Assembly (NCBI GenBank): GCA_963703285.1
Contig: OY969807.1
Location: 1,312,001 to 1,376,000, forward strand
DNA: 64,000 nt
Origin: an uncultured Nitrososphaerota archaeon
GTDB taxonomy: Archaea; Thermoproteota; Nitrososphaeria; Nitrososphaerales; Gagatemarchaeaceae
Direction of reading: 5' to 3'
Both the position numbers and the translations under genes were made by a program. The notes beneath the pieces were generated by a model, which did not search any database, was not told the DNA's origin, and worked only from the letters and a program-made list of their open reading frames with translations. Position 1 is the first letter of the stretch. The number at the start of each line of letters is the position of its first letter. Shown one piece after another: positions 1 through 64,000 of this stretch.

Positions 1-219
1 AACAACGGGGCCTCACCTCCGTTCTAGGAAGGGCTCGATTCTGACCAATCGCGGGAAATCATACTACCGAAAGGCCAACTGTTACGACATTTACGTCCTA
101 AGTTTGGGGAGAGAAGTGTTCTTTCGAGAAATCGGCCTGACTATTAGGAGAAAGTCTAACCGCGTCTCTCGCCAAATCATATGATTATTATCATATGTAT
201 CTCTATTTTGTGAGATAAT

Positions 220-336
220 TGGCGCAGGGGGTGGGATTCGAACCCACGAGTCCTTTCGAACAAAGGATTAGCACAAAGGGGACATAGGCTTAGGCCTAAT
301 CCAATCCTTCGCCATGCCAGGCTTGGCTACCCCTGC
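220..336 (-). tRNA. tRNA-Ser(GCT) with 30-nt intron at position 32/33 (intron 274-303)
   Basis: Acceptor GCAGGGG/CCCCTGC, discriminator G, encoded CCA, T-loop GGTTCGAATCC, long variable arm. Removing 274-303 gives AAGGA-TT-GCT-AA-TCCTT. Central helix AAGG/CCTT with 3-nt bulges fits a BHB-like motif. Confidence 0.85.
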
Positions 337-517
337 CCTAGGAAGCACCCTGGATTTCGCTGATTTAAGAACTATCACCAGGGGTATTGCGAAGAAGTAC
401 CAGCGAGGAGAATTTGTTTCGGCTCCAGTGCCGAAGCCATCTCCGGGCGTCGGATGACAAAAATCAGCCGATGATTGGACACCAACTGTCGGACTTCGGA
501 AACGTGTATAGGCCTCC

Positions 518-817
518 ATGCGCTCGAACCATTCGTTGCCAATCTGCCCGAAGTGCCAGAAGATGATCAGCGAGAGTCACTATGAAAGGCACCTCCGGCG
601 CTGCGGCACCACCGCCGAGCACGAGCCCCAATCCCTCTACGTCCCTTCGGCCGCGGCGCAGGTGGAGAGCCCGGAGAAAGGGATTACCTATGGCCCTCCC
701 GGTACGGACGAAGGCAAGAGGAACTGGAAGAAGTTGATTGGCGTCGGCTTCATCATATTCCTCCTGGTCGGCTCCTTGGTGGTTTTCTTCCTCCTTTACT
801 TTTTCTCGTTGCTGTGA
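518..817 (+). CDS. Small Zn-finger protein with C-terminal membrane anchor
   Basis: CPKC...HYERHLRRC motif and hydrophobic C-terminal helix. Confidence 0.65.
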   Translation: MRSNHSLPICPKCQKMISESHYERHLRRCGTTAEHEPQSLYVPSAAAQVESPEKGITYGPPGTDEGKRNWKKLIGVGFIIFLLVGSLVVFFLLYFFSLL

Positions 818-847
818 CACCATGGTTCACCTTCCCAGCCACTAGAT

Positions 848-1163
848 GGTGGCAGCTCCGCCGGAATTCACCACCCCGACCTCCCCCAGTCCCGCACACT
901 GGACGGTCCCCCACGTAGACGGAGCAGCGTGACCGCGTCACCTTAGGGCTGCTCCCTCCCGGACCTCGCCCGGTTCGGCAATCCAGAGTCAAAGCCCCTC
1001 CTTCGAGGGACCTGCTCCTCACGACCGCCCGCTCCGGCGTGAGATCAGCCCGCCCAAGCGCGTAGGTAGAAGGAGAGATGGCTTTACCCGACGGTTGCTG
1101 GCCTCCGCGTATAGCCGGTTTCAGATACGGGAGACGGCTAATCTCCCGGCCCTCCCCGCCACC
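848..1163 (-). ncRNA. ffs: Archaeal SRP RNA (7S)
   Basis: Alu-like 5' domain GGCCGGGAGATTAGCCGTCTCCCGTATCTGAAACCGGCT; helix-8 motif GGGCGAGGTCCGGGAGGGAGCAGCCC; terminal pairing GGTGGCGG/CTGCCACC; about 316 nt. Confidence 0.9.
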
Positions 1164-1174
1164 GAGCCCGAGCA

Positions 1175-2107
1175 CTATTCTCGAGTATATTTAGAGTGTT
1201 GCTGCACGAGATTTTTCATCCTGCAGACGCTGCAGAGGCCTCCCGAGGATGGCTGGCCGCACGAGGCGCAGGGAACGGGACTGGGCCCCTTGGAGACGGA
1301 GAGCTTGGAAGACACCTGCAGCGCGGAGTTGAGCAGGACGTTCTTGATCCCAGGGTGACCGACCTCCATCTCGTTGAGGTAGTCCCGCACCTCGCTCCGC
1401 AGCGCCTCGTGCATGTAGGGGCAGCTCGCGCTCTGGAAGGGCAGGCCCGAGAGGTGGGCGTAGAGCGCTATCTCCTCCTCGTATATCTCCATGAAGGGCT
1501 TCACGCGGCGCAGCGCGAAGTCTGCGTCGACGACCTGGGGGTCGGTCCAGCCCAGCCTCTCCACGTCGCCGTGCATCAGGTTCATCATGAAGGTCTGGAC
1601 GTAGTCGTCCAGGTTGTGCGCCGTCGCTATCACGTTGACGCCCGCCCGGACCGCGGCCTCGTCTATGGCGCGCCGCCTGAAGACGCCGCAGATGCTGCAC
1701 GAGGAGACCTCGCGTTCGTCCTTCCAGTCCAGCGCCTGGTCGAGGTCGTAGCCGAACAGCTCCCTGTAGGACACGACGACGTGCTCCAGCCCAAGCCGCT
1801 TGGCGAGGTCGGACGAGAATTCGATGGACTCCTCCCTGTAGCCCTCGACGCCCTCGTCGACGGTCAAGACGACCAGTTCGTACTGCCTCTTCTCGCCCAG
1901 GGTGTGCAGCACGTGCAGGAGCGAGAGGCTGTCCTTGCCGCCCGAGACGGCCACGCCGACCCTCTCCCCGTGGCTCAGCATGCTGTAGCGGGAGATTGTC
2001 TTCCTAGTCTTCTCGACTATCGAAGCCTGAAAGCATGCTGTGCAGAGCGACTCGCCGGAGTACCTCCTCGTGTAGAACGACTCGCCTCCACACTTCGTGC
2101 AACCCAA
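1175..2107 (-). CDS. ttuA: tRNA 2-thiolation protein TtuA/Ncs6 (TIGR00269-like)
   Basis: PP-loop SGGKDS, CSICGVFRR, ATAHNLDD, N- and C-terminal CxxC Zn fingers. Confidence 0.9.
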   Translation of the reverse strand: MGCTKCGGESFYTRRYSGESLCTACFQASIVEKTRKTISRYSMLSHGERVGVAVSGGKDSLSLLHVLHTLGEKRQYELVVLTVDEGVEGYREESIEFSSDLAKRLGLEHVVVSYRELFGYDLDQALDWKDEREVSSCSICGVFRRRAIDEAAVRAGVNVIATAHNLDDYVQTFMMNLMHGDVERLGWTDPQVVDADFALRRVKPFMEIYEEEIALYAHLSGLPFQSASCPYMHEALRSEVRDYLNEMEVGHPGIKNVLLNSALQVSSKLSVSKGPSPVPCASCGQPSSGGLCSVCRMKNLVQQHSKYTRE

Positions 2108-2172
2108 GTTGATGCCTCGAGCGACGAGGTGGATGAACGCTTAAAGGGTTCTCCCGTCGGCCGCGTCCTCTC

Positions 2173-3468
2173 TTGGCGACCGAGTACAAGCGAGTCACCT
2201 TCAGCTATGGCATCGTGATGGTGCGCACTCGCAGTGGCCTCTCCCTCATCGACAGACTCGGGAAGCGCAAGATAACCAAGCCGCTCGCCTGGATAATGCT
2301 CTACCTGATGCCGATCTCAGGTGGCTTGGCTCTCGCCATCCTCCTCTGGGAGGTCATCACCCTCCTGGGGCCGAAGGGCGCCGCGACGGCACACTACATC
2401 AGCTCCACCATAGCGCCGGAGGCGAACCTTCTGCTGCCTGGGATCAATCCGTACGTGCCCATCTTCTACGGGTGGCTCGCCATCGTCGTCGCCGTCTTCA
2501 TCCACGAAGCATCGCACGGCATAGTGGCGAGGTCTCTGGGGCTGCCGGTGAAGTCGGCGGGGCTCATCTTCCTCCTGTTCATACCGCTGGGCGCGTTCGT
2601 CGAGGTTGACGAGAGCGCCCTGAGGGAGACCAAGGCGAGGAACTCGCTCAGGGTCCTGGCCGCGGGGTCGGGTATCAACTTCATCGTCGGCCTGGTCTGC
2701 CTGGGCCTCCTTCTCTGGACAGCAACCGCCATGGTCCCGGCGGTCAATGGGTCTGGGGTGAACGCCGTCGACCAGCCCGTCAACGGTTCGATCGCCCCCG
2801 CGTGGAACGCCGGCATCAGGCCGGGAGACTTCATCGTGGCGATCGACGGAACGCCGAGCAACGACGTCGTGGCGTCCGGCGGAATCATCTACAGCTCCGG
2901 CTCGCTGACCTTCCAGCCCGGCCAGGTCATCAACGTGACCGTCTGGAGCGCTGGGAAGACCCACACCGACTACGGCATAGAGCTGGGAGAGGTGATAGTC
3001 AAGAACCTGCAGACGAACCAGACCACGACGTATCCCTACCTCGGCGCCTCCACGTACACGTACCAGTCCCTCGGGGGCATCGTCACGGGCTACCTGAACT
3101 TCTACTCGCGATCGACGACCTCATTCCTCCTCTACGTCATACCCCCGGCGTTTCCCGGCGTCGCAGGGTCGGTTCCCTTCTCGGATGAGCTGAAGGTCTT
3201 CTACACGTCGCCGCTGGGCCCGGCCACAAACGCCGTCCAGAACCTGCTGTTCTGGCTCTTCTTCGTGAACTTCAACCTGGCCATCTTCAACAACCTCCCA
3301 ATCTACCCCATGGACGGAGGACAGGCCCTGGAACGCTTCCTTGTCGGCGTGGGGAGGGGCAGGATAAACGACGACGTCGCGAACAGGATAGCCGTCGCGG
3401 TCACCCTGCTCCTCGTCCTAGTGCTCCTGACCGTCGTCGTGGGGCCGTACCTCTACGCCTACCTGTGA
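2173..3468 (+). CDS. Site-2 (M50) membrane metalloprotease with PDZ domain
   Basis: HEASH, GAFVE, PDZ-like GIRPGDFIVAIDG, NNLPIYPMDGG. Confidence 0.92.
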   Translation: MATEYKRVTFSYGIVMVRTRSGLSLIDRLGKRKITKPLAWIMLYLMPISGGLALAILLWEVITLLGPKGAATAHYISSTIAPEANLLLPGINPYVPIFYGWLAIVVAVFIHEASHGIVARSLGLPVKSAGLIFLLFIPLGAFVEVDESALRETKARNSLRVLAAGSGINFIVGLVCLGLLLWTATAMVPAVNGSGVNAVDQPVNGSIAPAWNAGIRPGDFIVAIDGTPSNDVVASGGIIYSSGSLTFQPGQVINVTVWSAGKTHTDYGIELGEVIVKNLQTNQTTTYPYLGASTYTYQSLGGIVTGYLNFYSRSTTSFLLYVIPPAFPGVAGSVPFSDELKVFYTSPLGPATNAVQNLLFWLFFVNFNLAIFNNLPIYPMDGGQALERFLVGVGRGRINDDVANRIAVAVTLLLVLVLLTVVVGPYLYAYL

Positions 3469-3504
3469 GGTTGCCGGTTAAATATCCGAGGCGACTGACG
3501 GGTC

Positions 3505-3828
3505 ATGATAGCGTCGCTGCTGCCCCTGCTCGGCTCGCTGTTGGCCGCGGCGAGGCTCGACCCAAGCATGAACTCGACCTCCGGCGACATGGGCTCAATC
3601 ATACAGCAGTTCGCGAACGGCTTCACCTCGGACGCCACGCAGCTCCTCAACGCAATCGACGGTTCCGTGATAGACGTTACAAGGGTGGCGTACGTCACGG
3701 TCCTCATCATCGGGATCTTTCTGTACTTCACACACCTTCAGAGGCGCCTCGGCAGGGAACTCATCACAGGAGGGGTAGTCCTGGCGATCCTCTCCGAGTT
3801 CGTCTTCCCGGTCGTCTTCAGGGTCTGA
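3505..3828 (+). CDS. Small membrane protein, TrbC/VirB2/CedA1 pilin-like architecture
   Basis: Signal-like N-terminus, amphipathic helix, two hydrophobic helices joined by basic loop QRRLGR; TATA-like GTTAAATA 28 nt upstream. Confidence 0.55.
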   Translation: MIASLLPLLGSLLAAARLDPSMNSTSGDMGSIIQQFANGFTSDATQLLNAIDGSVIDVTRVAYVTVLIIGIFLYFTHLQRRLGRELITGGVVLAILSEFVFPVVFRV

Positions 3829-4876
3829 GAGCGTATCTCAGGGTGGCGACGACTCCTCCGAACGAGGAGACCTGCTTCCCGACCTCGAGCGAGGAGTCGC
3901 AGAGGTGGACCGTCCCGCCCTTCTGTTCAACCGTGTTCAGGACCTTGACGACCCCCTCCTCGTCCGCGTTCCGGGAGAAGACGTCGTCGGAGACAAGACA
4001 CGAGTCGACGGCCCCCGCTTCTGCCGCGGCCCTCACCCTCGGGAGGGAGTAGGCGACGCGCCCGTCCCCCTGCCCTATGCGCTTGACCACCTCCTCCATT
4101 ATCTCCTGGACCTTGACGAGCATGCTGTCGCTGGCCACCTTCTTGAAGCCGCCGAACTTGAGTAGGCCCCGGACCCCGTCGGCGCCTGCGAGGTCGAAGC
4201 CGTCGATGACGACTAGTTTCTTCCTCAGGTCGGGGTCCTCACCCGCCCTGTTCGCCAGGGCCATCTTGGTGTGACCCGGGCCGGCTATCACCACGGAGTC
4301 GCCATCGCGCCACTCGTTCTTCAGGACGGCGACTATCTTCCGCAGAAAGGGTTCCGTGTCGACCTCCTGGCCCTCCTTCCCCGAGGCCCCCGAGTCGATG
4401 GTCGAGAGTATCGAGAGGTGCGAGCCGCTCAGCAGCCCCACCCCTGCCTCCCTCCTGTCCATCGCGACCAGCAGGAAGCGCCCCTCGGTCGACTTCGCCT
4501 CGTCGAGGATGCTCGTGTAGAGCGGCGTCCACCTCTCCTTCCTCAGGGTGAGCCCATGTCCCGGCGTGATCGTTACCGAATGGCTTCCGGACGTGCTGAC
4601 GCTGTCGTCGCTGGACTCGGTTATCCTTCCCCGGAGACGCAGCCTCCCCACGCTGCTGTCGAGGGAGACCTGCTCCACAAGGAGGGCGATCGTCACTTTG
4701 ATCCTTTCGCCCCGGTCAGGACGGGAGAATTCGTCCTCCCTCTTCGATATCCTCGAGCTCTTGGTGACAACGGTGTCTCCGGGGCCGATGAGCCTGCGGA
4801 GTGTCCAGAGGTCGTCCGGTGACTCCACGACGAGCGCGCAGATACCCTGCTTTGGGATGAGCTTCGATACGATCAA
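3818..4876 (-). CDS. pelA: Pelota (Dom34) ribosome rescue factor
   Basis: DDLWTLRRLI, AGPG, FGGVVATLRY; likely TTG start at 4876. Confidence 0.9.
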   Translation of the reverse strand: MIVSKLIPKQGICALVVESPDDLWTLRRLIGPGDTVVTKSSRISKREDEFSRPDRGERIKVTIALLVEQVSLDSSVGRLRLRGRITESSDDSVSTSGSHSVTITPGHGLTLRKERWTPLYTSILDEAKSTEGRFLLVAMDRREAGVGLLSGSHLSILSTIDSGASGKEGQEVDTEPFLRKIVAVLKNEWRDGDSVVIAGPGHTKMALANRAGEDPDLRKKLVVIDGFDLAGADGVRGLLKFGGFKKVASDSMLVKVQEIMEEVVKRIGQGDGRVAYSLPRVRAAAEAGAVDSCLVSDDVFSRNADEEGVVKVLNTVEQKGGTVHLCDSSLEVGKQVSSFGGVVATLRYALRP

Positions 4877-4889
4877 TGGGTCCAGGTCT

Positions 4890-6176
4890 CTACTCGAGGC
4901 CCAGGTCCCTGAATGTGCCGACGCGAAGCGTCTCCGGCATGTTCTTGATCTCCCCAATCCTGTGGCCGATCACACCATCGACCTTCGCCTTCGCCGCCGC
5001 GTCGACGAGCCTCTGCGTTATGATCCCGTCGAAGATGATGAACTTGATCCCGGACTCGCCGTCGACCTTCTGGACGAGCTCGCTGATTGGGAACCTCCCC
5101 TTCTCGGCCAGCGATTCGTCGAGCAGTATCGCCTCGAGCGTCCCGTTGAGCCCGGGGAACATCTCTGCGACCTTCTGGACCACCGGCTCCGGGGCCTGGG
5201 CCTCGACTGGTTGCGGCGCGGGCTGGGGGGCGGACTGCGCTGCGGGCTGCGTAGAAAGCTGGGTTTGCTCTCTGGGTTCGCGCGTTTCGCGGGGCATCCG
5301 CTGCTCCCTCGGCTCGCGGTACCCGCGCCTCGACTCCTCCCGCTCTCCGCGTTCTGGTCTTGACTGTCTCTGGGGAAGCTCGCCTCTCAGGAGCTGGAGA
5401 ACCTCCATCGGCGTCAGGTCCTCGACCTCCTTTCCGTGCGGCGCCCTGAGAACCCTCTCCACCCTCCCGACCTGCTCAAGCTCCTTCTCGATCAGGTCCC
5501 CTCCCCTGTCGCCGTCGAGCACCGCGACCAGCTTCCTCTTCCTCCCGAGGTCTATGACCGACTGCGGGATGGACGTTCCCTCGACCGCGACCACGTTCTC
5601 GACCCCCGCCCGGAGGAAGAGCACGACGTCGGCGCGACCCTCCACGACGTAGACCATCTCTGAGGTATACACGCCGGGACCCGCAGGGAGGTTCTCCACG
5701 CCGTAGCTGACGACCCTGGCCCTCTTGGTGGAGTCCTGGACGTCCTTCAGGAGGTTCTCGCCCTCGCTTGCGGTCCTGGAGCCCCACTCCTTCATGATGT
5801 CCTTGGCCCTGTCGACTATCTGCTTCCTCCTCGAGGCCCTTACGTCCTCGATGGTCACTAGCTCGACCCTGGCGGTGCAGGGGCCCACCTTGTCGACGCT
5901 CTCGACGGCTGCGGCGATGAGCGCGGCGGTGCTGACGTCCGTGGACATGGGTATGAGGATCTCGCCGTAGGTCCTGTCGTTCTTGGATTCCAGGTTGATC
6001 TCGATCCTGCCCACCTTCCAGGACTTCTGGAGCTCGTTCAGGTTCATCTCCGGACCGAACAAGCCCTCCGTCTGACCAAAGATGGCGCCGATCATGTCGG
6101 CCTTTTCCACTACTCCATCTACTTCGAACCTCAACTTAACGAGGTACTTTACTATAGCCGAATCTGGCAGTTGCAT
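4890..6176 (-). CDS. dnaG: Archaeal DnaG primase
   Basis: GAIFGQTEGL, VVEGRADV, TOPRIM DGDRGG, C-terminal FDGIITQRL. Confidence 0.96.
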   Translation of the reverse strand: MQLPDSAIVKYLVKLRFEVDGVVEKADMIGAIFGQTEGLFGPEMNLNELQKSWKVGRIEINLESKNDRTYGEILIPMSTDVSTAALIAAAVESVDKVGPCTARVELVTIEDVRASRRKQIVDRAKDIMKEWGSRTASEGENLLKDVQDSTKRARVVSYGVENLPAGPGVYTSEMVYVVEGRADVVLFLRAGVENVVAVEGTSIPQSVIDLGRKRKLVAVLDGDRGGDLIEKELEQVGRVERVLRAPHGKEVEDLTPMEVLQLLRGELPQRQSRPERGEREESRRGYREPREQRMPRETREPREQTQLSTQPAAQSAPQPAPQPVEAQAPEPVVQKVAEMFPGLNGTLEAILLDESLAEKGRFPISELVQKVDGESGIKFIIFDGIITQRLVDAAAKAKVDGVIGHRIGEIKNMPETLRVGTFRDLGLE

Positions 6177-6248
6177 TCATCTCGTGTTAGCTAGTTATCC
6201 GAACTGAGCTTTACAGAGCCGACCGCTCTTTCTCCTTTATTTAAACTC

Positions 6249-6671
6249 TTAGATGCCCGCGGTTATGGCGATGAGCTCCGGCACCAATGGAGAGAAACGC
6301 GCGAGGTTCTCCACGTGCAGGAAGGTTCTGTGAGAGGCCCTCAACAGTCGCCTCCTCTGCTCCATCGAGACCTCGATCCCCCTGTGGTCGAAGAACTCGG
6401 CGTACCGGGCTGCGAGCCTCCTGCCTTCCTCGTCGAGGTCTGTAAGCATCACAACCCGTCTGACGCGCCGGAGGCCCGCGACCCCCCTCTCGGAGTGTAG
6501 GGAAGCCTTCGTGAGTATCTGACCGTGGTAGCCGAGGCCGACGAGCGCGTCCCTGTCTCGCTTCCCCTCGACCAAGACGGCGGCGCCTTCCTCCGCGAGC
6601 ATGTTCAGCTCACAGACGAAGGACGTGAGGAAGACGACGAAATCCTGGAACCTTCTCTCTGGCCCTGCCAT
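6249..6671 (-). CDS. Small TOPRIM-domain (RNase M5-like) protein
   Basis: VLVEGKRD and LTDLDEEG TOPRIM motifs, directly upstream of dnaG. Confidence 0.85.
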   Translation of the reverse strand: MAGPERRFQDFVVFLTSFVCELNMLAEEGAAVLVEGKRDRDALVGLGYHGQILTKASLHSERGVAGLRRVRRVVMLTDLDEEGRRLAARYAEFFDHRGIEVSMEQRRRLLRASHRTFLHVENLARFSPLVPELIAITAGI

Positions 6672-6930
6672 TTTGAATCGCTATGTGGCCCGCCTCTGAA
6701 CAGCTCGACTCATCTCCCGGCTTGGAGCCGGCGTCGGCGAGCCTCTTTAAACGGGCCGAGAGTTTCTCACATCATCGACATAAAAATCTATCCGGGGTCG
6801 CAGCCAAGTCAATCTTGGTCGAGACATCAGAGGGGAAGGAACCTCGGACGTCCCTGGCCCTCGACGTGCGCCCTAGGTGCCTACTGAACTGCACCGGCTG
6901 AAGAGCTAGTCTACATCTGGGCCTCTCGAA

Positions 6931-8124
6931 TCAATTGCGGGCGATTGGAAGAGGACTCCACTCGTCCACTGTTCTCCTCAGGTTCATCGAAGCCGTTGCC
7001 ATTGCGCTGAGCTTCCGGTAGGCAATCTCTGCCGAGTTGAGAGGCGTCTCCGCGAAGGTGGCGAAACCGCAATCTGGGTTCAGGTAGATTCGGGATGGAT
7101 TGAAGTACCTAGTGGCTTCCTTCACTCGAGCTTCTATCCCTGCCGGAGACTCCACCATGTCTGTACGGGGGTTGACCACTCCGAGCCCGAGCTCCTTGCC
7201 GCCCGAAGATAACCCCTCCAAGACAGATAGGTTGCCTGCCCTAGCGGTCGCGAACTCGAGCACTAGCTGGTCTACCTTGATTTCATTGAGGTACTTGACC
7301 AAGGGCCCGTAGTCGCCGCTGAGGAGCGTCTCTTCCTTCCTGCTCCAGTTCCCCCTGCAGACGTGCAAGCACGTCTTGACGCCGCTGATTCCTTGGACCG
7401 TTTCGTTGACGAGCTCTGTGGCAAAAGTGAGCTCCTCCTTCGGCTCGACCTTCGAGGTTATGACCGCGCACATGAAGGTCTGCATCGAGGCCTCGCCGTA
7501 GACCACCTCGGTGAGGCTAGGCTCGTCCAGCTGGACTAAGGAAGCTCCCGCATCTCGAAGCTGGATGATCTCTTCCCTCAGGAGCCTGACGTACTCCTTC
7601 CCCAGCTCATCCCGCGAAGAGTAGCCCTTCTTCGATATCGGCTCAATCCAGCTAGCCCTCGTGAGCATGTACGGGCCGGGGAGAGACACCTTGATCTTCT
7701 TCTTGGTGTGCTTCCTCAGGAACTGAAGTTCATCCAACGCGAGCGATCGTCTTTTCGTTATCCTGTCGACGACCACGGGGGTCCTTATGGCAAAGGCAGG
7801 GACGTCGCGTGCCCGAAGCATCTGCTCGTACCTGGACTTGTCCTTGATGTAGTCCATGAGCTCCGCCATCGACATCAGTTTGATGCCGTCTAGTTTGTCA
7901 ACCACGAAGGAGTAGAAGCTATCGCGCCGCTGCTCTCCGTCAGTGATGATGTCCAGGCCCGCGTCCTCTTGATACTTGGCGGCAAGTAGCACCGCCTCGT
8001 CGGCCTTCGCCGAGAACTCGTCGTAGGTAACCTCTCCATCGTTCTTCCTTCTTAGCTCGTCGAGTAACCAGTCGGGCCTCGGCCAGCTACCGACGACACT
8101 GGTCTGGAAAGGTTCTTCGGCCAC
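6931..8124 (-). CDS. Cobalamin-independent methionine synthase II family, catalytic domain only
   Basis: VGSWPRP, TDGEQRR, QLDEP, Zn ligands HVCRGN, E and PDCG; lacks the N-terminal folate-binding half. Confidence 0.88.
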   Translation of the reverse strand: MAEEPFQTSVVGSWPRPDWLLDELRRKNDGEVTYDEFSAKADEAVLLAAKYQEDAGLDIITDGEQRRDSFYSFVVDKLDGIKLMSMAELMDYIKDKSRYEQMLRARDVPAFAIRTPVVVDRITKRRSLALDELQFLRKHTKKKIKVSLPGPYMLTRASWIEPISKKGYSSRDELGKEYVRLLREEIIQLRDAGASLVQLDEPSLTEVVYGEASMQTFMCAVITSKVEPKEELTFATELVNETVQGISGVKTCLHVCRGNWSRKEETLLSGDYGPLVKYLNEIKVDQLVLEFATARAGNLSVLEGLSSGGKELGLGVVNPRTDMVESPAGIEARVKEATRYFNPSRIYLNPDCGFATFAETPLNSAEIAYRKLSAMATASMNLRRTVDEWSPLPIARN

Positions 8125-8140
8125 TTTGCTTCGCCCGGTA

Positions 8141-8677
8141 CTATCTCGTTATGCTTATCTCGGGAACAACGGTCACGTTGCGACTGAGCGTATTCCCTAC
8201 TGGCGAGCTCGCGACAGTTTCTTTCCAGATCTCATCCACGACCTTCTTGTCCGCCTTCGTCCTCGCATACAGTTTCGCCCTTATCTCACGGAAGCCGGGA
8301 TGACCTTTTTCACTCAGACCAAAGAAGGTCAGAATGTTGTCGAGCTGCCCTTCGACCACGACCTCCAGGTCATCCACCTTGACACCTCTCTTGGTTGCGT
8401 TGAGTACGAACCCGACGACGTAGCAGCCACCCAGGGCCGAGAGGACATATTCGACCGCGTTGGGAGCGGTATTCACACCCGCAAGGGTCGACGGCTCATC
8501 CGAGCTGAACGAATGCTCTCTTACGTAAGCCTCTGACTTGAAGCCGCCTTTCCACTTCACCCGAGCATTCCACTTGTTCAGCGGCGCCGCAGCCTCCGGG
8601 TCCTTGCTCACAACCGCAACTAGTTCCTGAAGCTTGGTCAGGCTGAGTCCGTTTAGCTCTGTTACTGTTGCTGACAT
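8141..8677 (-). CDS. OsmC/Ohr-like protein with a single Cys
   Basis: DEPxxLAG, PNAVEYVLSALGGC; second Cys motif replaced by SSPV. Confidence 0.85.
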   Translation of the reverse strand: MSATVTELNGLSLTKLQELVAVVSKDPEAAAPLNKWNARVKWKGGFKSEAYVREHSFSSDEPSTLAGVNTAPNAVEYVLSALGGCYVVGFVLNATKRGVKVDDLEVVVEGQLDNILTFFGLSEKGHPGFREIRAKLYARTKADKKVVDEIWKETVASSPVGNTLSRNVTVVPEISITR

Positions 8678-8699
8678 TTCATTTCGGTAATCGATTATG

Positions 8700-8718
8700 C
8701 TTACGTAAGTATTTAACG
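8700..8718 (-). promoter_or_regulatory. TATA box plus perfect palindrome upstream of the OsmC-like gene
   Basis: GTTAAATA on minus strand (8711-8718) abutting palindrome CTTACGTAAG (8700-8709). Confidence 0.45.
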
Positions 8719-8938
8719 TTGACCCCTTACCGGTTCGGGCCCCTTTCTAACCCAGGCCATTGACATAACTCGCCGGGTAATCCATGCCCGTACAGGAGGT
8801 GGAGGGTGACCACCCGTGTGGGAAGTCGGGATCTTTGGCAAGGCTCAGAGGGGTGGCTTCCGCCTGTCGCGCGACTGGGTAAACCATCCGATCATCAAAG
8901 CATGTTTGGTGCCTTCTCGGGTGGCCGTTTTTCGCGCG

Positions 8939-8959
8939 TTCCGACGGAAGCCGTCGGAA
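8939..8959. terminator. Perfect 9-bp hairpin downstream of pheT
   Basis: TTCCGACGG-AAG-CCGTCGGAA, 28 nt past the pheT stop. Confidence 0.4.
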
Positions 8960-8986
8960 AGGCCGGGCGGCCGGATATAACAGATT

Positions 8987-10612
8987 CTACCTTAACGAGG
9001 AGAGGTCTATCTCGAAGCCTGCTACCGGGACGTCGAGGCCGAAGGCAGCGACCGCCGATGGTTTCACCTCCCCGAGGTAGCCGATCCTGCGTCCATTCAC
9101 CAGCACCTCGGCGCACCTTCCGTCCGCAAAGGCCCAGTGCCTGGCCACCTTCGTCTCCAGCGCCGCGCCCAAGTGCTCCCGGACGAGCGCGTCCAGGTAC
9201 GTCTTCGCCTCGGAGAACGAGGCGGAGGAGTGCGCCACGACGGCTCCGAGGCGCGGCTCCTCGGCTATGCGCGACCCCTCCCGGATGAATACCCTGCCCA
9301 CCTCGTACGTCCTCTGAGGGTATGTGGCCTTAACGTTCCTGGCCAGGATGGCCATCAAGGATGGGAGGATGGAGTCCCTGAGGAGGTAGTGCTCGAGCGT
9401 CCTCGGGTTCTCGACCTCGATCCTCGAATCCGGTGGCCTGGAGAACTTCCCGTATAGGGTGGCCTCCTCCGTCAGGTCGAAGTTCATGGCCTCGATGAAC
9501 CCCGCCATGGCGATCGACTCTGCGACCCTGTCCAGCGCTGAGACCGTGCCGCTGAGAGCCCCCGGCTCCTCGCTCGGAGGGTAGATGGGCTCTATCCTGT
9601 CTAGGCCGAACCCTATCGCCACCTCCTCCGCGAGGTCGACCGGGTGGAGGATGTCTATCCTGTACCGGGGGATCAGGGCGTCGCCCGTAGCGTCGAGGCC
9701 GATCCTGCTCCTCGCGAGGCACTCTTTCATCTGCGGGAGGCGGAGGTCCAGGCCGGTCAGGCGGTTCGCGACCTCGGGGTCGAACTTCATCCTCATGGGC
9801 GACATGTCCGGCGTGATGCGCGCCGAGTCTCTGTAGTCAATGCGGACGGACTCGATGCTTCCGCCTGCGTCGGCCAGGGCGGAGCAGACTATCGCCAGAG
9901 CCTCCCCGCCTATCCTCTCGTCGGTGGACGTGACGTCGACGAAGAGGTTCCTGGTCTTCGTGTCGACCTTCGTCGCGGCCCCGTTGATAATCGGGGGGAA
10001 CGAGAGCACGAGCTCCTTGGAGTCGAGGAGCATCGGGTAGTGGGCCGCGCCCTTCAGGATTCGGCCGTAGGCGACGCCCGTCTCCGTCTCCCTCAGCACC
10101 TGCCCCACGGTCATCTCGCCGGGGGTCTCGAGGGGGACGAACCGGAAGGATTCGTCCACACCGCGGTAGCGCAGCGGGGGCCTGATTGCGTCGAGGTTGT
10201 GCAACCCGATCGCCGCCCTCTTCCTCTTCCTCCCAATGCCGTTGTGCAGGTCCTCCTGCATGGAGATGAGCTGCCTGACGGTCTCCTCGTCCATCCTCAG
10301 GTTGCGGACCGCCGCGCAGGAGATCCAAGGCCTTATCCTCGCGAGGTTTGCGTCGGCCTCGACGACGATGGCGCCTGGCGAGACTTGGTAGGTAGGGAGG
10401 CCGACCTCTAAACCCACAAGACCCCTCAGCGCCCTCGCTATCCCGTAGTCCGTGGAGAAGTCGGCCCTGTTCGGGTTGTACTCCACCCTCACCGACTCGG
10501 CGTCCGTGCCCTCGATGTCCAGGCCGAGGAAGGGGAGGCGGTCCAAGAGCTTCTCCCTGGAGAGGCCCGTCATCCTGGAGAGGCGTCTAGTGTATATCTT
10601 GAGTACTGGCAT
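8987..10612 (-). CDS. pheT: Phenylalanine-tRNA ligase beta subunit
   Basis: MPVL start, YNPNRADF, QEDLH, SFPPIIN, YRIDILHPVDLAEEVAIG. Confidence 0.96.
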   Translation of the reverse strand: MPVLKIYTRRLSRMTGLSREKLLDRLPFLGLDIEGTDAESVRVEYNPNRADFSTDYGIARALRGLVGLEVGLPTYQVSPGAIVVEADANLARIRPWISCAAVRNLRMDEETVRQLISMQEDLHNGIGRKRKRAAIGLHNLDAIRPPLRYRGVDESFRFVPLETPGEMTVGQVLRETETGVAYGRILKGAAHYPMLLDSKELVLSFPPIINGAATKVDTKTRNLFVDVTSTDERIGGEALAIVCSALADAGGSIESVRIDYRDSARITPDMSPMRMKFDPEVANRLTGLDLRLPQMKECLARSRIGLDATGDALIPRYRIDILHPVDLAEEVAIGFGLDRIEPIYPPSEEPGALSGTVSALDRVAESIAMAGFIEAMNFDLTEEATLYGKFSRPPDSRIEVENPRTLEHYLLRDSILPSLMAILARNVKATYPQRTYEVGRVFIREGSRIAEEPRLGAVVAHSSASFSEAKTYLDALVREHLGAALETKVARHWAFADGRCAEVLVNGRRIGYLGEVKPSAVAAFGLDVPVAGFEIDLSSLR

Positions 10613-10934
10613 TAGGATGAACCTCTTTCTATCGCTGATGCCAATATGGGTGTATAAATATCGCAATGAGTTGATGAATTGCAATCGTCGAATGAAGATG
10701 GGTTTGAGCAAGATCCATCCGATGTTGGATACGAGTTGCCTGACAAGCGTAAAATCCAAGCAAGGCAAAAGTCAAGCTCGCCAGTGAATGGCTGGCTCTG
10801 GGCTGCTGAGGTTCGGCAGCGACGGGCCTCCAAATGAAGCGATGGTGCAGGAACCCGACGACGACGGCAATCCTGAAAGTCGATGGAGGCAAACCTCCCC
10901 GATTTCACGGGGCTAGGTAGAACCAGTACTGACA
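10602..10934. other. 323-bp insertion at the pheS/pheT junction flanked by a 9/10 direct repeat
   Basis: AGTACTGGCA (10602-10611) and AGTACTGACA (10925-10934); interior visibly more AT-rich than flanks. Confidence 0.6.
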
Positions 10935-12424
10935 ATCTCTCTCCTCCTCCTCAGCCAATCGATGTCGTTCTCGTAGAGCTCCCGGATGTCCTCGATCCCC
11001 AGCCTCAGCATGAGCAGCCGCTCGAGCCCGCAGCCCCATGCGATGACGGGCTTCTTGACGCCCAGCGGGAGCGTGACCTCGGGACGGAAGAGCCCCGAAC
11101 CGCCCATCTCCAGCCACTTCCCCATCTTCTCGTGGTAGACCATGACCTGCATCGAGGGCTCGGTGTAGGGGAAGTAGGAGGGCCACAGCTTGACGCCGCT
11201 CATGCCCAGCTTGCTGTAGAACCGGGTCAGGATGCCCATCAGGTGCCTCAGGTTGAGCCCCTCCCCGATGACGATGCCCTCCATCTGGTGCAGCTCCGCC
11301 AGGTGTTTGTAGTCCAGCGGCTCATTCCTGTAGACGCGCCCCACCGAGAAGACGCGCGTCTCCCTGTCCCCGGAGTCCATCACGGCCCTGACGGTCAGGG
11401 CGGTGTTGTGCGTCCGCAGGACTAGCCTCCTGGCCTCTTCCACGTCCCAGGAGTAGCGCCATCCCTTCGACCCCGTCCCCGCCCCGTTCTCGTGCGCGGC
11501 CGCGACCCTTGAGACGAACCCCCTCCTCTGTAGGGTCCCGTCCCTCCCCCCCTTGATGTAGAAGGTGTCCTGCAGCTCCCTGGCCGGGTGGTCCTGTGGC
11601 GTGAAGAGGGCGTCGAAGTTCCAGAACGACGGCTGTATCGAGTCGCCTGCGATCTCGACGAAGCCCATCGAAAGGTAGACCTCGCGGACCTCGTTTATCA
11701 GCTCCTTCACGGGGTGTCTCCTGCCCGGGAAGAACGGGGCGGCGGGAGCGCTCACGTCGATGGGCCTGAGCCTCAGGTCGGCCTTGGAAGACCGCAGCGA
11801 GGCGAGGAGCTCCGGCGTGAGCTTCTCGGCGTAGCCGCGCGTCTCGCTGGAAGCCAGCGCCCGAAGGCCCGCCTTTGTGACCGTGACCGTCACGACCTTC
11901 GTCAGTTTGCGGGCGGCAAGCCCCCTCTTGAGCAGGTCCTCGACCGCCGCCCTGGACCCGGGGTCGACCCTGGACTCCTCGACGCCCGAGGCGAGCTTCG
12001 AGAGGACTTCCCTGAGGTCCTTCGCGCCCGCCGCGTTCTTGAGCGTGAGAACGGCGCCGCCGTCCTGCGGGACGACCGCCACCCACCCGGCGGCAGAAGC
12101 GCGGCCGAGGGCGGCCGAGAACTCCTGGTTGGTCTTGAAGAGAGTCTTCGCCACCGACATTGGGAGCCTCCCTTTCTTCTCGTCGAGCCTGTCCAGGAGC
12201 GCGAGCTCCGGAGGCGTGTCCTGCGTCGAGACGAGGAGCGACGTCGAGGCCTCGCTGACCGAGACCAGCCCCTTCGACCCTAGCCAGCTCAGCGAGCGCC
12301 TGACCCGGTCGGGGATCAGCCCCGTCGACGCGACGAGGGACTCGAAGTCCAGAGGTTTGGAAGCGAGAGCAGAGAGGACCTTCCTCTCGATCGGGTGGAG
12401 CGGGGCGGTCTCCTTTTCGCTCAT
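10913..12424 (-). CDS. pheS: Phenylalanine-tRNA ligase alpha subunit
   Basis: FWNFDALFTPQDHPARELQDTF, LRTHNT, YFPYTEPS, GLERL; ATG overlaps trpS stop (ATGA). Confidence 0.96.
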   Translation of the reverse strand: MSEKETAPLHPIERKVLSALASKPLDFESLVASTGLIPDRVRRSLSWLGSKGLVSVSEASTSLLVSTQDTPPELALLDRLDEKKGRLPMSVAKTLFKTNQEFSAALGRASAAGWVAVVPQDGGAVLTLKNAAGAKDLREVLSKLASGVEESRVDPGSRAAVEDLLKRGLAARKLTKVVTVTVTKAGLRALASSETRGYAEKLTPELLASLRSSKADLRLRPIDVSAPAAPFFPGRRHPVKELINEVREVYLSMGFVEIAGDSIQPSFWNFDALFTPQDHPARELQDTFYIKGGRDGTLQRRGFVSRVAAAHENGAGTGSKGWRYSWDVEEARRLVLRTHNTALTVRAVMDSGDRETRVFSVGRVYRNEPLDYKHLAELHQMEGIVIGEGLNLRHLMGILTRFYSKLGMSGVKLWPSYFPYTEPSMQVMVYHEKMGKWLEMGGSGLFRPEVTLPLGVKKPVIAWGCGLERLLMLRLGIEDIRELYENDIDWLRRRREIVSTGST

Positions 12425-13551
12425 CTTGCCATCGAGTCCAGTGTCTTCCTGCTCTGCTCTAGGAGCTCCTCCGCGTCCCCCATCAAGGATTCGCGCTTCT
12501 TCTGGTGCTCCTCGAAAAACCTCTCGACGATCGTGGCGAGCTCCTTCTTGCAGTCTCCGCACATCCTGACCCCGCCGTAGCACTCGTCGTAGACCCGCTT
12601 TGCGTACTCGTCCTCGAGCGCAAAGTGGAACAAGTACTCGTCGTAGATGGGGCACTTGTCGGCCTCCCCGCCTATCCGCCTCTGCTCCTCGACGGTGGCC
12701 CGTCCGCCCGTGAACCCGTTCATGATCTTCCTAGCGGCGGACGCGGGCGTGTCCTCGAGGGTCAGTGAAGACTCGGGGTTGCGCTTGGACATCTTCGATG
12801 TGCCGTCGAGGCTCTTCATGAGCTTGTGGTAGATGGCGGACGGCGGGACGAATCCGAACTCCTTCTGGTAGCTCGCGGCGAGGTCCCTCGCCAGCCTGAT
12901 GTGCGGGTCCTGGTCCGCTCCCACGGGGACCACGACGGGCTTCGGGCCCCCGAACTCCGGCAGCTGGGGCATGAGGATGTCGCCCGCTTGGATGAGCGCG
13001 GAGAGGTAGAGCCCTACCTGCCTCTCCCCATAGATAGCCCTGAGCATGTTGTTGGTGACGGCCGCCGAGAAGATCGTCGCGAGGCGCATCACCTTGATCT
13101 CCTGGCTCTGCTTGTAGACGACCGTCCGCTCGGGGTCGAGGCCCAGCGCAAGTATGTCAGCGACGTTCTGGACGGCTATCTTCGAGGACTCCTGGAGCGA
13201 GAGGCCGTTGTCGTTGTACGCCTCCACGTCGGCGATGGCGTAGTAGACTGTCGCCTTCTTGGAGAGAGACTGGAAGTAGACCATGTCGTCCACGGTCATC
13301 TTGTTGCCCAGGTGAAAGACGCCGGTCGGTTTGATCCCGGACATTACGGCGAAGGGCTTGTTGCCGTCGACGGCGTCGGCGATCCTGCCGAGGTCCCTCT
13401 CGCCGAAGTCGATCCCGCGTCGCATGTGCAGGCTCGGATTCTTGAAGCGCGGGAGGACGGGTTCGATCCTGCCTATCCCGAACTCCGCGTGCAGGCGTTC
13501 GTAGTTGTCGACTGACGACTCGCCCCACGGGTCCAGCCGGTCTTTCTCCAC
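12421..13551 (-). CDS. trpS: Tryptophan-tRNA ligase
   Basis: SGIKPTGVFHLGN (HIGH-like), GADQDPH, KMSK. Confidence 0.95.
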   Translation of the reverse strand: MEKDRLDPWGESSVDNYERLHAEFGIGRIEPVLPRFKNPSLHMRRGIDFGERDLGRIADAVDGNKPFAVMSGIKPTGVFHLGNKMTVDDMVYFQSLSKKATVYYAIADVEAYNDNGLSLQESSKIAVQNVADILALGLDPERTVVYKQSQEIKVMRLATIFSAAVTNNMLRAIYGERQVGLYLSALIQAGDILMPQLPEFGGPKPVVVPVGADQDPHIRLARDLAASYQKEFGFVPPSAIYHKLMKSLDGTSKMSKRNPESSLTLEDTPASAARKIMNGFTGGRATVEEQRRIGGEADKCPIYDEYLFHFALEDEYAKRVYDECYGGVRMCGDCKKELATIVERFFEEHQKKRESLMGDAEELLEQSRKTLDSMAR

Positions 13552-13590
13552 AAAGGTCAGGTCGAACGGATGGATTAAATTAGTTTAGGG

Positions 13591-14112
13591 TCATTCCTGG
13601 GGCTCTGATGTGGTCTTGCGGCGCAGCCGTCCCTCCGTGTCGACCTCGCCCTTCCTTATCCTCGTCGAGGAGACGGGCCTCCCGTCCTCCGCCAGCACCC
13701 AGTCGATCGTCACGAGGGAGAGCGGGGGGAACCCCTTCTCGGCCCTGAGTTCGTTCGCGAGGGCGACCCGCTGGGAGGTCTCCGGGCTTGCGACGAGCGC
13801 CTCGACCCCGCCGTCAACGATCCCGGGGCCGAAGTAGTCGTAGAGCTTCGCTATGACGTACTTCCTCCCGGGGAAGTTCTTCTCGACGTACCGCCTCAGC
13901 CCGGCCTCCCGCCTCTCGTAGGAGTTCTCCGTCCGCTTCCCGACCTTCGCGACGAACTCGTCGGCCGTCAGGCCGATCACGACCTCGTCGCCCACCTCGA
14001 AGGACTTCTCGAGGAGACGTCGGTGGCCGGCGTGCAGGTGGTCGAAGGTCCCGCCGGTAGCGACCCTCTTGAACCTGGGACCCACCCTTCCGGCGCCGGC
14101 GCGAAGTTTCAA
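13591..14112 (-). CDS. coaD: Archaeal phosphopantetheine adenylyltransferase
   Basis: GGTFDHLHAGH, SPET, VSSTRIR. Confidence 0.9.
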   Translation of the reverse strand: MKLRAGAGRVGPRFKRVATGGTFDHLHAGHRRLLEKSFEVGDEVVIGLTADEFVAKVGKRTENSYERREAGLRRYVEKNFPGRKYVIAKLYDYFGPGIVDGGVEALVASPETSQRVALANELRAEKGFPPLSLVTIDWVLAEDGRPVSSTRIRKGEVDTEGRLRRKTTSEPQE

Positions 14113-14174
14113 ATAACGTTCGCCACCGAGTTCTCGGCGGAAAGCGGATAAAAGGAGTTGGTGGAACCACGCAC

Positions 14175-15059
14175 ATCCCGGAGCAGTACCTGAAGTCGGG
14201 GAGGATCATAAGGGAGGTCAGGCAGTGGATAAGGGAGAACGTAAGGGCGGGGTCGGGCATCCTCGAGGTCGCGGAGAAGGTCGAGGCCGAGATTGTCAGG
14301 AGGGGCGGGCAGCCAGCCTTCCCGACGGGGATCGGAGTAAACGAGGTGACGGCCCACTACGCCCCACAGGAAGACGAAAAGGGGGTGATCCAGGAGAGCG
14401 ACGTCGTCAAGATCGACTATGGCGTCCACATCGACGGCTACCTAGCGGACACCGCGATCACGATCACGGAGAACCCCAAGTATCAGTCGCTCCTGGAGGC
14501 AACCGAGAGGGCCCTCCAGGCGGCGATCGACGTCGTCAAGCACGACAGGAGAATCGGGGAGATAGGGAGGGCGATTGAGACCACGGCGAGGAACGAAGGT
14601 TTCAGGACGATCAACAACCTCAGCGGCCACACCGTCCAGCAGTACGTGGTCCATTCAGGGAAGAGCATACCCAACATCTATGCGCCCAACCTCCCGATGC
14701 TGAAGAACGACGACGTCTTCGCCATCGAGCCCTTCCTGACGCTCCCGGACGCCGCCGGCTACGTCGTCGAGGGCGCTCAGGAGAACATCTTCTCGCTAAT
14801 CGTGCGGAGGAGGACGGGGAACGGGGAGCTGGACGAGCTCATGGACCTGATATGGGAGGACAGGAAGACGCTCCCGTTCTCGCCCAGGTGGTACGGCGGG
14901 AGGTACAAGGACGGACGGCTCGTCCAGCTGTTGAAGGAGCTCGAGAAGAGGCGGCTGGTACGGTCCTACGCGACGCTCGTCGAGGCCTCGGGGAAGCCCG
15001 TGGCGCAGTTCGAGCACACCATGGCCATCGACGACAGGGGCCTGGTGATAATCACCTAG
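14175..15059 (+). CDS. map: Type II methionine aminopeptidase (homology extends to about 14175, where no ATG/GTG/TTG is in frame)
   Basis: AFPTGIGVNEVTAHYAP, KIDYGVHIDGYLAD, NLSGH, AIEPF, AQFEHT. Confidence 0.93.
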   Translation: MPEQYLKSGRIIREVRQWIRENVRAGSGILEVAEKVEAEIVRRGGQPAFPTGIGVNEVTAHYAPQEDEKGVIQESDVVKIDYGVHIDGYLADTAITITENPKYQSLLEATERALQAAIDVVKHDRRIGEIGRAIETTARNEGFRTINNLSGHTVQQYVVHSGKSIPNIYAPNLPMLKNDDVFAIEPFLTLPDAAGYVVEGAQENIFSLIVRRRTGNGELDELMDLIWEDRKTLPFSPRWYGGRYKDGRLVQLLKELEKRRLVRSYATLVEASGKPVAQFEHTMAIDDRGLVIIT

Positions 15060-15250
15060 GTCTTCGGCGGAGGTTCTGCGTAGATTAGCGTGATCCTCGT
15101 GGGGTTGCCGCACTTGGAGCACTTGCCGCTCTCCTTCGTGACGTAGTCTCCCACCTGGAAGGGCCTCTTCGTCTTCGTGCCGTCGACGGGGCACTCCTCG
15201 ATGGTGTAGACGAGGAACTTGGCCTTGGGCTCCTTCGACATCGAGTTCAA
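15056..15250 (-). CDS. Small Zn-ribbon protein
   Basis: CPVD...KRPFQVGDYV...CSKC; downstream of DUF1512-like gene. Confidence 0.75.
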   Translation of the reverse strand: MNSMSKEPKAKFLVYTIEECPVDGTKTKRPFQVGDYVTKESGKCSKCGNPTRITLIYAEPPPKT

Positions 15251-15252
15251 CT

Positions 15253-16371
15253 CTACTGAGCGACCCCGAGTGTGTTGCCGATGCCGGCTAGGAGGACCTT
15301 GTCTCCCTCCTTGGTCTTCTCCTCGATGACGCGGTTTATCAGAACCTGGACCTTGTCGGACGCGTCGGCGATCTCCTTCCGCATCACCGTGATCGCCTCG
15401 AGTATGCTCTGCTTGACGAGGATTGCATAGACGGGTACCTTGTGGGTCGAGGAGACCTCTTCGATCTTGAACTTGTCGACGCCTATGCCCCCGATGGCGG
15501 CCCCGACCCCCTCAGCAATCTCCCCCGTCTTCTCGCCCTCGAGCTTGAGGGCGGCGTCCACCATGATTATCGCGTTGAGAGGCACCTTCATCTCATCGAC
15601 GAGCTTCTGTATCGCGACGCCGGGCTCGCCTACGTATCCCATCGGCCCCTCCGCCTTGAGGACGTAGAGCGTCCGCCCCTTGTACTCCCCCACGGTCATG
15701 ACCGTGTCCTTCCCGACGACCTGCTTGGGGAGGTTCTGCATGTAGCGTGAAGCGATCACCGGGCCTATGCCGTCTCCCACTGGCTGGCCGAGCTTGAACG
15801 TGTCGACTGCGTTCACCAGCGCGTCGGCTTCCTGGAGCACCATCGGCATTATCATCTGGAGCTGGAAGAGGAGCATGTAGGAGTTTGTCTTCTTCCCCAG
15901 GAGGTAGTAGTGTCTGACAATCTTGTGTATCTGGTTGAGCGACGTGGCGATCTCCAGTATGTTCTCGGCCACGGAGACCTTCGTCTGGTCGAGGTTGGGA
16001 ATCATGGCGGTGACCTCCGCCCTCACCCTCTCGTCCCTCGTGTTCGTGATGTGCTGAAGCTTCCCCACTATGCCGTTCGGGTCCATGTCGACGGGCATTA
16101 TCGTGACGTAGTCGAGGAACTCGTCTATGCGCTGGGTGGGGTCGCCCGTGACCTTGCCCGAGCTCTGGAAGTAGTCTATGGCCTCCTTGCGGGACTTGTC
16201 CCTCATCAGCTTCAGGCGGCCCAGCGCCCTCGAGAGGTCGTTGGCTATGAGGTACATCTGCAGCCGCTGCCCGTAGATGAAGAAGATGAAGATCGAGACG
16301 AGCCAAACCACGTTGATGAGGCTGCTCGCGTTGATCCCCAGCTGAAGAACCTGAGCAGAAAGCAGCGACAC
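15253..16371 (-). CDS. DUF1512-family protein
   Basis: N-terminal TM, PVGDGIGP, VDAALKLEGE, GIGNTLGVAQ end. Confidence 0.85.
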   Translation of the reverse strand: MSLLSAQVLQLGINASSLINVVWLVSIFIFFIYGQRLQMYLIANDLSRALGRLKLMRDKSRKEAIDYFQSSGKVTGDPTQRIDEFLDYVTIMPVDMDPNGIVGKLQHITNTRDERVRAEVTAMIPNLDQTKVSVAENILEIATSLNQIHKIVRHYYLLGKKTNSYMLLFQLQMIMPMVLQEADALVNAVDTFKLGQPVGDGIGPVIASRYMQNLPKQVVGKDTVMTVGEYKGRTLYVLKAEGPMGYVGEPGVAIQKLVDEMKVPLNAIIMVDAALKLEGEKTGEIAEGVGAAIGGIGVDKFKIEEVSSTHKVPVYAILVKQSILEAITVMRKEIADASDKVQVLINRVIEEKTKEGDKVLLAGIGNTLGVAQ

Positions 16372-16507
16372 TCTAACTAGACCAGTGGGCTGGTCCCTGG
16401 CACCTCAACTTAAAGGTTTTACAGAACCTGGGCCGCAAGACGGCGAAGTTTGGATGGGGGTTCCGGCATCACCTTCAACAACAGTTACTGGGATCGCTAG
16501 GGGCGTA

Positions 16508-16626
16508 GGTGCCGACATCGCCACTTCGCGAGGGCTCTCGCACCTCACTAACGTGGCGACGACGCGTGGTTTGACTTCTGGGTTCGGAGTGAGACCAGGT
16601 CGGACCCACACGCTATGGCCGGCTGG
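16508..16626 (-). rRNA. rrf: 5S rRNA, unlinked from 16S/23S
   Basis: GGCCATAGCG...CCGAACCCAGAAGTCAAACC...AGTGAGGTGCGAGAGCCCTCGCGAA; terminal helix GCCGGC/GTCGGC; promoter-like AAAGGTTAAT upstream. Confidence 0.93.
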
Positions 16627-16707
16627 AGGACGGCGCGGGCGGTCGGCTAGATTAACCTTTCTAAGACTACAAAACGCATAAGTGCCCAAGGGTACCGGCG
16701 AGCGGCC

Positions 16708-16980
16708 GTGCAGAGGAGGCTTCTGGACATCCTGGCGTGTCCCATCGACAAGCACTATCCGCTGCAGCTCGTAGAGCTGAAGGCGGAGGGGGAGAAGGTG
16801 GTCAGCGGCGTCATCCTCTGCGACAAGTGCGGAAGGTACTACCCGATCGTCGACGAGATTCCCGTCATGCTCCCCGACGAGTTGAGGAGCAAGAAGGAGG
16901 ACCTAGAGTTCCTGACCCAGTGGAAGGCTCAGCTGCCGGCGAAGGTCGTCCAGGAAGGGTTGCCGTACAACCTTTCATAA
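16708..16980 (+). CDS. trm112: Trm112 family methyltransferase activator
   Basis: LLDILACP...C..CGRYYPIVDEIPVMLPDELR. Confidence 0.9.
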   Translation: MQRRLLDILACPIDKHYPLQLVELKAEGEKVVSGVILCDKCGRYYPIVDEIPVMLPDELRSKKEDLEFLTQWKAQLPAKVVQEGLPYNLS

Positions 16981-17029
16981 AAGGGTTTAGCAAAGATTCA
17001 TAAACGAATAGAGCCAAGCCCTGTACGGC

Positions 17030-17596
17030 TTGTCAGTTTCAACGATAGATCCGAAACAGCTCAAGAAGATAAGGGTCCAGCTCGGGATAACCCAGTCGGA
17101 GCTCGCCAGGGCGGCGGGCGTGAGCCAGTCCCTGATAGCGAAGCTCGAGTCCGGCCTCGTGGACCCGTCCTTCAGCACCATGAAGTCCATCTCGGAGGCG
17201 CTTCGCTCCCAGATCAGGATTGAGGGCAAGAAGGCCTCGGAGGTCATGTCGAAGCCGGTCATCTCGATCCAGTCGAACGTCACCGTCTCGGAGTCGGTCA
17301 ACGCCATGAAGAAGAGCGGCATATCCCAGCTCCCCGTCTACTCCGGGACGAGGCTCGTGGGCTCGATAACCGAGAACCAGATAGTCCAGCTCCTGAGCAC
17401 CGTCGAAGACCCCCGGAGCATCCTCGGGAAGCCCGTCTCCAGCTACATCCAGCCCACGTTCCCCGTCGTCAGCGCCGACACGCCGGTCGAGGCGCTCTTC
17501 TCGCTCTTCAAGTTCGTCCCCGCCGTGCTCGTCGCTACGGGCGACAAGGTTGAGGGCGTCATCACCAAGATAGACATGCTCTCGGCCGAAGTGTGA
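17030..17596 (+). CDS. XRE-HTH plus tandem CBS domain regulator
   Basis: ITQSELARAAGVSQSLIAKLE followed by two CBS repeats. Confidence 0.9.
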   Translation: MSVSTIDPKQLKKIRVQLGITQSELARAAGVSQSLIAKLESGLVDPSFSTMKSISEALRSQIRIEGKKASEVMSKPVISIQSNVTVSESVNAMKKSGISQLPVYSGTRLVGSITENQIVQLLSTVEDPRSILGKPVSSYIQPTFPVVSADTPVEALFSLFKFVPAVLVATGDKVEGVITKIDMLSAEV

Positions 17597-17619
17597 CGCG
17601 CGCCAACCAAAAATAGTTC

Positions 17620-18660
17620 TGTGCTATCCCGAAATGAGTTCGCCCCTTTCTAGCTCTTCTGGGCATGGTATGTCTCTCCCGATTCCTCGTCCGTCACCAT
17701 CCCTTCCTTGTCGGGCATCTTCCTCAGGTATGCCTGGTAAGGGGTCTCGATGACGTCCAGGTTCAGCGACATGTGCGGTCTCGTCACGTTGTACCACTCC
17801 ATCAGCTCGTCGATGCTGCCGAAGAATCGGCGCTTGTCCTTGACCGTCCTGAAGAAACGTTCCACCTTCCCGTTGGTCTGCGGGTGTGACACCCTCGATA
17901 GGACCTGCCTGATCTCGCTCTCGATGAGGTACTTCTCGAACGCCGTCAGCCCCCTCAGCCTGTCGCCAGCCTCCACGGCGTAGAACTGTATTCCCCTGTC
18001 CGTGAGGATCGAGGCGGGCTTCCCGTGCTTCTTGATGGCTTCCTTCAGCACCTCCACGGCGTGCTCCGACGTCGCCTCGGGGAACAACCCGTACCCGACG
18101 ATGAACCTTGAGGCATCGTCAAGGTATGCGATGAGCCATCCCATACCCTCGATGAGGGTCCAGTCCGTGTGCCAGAGCGAGTTCGAGTACTTCCTCTCGT
18201 ATCGTACCCACTTCCTCCTCCTCTGCTTCCTCGGTTCGTCCCTCGCGAGTCCCATCGACCTCATCACCCTGTGGATGCGGTTGTGAGGTATGTGCGTCGC
18301 GTAGTTAACCTCGATGACGCGCTCGAGGACGACCGCTCCCGCCCTGTGCCTTGCGTAGGCCTCTGCGACGACCTTCGACTCTTGTTCAGTCGCCTCGACG
18401 CGCTTCCTTCCCGGCCTCTTCAGCTCTGGTATCGCACCTGTCGTGCGATAGGACGCGTAGAGCTCCTGGACCCTCCTCACCGAGACCCCCATCGAGCTCG
18501 CTATCGCGGAGTTCCTCATCCCGTCCTCCTTCTGCCTGACGATCCACGCTACTTTGATGGGATCGAGCTTCATGTAGACGTAGAAGCGTCTTCCCCTGTT
18601 CCATACCCACCTCGCTCTAATCTTGATGGCAAGGGGGTGAACCAATTTCAGGATAACAGA
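17620..18660 (-). mobile_element. IS481-family insertion sequence, 1041 bp
   Basis: 16-bp imperfect IRs TGTGCTATCCCGAAAT / TCTGTTATCCTGAAAT (13/16); exact 15-bp direct repeat AACCAAAAATAGTTC at 17605-17619 and 18661-18675. Confidence 0.9.
17650..18573 (-). CDS. IS481-family DDE transposase
   Basis: N-terminal HTH, LWHTDW, LDDASR, LTDRG, PQTNGKVERF, YNVTRPH. Confidence 0.92.
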   Translation of the reverse strand: MKLDPIKVAWIVRQKEDGMRNSAIASSMGVSVRRVQELYASYRTTGAIPELKRPGRKRVEATEQESKVVAEAYARHRAGAVVLERVIEVNYATHIPHNRIHRVMRSMGLARDEPRKQRRRKWVRYERKYSNSLWHTDWTLIEGMGWLIAYLDDASRFIVGYGLFPEATSEHAVEVLKEAIKKHGKPASILTDRGIQFYAVEAGDRLRGLTAFEKYLIESEIRQVLSRVSHPQTNGKVERFFRTVKDKRRFFGSIDELMEWYNVTRPHMSLNLDVIETPYQAYLRKMPDKEGMVTDEESGETYHAQKS

Positions 18661-18712
18661 AACCAAAAATAGTTCCTCAACCATTAAATAATTCGGACCG
18701 CCGTTAACGGGC

Positions 18713-19123
18713 ATGGTTGTCAAGACTATCGTCCACTTCGAGATTCCGGCCAGCGACGTAGAGAAGCTGTCCAGATTCTACTCGGACGTCTTCGGGTGGA
18801 AGTTCACCAAGGCGCCGATGCCTGATATGGAGTACTGGATGATCTCCACGGGCCCCAGGGCGAAGAGCATCGGAGGCGGGATGTACAAGAAGGATAGGGA
18901 AGAGGACATGCCCCGCAACTTCATCGCGGTCGACAAGATAGACAGGGCGATCGAGGCTTTCCAAAGCGCGGGTGGGAAGGAGGTCGTCGGGAAGCAGGAG
19001 GTCCCGGGGATGGGATGGTCGTACATAGGCACCGACCCCGAGGGGAACCTGCTCGCGCTCTGGGAGACCGTGAGAGCGAGGCCGAGGCGGCGGAGAAGCT
19101 CCTCCAGCAGCTCGAGCCGGTAA
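18713..19123 (+). CDS. VOC/glyoxalase family protein
   Basis: IVHFEIPASD..RFYSDVFGWKF...DPEGN. Confidence 0.88.
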   Translation: MVVKTIVHFEIPASDVEKLSRFYSDVFGWKFTKAPMPDMEYWMISTGPRAKSIGGGMYKKDREEDMPRNFIAVDKIDRAIEAFQSAGGKEVVGKQEVPGMGWSYIGTDPEGNLLALWETVRARPRRRRSSSSSSSR

Positions 19124-19489
19124 GACAGCCCGTCGAGGGTTATTCTCACTCTTGGGAATCGTCTGGCTCCTTTAGTAGTCTCCCCGGGCATTAATCGGCG
19201 GAGGTTCCGGGGAAAGAGAGTGAAGGGCGAAGAGAGCGATAGTCTGGATTAAAAGTTGTTATCAGCCACATGTCGCTCAAGGATGCCCCGACTCCCCCAG
19301 AGCGGCCCCTTACGTCGAGTGTCCGTAATCGACAAGATAAACTTAACCATGCTTTGGCGGGTGTTTCGTCCGGTCTGAGGTTGAGGCTATGGTCAAGTCC
19401 ACTCCCGTAGATAGACGAGAGTCCCCCGGGACACGTTGTCTACGAACGAGGCATTAACTAGGGACCGCTTGCATCTTAGTGCGATTGGC

Positions 19490-19965
19490 ATGGAGGGGGA
19501 CGGGAGCAGCTTCGACTCTTCGAGGGCAGAGCTCTTCGAGGCGCTTGGACATCCCACGCGCGTGAGGATTCTCAGAACCCTGAGAGAAAACCGATGGGCT
19601 TCTCCGAGCTCAAGAGAGAATTGGGCATCGAGAGCAGCGGCCACCTGCAGTTTCATCTGGCTAAGCTGTCAGGACTCGTCAAGACCGACGGGACCGGCGA
19701 CTACGCGCTCACGGACGAGGGGAGGGGGGCGCTCCATGTGGCGGAGACGGCCCTGCGCTCCGAGCTCCAGGGGCGTTCGAAGGGACGGGGCAACATCTCG
19801 GCGCGTTTCGTGATGGCCATCGTAGCAGTCTCCGTTGTGTGGGCGTGTGTCATGGTTGCGACCTCGATGGAACTCGCCGGCACCTCGTTCGATTCTGTCG
19901 TAATCATACTCGGGGGCGGGTTCATCGCGTGTCTTCTCATCTTGGCGAGGATTGGCCGGACGTGA
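19490..19965 (+). CDS. ArsR-type wHTH regulator with two C-terminal TM helices (frameshift in A-run near 19590)
   Basis: ELFEALGHPTRVRIL joins PMGFSELKRELGIESSGHLQFHL after a frame change at GAAAACCG. Confidence 0.75.
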
Positions 19966-20184
19966 GGGGGCCATCAAGAGTAGATCCGGCCATAATTCCA
20001 ACCTGAACGACGCCAGCGGTCGGCGAACGGTCCGAGGTCGGCGGCGCCGAAGATGAATCGTGGTCCGCAACCCCCGGGCTCGTGCATCTTTCCGCTCATC
20101 CTTTCACCTTCAAACTTATCTCGTAGCCCTTGACCATGGCCGGACTGTGGGAGGAAAGCCAGACTAGACAGTGTTCCGCGACGA

Positions 20185-20328
20185 GGGGGCGTAGCCTAGC
20201 CAGGTATGGCGACAGGCTCCAGTGGTCAAACTATCGAAAGTTTGATGACACCCAGGCGTGGATGATTAACCAGTTGGAGCGGCGAAGAAACCTGTAGGCC
20301 GCCGGTTCAAGTCCGGCCGCCCCCACCA
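20185..20328 (+). tRNA. tRNA-Trp(CCA) with 67-nt canonical intron (20223-20289)
   Basis: GGGGGCG/CGCCCCC acceptor, ACAGG-CT-CCA-G|intron|A-CCTGT, GGTTCAAGTCC, encoded CCA. Confidence 0.95.
20223..20289 (+). ncRNA. Intron-encoded box C/D guide RNA (Cm34 of tRNA-Trp)
   Basis: C box TGATGA 20243-48, C'-like TGATTA, guide TGGAGC complementary to GCTCCA; fifth nt upstream of D-like GCGA pairs with C34. Confidence 0.75.
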
Positions 20329-20356
20329 ATTTTGCCGTGTTAGCGAGAATTTTGCC

Positions 20357-20545
20357 TCATTTCAGCCCATGATACAGAAGCTTGGCGTACAGCCTGGCCT
20401 TGATCACGGCTTCATCGCTCGTAATGCGGTCGGGCTCGGAGAGGATGAGGTCCCTCAGCGCGCTCGAAGAAGGCAGCCTGGTCCCGGCCAGCTTCTTCAG
20501 CTCGACCATGCTGATGAACTCTTGTTCGTGTTCAGGAACCCGCAT
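20357..20545 (-). CDS. Small helical hypothetical protein
   Basis: Protein-like 62 aa (LRDLILSEPD..E..K...KLL), GC3-biased codons, TATA-like GTTAAAT upstream. Confidence 0.55.
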   Translation of the reverse strand: MRVPEHEQEFISMVELKKLAGTRLPSSSALRDLILSEPDRITSDEAVIKARLYAKLLYHGLK

Positions 20546-20720
20546 CCTCAACCGTGTTTTGATGGCCCGGGGGAGATTTAACGCAGGATTGGGAACAAAC
20601 TGGGGGGGTCCCCAGCACCCGGTCCACAGGAGATTTGTCCCCGGCGGAGGCACAATGAACCCTACGCGCTGCCATTCTTTTGGCTATGCCCTATCCAGCC
20701 ATCGAGAGCGACGCCGGGCG

Positions 20721-21005
20721 CTAGGCACAGGTGATGCCTCCTGGCGGATACGCCGTAGGAAGCCACCAAAGATACCCTCCCGATACCACGTACACGACTC
20801 CGTAGCTGGACAGCGAATACGAGACCGACCCGAAGATCCACGACATTGGGTTTTGACCCACGATTATCGCACCGCCCCAGCACCAGGCGTGCTGTGCGTA
20901 CAGGTCGGGGGTGGACACTCTCATTGGTACAACTGGAACGAGGAAGAGAAACACCGGCACAATGACACATGCGGCGACCACGGCCAACCTGTGGGTGCGC
21001 TTCAT
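20721..21005 (-). CDS. Small single-TM protein, FLVP-family paralog 1
   Basis: FLFLVPVVP...DLYAQH..C...FGSVSYSLSSYGVVY...GGYLWWLP; clearly homologous to 21748-22029. Confidence 0.75.
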   Translation of the reverse strand: MKRTHRLAVVAACVIVPVFLFLVPVVPMRVSTPDLYAQHAWCWGGAIIVGQNPMSWIFGSVSYSLSSYGVVYVVSGGYLWWLPTAYPPGGITCA

Positions 21006-21045
21006 ACGCCTCACCCACACGCTAGAATGGAGCTTGGCACCAAGA

Positions 21046-21660
21046 TCATGCGCCTGACAAGGATGCAGAGGGACGCGGGACGCCTGCTGGTACGCTGTCT
21101 CTGACGATCTCCTTGTTGAACTCCTTGAGGAGCTGGAGCAGGACCTCTCCCTGCTTGGTGAGCCGGTACATCCTCACGTTCCCGAAGGCGTGGTCTTCGT
21201 GGACCAAGCCGTACCTGTTGAGAAGGACGATGTGGTAGTCCACCGCCTTCCAGTCGAGTCCAAGTTCTTGTGCGAGCTGCAACCTGTCCTTGGGCATCGA
21301 CAGTGAATCGAGGAGACTCAGCCTCGTCTTGGCACCCTTCATCTTCATGAAGAGGTCGAAGGTGCTTGAGTCGAAGCCGAGGCTCTCCCAGCGCGACCTC
21401 ATCCTTCCCCGCCAAATCCAGACGCCTCCCACGAGCGCCCAACTGGCCGTGGAGAGCGCCGGAGAGCTGCTGAGGAAGAACTGGAACGTCGACTGGGCCG
21501 GCGACGAAGGCGAGACGACACCCTGCGCTGAAAAGCCGCTGGTTGAAGTTTGCAGGGAGGTAAGTGTCTCCGACGGGCTCACAAGATGGACCATGAGAAA
21601 CACGGTGTTGACTATCGCGAAGGCGACTACCACTGCCAGGACGAAGGAAGCTCGCGACAT
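21046..21660 (-). CDS. Membrane-tethered wHTH (ArsR-like) regulator
   Basis: Two N-terminal hydrophobic segments; KDRLQLAQELGLDWKAVDYHI..L...YRLT wHTH. Confidence 0.8.
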   Translation of the reverse strand: MSRASFVLAVVVAFAIVNTVFLMVHLVSPSETLTSLQTSTSGFSAQGVVSPSSPAQSTFQFFLSSSPALSTASWALVGGVWIWRGRMRSRWESLGFDSSTFDLFMKMKGAKTRLSLLDSLSMPKDRLQLAQELGLDWKAVDYHIVLLNRYGLVHEDHAFGNVRMYRLTKQGEVLLQLLKEFNKEIVRDSVPAGVPRPSASLSGA

Positions 21661-21747
21661 CGGTGAAAAGGATGGCTCTGTTGATAAATACTTTATTCCG
21701 AGTGGTCGGAAGTAACCTTAACCAACGACACGAAGGTTGGTGATGGA

Positions 21748-22029
21748 ATGCAGCGCATCGCCAAGGTTGCAGTAGCCTGCGTCGGTGCAGCAGGCATGTT
21801 GGCCTTCCTGTTCCTCGTTCCCATCGTCCCGACAACAGTCACGACCTATGACTTGTATTCACAACATGGATTGTGCATTGGCAGTGAAATCGACCCGGCT
21901 CCGACTCTGCTGATCTACGGCTCCGCTTCGTACACGTTGTCGCACTATGGACTAGTCTATGTCCCCGCCGGCGGTCACCTCTGGTGGCTCCCATCCTCAG
22001 GGCAAACGTCAAAGCTTGCCTGCATCTAG
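21748..22029 (+). CDS. Small single-TM protein, FLVP-family paralog 2
   Basis: FLFLVPIVP...DLYSQH..C...YGSASYTLSHYGLVY...GGHLWWLP. Confidence 0.75.
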   Translation: MQRIAKVAVACVGAAGMLAFLFLVPIVPTTVTTYDLYSQHGLCIGSEIDPAPTLLIYGSASYTLSHYGLVYVPAGGHLWWLPSSGQTSKLACI

Positions 22030-22168
22030 TGCATCACCAAACGAACAGTGTGGACGCGGAAGATTCTGGTGGCGCAATTTCCACCCTGTCTTTCCGCTCC
22101 GCCGTCACCGCAACCTCGCTCGGAATAAACTATTAATCATGAGTCGCACTTTCACCAGCCGAGTTGGC

Positions 22169-22414
22169 GTGCATGATCGGAGAACGGTCGGTCCGATTGC
22201 AATCACCATAGTCGCTGTCGCAGCCTTTCTCTTCGTGCTCCTCGTCCCGATAGTGCCGATGGGCGAGTCCACCCCGTGCGGCGTCTCCTGCCCTCAGTGC
22301 TTCTGTCCGGCTGAACCTCTGTATCACCTGTACGGCTCGATTTCCTACGCGCTGACCCATCACGGAGTGGTCGTCCTCTCCGAGCCGAACGGGCCGCTAG
22401 TGAAGTTCGTTTGA
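22169..22414 (+). CDS. Small single-TM protein, FLVP-family paralog 3 (Cys-rich loop)
   Basis: LLVPIVP...CGVSCPQCFC...YGSISYALTHHGVV; GTG start inferred. Confidence 0.65.
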   Translation: MHDRRTVGPIAITIVAVAAFLFVLLVPIVPMGESTPCGVSCPQCFCPAEPLYHLYGSISYALTHHGVVVLSEPNGPLVKFV

Positions 22415-22656
22415 AAGCCACGCAATCAGGATTCGTTGCGGTTTCGGTCTTGGTGGTGGCGTTCTTCTTCGTGGTGCCAGTGGTCGGCGGCGCTGAGCAG
22501 GGCCCGGGTGGTCCTCCAGCGTTCCACTACGAGGTCTCCCTCGGGTGTCTTCTTGGCGTCGGCGACATCTACTATGAAGGTGGGCTGCACCTTGGGTGTA
22601 CGCCACCACTCATCCCATTGCCAGATGTTTTCGCGGAGCCGTACAGTGGCCGGTGA
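22411..22656 (+). CDS. Small single-TM protein, divergent FLVP-family paralog 4
   Basis: FFFVVPVV...YEVSLGCLLGVGDIYY; TTGA overlap with previous gene. Confidence 0.55.
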   Translation: MKATQSGFVAVSVLVVAFFFVVPVVGGAEQGPGGPPAFHYEVSLGCLLGVGDIYYEGGLHLGCTPPLIPLPDVFAEPYSGR

Positions 22657-22907
22657 GGTTCGTTTGGGCGGTTCGACTCCTATGAGGGGCCAGGCTACCT
22701 CCCTCTGTCTAAAGGGTGGTCTCAAAGCTGCCCACATGTGCCCCGAATCGCGTCGGAAGATTGTGTGGTCCAGTTGGTCGAGAACCCATCTGAATCAGCC
22801 GGATTGACCCTTTGACCGACTTTTCTGCCCTCACGACTAAATGCAGCAAATGTCGCCTGAAAGATTTAACGAGGGGCCAGCGCGCGAAACGCGCGGGATA
22901 GCTCGAT

Positions 22908-23420
22908 TTGAAACTTTGGATAATTGGGCTTGCCTGTGCGATTGGGCTAACCCTTGGGTTGTACTTCTTGGGCGCTGGAATCTTCGACCTCTGCTATAGT
23001 ATCGGGTCCATTCGGCCCGAAGCATGCGCCTCTGGTGGTTTTCAGGCAGCACAGGATTACTCTCTTGTAGCAATAGGAGTCTCACTCGCATTGGTCTCCC
23101 TGATCGCTTTAGCTTCTGCTCTCAAGAGAAGGGGGAGTTTCGAGTCGAGTGTCTGGATAACCTGGTTCGTCAGGTCGGTCTTTGTGCTCGGGATAGCCTT
23201 GGGAATCCTAACCTTCTTCGGTTCTCTTGCTGGTCTTTGCGACCCCTTTGGGCCTTTTGGAACGACGGCAACATTCTGTACTTCCTTCGACCCGTATGAA
23301 GCAATCGGTCCTTTCCTTACGTTGCTGTCTCTGGTCGGTTTAGCCTATTCATTCAAGACAACGAAGCACCGGGATTCCCGCATGAACCTGGATGGCGATT
23401 CAGTTCGCAGTAATCGGTAA
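22908..23420 (+). CDS. Four-TM hypothetical protein with Cys pairs in both loops
   Basis: Four hydrophobic helices; loops DLC..EAC and GLC..TFC. Confidence 0.65.
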   Translation: MKLWIIGLACAIGLTLGLYFLGAGIFDLCYSIGSIRPEACASGGFQAAQDYSLVAIGVSLALVSLIALASALKRRGSFESSVWITWFVRSVFVLGIALGILTFFGSLAGLCDPFGPFGTTATFCTSFDPYEAIGPFLTLLSLVGLAYSFKTTKHRDSRMNLDGDSVRSNR

Positions 23421-23467
23421 TGGGTAAAGGTTCGAATATCCTCCGGGATTCTTCTTCGTCGAGAGCT

Positions 23468-23563
23468 CTATCGCCTGATGGCTTTCCTAACTTGCGGCAG
23501 TGCGGCGGCGAAAGCCGTGTGCGGGCAGTAGTCTGTGTTGTCGTCCATCTCGCAGTAGAGCAT
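23468..23563 (-). pseudogene. 3' remnant of a CxxD-x5-CxH Zn-binding gene (copy A)
   Basis: MLYCEMDDNTDYCPHTAFAAALPQVRKAIRR*; homologous to 24345-24422. Confidence 0.55.
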
Positions 23564-23613
23564 GATTAAGAACTATATACACTTATATAATTCGTTGCTT
23601 AACAGCATTCACA

Positions 23614-23907
23614 TTGCTCAAGGAGCATCATCGATTAAAGGACAGTTCTGCGATTCATTCTCCTACCCTAGACACCATCATGATGGTGGAATCTGCGATT
23701 AAGAACAGCAACGTCCCGCCTTCAAGGATGCAGCTGTGGCGCTCCCTCCCGCGGAAGACGATGTACCAGACGTTCGTCGGCGTCCTGGAGTACCTGGAAG
23801 CGTCAAACAAGATCATGTTCGACGGGAAGGGCAGGATCGTCTGGGTGGCTGTCGACAACCCGAAGCTGGAAGCGCTCCTCAAGGCGAGCGTGAAGCTGCG
23901 CGCCTAG
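23614..23907 (+). CDS. Small wHTH-like protein
   Basis: HSPTLDTIMMVE...QLWRSLPRK..YQTF..VLEYLEASNKI; TATATA-CACT-TATATA dyad upstream. Confidence 0.7.
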   Translation: MLKEHHRLKDSSAIHSPTLDTIMMVESAIKNSNVPPSRMQLWRSLPRKTMYQTFVGVLEYLEASNKIMFDGKGRIVWVAVDNPKLEALLKASVKLRA

Positions 23908-24248
23908 ACGTCATAGCCGAACTTCTTCGCGTAATTCTTGTGCGTGGGAAAGAACTCGATCACTCTTACTAGACCGCTTCCGGCTTGACTCAGGGTCACC
24001 GTGTACGTGATTCTAGCTCCTCTAGCGAGGTCGGCCTTGTAGACGTTGCTCAATCCCATGGTTCTGTACTCGTCGGGCCATCTGTCCTTCGGTACGAACG
24101 CGCCCGCGTCCAAGGGCCTCTGTTCGAGCGCGTCAGCGAGCGAATCTATCGACTTTTTCATCTGCTCGTCTTTCATCATTCGGTAGACCGCTCTAAACTC
24201 GACGGAGACGACAAGGCCGAACTTCTTCCCCGTAGCTTTGTCGCTCAT
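23904..24248 (-). CDS. RelE/ParE-like toxin candidate
   Basis: About 114 aa; NVYKADL..GARITYTV...VIEF...HKNY pattern resembles RelE superfamily. Confidence 0.55.
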   Translation of the reverse strand: MSDKATGKKFGLVVSVEFRAVYRMMKDEQMKKSIDSLADALEQRPLDAGAFVPKDRWPDEYRTMGLSNVYKADLARGARITYTVTLSQAGSGLVRVIEFFPTHKNYAKKFGYDV

Positions 24249-24344
24249 TACTCATCTCCGCCGATTACGGTCATTGGCGTGCAGTTAGTTGCCGTCGTCC
24301 TTTATAGCCACGCTATCGAGAACAGCAGTCAGCGTCCCTCCCAG

Positions 24345-24422
24345 TTATCGCCAGATTGCGCTCATGACCTGTGACAGAGACGCCGCGAAGGTTGTTTGTG
24401 GACAGCATTCCGTGTTGTGTCC
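24345..24422 (-). pseudogene. 3' remnant of the same Zn-binding gene family (copy B), ending at the att repeat
   Basis: HNTECCPQTTFAASLSQVMSAIWR* aligns with copy A. Confidence 0.55.
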
Positions 24423-24436
24423 GGCCGCCCCCACCA
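24419..24436 (+). repeat. att-like duplication of tRNA-Trp 3' end
   Basis: Identical to 20311-20328. Confidence 0.9.
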
Positions 24437-24459
24437 CTTTACGCGTAAATGGAAAGCAG

Positions 24460-24689
24460 GAGGACCGCCGGGCCGATCGCGTACAACGACTGGGGCTTCA
24501 TGCTCTCCCTCGGCAGGAACGTCGGCGTCGCCGACCTCGGCTGGCTCAAGACCTCCGGCTTCCTGGGGGGCCATCTGGAGGGTCGTTCACATCTTGCTGA
24601 TCTCCGCCTCGCGCTACAGGTCGGGCGCGGTCTTCGACTGGGCCTTCGCCTACCTCAACAGGCGGAACACGGCCCACACCGAGGCCTAG
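24460..24689 (+). pseudogene. C-terminal fragment of a type II NADH dehydrogenase (frameshifted)
   Basis: YNDWGFMLSLGRNVGVADLGWLKTSGFLG / AIWRVVHILLIS..RYR..VFDWAFAYL matches the NDH-2 membrane-anchor tail; 5' part absent. Confidence 0.65.
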
Positions 24690-24853
24690 TGACTAGGGCG
24701 TTCGGGCCGGGCGCCACTGAACCTTGGGAGACCTGCTCCAATCGATAACTCCTGCAATCTTTGAAGAGAATCATTGCAAATAGAGGAAGATGCCACCTCC
24801 CCTTCTGCCGAATCTTCAAAAGGATGCCACCCGCCTCCGCGGAGATGTTCGCT

Positions 24854-24875
24854 TTTGTTCGCGATTGCGAACAAA
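24854..24875. promoter_or_regulatory. Perfect 9-4-9 palindrome upstream of 24932 promoter
   Basis: TTTGTTCGC-GATT-GCGAACAAA about 15 nt before TATA-like CTTAACC; extra half-site TGTTCGC at 24846. Confidence 0.5.
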
Positions 24876-24931
24876 CGCACGGACGACTTCTTAACCAGTG
24901 ACTCACCAGTAATCCACAGGAAGCAAAAGAA

Positions 24932-25570
24932 ATGACAGAATCCGTGAAAGGGAAACAAAACATCGAGGCCCTATCCGGGCTGACATCGGGATCTGTGGGA
25001 TCTGCAGAATCTGCAGGACTTGCAGGACTGATGTCGGGTCTGAAGGGAAGGTGGGCAGGAAGATGGGTCAAGGCGGCGCTGGTCCAGGGTGCGATCGCAG
25101 CGATTGTGACCGTGCTCATCATACAGCCACTGAGCTACTTCAACATCACCCCGTACTTCAATCCGGGCATGGTGATAGCCGGGGGAGGAGGTGGAACCTG
25201 GCTCTTCACCGGGTACATCATCTACCTGGTCGTCGGCGTTATAGGGGTCGCTGCCACGGCAGGCGTCTACCTCTACTTCGAAGGCGTGCTGGGCAGGGTG
25301 TACAGTGGATTCAGCAACTATCTCGCGTGGGGACAGTTCGTCCTCATGAACGTCGGGGTCGCTGGCTCCATGCTCCTGATGATGTATGGGGGCTACCTGG
25401 CGGGATGGGCAGGCGCAGCCAAGGCCTCGGGAGGCCTCGGGTACAACAACGGACAGATCCACGTGGTCTACCTCAGCCACTTCGAGGACCCGATAGGGCT
25501 GCTGGCCCTCATAGCAGTCCTCGGCCTGGTCATCGGCGGCCTGGGCTTCGTACTGAAGAGCAGGAAGTAA
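24932..25570 (+). CDS. Four-TM membrane protein, paralog of 26903-27424
   Basis: IAGGGGGTWLFTGYIIY and LMNVGV motifs shared with 26903-27424. Confidence 0.75.
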   Translation: MTESVKGKQNIEALSGLTSGSVGSAESAGLAGLMSGLKGRWAGRWVKAALVQGAIAAIVTVLIIQPLSYFNITPYFNPGMVIAGGGGGTWLFTGYIIYLVVGVIGVAATAGVYLYFEGVLGRVYSGFSNYLAWGQFVLMNVGVAGSMLLMMYGGYLAGWAGAAKASGGLGYNNGQIHVVYLSHFEDPIGLLALIAVLGLVIGGLGFVLKSRK

Positions 25571-25662
25571 GAAGCCTGCAAGAGGTGGGCGAGAAGATGG
25601 CTCAAAGGAGAGCTCGGGCGGGAGCCCGGCTCCTCCTTCCACATTTTTTGAGATGAAGCAAG

Positions 25663-25887
25663 ATGCCTAGAGCGCAATACGCGACGGTGAAGATCCCGGA
25701 GGAGCTCGCCAAGACACTGGACAGCGCGGTGGAGATGTGGGGCTACAGGAGCAGGGCCGAGATAGTCGACGACGCAATCAGGATGTTCATAATGCGGATG
25801 ACGGAGCTGAAGCACTCGGAGAGCCCGCAGAGCGCGGGGACCATCGTCAGTCCCGTGAGCCGACCCGCGAAGAACTCCCTCCGATAA
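25663..25887 (+). CDS. Ribbon-helix-helix (CopG-like) regulator
   Basis: YATVKIPEEL...GYRSRAEIVDDAIR. Confidence 0.8.
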   Translation: MPRAQYATVKIPEELAKTLDSAVEMWGYRSRAEIVDDAIRMFIMRMTELKHSESPQSAGTIVSPVSRPAKNSLR

Positions 25888-26906
25888 CAAGCCTCAGGCA
25901 AGGCGTCATTTCGGACGCTCTTCTGATCCTCGACTCGGGTTTGTCTGTGACCTGTCCCTCTGACTCTTACGAAGACTATGGCCGCTGCCACGATACAGGC
26001 CCCCAGAATCGCGATGGCAACCACGCTGACCGGCAGATTCAGGCTTGGGGGCTGACCCGTCCACGCCCCTGTGTAGCTCCAGACGACCGTGCCGTTGCCG
26101 GAGTTCTGTATGGAGATGAAGGGAGGGGGCTCCGTGTACCCTCCCACGATGAAAAGGGGGTTGCCCTGCCCCTCCCAGTTGCTGTAGAAGTACAGACCCT
26201 GGACGACGTTCTCTCCGTCAATGGTCAGTGACGTGAGCGTGAGGTTGCCCATGCTGCTGAACACGGTGCCGTTCTCCGAGTAGGACTCCATTGCGAAGAC
26301 CTCCTGGTCCCCCGCGGCCGGGGGAGAGCTCTCTCCGCTGGGGAACTCTCCCTGCGTCGACTGATGGCTGCTCACGTCCCTCAGCTGGTAGTTCCATACG
26401 CCCGCCGAGAGGAAGACCGAGAGAGCGACCACGGAGCCGGGGGACATCTCCGGCGCGCTCGAGTTGACCACCCACTCGTAGTTCTGCGAGGTGGCCTGTA
26501 TGTTGGTGATAAGCCAGGCGTAGGACAGCCACCTCTGCGTCTCCGGATAGATACCGGCTGCGAGCTGCAGGACGTGCCCGTCCCTGGTCATTAGGGAGAG
26601 TATGGCCAGCACGGCGCCGTCCGTCCGGTTGATCTGAGGCAGCGTGACCTGAACAGTGACGTTGCTCACACCTCCCCAGGACAGTTTGCCGCCTCCGGCG
26701 AGCTGGACGCCGTTGGGCACGACGACCCCAAGGGCCCACGAGGAGGTGCTCGAGTAGCCCGCCGACCCAGCACTCCCCGAGGAGCTCAGTGTCTGACCGG
26801 AAGCGGGCCGGGGCGACACCCCCGCGATCACCAGGACCGTGACGAAGCCGAGGATAGTTAGCCTATTGAGCGGTTTCGACCCTCGCCACTCGCCGGCTCT
26901 TCTCAA
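25743..26906 (-). CDS. Secreted, C-terminally anchored beta-rich protein, possibly G1 glutamic peptidase-like
   Basis: Signal peptide, Ser/Thr-rich mature domain with VLQLAAG and EVFAMES, C-terminal TM plus basic residues; 3' end uncertain (overlaps RHH gene). Confidence 0.6.
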   Translation of the reverse strand: MRRAGEWRGSKPLNRLTILGFVTVLVIAGVSPRPASGQTLSSSGSAGSAGYSSTSSWALGVVVPNGVQLAGGGKLSWGGVSNVTVQVTLPQINRTDGAVLAILSLMTRDGHVLQLAAGIYPETQRWLSYAWLITNIQATSQNYEWVVNSSAPEMSPGSVVALSVFLSAGVWNYQLRDVSSHQSTQGEFPSGESSPPAAGDQEVFAMESYSENGTVFSSMGNLTLTSLTIDGENVVQGLYFYSNWEGQGNPLFIVGGYTEPPPFISIQNSGNGTVVWSYTGAWTGQPPSLNLPVSVVAIAILGACIVAAAIVFVRVRGTGHRQTRVEDQKSVRNDALPEACYRREFFAGRLTGLTMVPALCGLSECFSSVIRIMNILIASSTISALLL

Positions 26907-27424
26907 CCCGCCCGCACCTTAGCGCGAGCCATGGTCACGACGATGAGGGCGGCTCCCGCGACGGTGATTAGGACCGCCGCCGTCACCGGGTCAACGAAGG
27001 ACGAGAGGAGGTCCACGGCCGCCGTCTCCGAGATCTTGTTGATCGTCAGCCCATACCCGCTGTCGGCCCCGGCTATGGCGAGGAGAAGGCAGCTGGCCGT
27101 GACGCCGACGTTAAGGAGAGCGTACCCGAGCGCTATCGAAGTCTGGTTCAGCGTGCGCTTCTCCTGAACCTCGATGACGTACAGGAAGAAGGACAGTGCG
27201 CCGAATCCGCCGATCGTGATCGAAAGGTAGAGCAGATACGACAGCAGGAACCAGGTCCCAGGTCCCCCGGCTACGATAATCGGGGGGAGGTACGAGAACG
27301 GCCTGAACGGAAGGACTATCACGAGGGTCCAAACGAGCGAGCCTATCGAACCAACGTACGCCGCGCTGCGAAACCTGCTGTACCAAAAGGTTCCTGTGGT
27401 GGTCAAGCCGAAATCCAGCCTCAC
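26903..27424 (-). CDS. Four-TM membrane protein, paralog of 24932-25570
   Basis: IVAGGPGTWFLLSYLLY and LLNVGV motifs. Confidence 0.75.
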   Translation of the reverse strand: MRLDFGLTTTGTFWYSRFRSAAYVGSIGSLVWTLVIVLPFRPFSYLPPIIVAGGPGTWFLLSYLLYLSITIGGFGALSFFLYVIEVQEKRTLNQTSIALGYALLNVGVTASCLLLAIAGADSGYGLTINKISETAAVDLLSSFVDPVTAAVLITVAGAALIVVTMARAKVRAG

Positions 27425-27629
27425 CGGCGTTTATTTAACGTCGATGACGCGTGGCAAGCACACGCGCCGTGGCCGGCGCGCTTCTGCGATCTGGTCATAA
27501 GGTGCAAGATGGCCCCTCTCGCGAGCCGAAGCTGAATCGGAAGTCGACGAACGGCTTGCGACGGTAGTTGTAAAGCATGAGGAAGGGCCTGTCCTTCACG
27601 TCCACTATGCTCAGCGAACCGGGCTCCGG

Positions 27630-27911
27630 ATGCCGTACGGGGGCCACATCTACCAGTTCAGCACCCCTATCGGCGGCGGCACCGCGACGGTCGAGCTGAA
27701 TCTTCCTTCTGGCCCGGTAAACGGATCTCGCTCTGGTATTGAGCCTGGCTTTGGGGAGAGCGTGACCGATGCCGGCGGCGGATACAGGATGAGCAAGAAA
27801 CGTGTCACCCCGTTCGCGCTGGAGACGAAAGGACGGCCCAGCAAGTGGATAACTCTGACTTGCCTCCAAGTGCTGAAGTGGGTGGAAGAAGCGCGTGAGG
27901 CGACCTCGTAA
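27630..27911 (+). CDS. Hypothetical protein, frame open from 27501, start uncertain
   Basis: Open frame fills the gap between convergent genes; no recognised motif. Confidence 0.3.
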   Translation: MPYGGHIYQFSTPIGGGTATVELNLPSGPVNGSRSGIEPGFGESVTDAGGGYRMSKKRVTPFALETKGRPSKWITLTCLQVLKWVEEAREATS

Positions 27912-27939
27912 AGCGACTGTCCGATGAGCTCCCCCGGTT

Positions 27940-28536
27940 TCATGAAGGCTGGCCGTCGACGAATATCGGCAGCGCCTGGATGTAGACGAGATCCTGGCCC
28001 TTGTACCACGGGCCCTCCTTCCATACGGCCGCCTTGCACGCGACGATCGCCTCGGCGCTCTTGGCAAGAAGCTGGAGCGCGTCCAGGGTGGCACCCGTCG
28101 AGACCACATCGTCCAGGAGGCAGACCCGCTTGCCCGACAGCCACTGCATCTCCTCCTTGGTCAGGAGGAGCTCCTGCTCGGCCTTCGTCGTGATCGACTT
28201 CAGCTTCTGTGAGGCGTAGTCTCCCATGTACGACTTGATGCTCTTGCGGGCCACGACGAACCGGTCGGTTCCGAGCCTCTTGGAGAGCTCGAAGGCGAGG
28301 GCTATCGACTTGGCCTCGGCGGTCAGCACCGCATCCACCCCCATGGGACGAATCTTCTTCGCGAGCAGGGCCGCTGCCTTGGACAGGAAGCCGACGTCCC
28401 CGAGTATCAGGGCGGCGTCGGACGCTATCCACGTGTGGGGCTGAATCTGGACGACTGGAACGGTCCTGCACAGGTTACCCAACCTGACGACATAGACGCT
28501 CTCCCCAGAGTACGGCCTGACAGACGGTTCTCGCAA
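27940..28536 (-). CDS. Type I phosphoribosyltransferase (adenine/xanthine PRT-like)
   Basis: TAEAKSI, VARK, PRPP loop LLDDVVSTGAT. Confidence 0.88.
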   Translation of the reverse strand: MREPSVRPYSGESVYVVRLGNLCRTVPVVQIQPHTWIASDAALILGDVGFLSKAAALLAKKIRPMGVDAVLTAEAKSIALAFELSKRLGTDRFVVARKSIKSYMGDYASQKLKSITTKAEQELLLTKEEMQWLSGKRVCLLDDVVSTGATLDALQLLAKSAEAIVACKAAVWKEGPWYKGQDLVYIQALPIFVDGQPS

Positions 28537-28585
28537 GACGACCAGCCCGCTTCTGCGCGGTATTTGTCCTCGACTGTGGGCCGGA

Positions 28586-30181
28586 TCACTCTGGCGGGAT
28601 TTCCTTGTAGGCGAGCGTCACGTCAATCCCCCTCTTCCCGTAGTAGCTCTTGCAGCCGTAGTAGATGAGGAGGCCGGCTATGAAGGAACCGGCGACGTAG
28701 GCGTAGGCGAGGTAGTAACCATGAATCCCGTCAACGATCGCCGCGGTGCCCCAGATTGTCGGCGAAGCGAAGAACTGGTAGATGATGTAGCCGAAGATTA
28801 TTGCCATGAGCGCCCCGCTGATGCTCAGTATTGACCTGGTGCTTCCTTGTTCCTTCCGGGCCTCTAGGATGGCGGAGATTCCGACGAACGCGAAGTAGAT
28901 CATCGCTGCGACCACGGCGGCGTAGAGGACCTGGAAGCTGCCGTAGAAGTAGGAGACGGCTCCCACGAGGACGACGGTCATGATGAGTACTAGGCTCTGC
29001 GCAACGAGAGGCGAGCCGGTCCGCGGGTTCACGTAGGCGAACCTCGCCGGGAGGAAGCGGTCGAACCCCTGGGCGAGTATGTACCGGGAGATCACTATCA
29101 CCCCATAGGCCAGGATGCCGACGTTCCACAGGATCCAAGCGAGACCTAGGAAGAGCTGGACCGCGGTGTTGCCGCTCACGCCCATTGCCAGGGTCCAGAA
29201 GTTGAACGAGATGTTGTAGACCAGCGTTGGGTTGGTAAAGGCAGCCTGGGTGAAGGCGAATCCTCCTACGTAGTACATGGTTGCGAAGGCGCTCGTCAGC
29301 AGGATGACCACGATGAGCGAGGCTATGGGGACGTTCCACTTGGCGGTCCCAGGGCCCTTGAGCTCGGACCCCACGGCCGGGCCCGCATTAATCCACGGAT
29401 ACACGAAGATCGCGAAGAACGGCAAGAGAGATATCGTCGCTCCAAAGTCGAAGGTGGAGCCGGTGAACGAGCTGGCGACAGAGTTGTAGGTGAGCGGCGA
29501 GTTGTTAGAGTTAGTAAGGCCGAGGCCGTCGATGAAGTTCACCACGCCCGAGTGCCCGGCCGCGATGAGTGTGATTATTCCGCCGATGATTCCCAAAATC
29601 CCGAGTATTATCGTGACCGTGACTATCCTGTAGCCAATCTTCTGGTTCGCCATGTTGAGCAGGATGATGGCAAGGAATATCGTGGCGCCCACGGCGAACT
29701 GCTCGCCCGGGGCGGCCCCCGGGACTGCCAGGTTCAGGGCGAGGCTGCTGGAGTTGCCCATCGCCAAAGCGACAGAACCGATGGCTGACACCAGCGCTAG
29801 GACTATCAGGGCGAAGTATGCCTGCGTCTCGAGGACGTAACCCATGAATGAGAGCGAGCCACCGAAAGCACCCCCCATCGTCCGGGAGACCCAGACATAG
29901 TCTCCTCCGGTGCGCTTTATCTTTCGCCCGATAATCGAGTAGACCACAATCTGCGGAATTGAGAGGATGAAGGCGATGAGGGAGGCGTACACGAGGTTGA
30001 CGCCGGCGACGGACGGAAGGGCAATCATGGTGAAGCTGATCGTCGCGAGCGCGGCGCCAGCAGACATGTTCCCCATGTTCAGGGTTACAGCATCGAGGAG
30101 CGAGACATTCTTCACGAGCCCGGTGCTCTCTCTAACGAAGACCGCAGGTTTTACCTTGTCGGCCATCATTATTCGGGCCAA
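28586..30181 (-). CDS. APC-family amino acid permease
   Basis: VFVRESTGLVK, RTGGDYVWVSR, about 12 TM, AYKEIPPE end. Confidence 0.9.
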   Translation of the reverse strand: MARIMMADKVKPAVFVRESTGLVKNVSLLDAVTLNMGNMSAGAALATISFTMIALPSVAGVNLVYASLIAFILSIPQIVVYSIIGRKIKRTGGDYVWVSRTMGGAFGGSLSFMGYVLETQAYFALIVLALVSAIGSVALAMGNSSSLALNLAVPGAAPGEQFAVGATIFLAIILLNMANQKIGYRIVTVTIILGILGIIGGIITLIAAGHSGVVNFIDGLGLTNSNNSPLTYNSVASSFTGSTFDFGATISLLPFFAIFVYPWINAGPAVGSELKGPGTAKWNVPIASLIVVILLTSAFATMYYVGGFAFTQAAFTNPTLVYNISFNFWTLAMGVSGNTAVQLFLGLAWILWNVGILAYGVIVISRYILAQGFDRFLPARFAYVNPRTGSPLVAQSLVLIMTVVLVGAVSYFYGSFQVLYAAVVAAMIYFAFVGISAILEARKEQGSTRSILSISGALMAIIFGYIIYQFFASPTIWGTAAIVDGIHGYYLAYAYVAGSFIAGLLIYYGCKSYYGKRGIDVTLAYKEIPPE

Positions 30182-30339
30182 GGAGTACTCTATTTATGGG
30201 TGGTTTCACCTGAATCAGTTAAAACGGTGGCAATTTGCTAATCGAGGCAACTCCCGTCGCGACGGCGCCCGGGACAGGGATTTTTGCCGCGAGCGCGTTC
30301 CATTCGAATAAATAAATCGATAAACCGAGCACGGATGCC

Positions 30340-30966
30340 TTGGCCCGCCTGGGTCGGTCGTTCTATTCGAGGTACACGCCAGATGTCGCCAGGGACCTTC
30401 TCGGCAGCGTGCTCGTCAGGGTGCTGGACGGCGAGGAGCTCCGCGCAAGGATCGTCGAGGTCGAGGCCTACCGCGGCGCAGACGACCCGGCGAGTCACGC
30501 GTACAGGGGCATGACCAAGAGGACGTCCGTGATGTTTGGAGAGCCGGGGCACGCGTACGTCTACTTCACCTTCGGCTTTCACTACTGCCTCAACCTCACG
30601 ACCGAGGTGGAGGGGGAGCCCGGGGCCGTCCTGATTAGGGCAGTCGAGCCGCTCTCGGGAATCGAGGAGATGAGGAGGAGGCGGGGGGTCGAAGACCTCC
30701 TTAGGATAGCCAAGGGCCCAGGCAACCTGACAAAGGCCATGGGCATCGACCTGCGCCTGAACGGCGAGGACGTCGTCACTTCGAAGGAGCTCTTCGTGCT
30801 CTCAGGAAGGCCCGACGGCGAGGTGGCGGTCTCGACGAGGATAGGCATCAGTTCGGGAAAGGACAAGATGTGGAGATACTACATCAGGGGCAGCGCATTC
30901 GTTTCTGGCTCCAATAGGCATAACTACCGCACTCGCGAATCGGGCGGAAGAGGGGTCGTCGGCTAG
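30340..30966 (+). CDS. mpg: 3-methyladenine DNA glycosylase (MPG/AAG family)
   Basis: IVEVEAY...DPASH, MFGEPGHAYVY, AVLIRA, GPGNL, TRIGIS. Confidence 0.92.
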   Translation: MARLGRSFYSRYTPDVARDLLGSVLVRVLDGEELRARIVEVEAYRGADDPASHAYRGMTKRTSVMFGEPGHAYVYFTFGFHYCLNLTTEVEGEPGAVLIRAVEPLSGIEEMRRRRGVEDLLRIAKGPGNLTKAMGIDLRLNGEDVVTSKELFVLSGRPDGEVAVSTRIGISSGKDKMWRYYIRGSAFVSGSNRHNYRTRESGGRGVVG

Positions 30967-31042
30967 TCTGGTCCAGGCTTCAAACCTATGGGAAGCAGGC
31001 CTTGGGCGCTTGAGAGCGCCGGTTCAAATCCGGCCGACCCCA
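30952..31042 (+). tRNA. tRNA-Pro(TGG) with 15-nt intron in the 5' anticodon stem (about 29/30; 30984-30998)
   Basis: GGGGTCG/CGACCCC acceptor, GGTTCAAATCC; removal gives CAAGC-CT-TGG-GC-GCTTG and a 76-nt tRNA; GCTTC/GAAGC helix flanks the junctions. Confidence 0.85.
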
Positions 31043-31110
31043 TCAACCTCGCGCCACTGGCGCCGCGCTAGTCTTTATCAGCAGGATTGGCTCCTCGAAT
31101 CCGAAACGCG

Positions 31111-31461
31111 ATGAGAATCGGCTCCGTCGTGATAGACTGCTTTGAGTTCGATGGCATGCTGAATTTCTGGCAGGAAGTCCTCCACTACGTTACTCGCACG
31201 CCGGCCAAGGACGGGTGGGTCATCCTCAGAGACCCCTAGGGCAAGAACACTAACGTCTCCTTGAACCAGGTCCCGGAGAGGCTCATGGACAGGAACTGGT
31301 TGCACTTCGACCTCTACACGGAGGACCAGAAGGGCGAGGTGGACAGGCTGATCAAGCTGGGAGCCAAGCGGCATCCTCAGGAGTACGAGGGCGATGAGGA
31401 CTTCGTTGTCCTCGAGCATCCCGATGGGAACCTCTTCTGCGTCGTCGACACGAAACGCTGA
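31111..31461 (+). pseudogene. Glyoxalase/VOC-family gene with in-frame TAG at 31237
   Basis: MRIGSVVIDC...FWQEVL...LRDP*GKNTNVSL...NWLHFDL...PDGNLFCVV all in one frame. Confidence 0.75.
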
Positions 31462-31519
31462 CGCCGGAGGCGCTTCGCGGGCTGCCCGTCTCAGACGTTA
31501 GAGTCTCGACCTTGCGTGC

Positions 31520-33802
31520 TCATTCGCACTTGCTGTAACCGCAGGAAGAACACTTGTAGCAGCCGCCTTCGAAGATTATCGCGTTCTCCCCACAGTCGGG
31601 GCAGGTCCCTCCCTGGACAAGGGGCGTGCTCGCCTCCTTGGTCACGCGCCCCGCCACCAGCACCTCGAGCGCCTTGGCGACGGCATCTGGGATGGAGAGG
31701 AGCTGCACACCCTCGTCCCAGGTGACGTACTTGCCCTTGATGCCCTTCATCATCCTGACGACGTTCTGGATGTCTCCGCCGTGCTGCAGGTAGAGGCTGA
31801 TCAGCCGCCCGATGGCCTCGGCGTCGGCCTTCTCGTCCCCTCCGAGCTTGCCGAGGGTGACGAAGACCTCCTTCAGGGTGCCCACTTCGTCGGTGTTGGC
31901 CGTCACGTAAAGGCTCCCCTGGGGTAGCTTGAGCTTGAGCGTCCTGCCGGTCAGCACCTTGGGCCTCTCGAACTCCATCGGAGCCTTCTGCTCTGTCGTC
32001 TTCTTCTCGACCTTGCTCGTCTCGAGTATGCCCTCCCTGCTGCCCTCGCGGTAGACGGTTATCCCCTTGCAGCCCAGCTTCCACGCGAGCAGGTAGATGT
32101 TCTCGACCTCTCCGGTGGAGATGTCCTGGGGAAGGTTCACCGTGCTCGAGATCGCGGTGTCGATGTGCTTCTGGATGGCTGCCTGCATCCTGACCCTCAT
32201 CTCGGGCTTGATCTGGTGCGAGGTGACGAAGTACGAGGGCAGGTTCCTCTCGTCCGTGATCCTGTGGACCTGCATGTAGTCCTTTACGAGCGGATGGTAG
32301 ACCTTGAACTCGCCCTCGCTGAGCGACTTGCTCCTCCTCGTGTAGGAGAGGGCGAAGACGGGCTCGACTCCGCTGGAGCACGCGGCGAGTATCGACCCGG
32401 ACCCAACCGGGGGCACGGTGGTGACCGCGCAGTTCCTTATGCCCTGGCTCCTTATCTTCTCCTTGACCTTCGAGTCCAGTCTCTGGATGAAGGGTTGGGC
32501 GAGGTGCTTCCCGGCGTCGAAGGCCGGGGCCGGACCCTTCTCCACGGCGAGGTCGGTCGAGTAGTCGTAGATGACGTTCTTGATCCTCTCGAAGAGCTTG
32601 TCCACGAACTCCACCGTCGATTCATCGTCGTACTTCAGGCCGAGCTTGATGAGCATGTCCCCGAGGCCCGTTATCCCCACCCCGATCCTCCTGCTCCAGA
32701 GAGAGGCCTGGCGCTGCTGTGGGAGGGGGTGGCGGTCTGCGTTGTAGTCCAGGACGTTGTCGAGGAACCTCGTCGCGTACTGTGAGGCCTTCACGAGCCC
32801 GTCCCAGTCGATGCTGGCGCGCTCGGTGAAGGCTTCCTTGACGAAGTAGCTGAGGTTTACCGACCCGAGGCAGCAGCAGCCGTAGTTCTCGAGGGTCTGC
32901 TCGCTGCAGGGGTTCACGCCCTGGACCTCCATGTTGTTGTACTCGGTCGTGGAGTCCCTCTTGATGGTGTCCCAGAAGAGGAGACCCGGCTCGTCGCTCT
33001 GCCACGCCGCCTTCACGAGCTGGTTCCAGATGCTCCTCGCCTTCACTGTCTTCCGGAAGTCCTTGATGCGCTCGTTTTCGAACCGGAGCTCGAAGTCGCC
33101 GTCTGACTCGACGGCCCTCATGAACTCGTCGGTGATCTTGATGGATATGTTCGCGTAGTTTACCTTCTTGAGGTCCTTCTTTACGTTGATGAAGTCGAAG
33201 ACGTCGGGGTGGTCGACCCTTATCGTGATCATCAGGGCGCCCCTCCTCCCCGCCTGGCCGATCGTCCCCGTGGTCGTGGAGAGCAGCTCCATGAACGAGA
33301 CGGAGCCCGTGCTGTATATCGCCGAGTTGTTCACGGGGGACCCGCGCGGCCTGAGAATCGATATGTCGGTCCCGACGCCTCCCCCGAAGCTGTAGGTCCG
33401 CGCCGCCTCCTTGCACCAGTCGAAGATCGCCTCTATGGAGTCCTCCTTGATTCTGAAGAAATAGCAGTTGAGCAGGGTCGCCCTCCTCGGCTGCCCCGCG
33501 CCGAACATTATCCTTCCACCCGGTACGAACTTGAAGTCCTCCAGAAGCCAGTAGAACCTGTCGGTCCATTCCTGCCGCTTGTCGCCCACCTCGACCGAGG
33601 CCAGCTCGCGTGCCACCCTCAGCCAGAGTTTGTCAGGTGTCCTCTCCACCTGCTCCCCCTTGGCGTTCCTCAGAGCGTACTTTTCGTAGAACACCCTCGA
33701 CCTCAGCTCGTCCCCTCCGAAGGCGGCGAGCGTCTCCTCGGGCAGCGGAACCTCAGCCTTCATGGTCTTCTCTGTTTCTCCTTCTCTCTCGATTGCAGTC
33801 AT
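31520..33802 (-). CDS. nrdJ: Class II (B12-dependent) ribonucleotide reductase with C-terminal TSCPD/Zn-ribbon
   Basis: LLNCY, GRRGA, NPCSEQ, VPPVGS, ISSTVNL, KGITVYR, CPDC...C..CGYSKC. Confidence 0.93.
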   Translation of the reverse strand: MTAIEREGETEKTMKAEVPLPEETLAAFGGDELRSRVFYEKYALRNAKGEQVERTPDKLWLRVARELASVEVGDKRQEWTDRFYWLLEDFKFVPGGRIMFGAGQPRRATLLNCYFFRIKEDSIEAIFDWCKEAARTYSFGGGVGTDISILRPRGSPVNNSAIYSTGSVSFMELLSTTTGTIGQAGRRGALMITIRVDHPDVFDFINVKKDLKKVNYANISIKITDEFMRAVESDGDFELRFENERIKDFRKTVKARSIWNQLVKAAWQSDEPGLLFWDTIKRDSTTEYNNMEVQGVNPCSEQTLENYGCCCLGSVNLSYFVKEAFTERASIDWDGLVKASQYATRFLDNVLDYNADRHPLPQQRQASLWSRRIGVGITGLGDMLIKLGLKYDDESTVEFVDKLFERIKNVIYDYSTDLAVEKGPAPAFDAGKHLAQPFIQRLDSKVKEKIRSQGIRNCAVTTVPPVGSGSILAACSSGVEPVFALSYTRRSKSLSEGEFKVYHPLVKDYMQVHRITDERNLPSYFVTSHQIKPEMRVRMQAAIQKHIDTAISSTVNLPQDISTGEVENIYLLAWKLGCKGITVYREGSREGILETSKVEKKTTEQKAPMEFERPKVLTGRTLKLKLPQGSLYVTANTDEVGTLKEVFVTLGKLGGDEKADAEAIGRLISLYLQHGGDIQNVVRMMKGIKGKYVTWDEGVQLLSIPDAVAKALEVLVAGRVTKEASTPLVQGGTCPDCGENAIIFEGGCYKCSSCGYSKCE

Positions 33803-33938
33803 AATATCACGCTGAATGCGAATTGCGCACTTTCACCTGACGCGGGTATATATCTGTGCGAGGGAAGATTGAAGTTGACCCGTGGCACACTCTGCCCGCG
33901 GATTCGGGAGTCAGTGAGACGCTAGTGGGTAAACTAAT

Positions 33939-33956
33939 ATTGACTTGTAGTCAATC
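33939..33956. promoter_or_regulatory. Dyad ATTGAC-TTGTA-GTCAAT between the nrdD-like gene and nrdJ
   Basis: Perfect 6-5-6 palindrome in the AT-rich nrdJ upstream region. Confidence 0.4.
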
Positions 33957-33970
33957 CAATTTGTCATAAT

Positions 33971-36077
33971 TCATTCGGCTGTCGAGTACTGGGCCGTAGC
34001 CGTTGACCTGCACTTCTTGCAGCGCCCGGTGTTGGGAGGAAGCTTCGCGCCGCAGTTCCTGCAGAAGGAGACCGTACGGTGGACCCTGAAGAACGGGATG
34101 CTCCCCAAGGAGGCCTGCATCATCTGGTAGGTGCCCCGCAGGTCCGCCGCCGATGCGTCAAGGATCACCGCGAAGCCCCCGGTGAGGCCGGCGGAGAGCT
34201 TCTTCAGGTACTCGACCTTCTCGGGATTCTGGAGGTCCTCGGGGGTAAGCTTCGGCGACAGGGAGTAGGCCTGCCTGCCCCCCGCCTGGAGGGCGGCCTT
34301 CCCGTACTTCTCCGCGTCGAGGGCGAACAGCCTCTGGGCGCCCTCCTCCTCGATTATCGCGACGCCCAGCCTCTCGTTCCTGCCGGACTTCTCGGAGGCG
34401 ACCTGCGTGGCCGTCTGAAGGATCTTGTCGGCGATGGAGCCCTTGACGGCGAGCGAGGGGTCCTTGGTCAGGTTCGAGAGTGCCTCCTCGAGACCCACGA
34501 GGTTCATTATCAGCGGCATGGCGTCCGAGCTCAGCCCCTCCGATCCGAAGCTGAGGGTCGGCAGGAGGCCCTTCTTCATTACGCGCTCCAGGACGGTCCG
34601 CCTGGTCGTGCAGCGCGTCGGAGGCGACGCCGATCAGCATCGCCAGCTTCGCCCTGAAGTAGGTCTCGTCCTGGTTCGAGTCGTAGGAGAGCCGCGGCAG
34701 GTTCAGGCTGAGGTTGTGCAGCACGCTGATGTGGTCTCCCTGGAACTCGGGCGGTAGGACGTCAGGGTTCACCCCCAGGAAGCTCCTCTTCTGGCCCGAC
34801 TGGAAGAACGCTATCCTTCCCCCGGCGTAGACTATCGACGCCGCATCCTTCAGGAACCTGCTGTCATCCTCCCTGAGCTTGGCGAGGACCAGCCTGACGC
34901 CTGGTCTGGGGACCTGCTCGACGAGCGCCCGATACGAGTCGAGCGTCGCGTCGAGGACCCTCTCGACCACCTCTCTCCCGGATTCGTCCTTGACGTAGGG
35001 GTCGAGCTCCAGGGAGATCATCGGCCTCTGGGACGCCGGGAACTGGGAGGAGGCCTGCGCGAGGAACCCGAATATCGAGGTCACGACCTCGTGCTTCGTC
35101 TTGGAACGAGCGAAGGGCGCGAGGTACTGGACGAAGTTCCTGTAGACTATCTCGACGGAGGCTTCCCTCCTGATGAGGGAGGTGATGTTGGCGATGATCG
35201 TCATGGCGCTCTCGAGGGACTCGGGGCTCGGTATCATGGGGGCGTATGGGAGCCTGCCCTTGGGGTTGAACCCGGACGCCCGCACGGAGAGTAGGTCGAC
35301 GAATATCGTGTCCGGCGTGAGCCCCCAGCTACCCGCATCGGCGATGTGGATGTCGCCGGCAAGGTGCGCGTCGGCGACGTCCCTGGGTATCTGCTCGAGG
35401 AGGAGGTACTCCGAGAAGACGGACTTGCCCGTCTGGTGGAGCAGCGACTCGACGTCGCTCCCGTCGTCGCCCGCCTTCCCGAGCAGCTGTGTGACGTCGT
35501 AGACCGGCAGCCCGAGGCGCGTCAGCTTGTGCCGGTACTCCTCGAGGTTGTGCTCGACGAGGAGCGAGTTGACCATCTCCCTGATCAGGGGCGCGGTCAG
35601 GTACTGCGTCTGGAACTTGTACAGCCTAGACTCGGTCTCGCTGGTGATCCTCTGGGCGAGCTCCACCGGCATCCCCGCCTCCTTGACGAGGGACTGCAGG
35701 ATCTTGTCCGCGTTGAACTCCTCCATCGCCTGCCTGGTGGTCCTCACATACAGCTTCCCGGACTCGACCAGCGACTGCTCCTCGATCTGCCGTGTGAGGT
35801 TGAGGACGAGGCGACCCAGGTTGGTCACCGTGTACTTCCTCTCCTGCCTGTTTAGCTGGATCAGGAGCTGCCTGACCAGCTTCCTGAGGTGGTAGGCAAA
35901 CTTCCCGGACTCCTTCTTGGACTTGAACCCCGCAAGCGTCTTCAGCGCGCTGTAGGTGAGCGGACCCTTGACGTTGAGGATCTTCAGGATCTCCAGCCGC
36001 TGCGGTGATGCGATGACGCTGTAGATTGTCTTGACCCTGCGAGGTGCTGCTTGCAACGCACCTGTGCTCTGGGTCAA
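33971..36077 (-). CDS. wHTH-ATP-cone-NrdD-like fusion (one-base frameshift near 34611)
   Basis: N-terminal ArsR-like wHTH (GKFAYHLRKL), ATP cone (EEFNADKILQSLVKEA...TAPLIRE), NrdD-like body (DAHLAGDIHIAD, SLNLPRL, NLVGLEEA), CRNC/CKKC ribbon; removing one base joins DAL-TTRRTVLERVMKK. Confidence 0.85.
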
Positions 36078-36236
36078 ATGTATTAAACCATATCAGGAAA
36101 GAACGGACGGACCGGAGCCGGATGGCGCTCGAACGTCAGACGGACTTCCGGGCACCCGGTTCGGACGGGCGCGCGGGCAATCGTGACCGGACAGCCCGCG
36201 GACCTGACCCCTCGCGAGAGGCCCGCTGCCTGCGAA

Positions 36237-36449
36237 CTACCTCCCGTCGTGCGATTCCTTCTCTTCGGCTACATAGAGAATCGCGTGCAGCGGCACCACG
36301 ACGCGGTGCTGCACGTCGTCCTTCCCGCGCTGCCATCCCTGGTAGCTCGGCGTCGTCGAGACGACCGTGCGACCGGAAGTGATGTACTCCCAGTGGGCGC
36401 CCTCGAGCGAAACATTGTGGCCGTTGATCAGATAGACCGTGGCGTTCAT
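36237..36449 (-). CDS. Small beta-rich hypothetical protein
   Basis: ATG ORF with host-like codons, ends VVVPLHAILYV. Confidence 0.45.
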   Translation of the reverse strand: MNATVYLINGHNVSLEGAHWEYITSGRTVVSTTPSYQGWQRGKDDVQHRVVVPLHAILYVAEEKESHDGR

Positions 36450-36851
36450 CTAGCATCCCCCGGCACTCTAGCGAGGCTCCCTCTGCTAAGGAAGCTCATT
36501 ACACTGCACTACAGTGTGCTCACCGCTTTACAGCGGCGAGCGCGGCCCCCAGGCGCGCCGCTTCGGCCTCGGTCACGCATTCGTAGGGCCACCTCAGCCT
36601 ACTGGCCGGCCACCGCCATCCCTTGTCCACGGCCATGTTGGGATGCTTCTTCAGCGTCATGAAGGGCAGTACCTGCCTGGAGAAGAGGCGGTCAATCCTC
36701 TCACCGAGCTTCAGTCCTTCCACCGTGTCGCTCAGGCAGAGCTCGTACCATCTCTGGGCGCCAAGGAGGGCGTAGCCTATGGATTCGTCAGGTCTGATCG
36801 GAAGGAGGGTGGTCGCCCTGTTGCCTCGGATGTCCGTGGATCGAAGCGGCG

Positions 36852-38909
36852 TCAGGGAATCTCAGGAACGGGCGCAGTTTCAGCACCTGGCATGGGTTCC
36901 GTCGGCTCGGTCTCGCTGAGGGTGTGGGTCCTGCTGCCTTTGAAAGGCGTGAATGCCCTGCCTCCTCCTTGAAGGTACTTTGAGAAATGCTCGACAAAGA
37001 TCAACCTCGCGCCCTGTATCCCTGGCTCGAGTATCCCAAGTACAAGGTTGAAGGCGTGCCCAGCGACGAGAAGCACAATTCCGCCTATGGCGTAGCCGAC
37101 ACCGCCGAGGAGGAGGCCCGGCGCGGCGGCCGAGCCCACGGCTTCCTTGTCGATTACGTATGCCAGCACGAACGAGGCTAGGAGTATCCCGAGCAACCTC
37201 GTGTATGAGATTATGTGGCTGACGATGGAGGGCAGCTCTACGAGCGATTGTGGCCCTTCGCCGTAGCCGATCATCCCTAGTCCCGCTACTACCAAGCCGA
37301 TGTAGACCCCTCCAAGAGGGTTAGAGGTGGGATCTACGTTGCCATGATGCAGGACCGTCAATCCGATGAGGGCAATTCCCCAAGCCTCGAACAGCCACCC
37401 CAGTTTGCCCACGATGTGCCTCCTTTCCTGCATCCAGTACCCGTTGAGCATGCCCAGGACCAACCCGAACGAGACCATGAAGAGACCGATGTATCCCGAG
37501 TAGAGGAGCAGCGTCTTCAGTCCACTGGTCGAGATCGGGTCGAGGAACGTCCCGTCCGAGGGGAGTTTGGTGTGCAGGTTGGAGTTGAGGAACGAGAACA
37601 GGTACTGGTTCAGCTGGAACCCAAAGTATGCGTTCAGAAGGAAGCCCATCACGATTCCCACGATGGAGCCTAGAATCATCGCCTTGGCGAGCTTCTTGAA
37701 CTGAGGAGGCTTGAGGATCTTCGAGGCGAAGGACCGTAGCATCGCGGGGACTACCGTCCTTCCCTCCGGGTTGTTGACCCTCCTGATAATCCAGATGGAA
37801 ATCAGCAGAATCGATACGCCATATCCGACGTCCCCAAGCATCAACCCGAAGAATATCGGGAAGGCCATGGCGAAAATTATGGACGGGTCGACCTCGTTCG
37901 ACTGAGGCATGGTGTAGAACCGGATGAACGACTCGAAGAACCTCAGCCTCTTCGGGTTCTCCATCAGGGTAGGCGGCTTGCCGTCACGGTCTATCGTGAA
38001 GAAGATCGTTGAGCCGGCGTAGCGCGTGAGAATCTCCTGGATTGCCGAGAACCGCCGGCTTGGCACCCACCCCTCCAAGACGAACACGTTGTCTGTGAAA
38101 CCGAAGTTGCTCAGAATCTCGAGTTTTTTGGCTTCTATCGAGAGCTGCTCCTCCACGGTGGAGATGATGCCATAGTGCTTCCCGGAGAGCGCGCTGAGTT
38201 GAGTGTTAATCGCCGCAAGCTCAGCCTCCTTGAGCCTCTTCTCCTCGCTGAGCTCCGCGAGCACGTCAGCCTGCTTGCCCTTCATCGGAGGAATCGTCTG
38301 CAGGCGTAGGTCGTTCTTCTGAACGATCGAGCCGAACTCCTCGAGGTCAGCCTTCGGCACCACGACGACCGCACGGACCGGGTCGGTGCCCGAAGAGTAT
38401 GGGATGACGCCCTGTATCGGGCCCAGGCTGGTGAGGAGCTGCTGGTACGACTTTGCCGGGAGCAGACCGAAGAACGAGGTCGCGCTCTCCAGGTCCAGGA
38501 TGCCGACGTCTCCGTTGATGAACGAGAGATTTGTGACGAGCTCCATCCTGCTCCTGATTGCATCGAGCCGCAGGGTGAGTTGGTCCTGGGCCTGCTTGAG
38601 CCTGGAGACCTCGTCGTCAATCTCGATCAACTTGGAGGTCTTCATGACATCGGCGAAGGATCTGAACCTTCTCTTCTCATCGACTCGGGTCGGTGGGAGC
38701 GCGGCCTTCAGGGATCTGATTCTGAGAAGCTCTTTGGATACTCCCCTCGCGTCGTCGGCCTCGAGTTCCGACCTGAGATAGGACAGCGACGACTTGGAGA
38801 GAGGCTCGATCTGCATCGCACCGAGGTCGTAGAGTATGGAGACGACCTTCTGCCTCTCCTCGCGAACGCCCACCACCGCTATCTTTTCCATGCTGGCGGG
38901 CTTCAGCAA
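36852..38909 (-). CDS. atpI: A/V-type ATP synthase subunit I (a)
   Basis: PPTLMENP, FFGLMLGDVGYG, ISYTRL, ARLIFVEHFSK. Confidence 0.95.
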   Translation of the reverse strand: MLKPASMEKIAVVGVREERQKVVSILYDLGAMQIEPLSKSSLSYLRSELEADDARGVSKELLRIRSLKAALPPTRVDEKRRFRSFADVMKTSKLIEIDDEVSRLKQAQDQLTLRLDAIRSRMELVTNLSFINGDVGILDLESATSFFGLLPAKSYQQLLTSLGPIQGVIPYSSGTDPVRAVVVVPKADLEEFGSIVQKNDLRLQTIPPMKGKQADVLAELSEEKRLKEAELAAINTQLSALSGKHYGIISTVEEQLSIEAKKLEILSNFGFTDNVFVLEGWVPSRRFSAIQEILTRYAGSTIFFTIDRDGKPPTLMENPKRLRFFESFIRFYTMPQSNEVDPSIIFAMAFPIFFGLMLGDVGYGVSILLISIWIIRRVNNPEGRTVVPAMLRSFASKILKPPQFKKLAKAMILGSIVGIVMGFLLNAYFGFQLNQYLFSFLNSNLHTKLPSDGTFLDPISTSGLKTLLLYSGYIGLFMVSFGLVLGMLNGYWMQERRHIVGKLGWLFEAWGIALIGLTVLHHGNVDPTSNPLGGVYIGLVVAGLGMIGYGEGPQSLVELPSIVSHIISYTRLLGILLASFVLAYVIDKEAVGSAAAPGLLLGGVGYAIGGIVLLVAGHAFNLVLGILEPGIQGARLIFVEHFSKYLQGGGRAFTPFKGSRTHTLSETEPTEPMPGAETAPVPEIP

Positions 38910-38912
38910 CTG

Positions 38913-39251
38913 TCAGTCTCCCCTGAACTCGGACAGGAAGACTTCCTCGACGATCTTCCTGAGCTCCTCCTTCTCGAGCCTCTTCCCAGCGAGCTTCTCC
39001 ACGTCTCCCGCTGCCGACGATAGGAGCTTCTCGGCCTCGGCTTGGGCGGAGGTACGCGCAGCCTCAACGGCCCTGGCCTCGAGGGCCTCGGCCTCGGTCT
39101 TGGCTTCCTCGATGGAACGCGCAGACTCCTCCTCCTGTCTACTCAGCTCCTCTTCGAGTGCTCTCCTTCTCTCTGCGAGCTCTTTCGCTGTTGCAACCTC
39201 TGTCTCCTTGATCTTTCTCAGCGTTTCCTCATAGTCGACGGATGTGGCCAT
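38913..39251 (-). CDS. atpH: A/V-type ATP synthase subunit H/G (peripheral stalk)
   Basis: Charged coiled coil ETLRKIKETE...; operon position before atpI. Confidence 0.75.
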   Translation of the reverse strand: MATSVDYEETLRKIKETEVATAKELAERRRALEEELSRQEEESARSIEEAKTEAEALEARAVEAARTSAQAEAEKLLSSAAGDVEKLAGKRLEKEELRKIVEEVFLSEFRGD

Positions 39252-39255
39252 TATC

Positions 39256-39456
39256 TCAAATCATCCCCAGAATCAGCAGAAAGACCATCAGGACCGCGAT
39301 CACCTTTGCGATGTTGAAGGCGGTTAGCACCAGACGAAGCTTCCTCTGTTCCCTGTTGGGTGGACCAGGGCGAGAGTCCGGCTGCGGGGCGGCCTCCGGG
39401 AGATGGTTGCCGCCTGGCGCGCTTAGCCCCCGCTTCTGCGCGATCTCCTCAGCCAT
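39256..39456 (-). CDS. Small single-TM protein inside the ATPase operon
   Basis: 66 aa, C-terminal hydrophobic helix, overlaps atpD end, 4 nt from atpH. Confidence 0.6.
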   Translation of the reverse strand: MAEEIAQKRGLSAPGGNHLPEAAPQPDSRPGPPNREQRKLRLVLTAFNIAKVIAVLMVFLLILGMI

Positions 39457-40093
39457 GCTCCAGTTCCTTCCTCCTGGCCATCTTCCTCTTCACGTTCTTC
39501 AGCTTCGTGAAACTCTCCCTCTCCATCTCGTCGAACCTGAGTTTCATGTATCTCGCGTTCGCCTCCAACCTGGGAATGAGGACGTTCTCGATGGCGTTGG
39601 AGCGCCTCTTCGTCTTCTCTATCTCCGTCAGGAGCTTCCTCAGAGCGGTCTCTTTCTCGGCGACGTCTAGGACCATTCTGTGGACCTGCTGGAAGGCCTT
39701 GACTGACTGATTGATCGCGACCGGTACCTCCACTAGGTACTCCTGACCGGCGCCGCCGTAGGCTTCTGCCGTCAGCTCGGGTATTCTCACTCCCATGACG
39801 TTCTTGCTTCTCAGCGTCAGCTGGTGGATCCTTGGAATGCGCATGGATTCGTACTCCAGCCTCAGAGGGCCGACGAACATCTCAGCGTTGTGGATCCCCT
39901 CGTAGCCCTTTACGAGGCTCATCCGCAGGCCGCTCCTGAGGTTCGCCACGGTCTTGCTCATGTTGAAGAACTCGAGGATGAGGGCCGACCTCTTGAGCTT
40001 GAGCAGCTTGAGCCCCTTGCGGGACATCGCGATCCTGCGAACGGTTCGCAGGTATTCCATCCTCGTCGGCCGAATGTTGATCGCGACTGGCAG
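39449..40093 (-). CDS. atpD: A/V-type ATP synthase subunit D (probable CTG start)
   Basis: NIRPTRMEY, LLKLKR, NVMGV, KTKRRSNAIEN. Confidence 0.93.
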   Translation of the reverse strand: MPVAINIRPTRMEYLRTVRRIAMSRKGLKLLKLKRSALILEFFNMSKTVANLRSGLRMSLVKGYEGIHNAEMFVGPLRLEYESMRIPRIHQLTLRSKNVMGVRIPELTAEAYGGAGQEYLVEVPVAINQSVKAFQQVHRMVLDVAEKETALRKLLTEIEKTKRRSNAIENVLIPRLEANARYMKLRFDEMERESFTKLKNVKRKMARRKELEHG

Positions 40094-40106
40094 TGTCTAT
40101 CGCCGC

Positions 40107-41492
40107 CTATTTCGGAGCCTCTCTTCTCCGGTACTTCTCGATCAGTTCCGGCTTAATCCTCTTGATCTCGGAATCAGAGAGCGGGGCTATGACCTCCCAG
40201 CCGAGGTCGAGCGTCTGCTCGATGCTCCTATCCTCGTTCAGTCCCTGTCTTACGAACATCTTCTCGAACCTTTCGGCGACATTCAGGAACTTTCTGTCCG
40301 TCTCGCTGAGCGCCTCCTCGCCGACGATGGCGGAGAGGGCGCGGACGTCCTTCCCCTGCGCATATGAAGCGTACAGCTGGTCGGCAACCCCCCGGTGGTC
40401 CTCGCGGGTCCTGTTCGGTCCGATCCCCTGATTCATCAGCCTTGAGAGGCTCTCCAGGACGTCGATGGGCGGGTAGACGCCGCTCCTGTCGAGGTCCCTG
40501 CTCACGTAGATCTGGCCCTCCGTGATGTAGCCGGTCAGGTCCGGAATCGGATGGGTCTTGTCGTCAGCTGGCATGGTCAGGATGGGAATCTGGGTGATGG
40601 AGCCCCTCCTGCCCTTGATCTTGCCCGCTCTCTCGTATATCGTGGCGAGGTCGGTGTACATGTAGCCGGGGTATCCTCGTCTCCCCGGGACTTCACTGCG
40701 CGCCGCCGAGATTTCTCTCAGCGCCTCGCAATAGTTGGTCATGTCCGTGAGGATGACGAGCACGTGGGACTCTGTCTCATAGGCCAGGTACTCAGCGGTC
40801 GTGAGGGCGAGCCTCGGCGTGAGTATCCTCTCCATCGCAGGGTCGGAGGAGAGGTTGAGGAACAGGGCCGTTCGCTGGAGCGCGCCCGTCTCCTCGAACT
40901 GGCGTATGAAGAAGTTGGCCTCCTCGCTGGTGATGCCCATCGCTGCGAAGACCACAGAGAAGTTCTCGGAAGAGCTCAGGACCTTGGCCTGCCGCGCTAT
41001 TTGCGCGGCGAGGACGTTGTGGGGGAGCCCGGACGCGGAGAAGAGCGGCAGCTTCTGTCCCCTGACCAGGGTGTTCATACCGTCTATGCTCGAGATTCCG
41101 GTCTGGATGAATTCTGACGGCTCCTCCCTGCTGTAGGGGTTTATCCCGGACCCGACGATCTCGACCTTGTGCTTTGAGACGATGCCTGGGCCGCCGTCGC
41201 GCGGATTTCCCAGCCCGTCGAAGGTCCTCCCCAGCATCTCGTCGGAGACGGAGATTCGCGCCGTCTCGCCGAGGAAACGGACCGACGTACCCAGGGTGCT
41301 CAGTCCCAGGGTCTCTCCGAAGACCTGGATCACCGCCAGACCTGCGCTAGAATCGAGCACCTGCCCCCTGACCCTCTCGCCAAGAGAGTTCGTCACCTCG
41401 ACCATCTCACCATAGGATGCGTGCTGTACCTTCTCCACGAACAGGAGTGGTCCTGCGACCTGCGAGACCGTCTTGTAGGAGATCGGTTCCAT
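40107..41492 (-). CDS. atpB: A/V-type ATP synthase subunit B
   Basis: [44 protein letters not shown]. Confidence 0.97.
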
Positions 41493-43258
41493 CAGGCCCT
41501 TATCTCCCTGACGAGTGCACCGAACTCTTGCTCGAGCTCTTCATCTATCCCATGGACGAAGGCCTCGAACTGGTCCTCCGGCGTCCACTTCATCTTCGAT
41601 ATCTTGGACTTCACTTGGAAGCTCGCTATCTGCGACGCCTGTGCCCCCGTCTTGATGGCCTCGGCCTCCCTCCTCCCGAAGGATAGTATGGTCTTCATCA
41701 TCAGGTACTGCTTCCTTATGGATGCGAAGGTGTCCACCGGGTCGTAGGCGCTCTGCTGAAGATAGTCCTCTCTGATCATCTTCGCAATGTCCATCACGCC
41801 CTTCTCGGACTCCGGGAGGGCGTCGTAGCCGACCAGCTGGACGATGTCCTGAAGCTCGGCCTCTTTCTGAAGAATCTCCAGTGCTTCGATTCGCATCTCA
41901 GGCCAGTCCTTTGCCACCGTCCGCTGGTACCAGCTCCTCAGGTCGCCTGTGTATAGTGAGTAGCTGGTCAGCCAGTTTATCGCAGGGAAGTGCCTGCGCG
42001 CCGCCAGACTCGCGTCGAGAGCCCAGAAGACCCTCGTCACGCGGAGCGTGTTCTGCGACACGGGTTCCGAGAAGTCGCCCCCCGGCGGCGAGACCGCGCC
42101 GACCACGGTCACCGTTCCGATGCGCTCCTGCGGTGAGAGCGCGACGACCTTCCCCGACCTCTCGTAGAACTCGGCAATCCTGCTGCCCAGATAGGCGGGG
42201 TAACCCTCCTCGCCGGGCATCTCCTCGAGCCTGCCCGAGATCTCCCTAAGCGCCTCCGCCCACCTCGAGGTGCTGTCGGCCATTAAGGCTACGTCGTAGC
42301 CCATGTCTCTGTAGTATTCCGCAATCGTGATTCCCGTGTAGATGCTCGCCTCCCTCGCGGCGACGGGCATGTTCGACGTGTTCGCGACGAGGACGGTCCG
42401 CTCCATGAGGGGCCTCTTCGACCGAGGGTCCTCGAGCTCGGGGAATGTCGAGAGGACTTCGGCCATCTCGTTGCCCCTCTCTCCGCACCCCACATAGACA
42501 ATCACCGCTGCGTCACTCCATTTGGCGAGCTGCTGCTGAGCGACCGTCTTACCGGAGCCGAAAGGACCCGGGATCGCTGCCGTTCCGCCCTTTGCGACCG
42601 GGAAGAACGTGTCGAAGACCCGCTGACCGGTAATGAGCGGCGTGTCTGGGGGGAGCTTCCGTGATATCGGCCTCGGCGTCCTGACCCTCCACCTGTTCGC
42701 AAGAAAGATGTCCACCTCTCTGTCAGCTGTCCTGACCCTCCCGACAGGCTCCCTGATGGTGAACTTCCCCTCCCTGAGCTCCAGGAGGACTCCGCTGATG
42801 CCGGGGGGTATCATGATCTTGTGGAGGACCGGTGGTGTCTCCTGGACTGTCCCGATTATCTCGCCGGGCGAGACGCTGTCCCCCTCGTTCTTCAGGGGGA
42901 CGAAGTCCCACTTCCTCTTCTCGTCCAGCGGGGGGATGACGAGCCCTCTGCTGATGAAGTCACCGCTCTCCTCCCTGAGGATGTTGAGGGGACGCTGGAT
43001 TCCATCGTAGATGGAGGTCAGAAGGCCGGGACCGAGCTCGACCGAGAGCGCCTGGCCGGTGTTGACCACCTTGTCTCCGGGTTTGACTCCAGTCGTGTCC
43101 TCGTAAATCTGAATGGTGGCGGTCCCTCCCTCAAGTTTGATGACTTCGCCGATCAGACCGAGATCTCCTACCCTCACCACGTCGAACATCTTCGCCCCCT
43201 CCGGACCGTCTGACGTTACGACAGGTCCGCTGACTCTGATTATCTTGGCTTCGTTCAT
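41492..43258 (-). CDS. atpA: A/V-type ATP synthase subunit A
   Basis: Walker [29 protein letters not shown]; no intein. Confidence 0.97.
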
Positions 43259-43599
43259 CAGGCGCTCACCTTGAGGTCTACGCCGAGTATCCGTCTGGCG
43301 AGACTTGAAATCGACTCTTCTGAGACGTCAGAAGTCAGCGACGGCATGAAGACCACCAGCGGGATGATTGAGGACCTTAGCCTCTCCCTTGTCGTCGGCG
43401 AGAGCTCCTTCCTCGCCTCGTCCCCCACTATGATCAGGCTGTACTCGCCCGCGTTGAAGAGATCCAGAACGGTCTTCTGCGTCTCGCCCTTCGAGGCGAT
43501 GAACGCGTCCTGTACGCCGAGCAGACGGTAACCAAGAACTAGTTCCCTCTCCCCCACGACCGCAATCCTGCCGGTCTGTGTAGATGTTCTTGCGCTCAA
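43258..43599 (-). CDS. atpF: A/V-type ATP synthase subunit F
   Basis: [18 protein letters not shown]...RRILGVD. Confidence 0.9.
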
Positions 43600-43605
43600 T
43601 TCTGC

Positions 43606-44670
43606 TCAACCGGCCAAGATTACTGACCTAATGTATTCTTCGGTCATCCCGTACTGTTTTGCGTATGTTATTCTTCGGATGTTCTGGCGCTCTGTCTCCG
43701 CCTGGAAGATGAAGGCGAACACGGAAGTAAGGGACAACGCCAGGCTCCTGAGGTTGGGAAGCGAGCTGGCGACGATTAGTTTGTCGATGGCAACCTCGAA
43801 CTCTGTGAGGTCCTGGGTCTGGCGGTACCTCCCGAAGGCCGCAGACAGGTCGAACCACGGCTCGAACCTTTTGACGACTTCTCCGATCTCCGCCGAGGCG
43901 TACGCTTCCAGGAGACTGGCCTGGCTGACGAGCCCGCCGTCTATCAGGTGCCTTGAGACCGTCTCGCGGTCCAGGTTCAGCTCCTTCGACTTCAGGATGT
44001 TCAGCAGGTTCTTCTTTGCTATCTCAGCTCTGATGTACTCGCGGAGGACGCCTTCGTCGCCCTGGATGAATCTCAGCTGCCAAAGCAGCCTGGAATAGTA
44101 GTAGTTCTGCAGTGCGCCGGAGAAGACCCCGAGGTCTCCCGACTTTTTGAATTCGCCGAGCTGCTGGAGGAGGACCGCTCCGTACCCGTACTTCACAAGT
44201 GAGTTTATCACACCTTCGATGTCCGGTTGCTCGAGCATCGCACGCAGTTCGCTGAGAGGGATGACGTTGGTCGAGACGCCTCCGGGCAGGCTGCGGCGCG
44301 GGACCAGGAAGGCCTCAGCCTGCTCCCGGCTTCTCCCCACGCTCTTTGCCGCCAGCACGAGCTCAATGTTCTCGATGTCCCACTTCGCCAGGTAGGCAAC
44401 GAGGATGGTCTTGCCGGAGCTGGGGGTGACCTGGAGCGCAATCCGGTTCAGGTCCACGAAGTGGGCGTTAACCGCTATCTCAATCAGCTCCGGCGGCTTG
44501 TACACTGCAGCGGACTCCTCGATGTCGGCCTTGTACCACGTGTCCTCAAGGCGCTGGGCGATTTCCGCTACGTCCTTCGCTCTCGCGAGCTCGTAGAGCT
44601 TCTCGTTAGTAAGGAAGTCGACCGACATCGCCTTCAGTCTTCCGAAGGCGGCGGCGTAGGATTGCTTCAT
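43606..44670 (-). CDS. atpC: A/V-type ATP synthase subunit C
   Basis: GRLKAM, WDIENI, E..NIRRI; 354 aa in operon. Confidence 0.88.
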   Translation of the reverse strand: MKQSYAAAFGRLKAMSVDFLTNEKLYELARAKDVAEIAQRLEDTWYKADIEESAAVYKPPELIEIAVNAHFVDLNRIALQVTPSSGKTILVAYLAKWDIENIELVLAAKSVGRSREQAEAFLVPRRSLPGGVSTNVIPLSELRAMLEQPDIEGVINSLVKYGYGAVLLQQLGEFKKSGDLGVFSGALQNYYYSRLLWQLRFIQGDEGVLREYIRAEIAKKNLLNILKSKELNLDRETVSRHLIDGGLVSQASLLEAYASAEIGEVVKRFEPWFDLSAAFGRYRQTQDLTEFEVAIDKLIVASSLPNLRSLALSLTSVFAFIFQAETERQNIRRITYAKQYGMTEEYIRSVILAG

Positions 44671-44680
44671 CCCTGCCCAC

Positions 44681-45238
44681 CTACTCCTTGCCGATTATCG
44701 ATGCGCGTACTTGGTCTTCGTGGGTGCGGAGCATCTCTTCGAAGGTGAGGTCCAGCTCGAAGTCGCCGTCCTCGCTCACTGCCTTGAAACCACCAATCGT
44801 TGGCAGGTCTGCCGAGAGCACCACGGCCCCGGCCGTCTTGATGGCCTGTACGTCTGCCGCCCGGCATCTCACGCCGATGTTTCCCCCGAGTCGCTTTGAG
44901 GCGTACCGGACCATCCGCGGGAGGACTTGGGAGTACTCTTCCGAATCGGCAAACTCGCCCAGTACCTGCCTGAGTGCCGAGATGTTGGCCTCAAGCATCC
45001 TCTCCGTCGCGTCGAAACCCATCTTCTTGGCCTGAAGCCTGGCGGCTCCTGCTACTCGCGTCTGCTCCCTTTGCGACAGTGCGGCGGCCTCTGTGCTGGC
45101 GGCTTCCAAGATGTGGGTCCTTTCGTCCTGTGTCCTCTTCTGAACCTCGGCCATCTTGGCCGCGTACTCATCCTCGAGTTGTTTGAGAGCTGTCTTCCGT
45201 TTCTCCTCTACTTCCTTCAGTAAGGTCTCGGCGCCCAC
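44681..45238 (-). CDS. atpE: A/V-type ATP synthase subunit E
   Basis: N-terminal coiled coil, IGGFKAVSEDG..LDLTFE. Confidence 0.88.
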   Translation of the reverse strand: MGAETLLKEVEEKRKTALKQLEDEYAAKMAEVQKRTQDERTHILEAASTEAAALSQREQTRVAGAARLQAKKMGFDATERMLEANISALRQVLGEFADSEEYSQVLPRMVRYASKRLGGNIGVRCRAADVQAIKTAGAVVLSADLPTIGGFKAVSEDGDFELDLTFEEMLRTHEDQVRASIIGKE

Positions 45239-45256
45239 AAGCTACCAGCCCGTCCC

Positions 45257-45481
45257 TTACAGGATGTTGAGGAGCAGGATGACACCCAAGACGAACCCGA
45301 TAATCCAGAGCGTCTCGGGGATGACGAAGAAGAACAGAACTTGGCCGAACTTCTCTGGCTTCTCACCGATGATGCCCATTCCCGCGGCTCCCATTCCGTG
45401 CTGAGCAATGCCAGTGGCTATCAGCCCTGCTGACATCACCATCGCGGCTGCCAAAGCGAGATTCGTGTCGACTACTGCCAT
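45257..45481 (-). CDS. atpK: A/V-type ATP synthase proteolipid subunit K (c), single hairpin
   Basis: GAAGMG, EKPEKFG, FVIPETLW. Confidence 0.92.
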   Translation of the reverse strand: MAVVDTNLALAAAMVMSAGLIATGIAQHGMGAAGMGIIGEKPEKFGQVLFFFVIPETLWIIGFVLGVILLLNIL

Positions 45482-45608
45482 CTTTAGGGTCGCGCGATTC
45501 CCCGAAGTACCATATTTATGCGTATCCCCGAAGGGTTCTGCTAACTCGGTTAGGATGCAAGCATAGTGTTATATACCACGTATAGCGTAGGTATATCAGA
45601 GAGAAAAC

Positions 45609-46484
45609 ATGACCTGCAAGTTCTGCGGAAGCGACAAGACTATTAAGAACGGGCAAGCAAGAGGAAAGCAGCTCTACAGATGTAAGGATTGCAGACACCA
45701 GTATCTGGACAATGGAGCTTTTGCGGGGATGAGGACAAAGAGCGAAGTAGTCGCATGTGCGCTCAATCTCTATTATGACGGGTTGTCAACTTGGAAGATT
45801 TCTGGCCAGATAGCCAAGATATTCAAGGTCGATGTCAGCGCGGTGGCCGTGTGGAAGTGGGTTATGCGCTACTCGGAACTCGTGAGCGACTACTGTTCAA
45901 CCTTGCAGCCGAACTTGAGCGGTAAGTATCACCATGACGAGACGCAGTTCAAGGTAGGAGGGGAAGAGAAATACTTCTGGGAGACCATCGATGAGGACAC
46001 GCGGTTCTTGGTGGCTCACCTCTTGGGCCAGACAAGGACAGCCGAAGATGCGAAGAAAGTTTTCCAGATGGCTCTTGAGAAGCAGAGGCCAACCGCCCTA
46101 TTCACAGATGGCTCGTTCGCTTATGATGATGCATTCAACAAGGTCTTCTACACCAGATACAAGGCGAATCAGGTAGAGTGGGTCAGACGGGTAGGAATCA
46201 AAGCAAGAGAAACCAATAATATAATCGAACGGAAGCATGGGACGCTCAAGGACCGCTTGAGGCCGGCGAGGGGTCTCAAGCACAATGATACCGCCAAGAA
46301 GTGGCTTGACGGGTATGTTGTGAACTACAACTTCGTAAAGCCTCACATCGCTTTGAAGGGCAAGACACCAGCCCAGGCGGCAGGGATAGAGACGAAAGCG
46401 GATTGGGGTGAACTGATTCAAGATGCAACCAAAGCGAGGACAAATCAAGAAATCAAGGTTCCAATGGAGGTAGCAGCGAGATGA
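45609..46484 (+). CDS. IS6-family DDE transposase with N-terminal Zn finger
   Basis: CKFC..CKDC, HHDETQFKV, FTDG, NNIIERKH. Confidence 0.92.
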   Translation: MTCKFCGSDKTIKNGQARGKQLYRCKDCRHQYLDNGAFAGMRTKSEVVACALNLYYDGLSTWKISGQIAKIFKVDVSAVAVWKWVMRYSELVSDYCSTLQPNLSGKYHHDETQFKVGGEEKYFWETIDEDTRFLVAHLLGQTRTAEDAKKVFQMALEKQRPTALFTDGSFAYDDAFNKVFYTRYKANQVEWVRRVGIKARETNNIIERKHGTLKDRLRPARGLKHNDTAKKWLDGYVVNYNFVKPHIALKGKTPAQAAGIETKADWGELIQDATKARTNQEIKVPMEVAAR

Positions 46485-46786
46485 AGCGGGCACTCGTTAG
46501 CCTACCCGATGAGTTATTCGACTTGATGAGGACAAAACTAAAGGGAAAGTTCGGCCAGAACGACAGCGAAATCATACGTGGAATCGTGATTGCGTACCTC
46601 TCAGAGCAAGGATACCTAAAGAACCCCGAGCGATCAGATGAGGTTGACATTCAAGGCGAAATGATAGGTGCGGTCGTAGATACTTTGGAAGAAAAACATC
46701 TCGCTTCTCCTAAGGAGATTGACGAGAGGGTTAGGGCAAGATTGAAAGAGCGGAAGAAACTAACGAAGTTGGAGGAGCTGAAGTAA
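46481..46786 (+). CDS. RHH-domain passenger protein
   Basis: KRALVSLPDELF...NDSEIIRGIVIAYL; ATGA-coupled to transposase. Confidence 0.8.
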   Translation: MKRALVSLPDELFDLMRTKLKGKFGQNDSEIIRGIVIAYLSEQGYLKNPERSDEVDIQGEMIGAVVDTLEEKHLASPKEIDERVRARLKERKKLTKLEELK

Positions 46787-46787
46787 A

Positions 46788-47456
46788 ATGCCGAGCCTGA
46801 TAATTCAGAGTGCGACCATCTCAGTAACAATCACAATTCAGAATTGGCTACCAGACAATCATGGCCCTCTTTTCGACAACTTCGCAAAGAAGGGTTTCAT
46901 CATTCAACAGCCGACGGCCATCCAACTACTTCAGGGCCAGATGGTACCATACTCTCAAAAGGGAACGACCTCATCGGTAATTGTTGATAATGCCGCCAGA
47001 CGTGTAATAGCAACAATCACCAATGAACTCACCGACCCAAGCAAGAACATCGAAGACATTCTTGGAGTCATGAATCTCACTGGCTTCCCGAACGAATCTA
47101 TCGAGAGAATAGACGTCGTAGCTAACGTTACGATGAAAATCGAGGGTGATGAAAAGGCATCAGCCTTCGTTCCCAAGGTCGTCAACGATAAATTCGTCAA
47201 GAGCGCCGAAAAGACCTTTGAGAGGAGCGTAATAGCGACAGGAATGGCTCTCCGTTCTGTTGAACCGTTCACTGGGAGCCTCTCAAAATCTCCATTTTTC
47301 GTCCTAATCCAACCACCCCTCAACGATGAAAGCGACACACGATTCAACATCCAAACAATCCAAAGCAGCAACGACGCTCAGAATGTGGTCCAGTTCACAA
47401 GAACCCTGTTCGAAAGGCTGAAAACCCTTATTTCTCACTTCTTACCACAGGTTTAG
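46788..47456 (+). CDS. Hypothetical alpha/beta passenger protein
   Basis: 222-aa ORF, 1 nt after RHH gene; no family recognised with confidence. Confidence 0.7.
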   Translation: MPSLIIQSATISVTITIQNWLPDNHGPLFDNFAKKGFIIQQPTAIQLLQGQMVPYSQKGTTSSVIVDNAARRVIATITNELTDPSKNIEDILGVMNLTGFPNESIERIDVVANVTMKIEGDEKASAFVPKVVNDKFVKSAEKTFERSVIATGMALRSVEPFTGSLSKSPFFVLIQPPLNDESDTRFNIQTIQSSNDAQNVVQFTRTLFERLKTLISHFLPQV

Positions 47457-47465
47457 TGACCATCC

Positions 47466-47846
47466 ATGTCAAATTTCGTGAAACAACAAATCCCCAATAA
47501 GGGAATCGATACTCCACCAAATGACACGCTCAGGGACTACCTCACTACGAGTCTTGCCTTATTCGACGCGCTATCCAAAGTCCAGGTTCTTGATACACGG
47601 ATGTTGATACCAAGAGAGAGTCCCACCTTTGCCTTGCAGTATGACCCTGCCCAAGACTTCAAGTGGTTCGCCTCGGGCGAAGTTGACACATCGAGCTACA
47701 AGGGGCAGTACATCGCCATCTGGATGAAACGGATTGTCGGTAGTGGAGCGACTGCCGTGGAAGCTGAGCGAGTAGCAAAAGCCCATTACGAGGATAGCAG
47801 GCCCGCCGTGGTCTACATTCCAGAGGATGAGGACGCTATTCTCTGA
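47466..47846 (+). CDS. DUF5678-like domain protein
   Basis: YKGQYIAI..KRIVGSG....A...AK......PAVVYIP. Confidence 0.65.
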   Translation: MSNFVKQQIPNKGIDTPPNDTLRDYLTTSLALFDALSKVQVLDTRMLIPRESPTFALQYDPAQDFKWFASGEVDTSSYKGQYIAIWMKRIVGSGATAVEAERVAKAHYEDSRPAVVYIPEDEDAIL

Positions 47847-48252
47847 GGAAAGAGGTTCGTTGGGCCTTCCCGCTCAAGCAGACCCGAAAGCCATCAAACA
47901 CATCGATTCGACCGAGTAACTGCTTATGATTCGGGCCTTCAGTAAAGGCGACTTTGGCTCGAATCTCCTCCTTTCCTATCCTCATCTCGACTTCATGAAC
48001 ATATGCTAAGCACTTGCCTCCGAGTACGCCTCGGAGGGTGACGGGTCGTCCTTTCTCCAATTCAATCCCCAATCTTTCGGAATCGCTTTCGTTGAAGACT
48101 GTTATGGGGGAGCCGCTATCCACCTCGGCGTAGAACGGTTTCCACTCTCCATCATTCACTTTTATCTCCAACAAAGCCATCGGCCTTGTGATGTTACCAA
48201 ACGCAGATTTCCCTTCAACGGGCTTCCACTCGAAAGCGGATTCCTGAGACAT
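47836..48252 (-). CDS. Retropepsin-like aspartyl protease
   Basis: RP..., AEVDSGS catalytic motif, LGIEL..G, QLLGRIDVF. Confidence 0.82.
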   Translation of the reverse strand: MSQESAFEWKPVEGKSAFGNITRPMALLEIKVNDGEWKPFYAEVDSGSPITVFNESDSERLGIELEKGRPVTLRGVLGGKCLAYVHEVEMRIGKEEIRAKVAFTEGPNHKQLLGRIDVFDGFRVCLSGKAQRTSFLRE

Positions 48253-48335
48253 CTGATACTCCTAAGATATACTTGATAGTTAAGCCTTCTTTTGCATCCT
48301 AACCGAGTTAGCAGAACCCCCCGAAGCGAGGGGTT

Positions 48336-49646
48336 TCACTTCCCGGAGTCGGAGACGGCACGCAGTTTCGACAGCCTCGACGTCATGAGCGCGGCGACGC
48401 CGAGGAGGGCTCCGGCGAGGACGAAGGTGAAGTGGAAGCCGAGATAGTACGAGACCGCGCCCGAGACTATCGAGCCGACCGTTGTTGAGATCCCGACTAT
48501 GGCGCTGTACACGCCGAGCGTCGAGCCCTGCCTGTTGCCCTTGATCGAGTCGAAGATCATCACGTTGGAGGCCGTGTAGTAGACCGCGTAGGCGATCCCG
48601 CTCGATATCGGGTACAGAATCAGGGCGGGGATGATGAAGCGCGCCCCGCCGATGAGCAGGGAGGCGACACCCAGGGCTGCGTAGCTCGCCCCCCTGATGA
48701 CGAGTCCCTGGACGGCCACCCCGCTCAGGGACCGGCTGACCACGTACCGCCCCGCGTACTGGAAGGTCAGGACCTGCGCGACCATCGCCACGACGTTGAC
48801 GAGGTACACCTCGCTCTGGGTCAGCGAGTGGGAGAAGAGCGCCGGGACGAACGAGGTGTTGAAGACGCCGCTGGACAGGTAGAAGAGGACTATCGAGAGG
48901 TAGAGGAGGGGCACGTAGCTCGTGAGCTCGTTCCTGAGCCCCTCGAAGATCCTCTGGAAATCGTAGCGCCGGGGGATGCTCAGGAAGATGAGCGGCGATG
49001 ACCGGAGCCGCTGGAGGAACCCCGTCCTCTGCATGACCACGACCTCCTTCTCGAAGACGAACCCCGGCTCCTTGATGAGAAGCTGAGCCGACGCGGCCGA
49101 GATTAGCGAGAGCAGACCCAGCGGGATCAAGAGCCAGACCGTGTACCCCGGGAGCGCCTGTACCCAGAGGGCGCTGAGGACGTAGCCGAGGATCGTCCCG
49201 ATGCTGGCGACGAGCGAGAGCCTCGCGAAGCCGGTCGCCCACCTGTTCTTCGTCTCCGTCTCCATGATGAGGAGGTTCAGGGGGGTGGCCGAGGCCGAGG
49301 AGATGAACGAGACGAGGGCGTAGACGAAGATGACCGAAGAGGTCGAGGCCGCGAAGAAGAACGAGAAGAGGAAGATCGTCGTGATGGCGTAGCTCGTCAC
49401 GACGATCAGCTTGCGGCGGTGGAGCCTGTCCGTCGCCAGCCCCCAGATTATCGAGGCGGGTATGCTCACCGCGTTGAAGAGCAGCGTTGCCAGCGTGACG
49501 TAGATCAGCCCCTCCTGGGCCCCGTTCGTCTGCAGGAGGTACAGCTGGACGTAGATCCCGATCGGCCCGAGGGCTACGTTGATCGGGAGGGTCGAGTAGA
49601 CCCAGTCGATTCGCTTGCGGTGCGCGCCGTTCTCTCTGTGGGACAA
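48336..49646 (-). CDS. MFS transporter
   Basis: WGLATDRLHRRK motif A, about 12 TM. Confidence 0.9.
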   Translation of the reverse strand: MSHRENGAHRKRIDWVYSTLPINVALGPIGIYVQLYLLQTNGAQEGLIYVTLATLLFNAVSIPASIIWGLATDRLHRRKLIVVTSYAITTIFLFSFFFAASTSSVIFVYALVSFISSASATPLNLLIMETETKNRWATGFARLSLVASIGTILGYVLSALWVQALPGYTVWLLIPLGLLSLISAASAQLLIKEPGFVFEKEVVVMQRTGFLQRLRSSPLIFLSIPRRYDFQRIFEGLRNELTSYVPLLYLSIVLFYLSSGVFNTSFVPALFSHSLTQSEVYLVNVVAMVAQVLTFQYAGRYVVSRSLSGVAVQGLVIRGASYAALGVASLLIGGARFIIPALILYPISSGIAYAVYYTASNVMIFDSIKGNRQGSTLGVYSAIVGISTTVGSIVSGAVSYYLGFHFTFVLAGALLGVAALMTSRLSKLRAVSDSGK

Positions 49647-49740
49647 TGGGCGAATACGACCTTTTCCTCTCGGGCTGGGTACGGTCGGAGGGGAAGGTCA
49701 TAAAGACATGTACCGCGCACCCGCGGACGTCTGAGAGAGC

Positions 49741-50124
49741 TTGGCCTCGACTAGCGGTTTCATGCTCGGTATCATAGGCGGTCTGCTCGACTTCGCCTCG
49801 GCGACGACCATCGCCCTGAATCAGGGCGGGATGTCGAGCTCCCCCATGGTCTCTGGGGACGCTTGGGCGGCCGTCCTCGCAATTCTGGGAGTGGTGGTCG
49901 TTTCGGCCGCGGTGCTCTCGGTCACGATGACCGGCGTGGGCCACCTCAAGGGCTTCTCCCTGCTGATGGTCGCCTTCGGCCTCCTGATGGCGGTTGTTGG
50001 GAGCCTGATGTCAGCCGGGACGATCGAGGGGTCGTCGGTGATATTCAGCTACGGGATGGTGTTGGTGGGGGCCCTGATGGCGGTCGACGGCGTCATGATG
50101 CTAAGGAACCCGATGCCGATCTAG
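49741..50124 (+). CDS. Four-TM hypothetical membrane protein
   Basis: Four hydrophobic helices, host-like codons. Confidence 0.65.
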   Translation: MASTSGFMLGIIGGLLDFASATTIALNQGGMSSSPMVSGDAWAAVLAILGVVVVSAAVLSVTMTGVGHLKGFSLLMVAFGLLMAVVGSLMSAGTIEGSSVIFSYGMVLVGALMAVDGVMMLRNPMPI

Positions 50125-50139
50125 GCAAGCACGATAGCT

Positions 50140-50427
50140 CTAGTGTCGGGCTGAGGGAACGTCTTTGTCCACTAGCTCCTTGAAGAGGTACATCGACGCG
50201 AAGACCAGCACGATGACTATGGCGATGTAGATCGGGACGAAGAAGATCGTCGACTGGACCGGCAGAGTGGCCTCGTTCGCAGGGGCCAAGGCCGCCAGGG
50301 CGAACGCTAGCAGGATCAGCGCTGAAGCAATCGGTACGCCGATGTGGACAATCGGCGGGAGCGCGGGGGAACCGGATGCCTGAGGCTGGCTCGGCTTCCC
50401 TTCGGTTTCGGTCACGTCTCGTCCCAT
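50140..50427 (-). CDS. Two-TM hypothetical membrane protein
   Basis: Two hydrophobic helices, host-like codons. Confidence 0.55.
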   Translation of the reverse strand: MGRDVTETEGKPSQPQASGSPALPPIVHIGVPIASALILLAFALAALAPANEATLPVQSTIFFVPIYIAIVIVLVFASMYLFKELVDKDVPSARH

Positions 50428-50468
50428 AGTCCCGGAGGTATTTCACGTTTGCTCTCGGCCCGGAAGCT

Positions 50469-50801
50469 TCAAGTCGTCAGGCGCAGTATCGCCTTGGCGA
50501 CCTCTCCGTCTGACTGCTCCAGGGCGGCGACGGCCTTCTCTCTCGAGACGTCGGCCTGCTGCTGGACGAGCAGGATGTCCTCCTCAGAGAACTTCTGCCT
50601 CTCCCTCTCCACCTCCTCGACGTCGCCCATGACCTGGAAGATGCGGCTGCCCTGGGCGTTCACCTCGGAGACCTGGGCGCCGGTGATGTGTATCTCCTTC
50701 GAGGAGGTCTTGATTACCACCTCCTCTACGTCGGCGATCTCCTTCATGTTGATCCCCATGCGGTCCATCATCCGCCGGGTCTTCCTATCGTCCAGCTTCA
50801 T
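50469..50801 (-). CDS. nac: Nascent polypeptide-associated complex protein
   Basis: RRMMDRMGI..., UBA tail EDILLVQQQADVSREKAVAALEQSDG. Confidence 0.92.
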   Translation of the reverse strand: MKLDDRKTRRMMDRMGINMKEIADVEEVVIKTSSKEIHITGAQVSEVNAQGSRIFQVMGDVEEVERERQKFSEEDILLVQQQADVSREKAVAALEQSDGEVAKAILRLTT

Positions 50802-51261
50802 TCGTGAGCACTCCGGACCTTGACCGCCACCCCCGCCTTAAACTCTCTCATGTAGGCGCCGGGCAGCCTGGCCCGGCCCACGGCGATCGGACGTCCGTGG
50901 ACGTCGAGGACGACGACCTCTCCCCCGCGGGGACGTGCCTCCCCACCTTCACGACGAACTTGCAGAAGACCGACTTCCCAGCGCGGACGAACTCGTCGGC
51001 TCCCTCGCTCACGGTCACGGAGTTCTGAATGAACGCCTTCGAGGAGGCGAGGACCTTGGCCCCGTGCATCGAGGGCGCTATGGCACCGTTGGGCCTTATC
51101 ACGGCGAAGAGCTTCCCTTCGTGCATGACCTGCCTCAGCCTGTCCGACCTGCGCGAGTAGAGGTACTCGAGACCGCTGCGGGGGAGCGCTCCGCTCGTCC
51201 CCCTCCCGAACTCGTAGTCGAGCATCGTGGCGAACCTCCTCCGCTCGTCCGGGAGCCTCAA
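50798..51261 (-). CDS. PUA-domain protein (TGT C-terminal-like); frameshift in C/G run near 50925
   Basis: DYEFG, FVRAGKSVFCKFV then GEVVVLD...AVGRA...GVAVKVR in a shifted frame. Confidence 0.8.
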
Positions 51262-51381
51262 GACGCGCCGTCGCCCCGCCAGGGTGGTAAAAGTGCGTAT
51301 CGGCCGGACGCTCCGGCCGGGAGCGCGCCCCCCGGGCCAAGAGCTTTTTAAGGCGAGGTGATTTCGAGCATCCCGATTGAT

Positions 51382-51816
51382 TTGAGAGCAGCCTGCGAGG
51401 TCTGCGGAGGCCCCATGAGGACCGGGCCCAACAAGGTCGAGATCGACGGGGCGATTATGGTGGTCTGCGGCGGCTGCGCAAGGCTCGGGAGGCCCGTTGG
51501 CGGTGCGGTCGTGAGGGAGGTGCACCCCCGGCCGATGCAGGCGGGCTTCAGGCCCGCGCAGGCCCCGGCTGCGCCGGAGGCTTCGTACGAGATCGACCCG
51601 GACTACAACGTCAAGATTAGGCAGGCGAGGGAGAAGATGGGCCTCTCGCAGGAAGACCTCGGGAGGATGCTCAACGAGAAGCTGTCCGTTATCAGGATGG
51701 TGGAGTCGAAGAAGCTCAAGCCCGACGCCGTCCTCACCCGGAAGCTGACCCACCACCTGAAGGTGACTCTGATGGTCCCCCTCTCCGAGCTCGAGGGCGG
51801 GAAGCTGTCCGCCTGA
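51382..51816 (+). CDS. mbf1: Archaeal MBF1 (Zn ribbon plus HTH)
   Basis: CEVCG...CGGC, IRQAREKMGLSQEDLG. Confidence 0.9.
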   Translation: MRAACEVCGGPMRTGPNKVEIDGAIMVVCGGCARLGRPVGGAVVREVHPRPMQAGFRPAQAPAAPEASYEIDPDYNVKIRQAREKMGLSQEDLGRMLNEKLSVIRMVESKKLKPDAVLTRKLTHHLKVTLMVPLSELEGGKLSA

Positions 51817-51858
51817 AGTCCGCTGGTACAGTCCAGTCCTTGGTCGGAGAGCGGTCGC

Positions 51859-52395
51859 TTGAGCGCGGAGAAGAGCATCAGGATCCTGAGGATAGGTCAC
51901 AGGTACGTCAGGGACTACAGGACGCTGACGCACCTCTGCCTCACATCCAGGGCGCTCGGTGCGGAGGCCGTCTACCTCGAGGAGATCGACGACGGACTCT
52001 TGGAGAGCGTCCAGGAGGTCAACGACGCCTGGGGCGGCGGGTTCCAGGTCCTGAAGGTGCCCTCCTGGAGGTCGGCCTTCTCGGAGGCGAAGAGTGAGGG
52101 GAGGAAGATCGTCCACCTCACGATGTACGGGCTGCCGCTGCAGGAGAAGGCCGAGGAGCTCAGGGGATACTCCAGCTTCCTCATAGCGGTGGGGGGCCCG
52201 AAGGTGCCCGGCGAGGCGTACAGGCTGGCGGACTACAACGTCGCGGTGACGTCCCAACCCCACTCCGAGATAGCGGCGCTCGCGATAGCGCTGCACGAGC
52301 TGCAGGGGGGAGAAGAGCTTAAGAAGGAGTTTGGGCCCTCAAAGCTGAAGATAGTTCCTTCTGAAAGAGGAAAAAGGGTAGAGAAAGCAACGTGA
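51859..52395 (+). CDS. trm56: tRNA (cytidine56-2'-O)-methyltransferase
   Basis: LRIGHR..RD.R..TH, HLTMYG, QPHSEIAALA. Confidence 0.93.
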   Translation: MSAEKSIRILRIGHRYVRDYRTLTHLCLTSRALGAEAVYLEEIDDGLLESVQEVNDAWGGGFQVLKVPSWRSAFSEAKSEGRKIVHLTMYGLPLQEKAEELRGYSSFLIAVGGPKVPGEAYRLADYNVAVTSQPHSEIAALAIALHELQGGEELKKEFGPSKLKIVPSERGKRVEKAT

Positions 52396-52901
52396 AGATA
52401 GAGTACGAGGATACATTCGTGAAAGTGGCGGGGCTCATCGGCGGCCCCGACTACGTCCGGGTAGCGAGGGCGCTGCTGAACAACGAGAACGCCACCGACG
52501 AGGAGATAGCGTCTGCGACGGGATTGAAGATAAAGACCGTCAGGAAGTCGCTCTACGACCTCTTCGGGAGGTCCCTGATCACCGGCGTCAGGGTGAGGGA
52601 CCCCAAGAGGGGCTGGTTCGTCTACAGGTGGAAGGCCCAGCGAGACCAGACCGACGGCTTCATACAGACGCAGAAGAGGAAGATCCTCAAGAGGCTGCAG
52701 CAGCGACTGGAGTACGAGGAGGCGCACGAGTTCTACCACTGCGGGACGCAGACCTGCGTGACGAGGACGTTCGAGGAGTCGATGGAGTCGTTCTTCAAGT
52801 GCCCGACGTGCCAGAGGCCCCTGAACAGGATCGACAACGCTGACCTCAAGGCGGCCCTGCGCTGGAAGATCAAACAGCTCGAAGAGGACATCAGCAAGTG
52901 A
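52392..52901 (+). CDS. tfe: Transcription factor E alpha
   Basis: TDEEIA..VRKSLYDL, GWFVYRW, Zn ribbon, FKCPTC. Confidence 0.92.
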   Translation: MKIEYEDTFVKVAGLIGGPDYVRVARALLNNENATDEEIASATGLKIKTVRKSLYDLFGRSLITGVRVRDPKRGWFVYRWKAQRDQTDGFIQTQKRKILKRLQQRLEYEEAHEFYHCGTQTCVTRTFEESMESFFKCPTCQRPLNRIDNADLKAALRWKIKQLEEDISK

Positions 52902-53434
52902 TCCCCGACGAGGGGCAGGCGCTCGCCCTTCACGCAAAGTACGGGAGCAGCGAGAGGATAATCGAACACTGCAGACTCGTGGCGAGGGTCTCCGTCATCC
53001 TGAGCGAAGCAATCGTGAAGAATGCAAGGCCATTCAACGCGAAGGCGGTCCTCGCTGGAGCCCTCCTCCATGACATTGGGAGGACGAGGACGCACGAGGT
53101 TGGGCACGGGTGGATCGGGGCGAAGATTCTGGAGGAGGAGGGCGTCGATCAGGTCGTTGTCGAGATAGTGAGGAGGCACGTGGGGGCGGGAATCTCTCCG
53201 GAGGAGGCCGAGAAGCTCGGGTTCCCGCAGGGTGACTACATTCCCAGGACGCTTGAGCAGAGGGTCGTCTGCTTCGCCGACAAGATGGTGGGCGGGGATG
53301 GCGTCAGGCCGTTCGAAGAGGAGGTGAAGAGGTACGAGCGAAAGGGGCACGACGTGCAGAGACTGAAAAAGCTGAAGGCTGATGTAGCGGCTGACTTAGG
53401 GAGAGACCCCGAGAAGGTCGTCCTCGGTGAATAG
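52898..53434 (+). CDS. HDIG-family HD hydrolase
   Basis: LLHDIGR, RHVGAG, DYIP.TLE..VCFADK. Confidence 0.88.
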   Translation: MIPDEGQALALHAKYGSSERIIEHCRLVARVSVILSEAIVKNARPFNAKAVLAGALLHDIGRTRTHEVGHGWIGAKILEEEGVDQVVVEIVRRHVGAGISPEEAEKLGFPQGDYIPRTLEQRVVCFADKMVGGDGVRPFEEEVKRYERKGHDVQRLKKLKADVAADLGRDPEKVVLGE

Positions 53435-53549
53435 ACACCACGTGTAGCGTTTGCTGCTGGACCGCGAATGGTTGAACAGTCGCCTATGCTGTAGTCACAA
53501 GATTTTGCAAAAAGGTACGTCGGGAGACAGAATCCGCTTGATTCTGTGC

Positions 53550-53638
53550 TGTCTCCAAAATGCGAGACATCAACCCCCTGGATGTCTACAAAAAACGAGA
53601 CGCGATGAGACGCGGCGATGTCTCCCAAATCCGAGAGG
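53550..53638. repeat. Three phased imperfect palindromes TGTCTC-N8-GAGAC
   Basis: TGTCTCCAAAATGCGAGACA (53550), TGTCTACAAAAAACGAGACG (53583), TGTCTCCCAAATCCGAGAGG (53619). Confidence 0.7.
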
Positions 53639-53862
53639 CGCGTCTCACGCATGAAGGCGATGAGAGTGTTTCGGGTAATTGCTCCTAATCTGTCGGACCC
53701 GTCTAAAAGATGCACAGGGCTAAGAGGATACTCGACTGGTTTGGAGAGAGGGGAACTGTCCGTTCGAGGTTGGAGACTGCGGAGTTCTCTGGTGGGTGTC
53801 CACCTCCATGCCAAATACGCAAATACAGAAGAATAATAAACCGCTGATAATCCGCATGGGTC

Positions 53863-53983
53863 AGCGAGGGCAGCAGCGTGCGCTTTTGCGCCTGAAGAGG
53901 TGGGGAAGCCAGGTCATCCCGGCGGGCTCATAAGCCTCGGCAGAGAGACCCGCAGACCGGAGGTTCAAATCCTCCCCTCGCTA
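53863..53983 (+). tRNA. Initiator tRNA-Met(CAT) with an acceptor-stem intron plus a canonical 15-nt intron (53933-53947)
   Basis: 3' acceptor CCTCGCT-A needs 5' AGCGAGG (A1-U72), present at 53863 but separated from the D arm by 31 nt; GCGGG/CCCGC anticodon stem; GGTTCAAATCC. Confidence 0.85.
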
Positions 53984-54093
53984 CCTATTGTTTAGCGCGA
54001 AGCGCCGGTCCGACCATGAACTCCGTCTCGAACGCGCTGTGCGGCGGATGATCGCACGCTCGGCGGTCAACCGAGATGCGGCGACCAGCTCGC

Positions 54094-55089
54094 CTAGACC
54101 TCTTTCTCGAAGTTGCGCCAGATCGCGTACCTCCTGAAGCCGATCTTCCTGTTCAAGCCCAATATTGGCGCATTCTGAGAGTTGTTCCATGTCTTGACGA
54201 AGATCACGCCATGCTTCTTCGCCCAGAGCAGGGTGCGGAGCTTCAGGGTCTCGGCGATGCCCCTTCCCCTGAATTGACGCAGGACGCAGGTGAAACCGGT
54301 CGTGAGAAACCTCGGGTAGCCTTCGCCCTTCTGCAGGAAGCTCTCACCCACGTAGCTCCCCCGATGCTTCGCAATCACCCACGCGTCCTCGACGGTCCTT
54401 GGAGAATTGTACACCAGGTCCGCGTATTCCGAGAGCTGCATCCGTCGCCACCTGTCGGGCGCAGGCACGTCACGTCCCGCCTCGCTCTCCATCTCGTACA
54501 GATCCCGGGAGAACTCCGGGTTGGTATCCTTCTCCTCCGCGAAGGTGGTGAACGCTATCGATTCATCACCGAAGCCAGCTATCGCATCCTCGAGTCTGGC
54601 CTGGGTGATCCTGCGAAGGTCCAGCCTCGACTCGATGCTGCTGCTCACTTCTTGGAACCCTCCTCCCTTGAGGCGAGACGTTGAGAAACCGTCTCTGCTG
54701 CTAGCGAAGGCGGTGAGCAGCCGTGCTTTCCTGTCTCTCGCAGTGCGCTCCAACCGCTCGAAGAGCGCCTCCCAGACGGCCGATTTCCGGAACTTCCGGT
54801 CGACCTCGATGCTCACGTTGAGCTTCCCGGGTTGATACCTCTCGACGCGCTCAGAGATCTCCCCGCAGCCAACAACCCTTCCGTTGAGGCCGACCCCTAG
54901 GTATCGTCTCAGGAAGTACCCGTTTCGTCTGATGGTGGCATCTTCGTGCTTGAGCTCAGCCATGGAGAGCGCGTAGTCTGGCGCCGCCGAGTTGATGAGT
55001 CGCCTGACAGCAGGATAGTCTGAAGGGAGGAAGTCTCTCAGCCTTAAAGCGGGTAACGCAGCCCCCTTCGAACCCCTCGCGCCGGCCAA
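54094..55089 (-). CDS. Tandem GNAT acetyltransferase
   Basis: Two GNAT folds; FTCVLRQFRGRGIA, N.PILGLNRKIGF; start uncertain. Confidence 0.85.
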   Translation of the reverse strand: MAGARGSKGAALPALRLRDFLPSDYPAVRRLINSAAPDYALSMAELKHEDATIRRNGYFLRRYLGVGLNGRVVGCGEISERVERYQPGKLNVSIEVDRKFRKSAVWEALFERLERTARDRKARLLTAFASSRDGFSTSRLKGGGFQEVSSSIESRLDLRRITQARLEDAIAGFGDESIAFTTFAEEKDTNPEFSRDLYEMESEAGRDVPAPDRWRRMQLSEYADLVYNSPRTVEDAWVIAKHRGSYVGESFLQKGEGYPRFLTTGFTCVLRQFRGRGIAETLKLRTLLWAKKHGVIFVKTWNNSQNAPILGLNRKIGFRRYAIWRNFEKEV

Positions 55090-55268
55090 CTACCGTCGGC
55101 GACGAGTGTGTCCGTCTCCGGATATGAAGTATTGCTCCGGCGAAAACGTCAGGCGTTTTGCCGATGTTGGGGCTTCGCCGACGGGACTGGCGGGTCCTCC
55201 TTCTCGCAGGAACGCCCAACGCCTCCATAACTGATTTATCAGCGGGTGACGCCAGACCTCTCGCAAGC

Positions 55269-57210
55269 TTGTCACAAGGGCAGCGGAGACTCGCCGCCAT
55301 AATGTTCACCGACATGGTCGGGTTCACGGCCATGGGGCAGACCAACGAGTCGCTCTCGCTGGCCCTGGTGGACGAGCAGAGGAGGCTGATTCGGCCCGTC
55401 CTCGCCAGGCACGACGGAAGGGAGGTGAAGACCATCGGCGATGCTTTCCTGGTGGAGTTCGCCAGCGCCCTCGACGCGGTCAACTGCGCGGTCGAGATCC
55501 AGTCTGCCCTGAAGGAAGCGAATCGCTCCGCCGCTCCGGAGCGGAGGATTACCCTCAGGATAGGGATACACCTGGGAGACGTCGTCCACCAGGGCGCCGA
55601 CGTGGCCGGCGACGCGGTCAACGTCGCCTCGAGGATAGAGCCCCTCTCGCCCCCGGGAGGGGTCTGCGTCTCCGCCCAGGTCTATCACAGCGTGGTCAAC
55701 AAGGTCGAACAGCGGTTCGAGTCGCTGGGTGTCCCCGAGCTCAAGAACGTTGTCACGCCCATCGAGGTCTTCCGCATCTCGGGCCTGGGGGAGGCTCCGG
55801 AGAGGCCCGCGCAGAGGACGCCGAGGCCGAAGGAGAGGGTCGCGGTCCTGCCGCTCGACAACTTCAGCCCAGACCCCAACGACGAGTACTTCGCCGACGG
55901 CGTGACCGAGGAGCTGATTGACAGGCTCTCCCAGGTCCGGGACCTCAGGGTCATCGCGCGCACATCGGTGATGGGTTACAAGAGGAAGGAGAAGAAGGTC
56001 TCCGAGATAGCCAGGGAGCTCGGCGTGGGAACGATCGTCGAGGGCAGCGTGCGCAAGGCCGGGAGCAGGATAAGGATAACGGTGCAGCTCATAGACGCCG
56101 CGACCGAGGAGCACCTCTGGTCCGACAGGTACGACAGGGAGCTGGACGACGTCTTCGCGGTACAGACGGAGATCGCGTCGAGGATCGCCGCGGCCCTGGC
56201 GACCCAGCTAGCTTCACCGTCTGTCCGCGCCTCGGCCGAGACCACTGACATCGAGGCGTACACCAGCTTCCTGCGCGGGCGGAAGCTGCTGAGCGAAAAG
56301 GGGTCGGAGGAGAGCATCCGGCAGGCGCTCGCTTTCTTCGAGGAATCCGTCCGTCGGGACCCGTCGTTCGCCAAGGCGAGGGTGGGCGTGGCGGAGTGCC
56401 TGGTCTGGCTGGGCAGTGAGGGCGCGATTCCGTACGTCGACTCCGTCACACGGGCCCGCGGGGAGCTGACGAAGGCGCTCGAGCTTGACGACGCGCTCGC
56501 AGAGGCTCACTCGGTCCTCGCCGGGCTCATGATCGGGCAAGACGACGTCAGCGGATGCGAGAGGGAGGCCCGCCGGGCGATGGAGCTCAACCCCAGCCTC
56601 GCGGACCCCTACCGATGGCTCGGCCAGGTCGCCGCGGGCGACGGGAAGATTCGCGAGACGGTGCGCTTGCTCGAGGCAGCCCAGCAGGTCGACCCGCTGG
56701 ACACCAACGTCACGGCGTTCCTCGGACGCGCATACATGTACGCTGGGATGGAGGCCGAGGCGCTGGCGCACTGGGAACGGACCAAGCCGCTGATCCCGTT
56801 TCGCACGAACGCGCACATGACGGAGTACCACCTGGGAAGGGCGGACTACGCCAAGGCCGGGGAGACGCTCCGGGAGATGGAACGCCTGAGGCCGAACAGC
56901 GTCTGGACAGAGATGTACAGGGGGGTCCTCGCAGCGCGGCTGGGCGATGCGGGAGGCGCCCGGGGTTCGATTCGAGCGGCTCGAGAAGCGAGCCGAAGGA
57001 GGAGAGCTGACGATCATCCACTCCGGCTTCGTCCACTTCGCCCTGGGGGAGGATGACGAGTTCGTCGCGTGCATGGAGGAGGCCTTCCGGCTGCACGATC
57101 TGCCGTTGTTGGAGCTGACCTACTCGCCCCTGTTCGAGCCCGCGCGTCGAGACGCCCGCATCGTAGATCTTCTGAGGAGGCAGTCGGAACTCTCTCATAA
57201 GGCGCGTTGA
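55269..57210 (+). CDS. Class III adenylate/guanylate cyclase with TolB-like and TPR domains (frameshift near 56971)
   Basis: RRLAAIMFTDMVGF, KTIGDA, RIGIH.GD, VNVASR, VAVLPL, EYFADG.TEE, TPRs. Confidence 0.88.
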
Positions 57211-57317
57211 CGACGGGAGCCGCGCCGGGGTCGGGCTGGGCCGCGCACCCTGCGTCCATCACACTAAAATACCGAGATAGGTGCTAGGACAGAAGAATCG
57301 TCTCAGCGTGTGAGCTA

Positions 57318-58823
57318 TTGCATCCTAACAAGTTGATAATCATCGGACTGGACGCGGCGGACTACCAGCTGACGGGGGACTTCATGCAGAATGGAGACAT
57401 GCCCAGGCTCTCCTCGATCAGGGACAGGGGCTCGTTCTCCCGCCTGAGGTCGGGCATCCCTCCGCAGACGGCCCCTGCGTGGACATCGATCACAACCGGC
57501 GTCAACCCGGGCAAACACGGGATATACTACTTCTACGACTTCTCGACTACGCCCCTCACCATAACCAACGCGACGTATTCGACGACACCCCGGATCTGGG
57601 ACTACGTCCAGGCCGTGAACGGGAGGTCGGTGGTGGTAAACGTACCGCTCACCTATCCGGCGCATCCGGTCTCGGGGTTCATGGTCTCCGGGATACCCCC
57701 TTGGTACTTCGACGAGAGGTCGGTCTACCCCACGGGCCTCATGGACAGGCTGAGGAGCTCCGGCTACGAGATAGACGCTCCTATGAGCCGTGGCCTCGAG
57801 AGGCATCCGGACGAGCTTGTGAGCCGGCTTGTGGCGACCGAGGCGAGGAGGGTGGACCTGTTCCTGGACCTACTCAAGGAGGGCGAGTGGTCGTTCGGCA
57901 TGGTCGTCCTCACGGCCCTCGACCGGCTTCAGCACAAGGTGCTCGGCAAGGGGGAGAAGGAGAACGCGGCCGTGAGACGCGGCTACAGCGAGGTCGACGG
58001 GTTGGTCGGACGCATCGTGGACTCCGTCGGCGGGGCGGTCAACCTCCTCGTGCTCTCCGACCACGGCTTCAACCGGCGGCCGGTCGCATTCTATCCCAAC
58101 TCCTGGCTGTACGGCGAGGGTCTGCTCAAGAGGAAGTCCTCCGCCCGGTACCGGCTCACGATGAAGGCACACGACGTCCTGGACGGGCACCTTCTCTGGC
58201 TGCCCCAGAGCCTCACAAAGAGGTTCCAGGGCGCGACGACGGTCATACATACCATCGACGCGGTCGACCTGGGGGCATCGCGAGCGTTCGTCCCGGGGAC
58301 GGATGGGGTCATGGTCGTCAGGTCGAAGGAGGACGAGAGCAGAATCATCTCCGGCCTCTCCCAGCTGAAGGACGACTCGGGAGAGGAGATCTGCAGGGTC
58401 TACACCCGGGATCAGGTGTACAAGGGCGAGAGGCTCGCATCTGCCCCGCAGCTCCTGATCGTCCCCCGCGACGACGTCAACATAAGGACCGACCCGTTCA
58501 GCCGCAGCGTGACATCGAGGTCCGGGAACTTTCCGAGGGGCAACCACGGATCGAACGGGATAATCCTCGCGGCGGGGCCCGACATCGCGAAGTCGGAGGG
58601 CGGCGACCCGTGCCTAGAGGACGTGGCGCCCACGTCACTGGCTCTCTTGGGCATAAGCGCCCCGGACTCGATGGACGGGCACGCCATCAAGGGAATCCTC
58701 ACCGCGGACGACAACCGCCCACTGGAGGCGGCCGACGTCGTGAGGGACCCCGGAAGTTACGCTTTTTCCAAGGAGGACGAGAAACTAGTCATTGACAACC
58801 TCCAGCGACTCGGCTACACGTGA
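57318..58823 (+). CDS. Alkaline phosphatase superfamily (type I phosphodiesterase/NPP-like) protein
   Basis: IIGLDAA, PPQTAPAWTSITTGVNPGKHG, LSDHGF, C-terminal NLQRLGYT. Confidence 0.88.
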   Translation: MHPNKLIIIGLDAADYQLTGDFMQNGDMPRLSSIRDRGSFSRLRSGIPPQTAPAWTSITTGVNPGKHGIYYFYDFSTTPLTITNATYSTTPRIWDYVQAVNGRSVVVNVPLTYPAHPVSGFMVSGIPPWYFDERSVYPTGLMDRLRSSGYEIDAPMSRGLERHPDELVSRLVATEARRVDLFLDLLKEGEWSFGMVVLTALDRLQHKVLGKGEKENAAVRRGYSEVDGLVGRIVDSVGGAVNLLVLSDHGFNRRPVAFYPNSWLYGEGLLKRKSSARYRLTMKAHDVLDGHLLWLPQSLTKRFQGATTVIHTIDAVDLGASRAFVPGTDGVMVVRSKEDESRIISGLSQLKDDSGEEICRVYTRDQVYKGERLASAPQLLIVPRDDVNIRTDPFSRSVTSRSGNFPRGNHGSNGIILAAGPDIAKSEGGDPCLEDVAPTSLALLGISAPDSMDGHAIKGILTADDNRPLEAADVVRDPGSYAFSKEDEKLVIDNLQRLGYT

Positions 58824-60450
58824 CGCGCTCTCGGCGGGGACGTCCCCCGGGCCCGAAGCGTTCCCGTCCGGGCTACCGATAGGCAGGACGGCGCAGGTCG
58901 CCCCGGCTGTGGGCTCGACCGCGCTCGGTGTGGGCGACCCGACGGCCTCGGCGAGGGCGAAACACATCGCGTCCGGCATCAGGTCGCTCACGATCCAGAA
59001 CTTGGTCAACAGCGTCCTCGGGTTCGTCTTCCTTACGACGCTGCTCCGACTCCTGTCACCCTCGGACTACGGTCTCTTCACTTCGGTCCTGCTCGTGACG
59101 ACCATCGGGTCGTCGATCGCCTTCTTCGGCCTCCAGTCAGCCGCGACGAGGTTCGTCTCGTTCATGTCGCGCAACGAAGAGGAGGCCAGGGTCGTCTCGA
59201 GGACGATAGTTGTCCTCTCGCTCGTCTTCACCTCCGCCGCCACCGTGGTCTTCGTCCTGCTCTCGCCGATGATCGCCCTTTACTTCACGAAGAGCACGGG
59301 CTCCGCCTGGGTCTTCGCGGCGTCGGGCGTCTGGCTCTTCTCCAGCACTATCTCGGGCATACTCCAGGGCCTCGTACAGGGCATGAGGAAGTACAACTCC
59401 CTCGCGAGGATTCTCATCGGCTCCAACCTGGTGATGGTCGTCCTCACGGTGGTGGGGCTGATGGAGTTCCACAGCGTGCTCGTCCCCATCGCTGCTTCCG
59501 TCGCGTACGGTGTCTTGATAATCGTCTGGTCCCTCTCCATCACTCGCAGACCCCTCCTTGCCGCGGAGACCTCCGGAATGGGGAGGCGGACGCTCAAGCA
59601 GGTCCTCCGATACTCGATTCCGCTCGGGATCGCAGGGATCCTGACGGTCGTCACCGGCGCCGGTGACCCGCTGGTCGTCGGCGGCTTCCTGAGCGAAACG
59701 CAGCTCGGCGCGTACTTCGCGGCCATCGCCATCTCGGGCGGCCTCGGCGTGCTTCTCTTCACCCCGCTCAACACCGCCTTCTTCCCCGAGACCTCGTCGA
59801 GCGCGAACGACCCCAAGAAGCTCTCCGCCGGCCTGAGGCTCGCCTTCAGGTACACCGTGCTCGCCATGATCCCCGTCTCCTTCGCGCTAGCCGCCCTCTC
59901 CAGGCAGATGATCAGCCTCTTCTCCGGCGGCGCGTCCTCCTACCTCACGGCCGACCTGTCGCTCAAGCTGATGTCGGTGTTCTTCCTCTTCGTGGCGATG
60001 CAGGGGATACTCACATCGCTGCTGCTCTCGACCGGGAAGACCACCCAGGTGATGATGATAGGGGTCGTCACCGTAGCGCTCGACCTCGCGCTGTCCCTGT
60101 TCCTGGTCCCCAGCTTCGGGCTGCTGGGTGCCGCCACGAGCAGAATCCTCGTCGACATCGCTGGGTTCATGATGGCGCTCTACCTGACGAAGAGCTACCT
60201 GTCCGCCGTCCCCGACGTGGGTTTCCAGGCCAAGGTCCTCGCGTCCTCGTTCATCATGCTCGTCGCGCTCTCCTGCTTGTCCGTGTTCCTGTCGCACAGG
60301 ACGATGACGCTGCTCCCGTACTCCATCGTCGGCGGCGCCATCTTCCTGCTCTGCGCGCGCGGGATGCACCTGTTCACCGAAGAGGACAGGCGATACATTG
60401 AGAACTTCATGCCGCGGAGCATGAGCAGGCTGGTCCGCGTCCTGCTCTAG
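58792..60450 (+). CDS. Polysaccharide flippase (Wzx/MOP family); true start probably downstream
   Basis: RLLSPSDYG, YSIPL, LGAY, FGLLGAA; many TM helices. Confidence 0.85.
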   Translation: MTTSSDSATRDALSAGTSPGPEAFPSGLPIGRTAQVAPAVGSTALGVGDPTASARAKHIASGIRSLTIQNLVNSVLGFVFLTTLLRLLSPSDYGLFTSVLLVTTIGSSIAFFGLQSAATRFVSFMSRNEEEARVVSRTIVVLSLVFTSAATVVFVLLSPMIALYFTKSTGSAWVFAASGVWLFSSTISGILQGLVQGMRKYNSLARILIGSNLVMVVLTVVGLMEFHSVLVPIAASVAYGVLIIVWSLSITRRPLLAAETSGMGRRTLKQVLRYSIPLGIAGILTVVTGAGDPLVVGGFLSETQLGAYFAAIAISGGLGVLLFTPLNTAFFPETSSSANDPKKLSAGLRLAFRYTVLAMIPVSFALAALSRQMISLFSGGASSYLTADLSLKLMSVFFLFVAMQGILTSLLLSTGKTTQVMMIGVVTVALDLALSLFLVPSFGLLGAATSRILVDIAGFMMALYLTKSYLSAVPDVGFQAKVLASSFIMLVALSCLSVFLSHRTMTLLPYSIVGGAIFLLCARGMHLFTEEDRRYIENFMPRSMSRLVRVLL

Positions 60451-60472
60451 GCAGCGGGTCTCGCCGCGCGAG

Positions 60473-61367
60473 TCAGAGCTCCATGATGATGGGAGGCTCG
60501 CGCGCGCCCTCGGCCGGCGCGTGTGAGCGCGGCTTGTAGAAGAACCTGTAGAGGAGGGCCAAGTCGATGGCGATGACGAGGATCCAGAGAAGGTAGCCGA
60601 AGTTCAGCAGCCCGAAGAGGCTCCCGAGGACGACGGCCAGGCCATACCCCACGATCCAGGAGTCGAACGACATGCAGATTCTGCGGAATGTCTCGACCTG
60701 CATGTGCCTGATCACGAATATCCCGAGCGGAATCCCGAGGACGACCGGCGGCGCAACGTAGGTAAACAGCTGGAGGGACGTCGCCGTGAAGAGGCCGAGC
60801 GAGTAGTAGGTGAGGCAGGTGAGGTACGACTCGGCGATGCGGACCTGCGCGATCGCAGCCTTGAATTCGGACTTCGCCATCCCCTGGTTGTTCCAGAAGA
60901 GGGCGATAGGGGGGCCCGATATCGTGGTGATCGAGTAGAGGAGTCCGATCCCGAGCCCGAGGGGGGCGCCCGCCCTGGCCTCCGACTTTATCGGGTGCCT
61001 GAAACCGGCGGCCTGCAGGAGGATCAGGGGCAGAATCGCCACTTAGACTATAAGCCGTACCCAGAGCGGGGCTATCGACGTCAGCAGGTAGCTCCCGACT
61101 AGGACTCCCGGGACGAGGGCGGCGATGACCGGCAGGGCGCGCTTGAAGGTCTTCTTGATGTTGGACTTGCCTGCGAACCCGAGCATGACCGTGTTCATGC
61201 ATGCCTCGGTCGCGACGTAGACGGGGTTTGATGATCTTGTTGACGACCACCAGGATGGCGAGCGGCGTTGACATGCTAGAGTACCCGTAGCCGAGGCTGC
61301 CGTTGACGAAGGAGGCCCCGAGCGAGAGCAGCGTGAGGAAGACAAGGACGTCGACGCTCAGGAGCAA
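60473..61367 (-). pseudogene. TauE/SafE sulfite-exporter family gene with a frameshift (about 61228) and in-frame TAA (61043)
   Basis: GASFVNGSLGYGYSS, ISGPPIAL TauE motifs spread over the broken frames. Confidence 0.75.
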
Positions 61368-61430
61368 TTTCCGCCGAGTGCCCAGACCGGTTATAATCAT
61401 ATATAATTGTACTGAGGAGCCACGCCCGCT

Positions 61431-61649
61431 TTGGGCAAGTACACCACGGTATCGATACCGACGACCCTTCACGAGAGGATAGAGAAGATGATCTCCCAGA
61501 AACCCGGATTCAAGTCTGTCTCGGACTACGTGACGTACGTCCTGCGGGAGATAGTCGCGATGCACGAGACGGAGGAGATCCCGGACCCATTCTCGAGCAG
61601 GGACGTCGAATCCATCAAGGAACGGCTGAAGGCGCTCGGGTACATCTAG
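61431..61649 (+). CDS. RHH (CopG-like) regulator with C-terminal ERLKALGYI tail
   Basis: YTTVSIP..L.ERI...GFKSVSDYVTYVLRE. Confidence 0.88.
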   Translation: MGKYTTVSIPTTLHERIEKMISQKPGFKSVSDYVTYVLREIVAMHETEEIPDPFSSRDVESIKERLKALGYI

Positions 61650-61653
61650 GTGA

Positions 61654-62805
61654 TTGGGGATCATCGCAACGCCTCACGGAGGGGCCCTGGTCCAGGTGTC
61701 GAGGCTGGAGCCCACGCCCGAGCTACTGAGAGAGCGAGAAGGACAGGCCAGGGTCAGGGTCTCCCCCGAGGAGGGGACCACCATCAGCAACATAGCCAAC
61801 GGGACGCTCAGCCCCCTGCAGGGCTTCATGGGCCAGGAGGACTACCTGAGCGTCCTCAACGACATGCGCCTCGCCAGCGACCTGCCCTGGACGATACCGG
61901 TCGTCCTGAGGGCTCCGCCGGGACTTGCGGCCTCTCCGGGCGACGAGCTCGTGCTCGCCGGGGAGGGCGACAGACCGCTGGGCGTCATGGACTTCGAGGA
62001 GGAGTTCGCGATCGATAGGAAGGAGCACGCGGTCAGGGTCTACGGCACCGAGGACCCCTCCCACCCTGGGGTTGCGAGCCTCTACTCCCTCTCCGAGAGG
62101 GCCGTGGCGGGCAGGCTGAAGGCGGTCTTCGACTGGAAGGACAACTCGTTCAGGGAGCTGACGCTCGAGCCGAAGGAGACGAGGATTCTGTTCAGGGAGA
62201 GGGGCTGGAGGGACGTGATCGCGTTCCAGACCCGGAACGCGCCGCACATCGGCCACGAATACGTCCAGAAGACAGGGCTGGCCTTCGCTGATGGGCTCTT
62301 CGTGAACCCCGTGCTCGGTAAGAAGAAGCCTGGCGACTTCCGGGACGAGGTGATCGTCGCCTCCTACAAGGCGCTGATGCAGAACTACTATCCGCGGAAC
62401 TCGGCCGTCCTGAGCGTGCTCCACTACGAGATGCAGTACGCCGGCCCCAGGGAGGCCATCCTCCACGCCATAATGCGGAAGAACTTCGGTTGCAATCTCA
62501 TCGCCATAGGGCGGGACCACGCCGGCGTGGGAAGCTTCTACGCCCCCTACGCGGCGCAGGAGATATTCAAGGAGTTCCCGGACCTGGGCATCAAGCCCGT
62601 CTTCCTGCGGGAGTTCTACTACTGCCGGCGATGCGAGGGCATAGCGAACGAGAGGATATGCCCGCACGGGGAGTCGGACAAGCTGACGTTCTCAGGGACG
62701 GAGCTCAGGAAGATGTTCCTGGCGGGACGGGTGCCCCCGAAGGAGTTCATGCGACCAGAGGTCTCTGAGGCCATCCTCAGGTCTGACCATCCCTTCGTGG
62801 AGTGA
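61654..62805 (+). CDS. sat: Sulfate adenylyltransferase
   Basis: PHGG, SPLQGFM, AFQTRNAPHIGHE, AGPREAILHA, GRDHAG, FMRPEV. Confidence 0.96.
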   Translation: MGIIATPHGGALVQVSRLEPTPELLREREGQARVRVSPEEGTTISNIANGTLSPLQGFMGQEDYLSVLNDMRLASDLPWTIPVVLRAPPGLAASPGDELVLAGEGDRPLGVMDFEEEFAIDRKEHAVRVYGTEDPSHPGVASLYSLSERAVAGRLKAVFDWKDNSFRELTLEPKETRILFRERGWRDVIAFQTRNAPHIGHEYVQKTGLAFADGLFVNPVLGKKKPGDFRDEVIVASYKALMQNYYPRNSAVLSVLHYEMQYAGPREAILHAIMRKNFGCNLIAIGRDHAGVGSFYAPYAAQEIFKEFPDLGIKPVFLREFYYCRRCEGIANERICPHGESDKLTFSGTELRKMFLAGRVPPKEFMRPEVSEAILRSDHPFVE

Positions 62806-62815
62806 TGTAGTTACC

Positions 62816-64000
62816 ATGGCAGGCAAGCGCGTCGCCGTGATCGGCCTCGACTCGGTCCCGCCCGAGCTGCTCTTCGACAAGCTGCTGGACAAGCTCCCCA
62901 CGGTGAGGCGCATGCACGCCCGTGGGATGCACGCGGTCCTGGAGAGCTGCGACCCTCCCATCACCGTACCCGCGTGGATGGTGATGATGACGGGCAGGAG
63001 CCCCGGGTCGCTGGGAGTATATGGGTTCAGGCACCGCAGGGGGGGCTCGTACTCTGACGGGTACATCGTGAGCTCGAACGACATCAGGGCGGAGACGGTC
63101 TGGGAGGTCCTCGGCGGGTCCGGGAGACGGTCAATCGTGGTGGGCGTGCCCCCCGGATATCCCCCGAAGAGGACCGCCAACGTCAGCTCGGTCTCGTGCC
63201 TCCTCACGCCGGGGATCGAGAAGGGGTTCACCCAGCCCCCGGAGCTGAGGGAGGAGGTCCTGAAGGCGAGCGGTGGAGGGTACAAGTTCGACGTGACCTT
63301 CCGGACGGAGGACCGGGACCGTCTCAGGAGCGAGCTCTTCGAGATGACCGAGAGGAGGTTCGACGTCGCCGAGCACCTTGCGCGCAGCAAGCCCTGGGAC
63401 TTCTTCATGTTGCACGAGATAGGATTCGACAGGCTCCACCACGCCTTCTGGAAGTACTTCGACCCCGGGCATCCGAAGTTCACGGAGGGCAACCCCTACA
63501 GACGGGTCGACGAGGAATACTACAGGATGGTGGATTCGCGGATTGGGAAGCTGCTCGAGGTATTCGGGGATGACTGTGTCACGTTCGTCCTCTCGGACCA
63601 CGGGTCGATGAGGATGCGGGGCGCCTTCTGCGTCAACCAGTGGCTCGAGGGGGAGGGGTATCTCGTCTTCAGGGAGAGGCCGTCCAAGGTCGTGGACCTC
63701 GACAAGGCACAGGTCGACTGGAGCCGGACCAGGGCGTGGGCCTGGGGCGGCTACTACGCCAGGATATTCTTCAACGTGAGGGGGAGGGAAGCCAACGGCA
63801 TCGTCGACCCGGTGGACCTCCCGAGAGAGAAGAGCGCCCTGAGCGATAGGATCCGCTCCATCCGGGGCGACCGCGGTCAGCCCCTGAATAACGTCGTCTT
63901 GGAGCCGGACGTGACCTACGGGCGGGCCCTGGGGGACAAACCCGACCTGATGGTCTACTTCGACGAGCTGAACTGGAGGTCCGCCGGGACGGTGGGCCAT
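62816..64000 (+). CDS. Second alkaline phosphatase superfamily protein (runs off the window)
   Basis: MAGKRVAVIGLDSVPP, PPITVPAW..MMTG..PG.LGVYGFRHR, DRLHH, LSDHG, WGGYYARIF. Confidence 0.88.
   Translation, partial: MAGKRVAVIGLDSVPPELLFDKLLDKLPTVRRMHARGMHAVLESCDPPITVPAWMVMMTGRSPGSLGVYGFRHRRGGSYSDGYIVSSNDIRAETVWEVLGGSGRRSIVVGVPPGYPPKRTANVSSVSCLLTPGIEKGFTQPPELREEVLKASGGGYKFDVTFRTEDRDRLRSELFEMTERRFDVAEHLARSKPWDFFMLHEIGFDRLHHAFWKYFDPGHPKFTEGNPYRRVDEEYYRMVDSRIGKLLEVFGDDCVTFVLSDHGSMRMRGAFCVNQWLEGEGYLVFRERPSKVVDLDKAQVDWSRTRAWAWGGYYARIFFNVRGREANGIVDPVDLPREKSALSDRIRSIRGDRGQPLNNVVLEPDVTYGRALGDKPDLMVYFDELNWRSAGTVGH

Follow-up and report, generated by a model that had tools for sequence, protein, structure and literature searches.

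An initiator tRNA gene interrupted in its acceptor stem and preceded by a copy of the acceptor strand in an uncultured Nitrososphaerota archaeon

A tRNA-Met(CAU) initiator gene in an uncultured archaeon of the Gagatemarchaeaceae (Nitrososphaerota) carries two introns, one at position 37/38 and one in the 5' strand of the acceptor stem, and ahead of the interrupted strand stands a further copy of that strand, in a layout that recurs in all interrupted initiator genes found in related genomes. The gene spans positions 53863-53983 on the forward strand of a stretch of 64,000 nucleotides, here called the window. With about even confidence, we read it as the functional and sole initiator tRNA gene of its genome, interrupted by two EndA-type bulge-helix-bulge (BHB) introns, with a leader copy and a 19-nt splicing route that work as proposed below. 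The acceptor-stem intron is of a known kind, a non-canonical BHB intron, and what is new is the conserved leader copy together with the double splice register.

Layout of the gene and its spliced product

The gene is preceded by a BRE/TATA-like A/T-rich box, GAAGAATAATAAA (53828-53840, +), a putative promoter element whose final aligned base lies 23 nt ahead of A53863 and which aligns with the GAAGGATATAAG-type box that congeners carry 22-24 nt ahead of the mature 5' end. The upstream copy of the acceptor 5' strand, AGCGAGG (53863-53869, +), is complementary at 7/7 positions to the 3' strand at 53976-53982, and is followed by a spacer, GCAGC (53870-53874, +), of which G53873 and C53874 are bases -2 and -1 of the central splice helix in the 19-nt register. 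In this register, which we favour, exon 1 is AGCG (53875-53878, +; tRNA positions 1-4), with a 3-nt bulge CG|T adjoining a 4-bp hairpin, and the intron at 4/5, TGCGCTTTTGCGCCTGAAG (53879-53897, +), would have a relaxed BHB geometry and consists of the hairpin GCGC-TTTT-GCGC (53880-53891), the helix strand CTGA (53892-53895) and the bulge bases AG (53896-53897); the alternative 31-nt register takes in 53867-53897. Exon 2 (53898-53932, +) covers positions 5-37, beginning with AGG (53898-53900), after which the letters read TGGGGAAGCC, and containing U8, the D arm, the anticodon stem and CAU; homology to relatives starts at 53897-53899. The canonical 37/38 intron of 15 nt (53933-53947, +), an ARAGORN intron call, has a central helix CTCA/AGAG with 3/4 pairs, an inner helix (h') of 2 bp and the 5-bp anticodon stem as its outer helix. 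Exon 3 (53948-53983, +) runs from position 38 to A73 at 53983, with the T arm at 53959-53975 and CCTCGCT at 53976-53982, and the CCA end is only partly encoded after A73, where the letters are CCT. The exons are collinear within 121 nt, which sets the gene apart from split and permuted tRNA genes, and no ORF of at least 80 aa is present over 53815-54075.

Both ARAGORN and the Rfam tRNA model (40.6 bits) place the start of the gene at 53894, with an acceptor strand GAAGAGG that forms only 5/7 pairs, and so both miss the acceptor-stem insert. When 53933-53947 is removed together with either 53867-53897 or 53879-53897, ARAGORN returns a perfect tRNA-Met(CAT) cloverleaf in which every arm is paired, the acceptor stem at 7/7 positions, in agreement with the initial annotation, which had described two registers that yield the same product. 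Archaeal initiator tRNAs are marked by a CAU anticodon, an A1:U72 pair and an anticodon stem with three G:C pairs at its base. The spliced product shows all of these, with A1:U72 and GGG/CCC at the foot of the anticodon stem beside its CAU anticodon, and the cloverleaf and initiator marks together bear out the earlier description of an initiator gene with one canonical intron and one acceptor-stem intron at 4/5.

The genome is a single 2.25 Mb contig with an estimated completeness of 96%. A blastn-short comparison of the spliced product with the whole genome recovered this locus alone, the next matches being 14-nt chance matches, and the only other CAT gene, at 917426-917547, is a non-initiator, with GGGCCCG as its acceptor strand. 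The initial annotation had asked whether this is the only initiator gene, and by blastn-short in this 96%-complete single contig it is the sole initiator-like locus. It had also named an assembly artefact as a possible source of the insert, which is present in contigs of two sequencing runs (X1, covering 53818-54200, and X2, covering 53873-54200) with 0 differences in each, both runs belonging to one study and X1 possibly being the source sample. The defective acceptor stem reported by standard tools might point to a pseudogene or an artefact; with the only initiator-like locus of the genome, perfectly conserved exons and the insert in the contigs of two runs, we consider either of these very improbable. 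The genome encodes two EndA paralogs of 269 and 181 aa, each with both the N and C domains (PF01974+PF02778), as well as RtcB (565.6 bits) and RNase P RNA (173.9 bits), and judged by these genes the host is predicted to have a two-subunit endonuclease and an RtcB ligase.

The SRP, RNase P and 5S models show the archaeal origin of the sequence; within the window the archaeal SRP RNA lies at 850-1161 (-; 109.7 bits) and the 5S rRNA at 16507-16626 (-; 60.1 bits). Two further tRNA genes lie in the window. One, at 20185-20325 (+), is a tRNA-Trp(CCA) with a long anticodon-loop intron (67 nt by ARAGORN, 71 unaligned nt by Rfam), and the other, at 30952-31042 (+), is called tRNA-His(ATG) by ARAGORN, while its acceptor stem and CTTGGGC loop point elsewhere; we suggest that it is a tRNA-Pro(TGG) whose D stem is interrupted on its 3' side by a non-canonical intron of about 20 nt. 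Across the whole genome there are only 25 Rfam tRNA matches at E <= 0.001 and about 30 credible ARAGORN genes, despite the estimated 96% completeness, and seven further ARAGORN calls require introns of 200-3000 nt and appear spurious. Multiple introns probably conceal many tRNA genes.

Interrupted initiator genes in the order

The genus comprises 23 genomes, and the short-intron pattern at 4/5 is found in 0/22 congeners of the window's genome; in the congeneric initiator genes examined AGCGAGG is uninterrupted and the introns lie in the T loop, T stem or D loop instead. The window's initiator gene is without the T-arm introns that congeners carry. Among 401 genomes sampled across the order the pattern occurs in 15, with 4/96 in family f1 in addition to the window's own genome, 4/9 in f4, 6/11 in f9 and none in the two largest families (0/112 each); these tallies take in three unpublished genomes (G140, G275, G286), from which no interrupted gene came. 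The acceptor-stem intron is thus less exceptional than the initial annotation implied in stressing its rarity. At the level of loci, 90 were classified, 78 as uninterrupted at the 5' strand, 9 as interrupted at 4/5 and 3 as unclassifiable, and 7 more interrupted genes from the pattern scan bring the set to 16; matches to the 5' pattern in G032:C1, G034:C74 and G354:C154, for which no 3' acceptor strand could be recognised within 330 nt, were left unclassified. The 16 initiator genes interrupted at 4/5 come from three families of one order and are not independent, representing roughly two to four lineages, and the versions in f9 and f4 may share one origin.

In the 15 relatives of the window's gene, the true exon stands in the context GT-AGCG, the central helix is GTAG/CTAC or GTAG/CTAT with 4/4 pairs, the inner helix has 3-8 bp and the 3-nt bulges are CG|A or CG|T on one side and AA|G, AG|G or AA|A on the other. 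The inner copy is AGCG in every one of them. Leader bases -2 and -1 belong to the central splice helix in 16/16 interrupted genes. Throughout this order, initiator tRNA genes are hot spots for introns, with recurrent sites in the D loop, at 37/38, in the T stem and in the T loop (59/60-like), and the number of introns per gene is none in 4, one in 9, two in 44, three in 26 and four in 4 (n=87). These counts and the statistics on canonical introns are all that we took from a spliced alignment in which the mature sequence of the window's gene served as reference for the 90 initiator loci. Registers in it are unreliable where the exon differs, with misplaced introns in the 'var', T-stem and 4/5 classes and in part of the D-loop class, and the 4/5 class was recomputed with a forced register. 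A contig from a run of another study (X5) matches exon 3 only, at 53948-53985 with 5 differences, and reads ...GGGCTCATA just before it; by its sequence, this contig represents a relative whose initiator gene is without the canonical intron.

The leader copy and the two splice registers

All 16 interrupted genes have a pairing-competent acceptor-strand 7-mer 10-16 nt upstream of exon base A1, which pairs with the 3' strand at 7/7 positions in 14 genes and at 6/7 in 2. The spare acceptor strand that the initial annotation saw in the window's leader, able to pair with the 3' end, is therefore not only complementary at all seven positions but part of a layout conserved in 16/16 interrupted genes. 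The copy reads AGCGAGG in the window, GGCGAGG in G027, GGCGGGG in G056, AGCGGGG in G085, G111 and G103 and AGTGGGG in eight f9 genomes, and the two copies with 6/7 pairs, AGCGGAG and AGCGGGA, are in two f9 genomes. Among uninterrupted genes a 7/7 match within the 40 nt upstream occurs in 2/78, and at -10 to -16 in 0/78; the comparison of 2/78 with 16/16 shows that the upstream copy exceeds chance. The two uninterrupted genes that have GGCGAGG upstream carry it at -21 (L036, in G003) and at -36 (L096, in G070), perhaps by chance, perhaps as the trace of an intron cassette since lost.

The position of the copy is as regular as its sequence. The A/T box has its peak 26-31 nt ahead of the mature end in the 78 uninterrupted genes. 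In the 16 interrupted genes the distance is 24-33 nt to the copy and 35-44 nt to the true exon, so that the copy takes the place at which an uninterrupted gene would start to be transcribed. A pyrimidine precedes the copy and its first base is a purine in 16/16. The copies have drifted, and most of the changes (A1 to G, C3 to U) retain pairing through G.U, but would destroy A1 or C3 if the copy served as exon; since, moreover, the inner copy is always AGCG, it is the inner copy that is the exon in the relatives. The case for selection on the copy consists of few substitution events. We think that the leader copy probably holds the precursor together during splicing. As to origin, a tandem duplication of 10-12 nt of leader and exon was considered as the source of the intron, and with copies that align at about 8/12 positions it is not demonstrable.

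Tandem copies of an acceptor strand are not confined to the initiator gene. A T-arm scan of the genome with a matching 5' strand found them in three other genes, among them tRNA-Gln(UUG) at G000:C1:859563-859606 (-), which reads AGCCCGG-A-AGCCCGG-TGG and then has a 19-nt intron at 10/11, with a central helix on positions 5-8 (4/4 pairs) and an inner helix of 4 bp. The structure of this gene was re-derived exhaustively and is the sole result kept from a greedy procedure of BHB removal and ARAGORN rescoring over 35 tRNA regions, which over-fitted (identities changed and intact tRNAs were trimmed) and was not used as an inventory. An exact tandem AGCCCGG copy is present in the Gln genes of 5/23 congeneric genomes (L145-L149), with spacers A, AAGC or AGGA (1 or 4 nt), and all five carry an intron of 18-19 nt; the copy follows a TTTTTAA box at a distance of 23-24 nt, forms pairs with the 3' strand in 5/5 minimum-energy folds and, being without U8, cannot be an exon. 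The one uninterrupted Gln gene that a companion pattern brought up, in G018, gave no match to the tandem pattern. The tRNA-Asn(GTT)-like gene at G000:C1:892482-892660 (-) has GGCGCTG-CAT-GGCGCCG and about three introns (in the D loop, around position 26 and in the anticodon loop), and because the first of these lies in the D loop, tandem copies are not strictly tied to introns of the acceptor strand. A Ser(TGA)-like gene at about G000:C1 1870192-1870330 (-), missed by both ARAGORN and Rfam, has GCCGGGG-AAT-GCCGGGG in front, a canonical 13-nt intron and further inserts.

For the geometry of the splice sites we applied the BHB rule of two 3-nt bulges with a 4-bp helix between them and a cut after the second bulge base, checked on the canonical introns of relatives (CTCA/TGAG). 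Under this rule the 31-nt and 19-nt registers rebuild an identical AGCG|AGG junction at 4/5 and have in common the 3' site, CTGA followed by the bulge AG|A (53897/98). The 31-nt register has a central helix TCAG(53861-64)/CTGA(53892-95) with 4/4 pairs, an inner helix of 1 bp and a 5' cut in a 15-nt loop, and the 19-nt register has GCAG(53873-76)/CTGA with 3/4 pairs and a G53873.A53895 mismatch, 3-nt bulges and an inner helix of 4 bp. The outer helix is 0 in either register, both being relaxed forms of the BHB, and a central helix of 3/4 pairs is also found in 31/63 of the canonical initiator introns tabulated for the clade, the window's own included. In the window's gene the C at -1 with G opposite is compensatory relative to the T:A of relatives, and the T53861:A53895 pair of the 31-nt register relative to their G:C or G.U. 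In minimum-energy folds the copy is paired with the 3' strand in 16/16 precursors (7 pairs in 14, and 6 and 5 in the others) and exon 1 is paired with it in 0/16; the BHB helix itself forms in 2/16, which counts against the model we favour. For the window's precursor the free minimum is -63.1 kcal/mol, a fold forced to the 19-nt BHB has -55.2 kcal/mol and keeps the leader helix, and one forced to the 31-nt BHB has -46.6 kcal/mol and breaks it.

If the 31-nt register were the one used, AGCG at 53863-66 would be exon 1, 53867-97 including the inner AGCG would all be intron, the leader would shrink to 2-3 nt and TCAG/CTGA would present the bulges CG|A and AG|A. Such a reading gains from its perfect 4-bp central helix on -2/-1, like that of the relatives, in which A53895 fits T53861 and not G53873, from the placement of AGCGAGG at 53863, whose distance from the promoter box is that of the ancestral mature 5' end, and from a leader left without a competing acceptor strand; two-subunit endonucleases are, moreover, reported to cut relaxed motifs in work described in PMC4090602 and PMC5829648. 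It would nevertheless put the 5' site into a 15-nt loop with h' = 1, where all 15 relatives have a 3-nt bulge and h' of at least 3, at a cost of 8.6 kcal/mol over the 19-nt fold because the acceptor helix is opened, and its upstream helix appears in 0/16 minimum-energy folds. If transcription starts at A53863, T53861 and C53862 would be absent from the RNA altogether, and in the relatives the upstream copy, with G1 or U3, cannot be an exon. On balance we judge exclusive use of the 31-nt register unlikely. Use of both 5' sites with the one 3' site at 53897/98, as a redundant or fail-safe arrangement for the same mature tRNA, would make sense of the identical product and of the double register with exact copies that f4 genomes G085, G111 and G103 also have (32 vs 18 nt), but the two helices would compete for the same CTGA while standing 8.6 kcal/mol apart, and in most relatives only the inner site yields a proper initiator sequence; we hold this dual use to be quite improbable.

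A different doubt concerns the copy and not the register, for the 19-nt register could be correct and the copy functionless, a vestige of the former 5' strand that remained after insertion of a cassette (spacer, AGCG, intron and AGG) at 7/8. The copy does stand at the ancestral +1 position, the intron, species-specific within its genus (0/22 congeners), may be recent, and a duplicated tRNA 5' fragment accompanied intron gain in Caldiarchaeum as described in PMC3293823. Copies are, however, kept across the f9 and f4 genera and in five Gln genes while the flanking leader, spacer and intron interior vary, most of their drift retains pairing, and only 2/78 uninterrupted genes have one, so that a mere footprint seems to us improbable. 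The recurrence in relatives of the leader copy and of the 3-nt bulge with its hairpin is the reason why we favour the 19-nt register.

A proposed splicing path and its place among known systems

We infer every step of the following path at the RNA level, with the 19-nt register as the favoured one. Transcription would start at or within about 2 nt of A53863, as the spacing of the box suggests, so that the transcript would open with AGCGAGG. The leader copy, and not the true 5' strand, would then pair with 53976-82 into a full acceptor-like helix, with the 31 extra nucleotides looped out between positions 7 and 8. Within this loop (G)CAG at 53873-76 would pair with CTG(A) at 53892-95 beside the GCGC hairpin, and at the resulting bulges, CG|U and AG|A, the endonuclease would excise the 19 nt at 53879-97 and, in the same way, the 15-nt canonical intron. 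The 7-bp leader helix would tether the freed 4-nt exon to the tRNA body while RtcB joins AGCG to AGG, and the continuous true strand, AGCGAGG-U8, could then displace the identical leader copy. Only at that point would a site for RNase P exist, at which the 12-nt leader would be removed (53874/75). In either register, the use of leader bases -2/-1 by the splice helix implies by its geometry that the RNase P site forms only after splicing. The order of splicing before RNase P proposed by the initial annotation thus gains from the presence of -2/-1 in the central helix in 16/16 genes, while its further idea of a control point on initiator tRNA supply is unsupported.

Somewhat short of even confidence, we tentatively extend this path to a general and selected device, in which a leader copy would stand in whenever a BHB intron occupies the acceptor 5' strand; it would fold the precursor, tether a micro-exon of as little as 4 nt and force the order of splicing, strand exchange and RNase P cleavage, and its location at the old +1 position would record intron gain through insertion of an exon-duplicating cassette.

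Non-canonical BHB introns include the 3/4 acceptor-stem introns of Thermoproteales (Sugahara 2008, cited in PMC4090602), and two-subunit endonucleases occur in Thaumarchaeota (PMC4090602); for gene prediction, tRNAscan-SE 2.0 is described as extending candidates by 60 nt for end-proximal introns and as having a Thaumarchaeota-specific intron model (PMC8450103). The gene resembles the non-canonical introns of Crenarchaeota and Thaumarchaeota as portrayed in PMC4090602 in its presumed protein splicing at a non-canonical site, its candidate relaxed BHB, the two endonuclease paralogs of the host and the presence of several introns, and differs from the Thermoproteales 3/4 introns described there in that the site is 4/5, the tRNA is the sole initiator, and there is a leader copy and a double register. 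A recent, lineage-specific gain of a non-canonical intron also recalls the intron transposition families of Thermoproteales (Fujishima 2010, cited in PMC4090602), but, unlike the transposed introns treated in PMC4090602, this one has no sequence relative that we found, and its hairpin is unique in the genome. In the genome, GCGCTTTTGCGC occurs once, GGCAGCAGCG has 6 sites, none of the others in a tRNA, and no similar intron is present in other tRNA genes of the genome, as a transposed intron family would have. An exact scan for CTGAAGAGGTGGGGAAGCC in public genome and metagenome contigs, a scope that perhaps left the window's own genome outside, gave 4 + 3 matches, all 7 of them chance matches outside tRNA genes.

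A further parallel is found in the split tRNAs of Nanoarchaeum equitans described in PMC4033280, in which extra complementary sequence outside the mature tRNA holds the pieces together and builds a relaxed BHB, and splicing precedes formation of the final ends, as is proposed here; whereas the leader-trailer duplex reported there joins two transcripts, the window's gene would work in cis, its helper being the duplicate of one tRNA strand, paired with the tRNA's own 3' acceptor strand. The tRNA-Thr of Caldiarchaeum subterraneum, with a duplicated 5' piece upstream of the intron-bearing copy, is a model for the origin of such layouts, but the fragment described in PMC3293823 is 1.8 kb or >500 kb away and linked to a mobile element, whereas here the copy is 7 nt long, stands 1-9 nt upstream, is predicted to lie within the transcript and is conserved. 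Full-text literature searches, supplementary tables aside, turned up no account of 5'-proximal introns accompanied by an acceptor-strand copy in the leader, nor of the double register that results from it.

An initiator tRNA is essential, and where it is encoded by a single copy, as here, the cell cannot do without accurate excision of an intron that splits off an exon of 4 nt. That the leader copy recurs points to a simple way in which archaea could splice introns that disrupt the acceptor helix, with an order of splicing before RNase P built in, and a tandem acceptor strand at the start of transcription is a signature by which gene finders could recognise miscalled tRNA genes.
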